NCBI GenBank assembly: GCA_963828255.1 | Contig: CAWHDZ010000024.1 | Location: forward strand, 1 to 26,096 | Length of the DNA: 26,096 nucleotides | Reading direction: 5' to 3' | From: an uncultured delta proteobacterium | GTDB lineage: Bacteria > Myxococcota > Myxococcia > Myxococcales > Anaeromyxobacteraceae | Shown here: piece by piece, positions 1 to 26,096 of the stretch | Layout of the letters: every line of letters starts with the position of its first letter | Position numbering within the stretch: position 1 is the first letter of the stretch | Translations under genes and position numbers: made by a program | The notes under the pieces: model-generated | What the model saw: only the letters and a program-made list of their open reading frames with translations | Told to the model about the DNA's origin: nothing | Database searches by the model: none

Positions 1-11
1 GAGCGCCAGCC

Positions 12-275
12 GTGAGCCGGCGCCAGCAAGCCCGGCTCGCGCTCACGCTGCGCGACGTGGACCGGGCGCTCGGCAAGCGCAACGGGACCGCGGCCCAGCT
101 CGTGACCGCCGGCCACCTCCACACCGTCCCGTTCTTCGACGAGGTGCGCGTCCCCCTGGAGGAGGTCGAGCGGCTCGTCGCATCCGGCATCACCCCCGAG
201 GGCCGGCGTCCGCGGGCGAGGCCGACTCGCAAGACCCGGAACGACACCGCCCCCATCGGCCTGGAGAACCTATGA
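12..275 (+). CDS. Excisionase/AlpA-like small HTH DNA-binding protein
   Basis: 87 aa; LTLRDVDRALG...AAQLVTAGHLHTV...VRVPLEEVERLV matches the Xis/HTH_17 pattern; basic tail; ATGA overlap with next ORF. Confidence 0.6.
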   Translation: MSRRQQARLALTLRDVDRALGKRNGTAAQLVTAGHLHTVPFFDEVRVPLEEVERLVASGITPEGRRPRARPTRKTRNDTAPIGLENL

Positions 276-498
276 CCACCAAGGAAACCGACCCGTCGAG
301 GTCGAGGCCTCGCGCAACCTGTCGCAAGCGATCGCGCTCTCCGCGATTGACTGCACCGCCGCCGAGAAGGGCGCGCGGGACGGGCTGACCGAGTGGGCCG
401 CGGGCGAGCTGCGCAACGCGGCCAGGTGCCTGCACGGCGCCGCGGAGTCGGCCGCCCAGCTCGCGGACATCCTCATCGGCAAGCGGGTGAAGCGGTGA
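272..498 (+). pseudogene. Small hypothetical protein with a 1-nt frameshift near 292-295
   Basis: ATG 272 (MTTKETDP) overlaps the previous stop; a helical protein-like frame (VEVEASRNLSQAIALSAID...ILIGKRVKR) runs 295-498 and its stop overlaps the next GTG; one extra C in the CCC run would join the two. Confidence 0.5.
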
Positions 499-737
499 CC
501 CCGGCCTTCGTCGGCGCGAAGCTCATGGCGCTCGTGCTGCTCGACCCGAGGTGTCGGGTCTCCTGGCCGTGGATCCCCGGCTGCGCTCCACGAGGCTCGA
601 TCCTCGTCGGCCCCACGGGCGAGCTGCTCATGGTTCGCGAGGACGGCGGGCTCGATCCCGTGGTCGAGGGCGGCCAGCCCCACGCCGGCATCGCAGGCGA
701 CCCGGCCGCGATCCCGACGATGGTGGTGCGGCGATGA
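495..737 (+). CDS. Hypothetical protein (80 aa)
   Basis: GTGA overlap with upstream stop; GC3-rich codons; C-terminal part of track ORF 393..737. Confidence 0.55.
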   Translation: MTPAFVGAKLMALVLLDPRCRVSWPWIPGCAPRGSILVGPTGELLMVREDGGLDPVVEGGQPHAGIAGDPAAIPTMVVRR

Positions 738-1039
738 ACGCCTGCGGAGTCGGATAGGCCATGGGGAAGATCCGCTCGCCCGGCCTAATTTCGGACCCCC
801 GGCATGGGGGCGCTCGTGCCGGGGTCTCCGACGCTGCACGGGAAGGTTTCGGCCCAGGTCTGGGGCTCCGTATTCTGGGACGCTGCTACGGGCGGATTGG
901 AGGCCCGCACCGGGACGGCCGCGGCGCTTACCGCATCCGGCGAATCCCCGGGAGCGGTCACCGGGTCGCGGAGCGTGAACGGTGGGCGGCCGGGGGCTCA
1001 CCGCCGCGAGCAGCTCCGGCGCCTCCGGCCGGCTCTCGG

Positions 1040-1500
1040 GCTGGCTCGGGCCAGGCGGTCGAGCTGGTGGCCGTCGGTGCCGCTGGGCGGCGCCTGGCTC
1101 TCGGGCCGGCGCTGGGCTCGGCAGACGCCCTAGCCGCCTCTGGCTTCCTCGACTCGGCCATCGGCTCGCGCCAGGGATACGGCGCCGCGCCACTCTCCGC
1201 CGTGGTCACGTTGGGTGAGGCTACCGGCCAGGCCGCGGTCGCAGGCGAGGACCGAACCGGCGAGGCGACCGAGCTGGCCGCCCTCTGCACGCTCGGCCAG
1301 GCGCAAGGGGACGCGACGCCCCCGCCGCGGGCTCGTGGAGTCCATCTGCCTGGACGGCCGCGGTGACTCCCCCGACGGCCCGGTCCGGGCAGGCCGCCCC
1401 GCTCAGCGCGACCTGCACGCTCGGGGACGCCACCGGGGACCGCGACGTCTAGGCGGATGCCGTTGCGCTGGTGATGCTGCTGCTACTCGGTGACGGCTGA
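1040..1500 (+). pseudogene. Disrupted repeat protein with G-x-A-x-x-L-x-A-x-x-x-L-G-x-A-x-G units
   Basis: Repeats GAAPLSAVVTLGEATG and GEATELAALCTLGQAQG lie in one frame, GQAAPLSATCTLGDATG in another; in-frame TAG at 1450-1452 before DAVALVMLLLLGDG*; start not identifiable. Confidence 0.4.
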
Positions 1501-1720
1501 ACGGAGGGCGGGATGGGCGAGACACGGGTGGTGGAGTGGGCGGCCGGCTGGACTCCGGGGGCAATTCCTGACAGCCGTCGAGGCGGCCGGCGGGCTCGCC
1601 CGCGGAGCAGTAACGGCCATCGAGTACCAGCATGACTCCGACTGCCCGAAGCTCGGCGGCAAGGCGTGCCGGTGCGATCCGAACGTGGTGGCGACGATCC
1701 GGCCGCCGGTGGCGTCATGA
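1490..1720 (+). CDS. Small phage-type protein with HDxxCP-x6-CxCxP putative metal-binding motif
   Basis: 76 aa, QHDSDCPKLGGKACRCDP; stop overlaps the primase ATG (ATGA). Confidence 0.6.
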   Translation: MTAERRAGWARHGWWSGRPAGLRGQFLTAVEAAGGLARGAVTAIEYQHDSDCPKLGGKACRCDPNVVATIRPPVAS

Positions 1721-3999
1721 ACGCCGAGCCGGTTCGCGTCTCCTGGCAACGGACGCCCGACGGCACGCCGCTCGGCAAGGCCCACAGCATCGACGCGGCC
1801 GGGCAGCTCCACAGCGCCATGACGACCCGATGGGTCAAAGGCTGCATCGCCGTCGAGACCGAGGTGCGGACGCTCCACGAGCTGCTTGACCAGGCCGTCG
1901 ATCTCGGCGGGTGCGCGCACCGATTCTCCGGCACGTTCGACCCGGGCGCGAAGGTGAACGGGAAGGTGCTCCGCTCCGGCGGGGAAGCACCGGGCGCAAC
2001 GGCCGACTTCCTCGATCACCGCGAAGGTCCGGGCGTCCTCTGCATCGACATCGACAAGAAGTACCAGCGCGACCCGTGGCTGACGCACGAGCAAGTCCGC
2101 GCCGGCCTGGTGGCGGTCGCGCCGTGGCTGGAAGGCGTCGGCCTTCTCGTCATGGACTCTTCCGGCTCGTGCATCGCCCTCGACGGCCAGGAGGTGCGCG
2201 GGCCGGGGGGCGTCCACGCCTATGCGCTCGTGGACTCCGCGCCGATGATCAAGGCGCTCCTCGAGGACGGCCACCGCCGGTCCTACCTCGCCGGCCTCGG
2301 GAAGGTCATCGTGAGCGCGGGGGCCGGCTTCCTCGAACGCTCCACGTTCGACCTGGCGCTCCGGCCTCCGACGCAACCCGACTTCGTGGTGCCGCACCTC
2401 GGGTCGCCCCGGCTCTCGCGGTCGCGCGCTCCGAGCATCTTCCCGGGCGGTCGCATCCCGGCGACGGTGGAGCTGCTCTCGTCGGCCGAGGTGGCGCGCT
2501 ACAAGCGGATGGCCGAGGCCGAGAAGTTGCGCCTCGACCCGGAGCGTAAGGCGAAGGTGGAGGAGTGCGCGCTTGCCCGCGGCATGGTCGCGCACGAGCA
2601 GCTCGGCGGCCACCTGGCCGATCACGTCGCGGCCGCGCGCCAGGCGTTCGGCACGCAGACCCTACCGCTCGACTTCGCGATCCCGCTCGGCAACGGGAAG
2701 CACCTCACCGTCGCCGAGATGCTCGCCGACCCGGCCCGGGTTCCGAAGGGGTGGAGCCTGCCCGATCCGCTCGATCCCGCCTACGGGCCGCACCGGGCGA
2801 AGTTCGACGCCGACGCGGGCGTGATCATCTCGCTCGCCCACGGCGCCCGCCGCACCTACCAGCTCGGCGCCCGCCCCGGGCCGACGCCGGATGGATCCGA
2901 ACCCGAGACCGACGTTGGGGAGGCCCCCGTGATCGACCTGTCCGGCGCCGACGGGGAGAAAACCCGCGCGACACCGAAGCCCGGGGCGGCCGAGATCGTT
3001 CTGTCGGTCTCCGAAATCTTCGCCCCCCTCCCGCCGGTGTCCTGGGTGTGCCAGGCGCTCGACATGGCTCCCGGCGCCCCGGTCCTCGTCGCCGGCTACG
3101 GCTACTCCGGCAAGACCGTCACCGTGCAGGACTTCGCCCTCGCCACCGCCTCGGGCTCCCTCGCGTGGGGCCGCTTCCCCGTCCGCGAGGGGCGCGTCCT
3201 CCACCTCGACTATGAACAGGGGTCCTACCTCACCCGCCTCCGGTACCAGCGGCTCGCCGACGCCCGCGGCCTCGACCCGCGCAGTATCGAGGGGCGCCTC
3301 GTGGTCCGCCCCTTCCCGCCCTGGTACCTCGACGCCGAGACGGACGACTTCCTCGCCGGCCTGGTGGACGGGTTCGACCTCGTGATCGTGGACTCCTTCC
3401 GGGCGGCCTGCCCCGGCACGGAGGAGAACAGCTCCGATGCCCGCGTCCCCCTCGATCGCCTGACCCGCCTTTCCGAGCGGACCGGCGCGCTCTCCATCGT
3501 CCTCCACCATGCCCGGAAGCCCTCCCAGGATCCCCGCAAGCAGGGCGGGGGGGCTCGGATGGCGATCCGGGGCTCCGGCGCCCTCTACGACGCCTGCGGC
3601 TCCGTCCTCGTGTTCGCTTCCGAGAAGGGCGAGCCCGTCACCGTCGAGCATGAGAAGGCCCGGATCACCGGGAAGACGCACGACCCGTTCCAGCTCTGGA
3701 TCGAGGACGTCGCGACCGACGCCGGCCCCGAGGCCGGGCTCCGGGTGTCCGTCCTCGACTCCGGCTCGACCTCCGCCGTGGAGGGGCCGGCCGACCGGCT
3801 CGCGGACGCGAAGGCCCGGATCCTCGATTTCGTGCGCGCCGAGGGCGGCACCACCGGCGGGCTCAACGTAATCCACCAGCGCCTAGGGGGGAGGAAGGAA
3901 ACCGTCTCCGCGGCCCTCGACGAGCTGGTGCGGGCGAAGCTCCTCCGGGAGGGCGGGACGTACCACCGCCGGACCCTTTCCATGACGGGAACCGATTGA
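1717..3999 (+). CDS. Primase-helicase replication protein (AEP-like N-terminus, AAA_25/RecA-like helicase, C-terminal wHTH)
   Basis: AEP-like motifs CIDID, SSGS...GGVHAY, TFD; Walker A AGYGYSGKT; VLHLDYEQG; Walker B LVIVDSF; IVLHHARK; RGSGAL. Start set at ATG 1717 (ATGA overlap) rather than 1666. Confidence 0.85.
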   Translation: MNAEPVRVSWQRTPDGTPLGKAHSIDAAGQLHSAMTTRWVKGCIAVETEVRTLHELLDQAVDLGGCAHRFSGTFDPGAKVNGKVLRSGGEAPGATADFLDHREGPGVLCIDIDKKYQRDPWLTHEQVRAGLVAVAPWLEGVGLLVMDSSGSCIALDGQEVRGPGGVHAYALVDSAPMIKALLEDGHRRSYLAGLGKVIVSAGAGFLERSTFDLALRPPTQPDFVVPHLGSPRLSRSRAPSIFPGGRIPATVELLSSAEVARYKRMAEAEKLRLDPERKAKVEECALARGMVAHEQLGGHLADHVAAARQAFGTQTLPLDFAIPLGNGKHLTVAEMLADPARVPKGWSLPDPLDPAYGPHRAKFDADAGVIISLAHGARRTYQLGARPGPTPDGSEPETDVGEAPVIDLSGADGEKTRATPKPGAAEIVLSVSEIFAPLPPVSWVCQALDMAPGAPVLVAGYGYSGKTVTVQDFALATASGSLAWGRFPVREGRVLHLDYEQGSYLTRLRYQRLADARGLDPRSIEGRLVVRPFPPWYLDAETDDFLAGLVDGFDLVIVDSFRAACPGTEENSSDARVPLDRLTRLSERTGALSIVLHHARKPSQDPRKQGGGARMAIRGSGALYDACGSVLVFASEKGEPVTVEHEKARITGKTHDPFQLWIEDVATDAGPEAGLRVSVLDSGSTSAVEGPADRLADAKARILDFVRAEGGTTGGLNVIHQRLGGRKETVSAALDELVRAKLLREGGTYHRRTLSMTGTD

Positions 4000-4151
4000 G
4001 CCTCTCCACCCCCCACCCCCGAGGCACGGGATCGGTTCCCGGGATCGGTTCCCGCCTAAAGGCGGGGAACCGATGCGACCGATACCGGGGCCAGCGATCC
4101 CTATCGGTTCCCGGAACCGATCGGGAACCGATGGGAACCGATGGAACCGAT
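3987..4151. repeat. Iteron cluster, putative replication origin: 9 copies of (G)GGAACCGAT in both orientations
   Basis: Forward copies at 3987, 4065, 4113, 4123, 4133, 4143; reverse copies (ATCGGTTCCC) at 4031, 4044, 4103; immediately downstream of the primase-helicase. Confidence 0.8.
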
Positions 4152-4157
4152 CACGCC

Positions 4158-4334
4158 ATGACCACCGCTCCCGCCGCTCCCGCCCGCCAACGCGCCCCCG
4201 CCTCCGACCTCCTGGCCCGGTTCCGCGAGCGGGTGCGCCGCCTGCGCCGCGACGCCGCTCCCGAACCGACGGCTCCCCCCGAGCCGGCCTCGCCCGACGA
4301 AGAGGACCGAGACCAACCGTGGTGGACCAAGTGA
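4158..4334 (+). CDS. Hypothetical protein (58 aa)
   Basis: ATG right after the iterons; MTTAPAAP...SDLLARFRERVRRLRR...QPWWTK. Confidence 0.55.
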   Translation: MTTAPAAPARQRAPASDLLARFRERVRRLRRDAAPEPTAPPEPASPDEEDRDQPWWTK

Positions 4335-4354
4335 CCCGCCCCGAGGAGCCGACC

Positions 4355-4564
4355 ATGACCGCCCGTACCTGTCCCCGCTGCGGCGCCGAGATGCCCGCCG
4401 TGCGCGACCTCGCGTTCACCGCCCTGCACGCGCGCCGCGCCCTCGACTCCAGCCGGCTCGCGCTCCCTGGCGGCGACGTGGCGCAGGCCGTCCGCGCCCT
4501 CGCCGCGGGGCTGGCCTGCATCGCCAGTCTGTGCCCGCCCGCCATCCCGAAGGAGACCCCGTGA
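4355..4564 (+). CDS. Small Cys4 putative zinc-binding protein, paralog A (69 aa)
   Basis: GAGGAG RBS at 4343; CPRC...CIASLC; homologous to next ORF. Confidence 0.7.
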   Translation: MTARTCPRCGAEMPAVRDLAFTALHARRALDSSRLALPGGDVAQAVRALAAGLACIASLCPPAIPKETP

Positions 4565-4770
4565 CCACCCCACGCCGTTGCGCCCGTTGCGGCGCCGACG
4601 TCCTCCCCATCCTCGACCTGGCCATGGTCGCCAAGCGGGCCGACAAGGCGCTCCGGTCCATGCGCCTGGCCGTTCCCGATGACGCGACCAAGGGACTGCG
4701 CACGCTCGCCAGCGCCCTCGCCTGCTACTCCCAGACCTGCACGCCACACGACCGGAGGGACGCGGCATGA
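4561..4770 (+). CDS. Small Cys4 putative zinc-binding protein, paralog B (69 aa)
   Basis: AAGGAG RBS and GTGA overlap; CARC...CYSQTC; about 26 identities to paralog A by manual alignment. Confidence 0.7.
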   Translation: MTTPRRCARCGADVLPILDLAMVAKRADKALRSMRLAVPDDATKGLRTLASALACYSQTCTPHDRRDAA

Positions 4771-5081
4771 CGCCCCCCGTGTGCAAGCTCGCCCGCGACC
4801 TGGCCGTCGGTGACTACCTCATCACCGCCATCGGCACGGCGCCCGTGACCGCCATCGTGCCCGACCGTGGCGGCCTGGCCGTCCACCTCGACATCTTCCA
4901 CGAGCGGTCTACCCGCCCGGCCTCCGAGACCCGCGTGCTCTGGCTCTACCCAGGCCAACGGATTGCCGTCCGCTCCCGCAACGGAGCCCCGCCCTTGAAC
5001 GCGGCGCGCGCCCGCGGCCGTGACCAGCCCCCCGCCTTCCTGCGTCGCCGCACGGGGCAGGAACCCGAGGTCACGCCATGA
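4767..5081 (+). CDS. Hypothetical protein, possible small beta-barrel (ARDLAVGD motif)
   Basis: GGAGG RBS, ATGA overlaps at both ends, alternating beta-strand pattern. Confidence 0.6.
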   Translation: MTPPVCKLARDLAVGDYLITAIGTAPVTAIVPDRGGLAVHLDIFHERSTRPASETRVLWLYPGQRIAVRSRNGAPPLNAARARGRDQPPAFLRRRTGQEPEVTP

Positions 5082-5377
5082 ACCGCCCCGCTCGACGCGA
5101 GGTGGGACGCGCCCTCGCCTTCACCATCGCCGGCCGCCTCGCCGATGCACGCGACTCCCTCCGACGCTTGCGTGCGTTCGATGACCGGCAACGGTGGATC
5201 GCCCGACGCGACGATGACGCGTCGCAACTGCCGCTGCCGATCGAGGGAGGGGGGGCACTAGGCTTGGGTCCCTCCTCGGGGGGGACCAATGCGGGTCCTG
5301 ACGAGCCCGATAGAGGGCGAGGCAAGGAATTCAATACGTTGCGGTCGGCCGGTCACGGGAGGCGAAATGCTGAGTGA
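5078..5377 (+). CDS. Hypothetical protein; 3' part reads through the cos-like site
   Basis: ATGA overlap and GAGG RBS; first ~55 aa look protein-like, the rest is low complexity. Confidence 0.45.
   Translation: MNRPARREVGRALAFTIAGRLADARDSLRRLRAFDDRQRWIARRDDDASQLPLPIEGGGALGLGPSSGGTNAGPDEPDRGRGKEFNTLRSAGHGRRNAE
5266..5310 (+). other. Putative lambda-type cos (cosQ/cosN-like) packaging site
   Basis: GGGTCCCTCCTCGGGGGGGACCAATGCGGGTCCTGACGAGCCCG resembles lambda GGGTCCTTTCC...TTACGGGGCGGCGACCTCGCGG; lies about 60 bp upstream of a Nu1-like gene. Confidence 0.5.
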
Positions 5378-5834
5378 GAGGCAGTTCGCCAAGCTGGTGG
5401 GGTCGTCCCTCTCGACCGTGCAGGAGCGGCGGAAGGCCAAGCGGCTCCCGAAGTCCGCGAAGAAGGACGCCAAGGGCCGGTGGCGGATCGACCCCGTGAA
5501 GGGCCTGGTCGAGTGGGAGGCGCTCGCGCCGCTCCGGGTAGGCGCCCGAGGTGGCGACGTTCCGGCGCTCACGGCCTGGCGGGAGGCGCGCTCCCGGCGG
5601 GAGGCGGCGCTCGCCGGCCTGGCGGAAGACGAGTTGCGCAAGAGCCGGAGCGAGCTGGTGAACGCGGCGGAGATGCAGGACGTGATGGTCGAAGCGTTCA
5701 CGCGCGCCAAGTCGAAGCTGCTCGGGATCCCGACGCGGATCCGGCACCAATGTCCGCACCTCTCCCTCGCCGACCTGGCGGTACTCGACGGGCTGATCCG
5801 CGAGGCGCTCGAAGACCTGGCGGAAGGCCGATGA
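5367..5834 (+). CDS. Terminase small subunit, lambda Nu1-like
   Basis: GGGAGG RBS; N-terminal wHTH (SERQFAKLVGSSLSTVQ); EARSRREAALAGLAEDELRKSRSELV, LLGIPTRI and IREALEDL are typical Nu1-family segments. Confidence 0.8.
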   Translation: MLSERQFAKLVGSSLSTVQERRKAKRLPKSAKKDAKGRWRIDPVKGLVEWEALAPLRVGARGGDVPALTAWREARSRREAALAGLAEDELRKSRSELVNAAEMQDVMVEAFTRAKSKLLGIPTRIRHQCPHLSLADLAVLDGLIREALEDLAEGR

Positions 5835-6004
5835 CCGTGGCCCTCCGCCCCTGCATCTTCTGCGGCGCCTCCACCTGGCCGGGCCAGCGCGTGTGCCCCC
5901 GGTGCCGTGAGGCGAAGCGGCGCCAGCTCGCCAAGGTGTTCGCCAAGGCCGCGCGGGCGTGGAGGCCGCCGGCCCGGAAGCGGGCGAGGCGGGGCGAGCG
6001 GTGA
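5831..6004 (+). CDS. 57-aa zinc-ribbon protein with basic C-terminal helix
   Basis: ATGA overlap with terS; CIFC-x10-CPRC; tail LAKVFAKAARAWRPPARKR. Confidence 0.65.
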   Translation: MTVALRPCIFCGASTWPGQRVCPRCREAKRRQLAKVFAKAARAWRPPARKRARRGER

Positions 6005-6504
6005 GGCTCGTCGCCCTGTCCCCGCCGCCCGTCGGCTGGCGGCCGTCCGGCTGGCCTCCGGCGAGCCCGGAGCCCCGGTGCGGGTGCGGGGCGCGAGTCG
6101 TCGCCAGGTCGTCGAGGTTCACGAGCTGCGCGCGTGGGTGCGTCCACCTGGCCGTGCTCACCGGCGAGCTGGTGAAGGCGAAGGGCAACGGGCACGCGCC
6201 TGCTACTTCGCAGACCGCGAAGAGGCAAAACGCCAAGACCGCGAAGAAGGCCCCGAAGAAGGCGAAGCCTGCGCCGCCCGCGCCCACCCCCGAGCAAGAA
6301 CGCTTCCGGCGCCTACTCGCCCCGGTGCGGCTCATGGAATACGGGTTCGTGCAGGACCAGCGCCGCGGGCGCCCGGCGTCGGCCGGCTCGGTCGCGCTGG
6401 CCCTCGTGGCGCTGCATCGCTTCCGGGAGGCGTGCCCCGGCCACGGTGAGGAGATCGCCGCGGCGCTTCCCTGGCTCACGCGCAAGGCCGGCCGGGCGGC
6501 ATGA
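6001..6504 (+). CDS. Hypothetical protein (167 aa): Cys cluster, Lys/Ala/Pro linker, helical C-terminus
   Basis: GTGA and ATGA overlaps at both ends; CGCG...CARGC; KTAKKAPKKAKPAPP. Confidence 0.6.
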   Translation: MRLVALSPPPVGWRPSGWPPASPEPRCGCGARVVARSSRFTSCARGCVHLAVLTGELVKAKGNGHAPATSQTAKRQNAKTAKKAPKKAKPAPPAPTPEQERFRRLLAPVRLMEYGFVQDQRRGRPASAGSVALALVALHRFREACPGHGEEIAAALPWLTRKAGRAA

Positions 6505-6920
6505 CCGACGCCGAGGCGCTCCGGGCCTTCGTGGTGGTGGCGGCCGGGCTCGATCCCGACCTTGCCCGCTGGGCCGCGGCCGCGGTCTGGCGTGGCCTCG
6601 CTCCCTCCCGCCGGCGCCGGATGCGCAACGACCTCTTGCGCCAGGCGGCCCGGCTCCTCCCGCCGCTCTCCGCTTGGCAGAAAGCTCACGTCCTCGCCGA
6701 CCTGGCCCGGAAGCCGTGTTCGCCCCCGGGCGTGGGCAGCGCGTCCGCGCTCGTGAGCCTGGCGCTGGCCGTCTACCCGTCCTCCCGCCGTGACCGGAAG
6801 CTCGGGGCCGCGCAGGTCTTCCGCGTGCTCGTTTCTCACAAGTCGCCCCGCGAGATGGAAGCGGAAGCGGCTCCAGACTTCGGGCTGATGCTGGACAACC
6901 TCAAGAGGGCACACCGATGA
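6501..6920 (+). CDS. Hypothetical basic helical protein, possible DNA-binding regulator
   Basis: 139 aa, ATGA overlaps; RRRRMRNDLLRQAA...SAWQKA; directly precedes the capsid gene. Confidence 0.55.
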   Translation: MTDAEALRAFVVVAAGLDPDLARWAAAAVWRGLAPSRRRRMRNDLLRQAARLLPPLSAWQKAHVLADLARKPCSPPGVGSASALVSLALAVYPSSRRDRKLGAAQVFRVLVSHKSPREMEAEAAPDFGLMLDNLKRAHR

Positions 6921-8027
6921 CCAATCCCATCCGCAGGGCAATCGAAGCCGAGCGTTCCAGGGCATCCGTCCTGAACGCCTTCGGGCAGACTCAACAGGGC
7001 AGCCCCGGAGCGGCGCTCCAGGTGGTCCGCGACGAAATGTCCGAAGCTCTCGCCTACCGACTGGGCGGGGGCCTCCCCGAGACCGACGGCGCCATGCGCT
7101 TCGTGGGCATGTCCTTCGCCGATCAGGTCTCGGGGCTGCTCGCCCTCCGGGGCGTCTCGTGGAAGGGCCGCACGGAGATGGTCGAGCGCGGCATCACGAC
7201 CGGCGACGTCGGCGCGCTCCTCGAGGGCGCGGGCAACCGCGCGCTGCGCAAGGCGTACGAGTCCTACGCCGGCGGGCTCCAGGCCGTGACCGGGCGCGCT
7301 CCCTCGCGCGACTTCCGCGACGTGAAGCTGATCCAGATCGACGGGGACATCGCGCTCCAAGAGGTGCCGGAAGGCGCCCCGTTCTCCTACGGCTCGCTGC
7401 AAGCGTCGGCCGAGACCTACTCGATCTCGACGTTCGGCCGCATCTTCTCGATCTCCCACACCCTGCTTCTCGACGACGATCTCGGCGCGTTCGCGAACCT
7501 GGCCGACCGTCTCGGACAGGCGGCGGCGGAATTCGTCTCGGGGAAGCTCGCGGCGCTCTTGGAGGCCAACGGGGGCCTGTCCGACGGGATCGCGCTGTTC
7601 CACGCCAGTCACGCCAACCTGGCCGGCGCGGCGCAGCTCTCCGAGGGATCGCTCGGCGATCTGATGAAGCTCATGCGCGCGCAGCTCGGCATCGGGGGCG
7701 AGCGGATCTCGGTCGCTCCTCTTCGGCCTGGTGGTCCCTGGCGCGCTGGAGGTGACGGCAAGAAAGATCGTCACTCAGCTCGGCAACCCGGCGCCGCTCG
7801 CGGTGGTGGTCGAGCCGCGGCTCACGTCGGCGACGGCGTTCTACCTCACCGCGGCGCCCGACTCCGGGCTCGGTCTCTCCTGCACGTTCCCCGGCGGCGA
7901 CGAGGCTCCCACCATCGAGCTGGGCCGGCGGTCGGGCTACCGCGGTCTCCAGGGCAAGGTGCGACTCGACTTCGGGTGCGGCGTCGCCAATCACCGCGGC
8001 CTCGTGAAGAACCCCGGCCTGGCCTGA
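6917..8027 (+). pseudogene. Major capsid protein (Mu gpT-like family, HK97 fold) split by a +1 frameshift at about 7721
   Basis: First frame has TTGD, RDF, VPEG, TFGRIFSIS, DDDLGAF, DGIALFHASHANL, MRAQ. The second frame (7722-8027) continues LVVPGALE, VVVEPRL, KVRLDFG, RGLVKNPG. Joined length is about 369 aa. Confidence 0.8.
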
Positions 8028-8030
8028 GTT

Positions 8031-8177
8031 GTGGTGCCCGTGTGGCGGGCAAAGGCTCCCGGCCTGGTCTCCGGGATGGCTCTCCGCAAGGTGAGCCAGG
8101 CTCGGTGGGGCTCTTTCGGCGCCCACACCTAGCCGCTGACGCGAGCTGCAGGGCTCGCGCCCGCCCACGGGTGCCAC
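8031..8177 (+). ncRNA. Candidate structured RNA, five-way junction
   Basis: 19-bp closing stem 8031-8050/8159-8177 (2 G-U, 1 bulge) enclosing four hairpins, one with a GCAA tetraloop; manual pairing only. Confidence 0.5.
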
Positions 8178-8314
8178 GTTGTCTTCACCGGCGCACCCCG
8201 CGCGCCAGTTCCATCCCGCCTGGCCTGGCGGTAGTGGGGGAAGGCCCGGAGGCCTCACGCGCGCCCGCCCGCCCGTGGGGCCTTCGTCTTTCTAGCGAGT
8301 GCTAGGGCGACCGC

Positions 8315-8477
8315 TGCCAACTGGCACCACCAGGTCGAGGCCGGCGCCCGTTGGAACGTGCTTCCAACGCGGGCGCGGTGCCCGAAGGCAAAGCCGGCCA
8401 CCTTAACCGGAGTGAACGCGCCTTAACTGGAGTGAACGGTGCTCACCTCGACACCGACGGCGTGGTGCCAGAAGGCA
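8315..8477 (+). ncRNA. Candidate structured RNA domain 2
   Basis: Perfect CTGGCACCAC/GTGGTGCCAG (8321-8330/8462-8471) and nested GTCGAGG/CCTCGAC (8334-8340/8446-8452) stems enclosing hairpins and a direct repeat. Confidence 0.45.
8401..8438. repeat. Tandem 18-bp direct repeat CCTTAACYGGAGTGAACG x2 (20-bp period)
   Basis: 8401-8418 and 8421-8438, one mismatch. Confidence 0.9.
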
Positions 8478-8544
8478 ACGCCCGGTTGGCGTGAGGCCAA
8501 GTCGAGGGCGGGAGTAGGCCGGTGGTAGACGTTCGCCGCGTCCG

Positions 8545-8880
8545 GTGGTAGCCGTCGGAGTGCCTCCGGCGGCCTGGCAGGCGAAGCGCACCGACCCCGA
8601 GGGGCTGAGCCCCGGCACGCCCATTTCCTGCGCGACCCTGCACGCCATCATCCCGGCGCGGTGCTGCGTGCTTCGCCAGCTCGTGAGCGAGCGGCAACGG
8701 ACGATCCAGGAGAGCCGCGGGCAAGGGGGCGAGTTCCCGACCTGCACCGAGCGGTGCGACCAGGGAGTCGCGGTGCGTGGGGCGCTGGCGGAGGGCTTCG
8801 CGCCGAAGGGGTGGAAGGGCGAGGGGCCAGGAGGGCGGTTCCTGCCGGCGCGGACCCGGTGGCTTAAGCCGCGGCGGTGA
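8545..8880 (+). CDS. Cys-rich hypothetical protein (5 Cys)
   Basis: ISCATLHAIIPARCCVLRQ...FPTCTERCDQG; GC3-rich codons; start uncertain. Confidence 0.55.
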   Translation: MVAVGVPPAAWQAKRTDPEGLSPGTPISCATLHAIIPARCCVLRQLVSERQRTIQESRGQGGEFPTCTERCDQGVAVRGALAEGFAPKGWKGEGPGGRFLPARTRWLKPRR

Positions 8881-9019
8881 CGCCGGAGGCCTCGCGCTGG
8901 TGCTGACACCAAGGGCGCGGGTAGGGTAGGGTCCGGTCCTCCTAGCACCTGAAAGGTGCTGGGGCGAGCACCACCACTCACGGCCGGCGTTGACATTCAC
9001 CCGGAGCGGAAAAGGCCCA

Positions 9020-9040
9020 TACCCCACTTGTACCCCACTT
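9020..9040. repeat. Tandem TACCCCACTT x2, putative integrase arm-type sites near the element end
   Basis: 9020-9029 and 9031-9040; 11-bp period; about 120 bp before the first host gene. Confidence 0.6.
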
Positions 9041-9160
9041 CACGGGAGCCAAGGGGGGCAGGGGGGACACGAATCCCTAACGAAACGCTGCATTTCACAG
9101 GCAGAGAACCCCTAGATTCTGGCTCATAATGCTGCGGAACCCGCCAGGAGGCGTCATCGA

Positions 9161-9847
9161 ATGCGTCATCCCTTCAAGGTCCTCGTCGCCTCGTTCGCCC
9201 TCGCGGTCGCCGCGCCGGCCATGGCGCAGTACGTCTTCCAGGAGGAGTGGCAGAAGCAGAAGGAGAGGGAGGCGCTGGCGCGGATGCCGGCGCAGCCGGT
9301 TCTGCCGTACCCGACCTGGAACAACGTCCTGCGGGTGAACCTGGGCGTGAGCTTCTTCTACTCGGAGTACTACAACTGCTCCTTCTGGGGCGGGTTCTAC
9401 CCCACCGTCAGCTGCGGCGGGGGCGCCTGGGTGAGCTACATCCCGTTCACGGTGGGTCCGCAGGTGGACATCAACCTGCAGGGGATGCACAACCTCAGCG
9501 TCGGGTTCAACGTCTTCCTGGGCAGCGCCACGGGAACCATCTTCACGTCGGGCTTGAGCGCCCAGAGCGTGACGCGGAGCGTGACCATCTGGGAGCCCAC
9601 CGTCGACTACGTCGCCAAGCTCGGCCTGCCGTCACGGGGCACGGTCGGCCGGTTCCGCGTGGGCGGCGGAATGTACATCGGCCCGAACGCGGAGCTGGGC
9701 GCAGCCTTCCGGATCGGCGGCGGCGCCTCGTTCTTCAACGCGAGCCGCCTCGGGCTCGGCCTCGACCTGGTCATCGAGGGCGGCGTCTACCGGGGCTACT
9801 GGATGGGCGGCCTGCAGCTGGTGGCTTCGCCCGAGTTCCGTTTCTAG
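9161..9847 (+). CDS. Exported protein, probable outer-membrane beta-barrel
   Basis: AGGAGG RBS; signal peptide ending AMA-Q; amphipathic Gly/aromatic strands; terminal Phe (SPEFRF). Confidence 0.7.
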   Translation: MRHPFKVLVASFALAVAAPAMAQYVFQEEWQKQKEREALARMPAQPVLPYPTWNNVLRVNLGVSFFYSEYYNCSFWGGFYPTVSCGGGAWVSYIPFTVGPQVDINLQGMHNLSVGFNVFLGSATGTIFTSGLSAQSVTRSVTIWEPTVDYVAKLGLPSRGTVGRFRVGGGMYIGPNAELGAAFRIGGGASFFNASRLGLGLDLVIEGGVYRGYWMGGLQLVASPEFRF

Positions 9848-9914
9848 CCTTCCGCGCGGGGTCTTTGGGGTCCTGGGCGCACGCCGGGCGCCCCCGCGGG
9901 CGTATGGTGCACCC

Positions 9915-10751
9915 ATGGTGCTCCCGATCCTCGGCGCTGTCCTCGGCCTCTCCCTGGCCTCGTCTCTCGCGCAGGCGCCCGGACCGTCGGCCCCTCCTCC
10001 ACCGGCGCCGGTGACGACGCCCGTATCGGGGGTGGACCTGACGGCCCTGAAGGTGAACTGGGCCGTCGACGGGACGATCACCGGTGTCACCCTTGCGGTC
10101 TGGGTGCTGCCCGAGTTCTTCAAGTCGTCGCTGGTGCCCGACACGGCGCGCTGGATCACCCCGCCCGGCATCGACGTCAGCGTGCGCACGGCCCTCGTCT
10201 GGTCCAATCCGACGCCGGCCGCGCTCACCTCGGACGTCCTGGTGGCTGCGATCCCGCTTGGCCTGGGGCTCTGGAGTTTCCTCGAGGCGAATGCCGCGGG
10301 AGGCCTCGGCACCGCGGCCGAAGATCTCATGGTGATCACCCAGGCGATGACGGTGGCCGGCGCCCTCACGACGGTGGTGCGGTACACCTCCGTGCGGATG
10401 CGCCCCTTTGCCTACTACGGGGAGGGCACCGGGGTGCCCGAGGACCGGCTCTCCTTCTGGTCGGGGCACACCACCACCGCCTTCTCGGCGGCTGCCTCCG
10501 CCGGATACGTGGCGCAGGTGCGCGGCTACGGCAGCTGGCCGTGGGTCTACGCCGTCGGCTTCACGGCCGCCTCGGCTGTGTCCTATCTCCGCGTGGCCGG
10601 CGACAAGCACTGGATGACCGACGTCCTCGTCGGGGCGGTGGTCGGGACCGGGGTCGGCTTTTTGGTGCCCTGGCTCCACCGCAGCAATCCCGGACTGAGC
10701 CTGCGGGTGGTTCCGCTCTCTCAGGGGCTGGCCGTCGCCGGGCGATTCTAG
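9915..10751 (+). CDS. PAP2-family membrane phosphatase
   Basis: Motifs RMRP, SFWSGH, RVAGDKHWMTDV; signal peptide and TM helices. Confidence 0.9.
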   Translation: MVLPILGAVLGLSLASSLAQAPGPSAPPPPAPVTTPVSGVDLTALKVNWAVDGTITGVTLAVWVLPEFFKSSLVPDTARWITPPGIDVSVRTALVWSNPTPAALTSDVLVAAIPLGLGLWSFLEANAAGGLGTAAEDLMVITQAMTVAGALTTVVRYTSVRMRPFAYYGEGTGVPEDRLSFWSGHTTTAFSAAASAGYVAQVRGYGSWPWVYAVGFTAASAVSYLRVAGDKHWMTDVLVGAVVGTGVGFLVPWLHRSNPGLSLRVVPLSQGLAVAGRF

Positions 10752-10841
10752 GGAAGCGGTGAGGTGAAGCCCCCTTTCCTTTTTCGTTTCGGTGCGATAC
10801 CCACGATCTCCGCTCGAGGATGAACCGATCTGGAGGTCGTG

Positions 10842-12614
<1,773 letters not shown>

Positions 12615-12633
12615 TGAGGGGACCGGGGCGCCG

Positions 12634-13380
12634 TTGAGCCGCCACTGGACCGACGACTACTACGGCGACCTCTACTACGAGTCGGTGGCGGACCTCCTCA
12701 CGGCCCGCATGTCCGGGTTCGAGGCGGGGGTCCTCCGGCGCCTGCTCGCGCTCGGCCCCCGGGACCGGGTCCTCGACCTCGCCTGCGGCCACGGCCGCCA
12801 CGCCCGGGCGCTCTCGCCCGAGGTGGGGCTGCTCGTGGGCATGGACCGCAACCCGGATTATCTGGCGCGGGCCCGCCACTCGGGGGCGGCGCTGGTCCAG
12901 GGCGACCTGCGCGCGCTTCCCTTCCGGCCGGGAAGCCTCGACGCGCTCTACTCCTGGTATTCGTCCCTCTTCATGTACGAGGACGAGGAGAACGCCCGCT
13001 GCCTGGCCGCTGCGGTGGCGCTGCTCCGCCCGGGGGGCCGGATCGTGGTGCACCACGACAATCCTTCACGGCTCCGGCGCCAGCCGGAGCAGGCCGTCGA
13101 ATGGGAAAGGCCTGGAGGGGGCAGGGTCGAGGAGCGCTCGGTGTACGATCCCGCCACCGGACGCGATTCCTGCACGCGCCGCGTCATCCGGGCCGACGGC
13201 TCGGTGCTGGCGGGAGTGGCCCATTTGCGGTACTACACACCGGAGGAGTGGGAAGGACTCGCCGGTCGATGCGGCCTCGATCTCCTCGGCATCACCAGCA
13301 CCTGGCAGGCGGACCGACCGGCGGAACGCCTCGACGACGACGCTCCGGATCTCATCGCCATCGGGAGAAGGTCAGCATGA
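12634..13380 (+). CDS. Class I SAM-dependent methyltransferase
   Basis: [29 protein letters not shown] start after GAGGGG. Confidence 0.9.
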
Positions 13381-13799
13381 GCCAGAAGAACGAGCGAACC
13401 CTCCGCATCCTGGTCGCCAAGCCGGGCCTGGACGGCCACGACCGTGGCGCGAAGATCGTCGCGCGCGCCCTTCGGGACGCGGGCTTCGAGGTCATCTACA
13501 CGGGTCTCCACCAGACCCCGGACATGATCGCCGCGGCCGCCGTCCAGGAGGACGTGGACGGGGTGGGGCTCTCCATCATGTCGGGAGCGCACCTGACGCT
13601 CTTCCCGGCGGTGGTGGACGCCCTGAAGCAGCGGGGGTGCAGCGACGTGACGGTCTTCGGCGGGGGGATCATCCCGCAGGACGACATCCCGAAGCTCCGG
13701 GAGTCCGGCGTCTCGCAGGTCTTCCTGCCCGGGACCACCACGCAGTCCATCGTCGACTGGATCCGCGGCAACGTGAAGCCGCGCGCCGAGGTCGCCTAG
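13377..13799 (+). CDS. icmB: Acyl-CoA mutase small cobalamin-binding subunit
   Basis: [10 protein letters not shown] (DxHxxG), SIMSGAH, GGGIIP; ATGA overlap. Confidence 0.9.
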
Positions 13800-13817
13800 C
13801 ACCTCGTGCCGGGGCAC

Positions 13818-14759
13818 ATGGCGACACGCATCACCGTCTACGAGGTCGGTCCGCGAGACGGGCTCCAGAACGAGGCGCGCGTCGTTCCCACCGACGGCAA
13901 GCTCGCGCTCGTCGCCGCCCTGGTGGACTCCGGCCTCACCCGGATCGAGGCCACGAGCTTCGTCTCCCCGAGGTGGATCCCGGCCCTGGCCGACTCGGAG
14001 GAACTGGTCGAGCGGCTCCCGGCCCGGCCCGGCGTGCAGTACGTCGCGCTCGTCCCCAACGGCAAGGGGCTCGAGCGGCTGCTCGCGGCGCGCGGCAAGG
14101 CCCGCCCGGCGGCGCACGTCGACGCCGCAGTCTTCCTCTCCGCGTCGGAGACCCACAACCGGAAGAACGTGAACAAGGGCATCGAGGAGACCCTCCAGGC
14201 GTTCGACGAGGTGGTGGGGCCGGCGCTCGCCGCGGGGCTGCGCGTCCGCGGCTATGTCTCCACCGCCTGGGGCTGCCCCTACGAGGGACGGGTGGACCCG
14301 CACCGGGTCGCGGAGATCGCGGAACGGCTGCTGTCGATGGGCTGCTTTCAGGTGTCGCTCGGCGACACCATCGGCGTGGGCACGCCAAACCAGACCCGCG
14401 ACATCGTGGGGCTCCTGTCCTCACGGGCTCGCCCCGGCTCCATCGCCCTCCACCTGCACGACACGCGGGGCACCGCGCTCGCCAACGTGCTCGCCGGCCT
14501 CGATGCCGGCATCACCACCTTCGACGCCTCGGTGGGCGGGCTGGGCGGCTGCCCCTACGCGCCGGGGGCCTCGGGCAACCTCGCCACCGAGGACCTGGTC
14601 TACATGCTCCAGGGAATGGGGCACGAGACCGGCGTCGACCTCGGGAAGCTGGTGTCGGCCGGCGCGCTCGCCCAGGAACTGGTGGGGCGCAAGCTGCCCG
14701 GCAAGACCCTGCAGGCGGAGCTCTCCACCCGGGCGCGCGCCGCGGAGGGCAGGGCATGA
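13818..14759 (+). CDS. liuE: Hydroxymethylglutaryl-CoA lyase
   Basis: [38 protein letters not shown]; alternative start GTG 13806. Confidence 0.92.
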
Positions 14760-15538
14760 GCGGTCGCGCGTGGGCGGTGGAGCGGCTGGATGGAGTCGAG
14801 ATCTGGACCATCGACGGGGAGGCGCGCCGCAACGCCCTGTCGCGGGCCATGATCCGCGAGCTGCTCGAGAACCTGTCCCGCGTCCGCGACGACCGGGCCG
14901 TGCGCTGCGTCGTGCTGACCGGCACGGGGGACAGGGCCTTCTGCGCCGGCGCCGACCTGAAGGAGCGGGCCGGCATGTCCGCCGACGAGGTGCACCATTT
15001 CCACCGCTCGCTGCGCGACGCCTTCCGGGGGATCGAATCGGCGCCGCAGGCCTTCCTGGCGGCGATGAACGGCGTGGCGCTGGGCGGAGGGCTCGAGCTC
15101 GCGCTCGCCTGCGACCTGCGGATCGCGGTGGACGGCGCCGAGATGGGGCTCCCCGAGGTCGGGCTGGGCATCATCCCGGGGGGCGGCGGCACCGTGCGGC
15201 TCCCGCGGGCCATCGGCGTGGCCCGGGCCAAGGAGCTCATCCTCACCGGGCGGCGCGTCGGCGGGGCCGAGGCCCTCGCCATGGGTCTCGTCTCCCGGGT
15301 CGCACCGGCAGGCAAGCTCCGGGACGTGGCGCTGGAGCTGGCCGGCCTCGTGGCCCGCAACGCACCGGTCTCGATCCGCCAGGCCAAGCGCGCCATCGAC
15401 GGCGGGCTCCACCTCGACCTCGACCTCGCGCTGGACCACGAGAACGCGATGTACCAGGACTGCCTCACGACCAGGGACCGGGTGGAGGCGCTGCGCGCCT
15501 TCGCCGAGAAGCGCAAGCCGGTCTTCACCGGAGAATGA
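14756..15538 (+). CDS. liuC: Enoyl-CoA hydratase family, probable methylglutaconyl-CoA hydratase
   Basis: [40 protein letters not shown] overlap; gene context. Confidence 0.85.
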
Positions 15539-15548
15539 CGGAGAGCAA

Positions 15549-17099
15549 ATGGCCAGCGACGGGACGCCGATGACGCCCGAAGTGCGCATCGAGCGGGAGC
15601 TCGCCCGGGTGCGCAAGGGCGGCGCCGAGAAGTACCACCAGAAGAACGCAGAGGCCGGGAAGCTCTTCGCACGGGAGCGGCTGCGGCTGCTGCTCGACGA
15701 GGGCTCCTTCATGGAGGACGGCGCGCTGGCCAACGCCCAGGATCCGGAGCTCCCCGCCGACGGCGTGGTGACCGGCCTGGGCACCATCGACGGGCGCCCG
15801 GTGGCGGTGATGGCCAACGACTCCACCGTCAAGGCCGGCAGCTGGGGCTTCCGGACGGTGGAGAAGATCATCCGCATCCAGGAGGTGGCCGCCCGCGAGC
15901 GGGTGCCGCTCTTCTACCTGGTGGACTCGGCCGGGGCGCGCATCACCGACCAGATCGAGATGTTCCCGGGGCGGCGCGGCGCCGGGCGCATCTTCCACAA
16001 CGAGGTCCACCTCTCCGGCGTGGTCCCGCAGATCTGCCTGCTCTTCGGACCTTCGGCGGCCGGGGGGGCCTACATCCCGGCCTTCTGCGACGTCGTCTTC
16101 ATGGTGAACGGCAACGCCTCCATGTACCTGGGCTCGCCGCGCATGGCCGAGATGGTCATCGGCGAGAAGGTGTCGCTCGAGGAGATGGGCGGGGCCCGCA
16201 TGCACTGCTCGGTCTCGGGCTGCGGCGACGTCCTCTGCCAGACCGAGGAGGAGGCCATCCGGGAGGCCCGCCGCTACTTCACCTTCTTCCCGCGCAGCTT
16301 CCGGGAACTGCCGCCCATCACGCCTCCGCGCCCGCCGCGGGTGGACCCGGCCAGGATCCCCGACATCGTCCCCAGCGACCAGAACCGGGCCTTCGACATC
16401 CTGCAGCTCGTGGACGCGCTGGTGGACGAGGGCTCCTTCTTCGAGGTGAAGAAGCTCTTCGCCGGCGAGCTCGTCACCGGCCTGGCCCGCATCGAGGGGC
16501 GTCCGGTGGGCATCGTCGCCAACCAGCCCAAGGTGAAGGGCGGGGTCCTCTTCGTGGACTCCGCCGACAAGGCCACCCGCTTCATCTGGCTCTGCGACGC
16601 CTTCAACATCCCGCTCCTCTACCTCTCCGACGTTCCCGGCTTCATGATCGGCACCAAGGTCGAGCGGGCCGGCATCATCCGCTCCGGGGCCAAGATGATC
16701 AGCGCGGTCTCCGAGGCCACCGTGCCGCGGGTCTGCGTGGTGGTGCGCAAGGCCTACGGCGCCGGGCTCTACGCCATGGACGGCCCGGGCTTCGCCCCCT
16801 CGGCGACCCTGGCGCTTCCCCAGGCGATGATCGCGGTGATGGGGCCGGAGGCCGCGGTGAACGCGGTCTACTTCAACAAGATCCAGGAGAAGCCCGAGGC
16901 GGAGCGCCCGGCCTTCGTGCAGGCCCTGCGCGACGAGTACAGGCGGGACATCGACATCGAGAAGCTGGCCAGCGAGCTCATCATCGACGCGGTGATCCCC
17001 GGCGCCGAGCTGCGCCACGAGCTGGCCCGCCGCTTCCACTACCACTCCCTCGGCTACGAGCCGCCTGCGACCCGCAAGCGCGCCGTCCTCCCCGTCTGA
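15549..17099 (+). CDS. Acyl-CoA carboxylase carboxyltransferase (beta) subunit, probably 3-methylcrotonyl-CoA carboxylase
   Basis: [40 protein letters not shown]. Confidence 0.9.
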
Positions 17100-17110
17100 C
17101 CGGAGCATCC

Positions 17111-18256
17111 ATGGACTTCGAGCTCGACGACGCACACCTCCAGATCCAGCGGATGGTCCGCGACTTCTGCGAAGAGGAGGTGAAGCCGCGCGCCCGCGGG
17201 TGGGACGAGACCGGTGAGTTCCCCTTCGCGACGGTGAAGAAGCTCGGCGAGCTCGGCCTCATGGGGGTCACCGTCCCCGAGGAGCTCGGCGGCGCCGGGC
17301 TCGACATGATGGCGCTGGCCGTGGTGATCGAGGAGATCGCCCGCCACGACGGGTCGCTGGCGCTCACGGTGGCGAGCCACAACGGCCTGGGCTCCAGCCA
17401 GATCCGCTACTTTGGAAGCGACGAGCAGAAGCAGCGCTGGATCCCGCCGCTGGCCCGCGGGGAGAAGCTCGCGGCCTGGGGGCTCACCGAGCCCGGCTCC
17501 GGCTCCGACGCCGCCGGGCTCCTGACCACGGCGGTCCGCCGCGGCGACCACTGGGTGCTGAACGGCGCCAAGATGTTCATCACCCAGGGATCGGTGGGCG
17601 ACACCTTCGTCGTCCTGGCCCGGACCTCGCCGGAGAAGGCGCAGAAGGGGATCACCGCCTTCGTGCTCGAGAAGGGGATGAAGGGCTTCAGCCAGCGCGC
17701 CATCCACGGCAAGCTGGGCATGCGCAGCTCCGACACGGCCGAGCTCCACATGGAGGACGTCGAGGTTCCCGACGGGAACCGCGTCGGCGCCGTGGACCAC
17801 GGCTTCCTCGACACCCTCTCCATCCTCGACCGGGGGCGCATCACCATCGGCGCGCTGGCCGTCGGCCTGGGGCGCGGGGCGCTGGAGGAGGCCCGGGCAT
17901 ACGCCAAGGAGCGCAAGGCCTTCGGCAAGCCCATCGCAGAGTTCCAGGCCATCGCCTTCGCGCTGGCCGACATGGCCACCGAGGTGGACGCGGCCCGGCT
18001 GCTGGTGCTGCGCTCGGCGGCGCTCTGCGACGCGAAGAAGCCGTTTGGACGCGAGGCCTCCATGGGCAAGCTCTTCTCCAGCGAGGCGGCCATGCGCGCC
18101 ACCACCAAGGCCATCCAGATCCTGGGCGGCTACGGCTACACGCGCGACTTCCCCGTGGAGCGCTACTTCCGGGACGCCAAGCTCTGCGAGATCGGGGAGG
18201 GGACGAGCGAGATCCAGCGGCTCGTCATCGCCCGGTCCATCCTGAAGGACGCGTGA
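17111..18256 (+). CDS. Short/branched-chain acyl-CoA dehydrogenase
   Basis: [46 protein letters not shown]. Confidence 0.93.
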
Positions 18257-19278
18257 GCGAAAGGGCTCCCAGCACCGTGGAACGCGTGCGGTCCGGCGAG
18301 GTCCGGGCCGCCGCGCGCCTGATGCGCAACCTCGACGACGGGATCCCCGGCGCCCGGGCCATCCTGCGGGAGCTCTTCCTCAAGCCCGGACACGCCATCG
18401 TGCAGGGGATCACCGGGCCGCCCGGGGCGGGGAAGTCCTCCCTCACCGACCGGCTCGTCGCCTACCACCGCAAGGCCGGGCGCACGGTGGGGGTGGTGGC
18501 CGTGGACCCCACCAGCCCTTTCACTGGCGGTGCAATCCTGGGCGACCGGGTGCGCATGCAGGACCACGCCCTCGACCCGGGTGTCTTCATCCGCTCGCTG
18601 GCCACCCGCGGCCACCTCGGCGGACTCTCGCGCGCCACCTCCGACGTGGTCACCGTGCTCGACGCCATGGGCAAGGACGTCATCCTGGTGGAGACGGTGG
18701 GCGTGGGGCAGGACGAGGTCGAGATCGCCGAGCTGGCCCACAGCGTGGTGGTGGTCTCCATCCCGGGCATGGGGGACGAGGTCCAGGCCATCAAGGCCGG
18801 CGTCCTGGAGATCGCCGACGTCTTCGCCGTCAACAAGGCCGACCGCGAGGGGGCCGACCGCACGGTCAAGGACCTCCAGATGATGCTCGACCTCCGGCGG
18901 AGCACCGCCACCCGGGGGGGGCTGGACCACGACTCGGTCCACCGCATGACCCGGACCGGCGCCGAGGACCCGCACGATGCCGGATGGTGGGAGCCGCCCA
19001 TCGTGAAGACCGTCGCAACCCGCGACCAGGGAATCGCCGAGCTGGCCGAGGCGATCGAGAGCCACCGCGTCCACCTCGACCGGTCGGGGGAGCGGCAGCT
19101 CCGCGAGGTGTCCCGGGCCCGGGCCACCTTCCTCACCATCCTGCGGGACCGGCTCATGCAGGGAGCCCTCTCGCGCCTGGCCGAGGAGGTCGGGCACCTC
19201 GACCAGCTTGCCGCCCGCATCGCCTCCCGCAGCGCCGACCCGTACGAGCTGGCCGACGACCTGGCCAGGAGGCTCTAG
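18253..19278 (+). CDS. meaB: Mutase-associated GTPase chaperone MeaB
   Basis: [38 protein letters not shown]. Confidence 0.93.
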
Positions 19279-20246
19279 TGCCCCCTGAACTCTCCGTGGA
19301 GGACCGGGAACGGGTGGCGCGGCTCGCCGAGCGGGTGCGCGCGCCGCTGGCCGACCGGGCCACCGCGCTCGTGGCCGTCACCCACAAGTCGTGGGTGAAC
19401 GAGCACCGGGGCGAGGGCGCCGAGGACAACGAACGGCTCGAGTTCCTGGGCGACGCGGTCATCGACCTGCTCGTCTCCGAGTACCTCATGTCCCACTTCC
19501 CGCAGGCCCGCGAGGGGGACCTCTCGAAGCTCCGGGCCGCGGTGGTGGACGAGCCCGGGCTCGCAGCCATGGGGCGCGCGCTGCAGCTCGGGGAGCTGCT
19601 CCGGCTCGGCCGGGGCGAGGAACTCACCGGGGGGCGCGAGAAGGCCTCTGTGGTCGCCGACGCGATGGAGGCGGTGATCGCGGCGGTCTTCCTCGACGGC
19701 GGGCTCGCCGCGGTCCATCGGCTCATCGACCCGTTCCTCGAGGAGGTCTACGCCCGGGCGGCCAGCGGCGCGCTCGACCGCGACTTCAAGACCCAGCTCC
19801 AGGAGCAGGCCCAGGCCCGCTTCCGGTCATCCCCGCGCTACCGCATCGTCGCCGAGGTCGGTCCGGACCACTCCAAGACCTTCGAGATCGAGGTGGAGCT
19901 CCGTGGCGAGGTGCTCGGCCGGGGGTCGGGACGCTCCAAGAAGGATGCCGAGCAGGGTGCGGCCCGGGTGGCGGTCGAGGCGCTCGCCGCGAGGCCGCTG
20001 GACACGGAGGTCGCCGCGCCCGCACCGGCGGTCGAGCCGGTTCCCGCGCCAGTTCCCGAGCCGGTTCCCGAGCCGGTTCCCGAGCCGGCGGCGGCCGTCG
20101 AGGCGGCGCCCGCGCCGAGGAGCAGGGCGCGCAAGACCTCGAAGGCCGCGAAGGCCAAGCCCGGCCGCCATTCCGCGGCCGGACCGACCCGGAAGGCCAA
20201 GGCCGGCCGATCGAGGAAGATTGCGGCCGGGCCGCCGGCTGACTAG
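19278..20246 (+). CDS. rnc: Ribonuclease III with long C-terminal extension
   Basis: THKSW, NERLEFLGDAV, ADAMEAVIAA, dsRBD (DFKTQLQE...GPDH...SKKDAEQ); AGGAGG RBS; GTG overlaps the meaB stop. Confidence 0.95.
   Translation: MPPELSVEDRERVARLAERVRAPLADRATALVAVTHKSWVNEHRGEGAEDNERLEFLGDAVIDLLVSEYLMSHFPQAREGDLSKLRAAVVDEPGLAAMGRALQLGELLRLGRGEELTGGREKASVVADAMEAVIAAVFLDGGLAAVHRLIDPFLEEVYARAASGALDRDFKTQLQEQAQARFRSSPRYRIVAEVGPDHSKTFEIEVELRGEVLGRGSGRSKKDAEQGAARVAVEALAARPLDTEVAAPAPAVEPVPAPVPEPVPEPVPEPAAAVEAAPAPRSRARKTSKAAKAKPGRHSAAGPTRKAKAGRSRKIAAGPPAD
20034..20088 (+). repeat. 12-bp tandem repeat GAGCCGGTTCCC (about 4.5 copies) encoding EPVP
   Basis: Copies at 20034, 20046 (variant), 20058, 20070 and partial 20082. 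Confidence 0.9.
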
Positions 20247-20256
20247 CATCCCCCGC

Positions 20257-20913
20257 ATGACCAAGCTCGCCCTTGCCGCCGCGCTGGCGCTGGCCGCCGC
20301 GCCCGCCGCCGCAGAAGACGTGTACGCAACCTTCGACACCTCCATGGGAAAGATCGGCGTGAAGCTGCTACCCGGGGAGGCCCCCAAGGCCGTGAGGAAC
20401 TTCGTGGAGCTCGTCGAGGGGAAGAAGGAGTGGACCGACCCCAAGACCGGCCAGAAGGTGAAGACCCCCCTCTACGACGGCACCCTGTTTCACCGGGTCA
20501 TCCCCGGCTTCATGATCCAGGGCGGTGACCCGCTCACCCAGGGCGCCCAGGTCGGTACGACCTCCACGTCCCAGGGGCGCCCGTTCGGCACCGGGAGCCC
20601 GGGCTACAAGTTCGAGGACGAGCTGCCGAAGCCCCCCGCCAAGACCTTCGAGAAGCCCTGCGTCCTCGCCATGGCCAACTCCGGCGCGGACACCAACGGC
20701 TCGCAGTTCTTCATCACCGAGGGGTACGGCGGCACGGTCTCCCAGCTCGAGCCGCGCGCCTGCCCGGATGCGAAGGGCGGGGTCTGCGGCTACACCCGCT
20801 TCGGCCAGGGCATCTGCGGGTGCGAGCTCGTCGGGCAGATCGCCCGCGCGGGGAACTCCAAGGTCAAGATCAACAAGGTCGTCATCTCCAAGACCCCCCC
20901 CTCGTGCAAGTAG
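20257..20913 (+). CDS. Exported cyclophilin-type peptidyl-prolyl isomerase
   Basis: Signal peptide; FHRVIPGFMIQGGD, LAMAN, NGSQFFIT; six Cys. Confidence 0.9.
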   Translation: MTKLALAAALALAAAPAAAEDVYATFDTSMGKIGVKLLPGEAPKAVRNFVELVEGKKEWTDPKTGQKVKTPLYDGTLFHRVIPGFMIQGGDPLTQGAQVGTTSTSQGRPFGTGSPGYKFEDELPKPPAKTFEKPCVLAMANSGADTNGSQFFITEGYGGTVSQLEPRACPDAKGGVCGYTRFGQGICGCELVGQIARAGNSKVKINKVVISKTPPSCK

Positions 20914-20924
20914 GAGCAACCACC

Positions 20925-21431
20925 ATGGCCGAGCCCATCCACGCCACCTTCCAGACCTCCGCCGGCGACATCGTCGTCAAGCTCCTTCCCGAGAAGGCCC
21001 CCAAGACGGTGGAGAACTTCCTCGGCCTGGCCGAGGGCACCCGTGAGTGGACCGATCCCCGCAGCGGCCAGAAGGTGAAGACCCCGCTCTACGACGGCAC
21101 CGTCTTCCACCGGGTCATCCCCGACTTCATGATCCAGGGGGGGGATCCGCTCGGCACCGGCACCGGGGGGCCCGGCTACAAGTTCGGCGACGAGATCGGT
21201 CCCGACAACAAGTTCGACCGGGCCGGGCTGCTGGCCATGGCGAACGCCGGCCCCAACACCAACGGCTCGCAGTTCTTCATCACCGAGGTTCCCACCCCGC
21301 ACCTGAACCGGGGGCACACCATCTTCGGCGAGGTCGTCAAGGGAGGGGATCTCATCCCCAAGATCGCCCGCATGGGAAACGCCAAGGTCAAGCTCGTGAA
21401 GATCGTCGTGACCCGCGGCCCGGTGGGCTAG
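20925..21431 (+). CDS. Cytoplasmic cyclophilin-type peptidyl-prolyl isomerase
   Basis: AGGAG RBS; FHRVIPDFMIQGGD, MANAGPNTNGSQFFIT, HTIFG. Confidence 0.95.
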   Translation: MAEPIHATFQTSAGDIVVKLLPEKAPKTVENFLGLAEGTREWTDPRSGQKVKTPLYDGTVFHRVIPDFMIQGGDPLGTGTGGPGYKFGDEIGPDNKFDRAGLLAMANAGPNTNGSQFFITEVPTPHLNRGHTIFGEVVKGGDLIPKIARMGNAKVKLVKIVVTRGPVG

Positions 21432-22363
21432 TGGACGACAAGGGGCCGTTCCGCGCCGGCTTCGTCGCCATCCTCGGACGCCCCAACGTCGGGAAGTCGA
21501 CGCTCCTCAACCAGCTGCTGGGGGAGCACGTGGCCATCGTCACGGCGCGTCCCCAGACCACCCGCACCCGCATCCTCGGCGTGGTGAACGGGGAGGGCTA
21601 CCAGCTGGCGCTCTTCGACACCCCGGGCATCCACAAGGCCAAGGGGCCGCTCAACAAGCGCATGGTGGAGACCGCGCTCTCGACGCTCTCCGAGGTGGAC
21701 GTGGCGCTGGTCCTGGTGGAGGCCGCTGCCGGGGCGGGCGGCAAGGTCGAGGTGGGCGAGACCATGCAGTGGATCGCCGCGGAGCTGAGGCGCAGGCGCA
21801 AGCCGGCCGTGCTCGGCGTGAACAAGATGGACCGGGTGCCGCGGGAGACCCTGCTCCCGGTCATCGAGGCCTACCGTTCCCTCTACGACTGGGCGGAGGT
21901 GGTCCCCTTCTCGGCGCTCACCGGCGAGAACGTGGACCGGCTCGGGCCCGCGCTGGCCCGCCACCTGCCGGCCTCCGACGCGCCCCTCTTCCCGCCCGAC
22001 GTCCTGACCGACCAGGCCGAGCGCGCCATCGTGGCCGAGTACGTCCGCGAGCAGGTGATGCAGCAGACCCGCGACGAGCTCCCCTACGCAGCCGCCGTCG
22101 AGGTCGAGGAGTTCGACGAGTCGGAGCGGCGGGACGACGGGGGGCTCATCCGCATCGGCGCGGTGGTATGGGTGGAGCGCGAGTCGCAGAAGGCCATCGT
22201 CATCGGCAAGGGAGGCTCGATGCTGAAGCGCGTCGGGACCCGTGCGCGAGAGAGGATGGAGCGGCTGCTCGGCGCCAAGGTCTTCCTTCGTCTCACGGTG
22301 AAGGTCGAGGAACGCTGGTCGGAGCGGCTCGAGGCGCTGCGCCGCCTGGGGATCGCGCCGTGA
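21431..22363 (+). CDS. era: GTPase Era
   Basis: GRPNVGKSTL, PQTTR, DTPG, NKMD, KH domain VIGKGG; GTG overlaps previous stop. Confidence 0.96.
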   Translation: MDDKGPFRAGFVAILGRPNVGKSTLLNQLLGEHVAIVTARPQTTRTRILGVVNGEGYQLALFDTPGIHKAKGPLNKRMVETALSTLSEVDVALVLVEAAAGAGGKVEVGETMQWIAAELRRRRKPAVLGVNKMDRVPRETLLPVIEAYRSLYDWAEVVPFSALTGENVDRLGPALARHLPASDAPLFPPDVLTDQAERAIVAEYVREQVMQQTRDELPYAAAVEVEEFDESERRDDGGLIRIGAVVWVERESQKAIVIGKGGSMLKRVGTRARERMERLLGAKVFLRLTVKVEERWSERLEALRRLGIAP

Positions 22364-23823
22364 CCGCGCTTCGGCCGCTCATCGCCTTCGTGGGGCGTCC
22401 CAACGTGGGGAAGTCCACGCTCTTCAACCGGATCGTGGGGAGGCGCGCCTCCATCGTGCAGGACGAGCCCGGCGTCACCCGGGACCGGAACTACGGCGAC
22501 TTCACCTGGGAGCACCGGCTCCTCTCCGGCGTGGACACGGGCGGCTTCGATCCCGTCTCCCCCGCCCGCAAGGACGAGTCGCCCGACCGGACGCTCATGC
22601 GCAGCGTGCAGGAGCAGGCCCGGCTCGCCGTGGACGAGGCCTCCGCGGTGGTGCTGGTGGTGGACGGGCGCGAGGGTCCCACCGCGGTGGACCGCGCCAT
22701 CGCCGACCTGCTTCGCCCCTCCCGGAAGCTGCTCTTCGTCGCCGTGAACAAGATGGACACCGCCGGCACCGAGGGGGAGTCGCCGCTGGCCGAGTTCTAC
22801 GAGCTGGGCTTCGGGGAGATCCACCCGGTATCGGCGGAGCACGGCCGCGGCGTCGGCGAGCTGATGGACGCGATCCTGGCCGGGCTGGCCGCCAGCGGAA
22901 CGCCGGCGCCGGAGGCGCATGAGGACGACGAGGAGGCCGGGGAGGGCGAGGACGGGGAGGAGGAGCAGGCTCCCCCCGAGGAGGAGCCCCGGGAGATCCG
23001 GCTGGCCATCGTGGGGCGCCCCAACGTGGGCAAGAGCACGCTGGTGAACGCCATCCTGCGGGAGGATCGCTTCGTGGTCTCGGAGGTCGCCGGGACCACC
23101 CGCGACAGCATCGACGCGACGCTCGAGCACGAGGGGCAGCGCTTCGTCATCACCGACACCGCCGGGATCCGGCGCAAGCGCTCCATCGCCCAGCAGGTCG
23201 AGCGCTATTCGGTCATCCGGGCCATGCGCTCCATGGACGACGCCGACGTGGTGGCGCTGATCCTCGACGCCCAGGAGGCCGGCGCGGACCAGGACGCGCG
23301 CCTGGCCGGGATGGTGATCGAGAAGGGGCGGGCGCTCGTCATCGTGGTGAACAAGTGGGACATCGCCCAGGGCGCCGGCGCCACCCAGCGCTGGTACAAG
23401 GAGGAACTGGCCAAGCGGCTTCCCTTCGTCTCCTGGGCGCCCGTCCTCTTCGTGTCGGCGGCGGAGGGGAAGGGCGTGACGGCGCTCCTCCGGGAGGCCA
23501 CCAGGCTGGCCAAGCAGTTCCGCACCCGTCTCCCCACCCCCAAGCTGAACGAGCTCCTCGAGACGATCCAGGAGGCCCACCCGGCGCCCCTCTCCCACGG
23601 ACACCCGGTCAAGCTCTTCTACGTCAGCATGGTCACGACGGCGCCGCCCACCCTGGTGATGCAGGCGAGCCGCCCGGAGACCATCCCGGACCACTACAAG
23701 CGCTTCGTGGAGAACCGCTTCCGCGAGGCGTTCGGCCTGCGGGTTCCCCTGCGGTTCGTCTACCGGGAACGGTCCCGGCGCGACCGTCCACGAAGGTCGA
23801 AACCCGGCCGCCGCGGCTCTTGA
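22360..23823 (+). CDS. der: Ribosome biogenesis GTPase Der (EngA)
   Basis: Two GRPNVGKST G-domains with acidic linker, PGVTRD, GTTRD, DTAG, NKWD. Confidence 0.96.
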   Translation: MTALRPLIAFVGRPNVGKSTLFNRIVGRRASIVQDEPGVTRDRNYGDFTWEHRLLSGVDTGGFDPVSPARKDESPDRTLMRSVQEQARLAVDEASAVVLVVDGREGPTAVDRAIADLLRPSRKLLFVAVNKMDTAGTEGESPLAEFYELGFGEIHPVSAEHGRGVGELMDAILAGLAASGTPAPEAHEDDEEAGEGEDGEEEQAPPEEEPREIRLAIVGRPNVGKSTLVNAILREDRFVVSEVAGTTRDSIDATLEHEGQRFVITDTAGIRRKRSIAQQVERYSVIRAMRSMDDADVVALILDAQEAGADQDARLAGMVIEKGRALVIVVNKWDIAQGAGATQRWYKEELAKRLPFVSWAPVLFVSAAEGKGVTALLREATRLAKQFRTRLPTPKLNELLETIQEAHPAPLSHGHPVKLFYVSMVTTAPPTLVMQASRPETIPDHYKRFVENRFREAFGLRVPLRFVYRERSRRDRPRRSKPGRRGS

Positions 23824-23883
23824 CGCCCATCGCCCCCCCGCCTAGATTGTGCCGACTTTTCGCAGGATTGACGAAAGAGGGCC

Positions 23884-24615
23884 ATGTCGAAACACGACCA
23901 TGAGCTGACCCGCAAGGACATGAAGGCCCCGGACGCCTTCCAGAGCGCCGCCGGGAAGGCGGCCGCCTGGATCACCGGGAAGCAGAAGGGCATCGTGGCC
24001 GGAGTCCTCGGCGCGCTGGCCGTCGTGGCCATCGTCCTCGGAGTGATGGGCTGGATGGACTCCCGGAAGAGCACCGCAGGGGCGCTCCTCTACCGCACCC
24101 TCGACGACGCCGACGGGCAGATCTCCAGCGTCCCGCTCCCCGGCGTGAGCGTGCCCATCTTCGCGAGCGCCGAGGCGCAGTACCGGGCCGTCCTGGGCCG
24201 GGCCGACGAGCTGCGCAAGACCTACCCGTCCACCGAGGCGGCCCACACCGCCGCCCTGGCCGCCGCGGCGGCGAACCTCCGCCTGGCCGCCTGGGACGCC
24301 GCCATCGCCGACTACGAGGCCTACCTGGCCAAGGCGCAGCCCAAGGACTCGCTCTCCTTCCTCGCCGTCGAGGGCATCGGCCGCGCCAAGGAGTCGAAGG
24401 GCGACCTGGCCGGCGCGCTGGCCGCCTTCGAGAAGCTCCAGCAGACCCCGGCGCGGGCCGACCGCGCCGCGCTGGAGCGAGCCCGGCTGCTCACCAAGAG
24501 CGGCAAGCCCGACGAGGCCAGGAAGCTCCTCCAGGCCTTCCCGCAGGATTTCAAGGAATCGCAGCTCCGGCCCGAGGCAGACGCGCAGCTGGCCGCCCTG
24601 GGCGGGACCCGCTAG
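23884..24615 (+). CDS. YfgM-like membrane-anchored TPR protein
   Basis: Single N-terminal TM helix followed by TPR-like helices; adjacent to der and a bamB-like gene. Confidence 0.75.
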   Translation: MSKHDHELTRKDMKAPDAFQSAAGKAAAWITGKQKGIVAGVLGALAVVAIVLGVMGWMDSRKSTAGALLYRTLDDADGQISSVPLPGVSVPIFASAEAQYRAVLGRADELRKTYPSTEAAHTAALAAAAANLRLAAWDAAIADYEAYLAKAQPKDSLSFLAVEGIGRAKESKGDLAGALAAFEKLQQTPARADRAALERARLLTKSGKPDEARKLLQAFPQDFKESQLRPEADAQLAALGGTR

Positions 24616-24618
24616 CAC

Positions 24619-25704
24619 ATGCACGCCATCACCGCCGCAGCGATCATCGCGCTGGCGGTGGCGGCGCCGCCGCCGCCGCCGATCCCCACCGACGGCCTCT
24701 TCTCGGTGGCCTGGCGCAAGACCCTCGTCCAGCCCTTCCTCCTCGAGTACAAGCCCTACGAGCCGGCCGGCCCCGGTGTCGATCCCCTGACCGGGATGGT
24801 CGTGGTCGCCACCCGTGACGGTTTCGTCCAGGCCTACTCCTCCGAGGGCAAGGAGCTCTGGTACGCGCGGCTCGTCGGTCCGTTCCTCGGGACGCCGACG
24901 GTGGGCGACGGGCTCGCCATCATCGCCGGCCTCGACGGGAGGGTCTTCGCCTTCGACGCCGCCCGCGGAGAGTTCCGCTGGATGTATCGCGGCCGGGAGG
25001 AGTTCGGAAGCCAGCCGGTGGTCTCGGGAGACCTCGTCTACTTCGCCACGCTGGAGGGCACCGTCCTCGCCCTCGACGCCCAGACCGGCGCCTGGATGTG
25101 GCATTTCCGGCGGGAGCCGTCGGGCAAGTTCATCATCCTGGGCGTGGGGCGTCCCTCCGTCGTGGACGGGGTGCTCTACCAGGGGTTCGCCGACGGAACG
25201 GTGGTGGCCCTCGACGCCAGGACGGGCGCCGTGAAGTGGGACCGGACGGTCGGACGCGGAGCCTTCCCGGACATCGTCGCCACGGTGCAGGTGTCGAAGG
25301 ACCGGGTCTTCGTCGTCAGCTACGGCGGCCAGGTGGCGGCGCTCGACCGAAAGAACGGCACGCCGATCTGGGAGTCGCGGGCGCCGGACGCCTACAGGGC
25401 CCTGCTCGACGGTGATCTCCTGGTGGTGATCACCCCCCGCGACGTCATCGGCTTCGACGCCCGGACGGGCAGCCAGCGCTGGACCATCGCCCACGAGGGA
25501 GCGCCCATGGCCGACCCGGCCATCACGAGGGGGCTCATCATCGCCCCCGTCGGATATGGGCTCCTGCTCCTCGACCGCAAGACCGGCCGCAAGGTGCGCT
25601 TCATCACCCGCGGTTCCGGGGCGACCGGAACCCCGGCCATCCTGGGGAAGCGGGTCTATCTGCTCTCCAACGCCGGCGAGCTCGTCGCCGCCGACCTGAA
25701 GTAG
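24619..25704 (+). CDS. PQQ-like beta-propeller protein, BamB-like
   Basis: Repeated A(L/F)DAxTGxxxW blades; signal peptide without an obvious lipobox Cys. Confidence 0.85.
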   Translation: MHAITAAAIIALAVAAPPPPPIPTDGLFSVAWRKTLVQPFLLEYKPYEPAGPGVDPLTGMVVVATRDGFVQAYSSEGKELWYARLVGPFLGTPTVGDGLAIIAGLDGRVFAFDAARGEFRWMYRGREEFGSQPVVSGDLVYFATLEGTVLALDAQTGAWMWHFRREPSGKFIILGVGRPSVVDGVLYQGFADGTVVALDARTGAVKWDRTVGRGAFPDIVATVQVSKDRVFVVSYGGQVAALDRKNGTPIWESRAPDAYRALLDGDLLVVITPRDVIGFDARTGSQRWTIAHEGAPMADPAITRGLIIAPVGYGLLLLDRKTGRKVRFITRGSGATGTPAILGKRVYLLSNAGELVAADLK

Positions 25705-25710
25705 GGCGCG

Positions 25711-26096
25711 GTGAAGCGGGTCCGGGTGGTCGCGGCGGTGGTCCGGCGGAACGGCTGCATCCTCGTCACGCGCCGCCATGGCCACGCCGAGCGCGGCGGG
25801 CAGTGGGAGTTCCCCGGGGGCAAGGTCGAGCCCGGCGAGGGTGAGCCCGAGGCCCTGGTGCGCGAGATCCGGGAGGAGCTCGACTGCGCGGTCTCGGTGG
25901 GGGAGCTGCTCGCGCGCACGACCCACCGCTACCCGGACCTGGAGGTCGAGCTGGCGTTCTTCGCCTGCGCGCTGGTTCCCGGGAGCGAGCCGCGTCTCGT
26001 GGGCGCCGCCGCCATGGAATGGGCCGAGCCCGGCCGCCTCGCCACCTACGACTTCTGCGAGGCCGACCGGCCCGTGCTCCCCGTGCTCCTGGGCGC
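25711..26096 (+). CDS. MutT/NudG-like NUDIX hydrolase (3' partial)
   Basis: Not in ORF track; GTG 25711 reads MKRVRVVAAVV...WEFPGGKVEPGEGEPEALVREIREEL (Nudix box); no stop before window end. Confidence 0.9.
   Translation, partial: MKRVRVVAAVVRRNGCILVTRRHGHAERGGQWEFPGGKVEPGEGEPEALVREIREELDCAVSVGELLARTTHRYPDLEVELAFFACALVPGSEPRLVGAAAMEWAEPGRLATYDFCEADRPVLPVLLG

Follow-up and report, generated by a model that had tools for sequence, protein, structure and literature searches.

The window, by which we mean the whole stretch of 26,096 nucleotides that was analyzed, comes from an Anaeromyxobacteraceae chromosome. We found that positions 1–9130 are the right portion of a mobile island that carries an Xis-like gene, a primase-helicase gene, nine iterons, a cos-like site, a Nu1-type terminase small subunit (TerS) gene and a capsid gene with no protease domain; all of its genes described below lie on the + strand. 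The window begins at the contig start, which the first-pass annotation had overlooked; the integrase gene is therefore unreadable here, and about 1.5–2 kb of the left end lies beyond this point. The first gene (12..275) encodes an Xis/AlpA-like helix-turn-helix protein, either an excisionase or a regulator. It has no Pfam or PHROG match of its own, and its product is 40–46% identical (E about 1e-11) to those of the genes that immediately follow int in the G061 and G094 sister islands, consistent with the Xis-like gene that had been proposed. The G094 homolog matches HTH_17, and AlpA-matching genes are carried by L110 and G051. It is followed by a small ORF (272..498) with a frame break near 290–300 (the ATG at 272 lies in frame 2, and frame 1 carries the coding signal from about 300 to 498), by a small hypothetical gene (495..737) that has a coding signal and, judged by eye, resembles an ORF of the G088 island, and by a small Cys/His-containing gene (1490..1720) 5' of the primase gene, with a homolog (49%) in a second island, that on contig C40. 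Tyrosine integrases are present in sister islands, L110, G061 and G094 among them; this genome carries integrases of the G061/G094 type on C1 and C11, and these seem to sit at tRNA-Arg. An outward-facing integrase at the end of C30 was considered as the missing gene and rejected because its own Xis-like gene sits upstream of it. The contig start shares no overlap of at least 15 nt with the ends of the other contigs, and the adjacency of C23 and C24 is based on synteny only.

The replication module opens with a primase-helicase gene (1717..3999, 760 aa) that has a primase-like N-terminus and an AAA_25 helicase (PF13481, E 4.7e-28; phrog_16593 primase, E 2.2e-11; phrog_6012, E 2.4e-14), as the first-pass annotation had read it. 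It is followed by an iteron replication origin (3988..4151) in which the 9-bp repeat GGAACCGAT occurs as nine exact copies in both orientations, where 0.26 copies are expected in the whole window and 0 of 100 shuffled sequences reach nine. Thus, the earlier call of an iteron origin holds, and the primase-replicase gene is followed by an origin in the order used to recognize PICIs. Iteron-like repeats are present at the position matching the island origin in L110, G061 and G087. Downstream is a pair of paralogous zinc-ribbon genes (4355–4564 and 4561–4770) that are 46% identical to each other, with a Zn-ribbon Pfam match that is weak and below the cut-off. In a pond metagenome, we found pieces about 95–98% identical across the island primase; this run contained only 0.06 of the words and was excluded from habitat inference.

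The cos-like site (5266..5307, + strand) consists of a cosQ-like GGGTCCC, 21 nt and a 12-nt cosN-like core (5294–5305), and it aligns with the motif found in eight relatives. The cosQ–cosN spacing is 23 nt in lambda as compared to 21 nt in the window site; the motif follows lambda's spacing. With 6.9 bits, 5266–5307 is the best-scoring site on the + strand of the island (chance 0.065 per 260 nt); however, the cosN-like core reaches only 0.6 bits against the family matrix, 2,162 positions in the genome score as well as the whole site, and this copy is the most diverged in the family. In 12 of 12 held-out loci, which were not used in building the motif, a cosQ/cosN-like motif is the top site of 14–20 kb and lies 0.8–1.6 kb 5' of the capsid gene, scoring 14.5–32.6 bits as compared to 6.9 bits in the window under slightly different settings. 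The motif is also found in the G101 prophage. The cos-like site noted earlier is thus upheld by its position and homology and is weak on its own. The conserved motif predicts the packaging signal of lambda-like myxophages and could serve DNA delivery in myxobacteria.

The gene directly following (5367..5834) encodes a full-length Nu1-type TerS of 155 aa that matches phrog_57 over residues 1–154 (E 3e-20), giving the island the small terminase expected of a PICI, and close homologs carry the JGI label Nu1. The Nu1-like call therefore stands; however, the likeness to an Rpp protein that came with it probably does not, as the protein looks like a full-length subunit and shares more with phage TerS than an N-terminal domain. 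It aligns end to end with the TerS of the G101 prophage, including the C-terminal part, which in lambda binds TerL (PMC6739421), and a search of solved structures gave nothing at E under 0.6. Because of the whole-length phage match and the lack of such a structural match, the comparisons favor a true TerS over an Rpp-type redirector, which joins a TerS-like N-terminal DNA-binding domain to a different C-terminal dimerisation part and binds helper TerS. In G035, G061 and G087, the match of the TerS-like genes is confined to the N-terminal 60–87 positions, so on sequence these genes fit the Rpp layout better than the window TerS; some family members have no TerS by profile. Between terS and the late genes lie a zinc-ribbon ORF (5831–6004) and a hypothetical gene (6001–6504) to which L110 has a homolog (35%) in the matching place. 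Directly 5' of the capsid gene is an unnamed, all-helical gene (6501..6920), which we refer to as the marker gene: it is present in 18 of 19 TerL-less loci and in 0 of 47 phage loci. The marker gene has no Pfam match, its best PDB fold search result has Z 5.3 with only weak HTH-like rows, BFVD gave no match, and its Atlas neighbors are unnamed. Its product is possibly a DNA-binding regulator; a resemblance to Mor/C-like activators was not confirmed by Pfam, PDB, BFVD or Atlas comparison.

The capsid gene (6917..8027) encodes a stand-alone HK97-fold major capsid protein of the gpT-like PF25209 family (E 2e-21) with no protease domain, and it matches only the capsid half of the protease-capsid PHROGs 4523 and 133. 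This agrees with the single capsid gene described before, and by its PF25209 and HK97-fold matches it is the capsid-morphogenesis gene expected of a PICI. The fold matches of the capsid model are weak (E 1e-4, TM about 0.35), with encapsulins among the top ones and phage capsids equally so. In this assembly, the reading frame is broken near 7717–7722, which had escaped the first reading. An intact version, P0002 (369 aa, two residues different), is encoded on a 27,687-nt ENA contig, a near-identical record whose TerS and marker proteins are identical to those of the window; the frameshift may be an assembly error or a strain variant. Systematic GATC methylation miscalls as the source of the two P0002 differences were unsupported, as 0 of 56 GATC sites in G010 DNA aligned with the window's genome read AATC or GATT. 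We found that 16 protease-less capsids form one clade (SH-aLRT 100), of which two (the window island and L110) can be read in context; the 15 that were aligned are 344–396 aa long and 50–72% identical to P0002. On the tree, this clade is old and apart from full-phage capsids, and a tree that joins it to the capsid of the G101 prophage is rejected (AU p 4e-8). The window and G101 capsids are only 27% identical, so co-assembly with a helper of the G101 type is not assured. When we scanned with the solo-capsid alignment, GTDB contigs gave no further loci and metagenome contigs gave one.

Near the right end, a Cys-rich hypothetical gene (8545..8880) has homologs near the island ends of L110 (51%), G094 and G088. 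It is followed by an integrase arm-type direct repeat (9020..9038, + strand), TACCCCAC twice with a period of 11; similar repeats in G094 and G061 lie at a distance from attR similar to that in the window. The attR core, CTCATAAT (9123..9130, + strand), is the anticodon loop of tRNA-Met(CAT) and corresponds to the att duplications of sister islands: the 8-mer has only three copies in the genome and opens the att duplication in G061 and G094. This tRNA-Met core at the junction had also been overlooked. In seven of nine relatives, a tRNA-Met lies 5' of the next host gene. The 3' half of the tRNA after the attR core is missing in the window but present in sister islands. Contigs of the pond metagenome do not cover 8916–9131, so the junction is unreadable there.

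Pfam and PHROG scans of the 19–21 island ORFs gave no TerL, portal, protease or tail gene, confirming the absences reported in the first-pass annotation. Portal, head-tail, tail and holin genes are absent from 1–9130, and GpA TerL and a lambda portal are absent throughout the 40-contig genome; the GpA TerL, lambda portal and tail operon that make a complete lambda-like prophage were not found here. PADLOC gave no match in 15 small ORFs, and no sigma-70 promoter was found in 5000–9200. Among related capsid loci read in context (a count that leaves out the 154-aa capsid fragment of G028), 19 of 20 lack TerL and portal and are compact islands of the form int-rep-(terS)-capsid; the remaining locus is a full GpA prophage and represents a candidate type of helper. 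In the metagenome contig L110, the island order recurs (int-alpA-rep-terS-x-y-solo capsid). Two sister islands delimited by tRNA-Met duplications are 10.4 and 11.0 kb long, close to the median PICI size of 9.5 kb (PMC10085698). The family comprises 18 genome loci in at least two myxobacterial families, several of them in single-contig genomes, plus one metagenome contig. In most relatives the maturation protease is fused to the capsid, and some add cement, tape-measure or fiber-like genes (tape-measure-like in G035). A helper with GpA TerL and such a capsid had been anticipated: the source genome has no GpA TerL, but a full GpA/lambda-portal/protease-capsid prophage (G101) exists in the same host family, where the GpA ATPase is present in only 2 of 92 genomes.

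Taken together, these data indicate, with good confidence, that the island is a PICI-type satellite whose packaging would fall to a lambda-like helper with a GpA terminase and a protease-capsid fusion. What we observed is the gene content, the att core, the lack of GpA TerL and of a lambda portal, the layout common to 19 islands and the cos motif common to islands and prophage; from these we infer a helper, induction and small capsids. Upon helper infection, the island would be excised by the integrase left of the contig start together with Xis, and the primase-helicase would replicate the island circle from the iterons to give concatemers. The island TerS would bind beside its own cos and recruit helper GpA to cut and pump island DNA. 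The capsid protein would assemble on the helper portal, using the helper protease or no protease at all, into heads with room for about 11 kb, and these small heads would also waste helper DNA; connectors, tail and lysis would come from the helper, and the marker gene likely activates or aids the late operon. The islands form a recurring myxobacterial family that likely spreads by parasitising lambda-like phages. We lean, a little beyond an even call, towards a phylum-wide and so far undescribed family of cos-type satellites that exploit lambda-like myxophages, with its own marker gene and cosQ/cosN signal. This family would package in three ways (a full TerS alongside a protease-less capsid; an Rpp-like TerS alongside a protease-capsid fusion; no TerS), and its capsid would have shed the protease at least twice to give Ccm-like head-size switchers, a new capsid class.

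Whether the window copy can still excise and package is evenly balanced. With the same family and mechanism, it may instead be a trapped, decaying satellite in which both functions are lost, a reading that is compatible with the PICI-type reading at the family level and falls just short of an even chance. The missing tRNA half, the diverged cos and the frame breaks near 295 and 7720 are consistent with decay, as is the copy's probable place as second in a tandem array behind another tRNA-Met island on C23. However, primase, TerS and marker gene are intact and the iterons perfect, the near-identical record has an intact capsid with identical TerS and marker proteins, and the pond pieces are closely similar over the primase. 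Alternatively, and unlikely in our view, the capsid protein of the satellite could make no small heads and be either a dominant-negative decoy that spoils helper assembly or dispensable, with full-size helper heads carrying the DNA as concatemers. A capsid-like gene is also present in EcCICFT073, where its deletion did not abolish interference, yet this island uses full-size heads (PMC6092414), marine VEIMEs are described as packaged as concatemers (PMC9618062), and the members that lack TerS by profile suggest that parts are optional. In contrast, a full-length HK97-fold capsid is kept across islands, and the fused protease of most relatives and the cement, tape-measure or fiber-like genes of some point to particle building.

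The first-pass annotation took the locus for a satellite and named as its test whether homologous loci are full prophages; 19 of 20 are not. The reading as a single deletion remnant, left by a lambda-like prophage after loss of TerL, portal, protease and tail, is thus largely refuted and highly improbable: the cos-terS-capsid order is that of lambda-like head operons and a full prophage of that type is present in the family, but the marker gene occupies the place of the TerL/portal genes and is absent from all 47 phage loci, and the solo capsids form their own deep clade. A mini-virus or encapsulin-like element of HK97 fold that lacks a portal and needs no helper, as proposed in PMC13669383 and suggested here by the absent portal and tail and the encapsulin matches, is just as improbable, since TerS and cos are only sensible with a portal-docked GpA motor, the fold matches are weak and include phage capsids equally, and by sequence the protein corresponds to the capsid part of protease-capsid fusions in phages.

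The window island fits the PICI definition, and the concept of a PICI carrying TerS and a capsid homolog is already known. As described for the Gram-negative PICIs EcCICFT073 and PmCI172 (PMC6092414, PMC6739421, PMC10085698), it is a tRNA-site island of about 10–11 kb with a unidirectional int-regulator-primase-ori order (int as in sister islands, the regulator putative), cosQ/cosN geometry, a TerS-like gene and a capsid homolog, and has no portal, TerL, tail or holin. In contrast to these, its host is a myxococcote, its capsid is PF25209/gpT-like and derived from protease-capsid fusions, its TerS is full-length Nu1-type and probably not Rpp, terS lies 5' of the capsid gene, and there is an extra marker gene. 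The SatelliteFinder survey places the vast majority of its PICIs in Proteobacteria or Firmicutes, and section 17 of it names no myxobacterium (PMC10085698). Our literature search likewise found no described PICI in Myxococcota, in line with the earlier remark that this lineage has no characterized example, though SatelliteFinder tables may list some islands as unnamed Type A–C. SaPIbov5 (PMC6092414, PMC12409344) is also a cos-packaged island whose capsid homolog redirects head size; however, it is staphylococcal, and cos SaPIs are described as using helper machinery via the phage cos, whereas the window island has its own TerS. The cf-PICI EcCIEDL933 (10.1101/2022.09.08.507074) has its own major capsid protein and needs helper tails, but cf-PICIs have their own portal, protease, connectors, HNH and TerL, none of which was found in the window island. 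Mycolicibacterium EPIPs (PMC12822802) are likewise about 11 kb with TerS and a major capsid annotation, and a tape-measure-like gene recalls relative G035; they differ in their serine integrase, head-tail adaptor and stopper genes and actinobacterial host, as the window island is without adaptor, stopper or tape measure. Small heads are known from PmCI172, which encodes a capsid homolog, and from SaPIbov5 with Ccm (PMC6092414), and a 2025 paper describes the genes behind PICI head resizing in Pasteurella as still unknown (PMC12409344). The island family offers a natural series for how Gram-negative PICIs resize heads via capsid homologs, and it is testable in culture because several loci are in single-contig genomes and marker-gene homologs are recorded under named species.

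We found that all genes of the island (positions 1–9130 of the window) are oriented rightwards and that position 1 truncates the island, since the window is an entire contig (C24) of a 4.3 Mb genome assembled in 40 contigs (G000). An Xis-like ORF (12–275, + strand) has no library match and is 40–46% identical to the first post-integrase gene of two sister islands. It precedes a primase-helicase ORF (1717–3999, + strand; AAA_25, E = 4.7e-28; phrog_16593, E = 2e-11), with iterons at 3988–4151 (nine exact 9-bp copies versus 0.26 expected) 3' of the primase-helicase, and a terminase small subunit (TerS) ORF (5367–5834, + strand) that matches phrog_57 across residues 1–154 and has three database relatives of nine labelled Nu1 by JGI. 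The capsid gene (6917–8027, + strand) matches PF25209, and protease-capsid PHROGs align with it through their capsid half alone; its closest cultured-phage relatives are protease-capsid fusions (~30% identity), and its predicted model bears a weak likeness to HK97-fold shells (pLDDT 68). As the first-pass annotation had read from the sequence, library profile searches of the island ORFs found no large terminase (TerL), portal, protease or tail gene before the host junction; from 9161 onwards lie host metabolism genes.

The host gene at 9161–9847 has no Pfam match; its family is unnamed, appears to be secreted and counts at least six paralogs in G000. Two non-coding blocks at 8227–8503 recur in a region beside tRNA-Val on contig C11 (83% across 84 nt and 75% across 65 nt) and may represent a cis element or regulatory RNA that islands have in common. 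Another island at tRNA-Val (L027, G000:C40:about 212300–223400) has an integrase, an AlpA-like gene, an AAA_25 helicase and the window's 1490–1720 gene, with no TerS or capsid match.

If the island were a simple deletion remnant, homologous loci were expected to be full prophages. Capsid matches were present in 8/92 family genomes and 16/401 phylum genomes (G000 counted), as well as one metagenome contig, and we examined 20 loci besides the window with 11–40 kb of context each, leaving out a capsid fragment in G028. Using profiles built from G101 genes, which would miss non-GpA terminases, we found TerL and portal in one of the 20 loci and neither in the other 19. The exception, G101, is a full prophage with integrase, TerS, GpA (the lambda-type TerL), head-tail adaptor, lambda portal, protease-capsid, cement and tail genes. 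Those of the TerL-less loci whose genes we annotated individually are compact islands. In the metagenome contig (L110), gene order matches the window: integrase, AlpA-like gene, replication genes and TerS, then two unknown genes that the window also has, a 360-aa solo capsid (PF25209 without fused protease) and a Cys-rich end gene.

An accessory slot 3' of the capsid gene holds extra genes in sister islands (L161, L164, L165, L023), tail-fibre-like in G423, G268 and G389 and a tape-measure gene in G035, hinting at tail or host-range modification. An island at tRNA-Thr (G088:C17; L134, L135) encodes a sister-clade solo capsid together with head-tail attachment, ClpP-like and fibre-like genes, with several frames broken in that assembly. 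Four IMG/VR contigs (L031, L035, L047, L055) are protease-capsid fusion islands from other hosts with no TerL or portal, three of them with a long gene 3' of the capsid that is tape measure-like by eye; this arrangement thus extends beyond the myxobacterial genomes examined here.

The unnamed ORF directly before the capsid gene (6501–6920) is present in 18/19 TerL-less loci, 17 of which built its profile, and is found neither in G101 nor in any of 47 IMG/VR loci having TerL plus portal. Pfam and structure searches gave no known family or fold match for this marker gene. In a capsid tree of 67 rows (midpoint-rooted for drawing only, representative-library fusions left out), solo capsids form a single clade (n = 16, SH-aLRT 100) that is sister to the G088 group and lies on the side of the tree where small head-module elements and further TerL-less islands also fall. 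Grouping the solo capsids with the G101 capsid was rejected (AU p = 4e-8), as was grouping the clade with the G389 solo capsid (p = 1.4e-4), these p-values being optimistic because the groupings were chosen after a first tree had been inspected. The latter rejection fits at least two separate losses of the protease. Capsids of five further IMG/VR contigs of 8–14 kb (L036, L043, L032, L030, L033) branch near the satellite capsids. Each contig encodes a protease-capsid and a portal of lambda type; L032, L036 and L043 add GpA TerL and a cement gene, and an integrase is present in all except L032. They look like capsid-forming PICIs (cf-PICIs) with a lambda-type head module.

TerS matches are end-to-end among the window, L110, G389, G360, G388 and the G101 prophage and are confined to the first 60–87 positions in G035, G061 and G087; several other islands have no TerS match by profile. 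Four islands pair a solo capsid with a detected TerS, and in every one of them that TerS is full-length. PMC6739421 describes a lambda TerS whose C-terminal part binds TerL, and an Rpp protein (a packaging redirector) that has its N-terminal domain in common with TerS and pirates the helper's TerS. Since the window TerS matches along its whole length, C-terminal part included, it most likely serves as a replacement for the helper's TerS.

Upstream of terS, a two-part motif is common to 8/8 relatives, the G101 prophage included, and consists of an RGGT(T/C/A)CT-like box, 19–21 nt, CG and a 12-nt core. We take the box to be a putative cosQ. The GGGTCCT box of the lambda record stops 23 nt short of the end of the genome; the equivalent distance here is 21–23 nt. 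The naming draws partly on the cosQ-cosN-cosB description in PMC6092414. A matrix from the eight loci placed the top site 0.8–1.6 kb before the capsid gene in 12/12 further loci (14.5–32.6 bits). The window site at 5266–5307 is the best on the island + strand, yet scores just 6.9 bits (chance expectation 0.065 per 260 nt; minus-strand sites reach 6.6). It is a positional homolog of the family motif with a diverged core, a sign of decay or else of specificity for another helper.

In 7/9 relatives, tRNA-Met(CAT) lies immediately before the host gene at 9161, and sister islands in G061 and G094 sit inside tRNA-Met(CAT), with duplications that span 10,403 and 10,960 bp and begin with CTCATAAT. This 8-mer, with only three copies in G000, also occurs at window 9123–9130, preceded by an arm-type repeat at about the distance seen in G094. 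In sister islands the core continues into the 3' half of the tRNA; this half is absent at the window junction, which could impair excision. The intact tRNA-Met of G000 is on contig C23, where another island comes after it and reaches the contig end; by synteny, the window island is therefore probably second in a tandem array behind it. That ~13 kb island in tRNA-Met (L146, G000:C23:73650–87089), probably located upstream of the window island, encodes an integrase, an Xis-like product, a 1146-aa protein that matches nothing in the library and is likely to act in replication, a large terminase (phrog_979 and phrog_2) and possibly a TerS. Neither a capsid nor a portal was matched, and it looks like a capsid-less island carrying its own terminase.

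In the window assembly, the capsid reading frame is broken near 7717–7722, and there is a further frame break near 290–300. An unbroken 369-aa capsid (record P0002) on a 27,687-nt ENA contig differs from the window at two residues; for an ENA contig of that length, the recorded TerS and marker proteins are identical to the window's. Systematic GATC miscalls were not supported as the source of the capsid differences (0/56 sites), so assembly error and strain variant are both possible. As assembled, the window copy lacks part of the island, and it may be inactive.

Based on PICI biology as described in PMC6092414 and PMC10085698, a helper would set off excision, the island would replicate from the iterons, and its TerS would recruit helper GpA to the island's cos. 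The island capsid would then assemble onto helper portal and tail, probably as small heads; the capsid-like gene of EcCICFT073 is dispensable for interference, which counts against the small-head step (PMC6092414). The first-pass annotation had suggested looking for a helper prophage with GpA and a protease-capsid gene: such a prophage exists in G101. Searches across G000 found neither GpA TerL nor a lambda portal, and no cement or head-tail genes; no helper is resident, and the GpA ATPase was found in 2/92 family genomes.

We compared the island with described systems using PMC9618062, PMC12409344, PMC12822802 and PMC13669383. By the cf-PICI definition, the window island falls outside that class. 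Of the five core features of a PICI, three are present outright, and the forbidden genes were not found; the integrase would lie beyond the contig start, and the regulator is recognized by homology only. Among the titles that literature searches listed there was no myxobacterial PICI, and the SatelliteFinder supplement, outside that scope, may include some members. Taken together, the window island is most likely a PICI-type satellite, set apart from those described by the phylum of its host, the class of its capsid and its marker gene.
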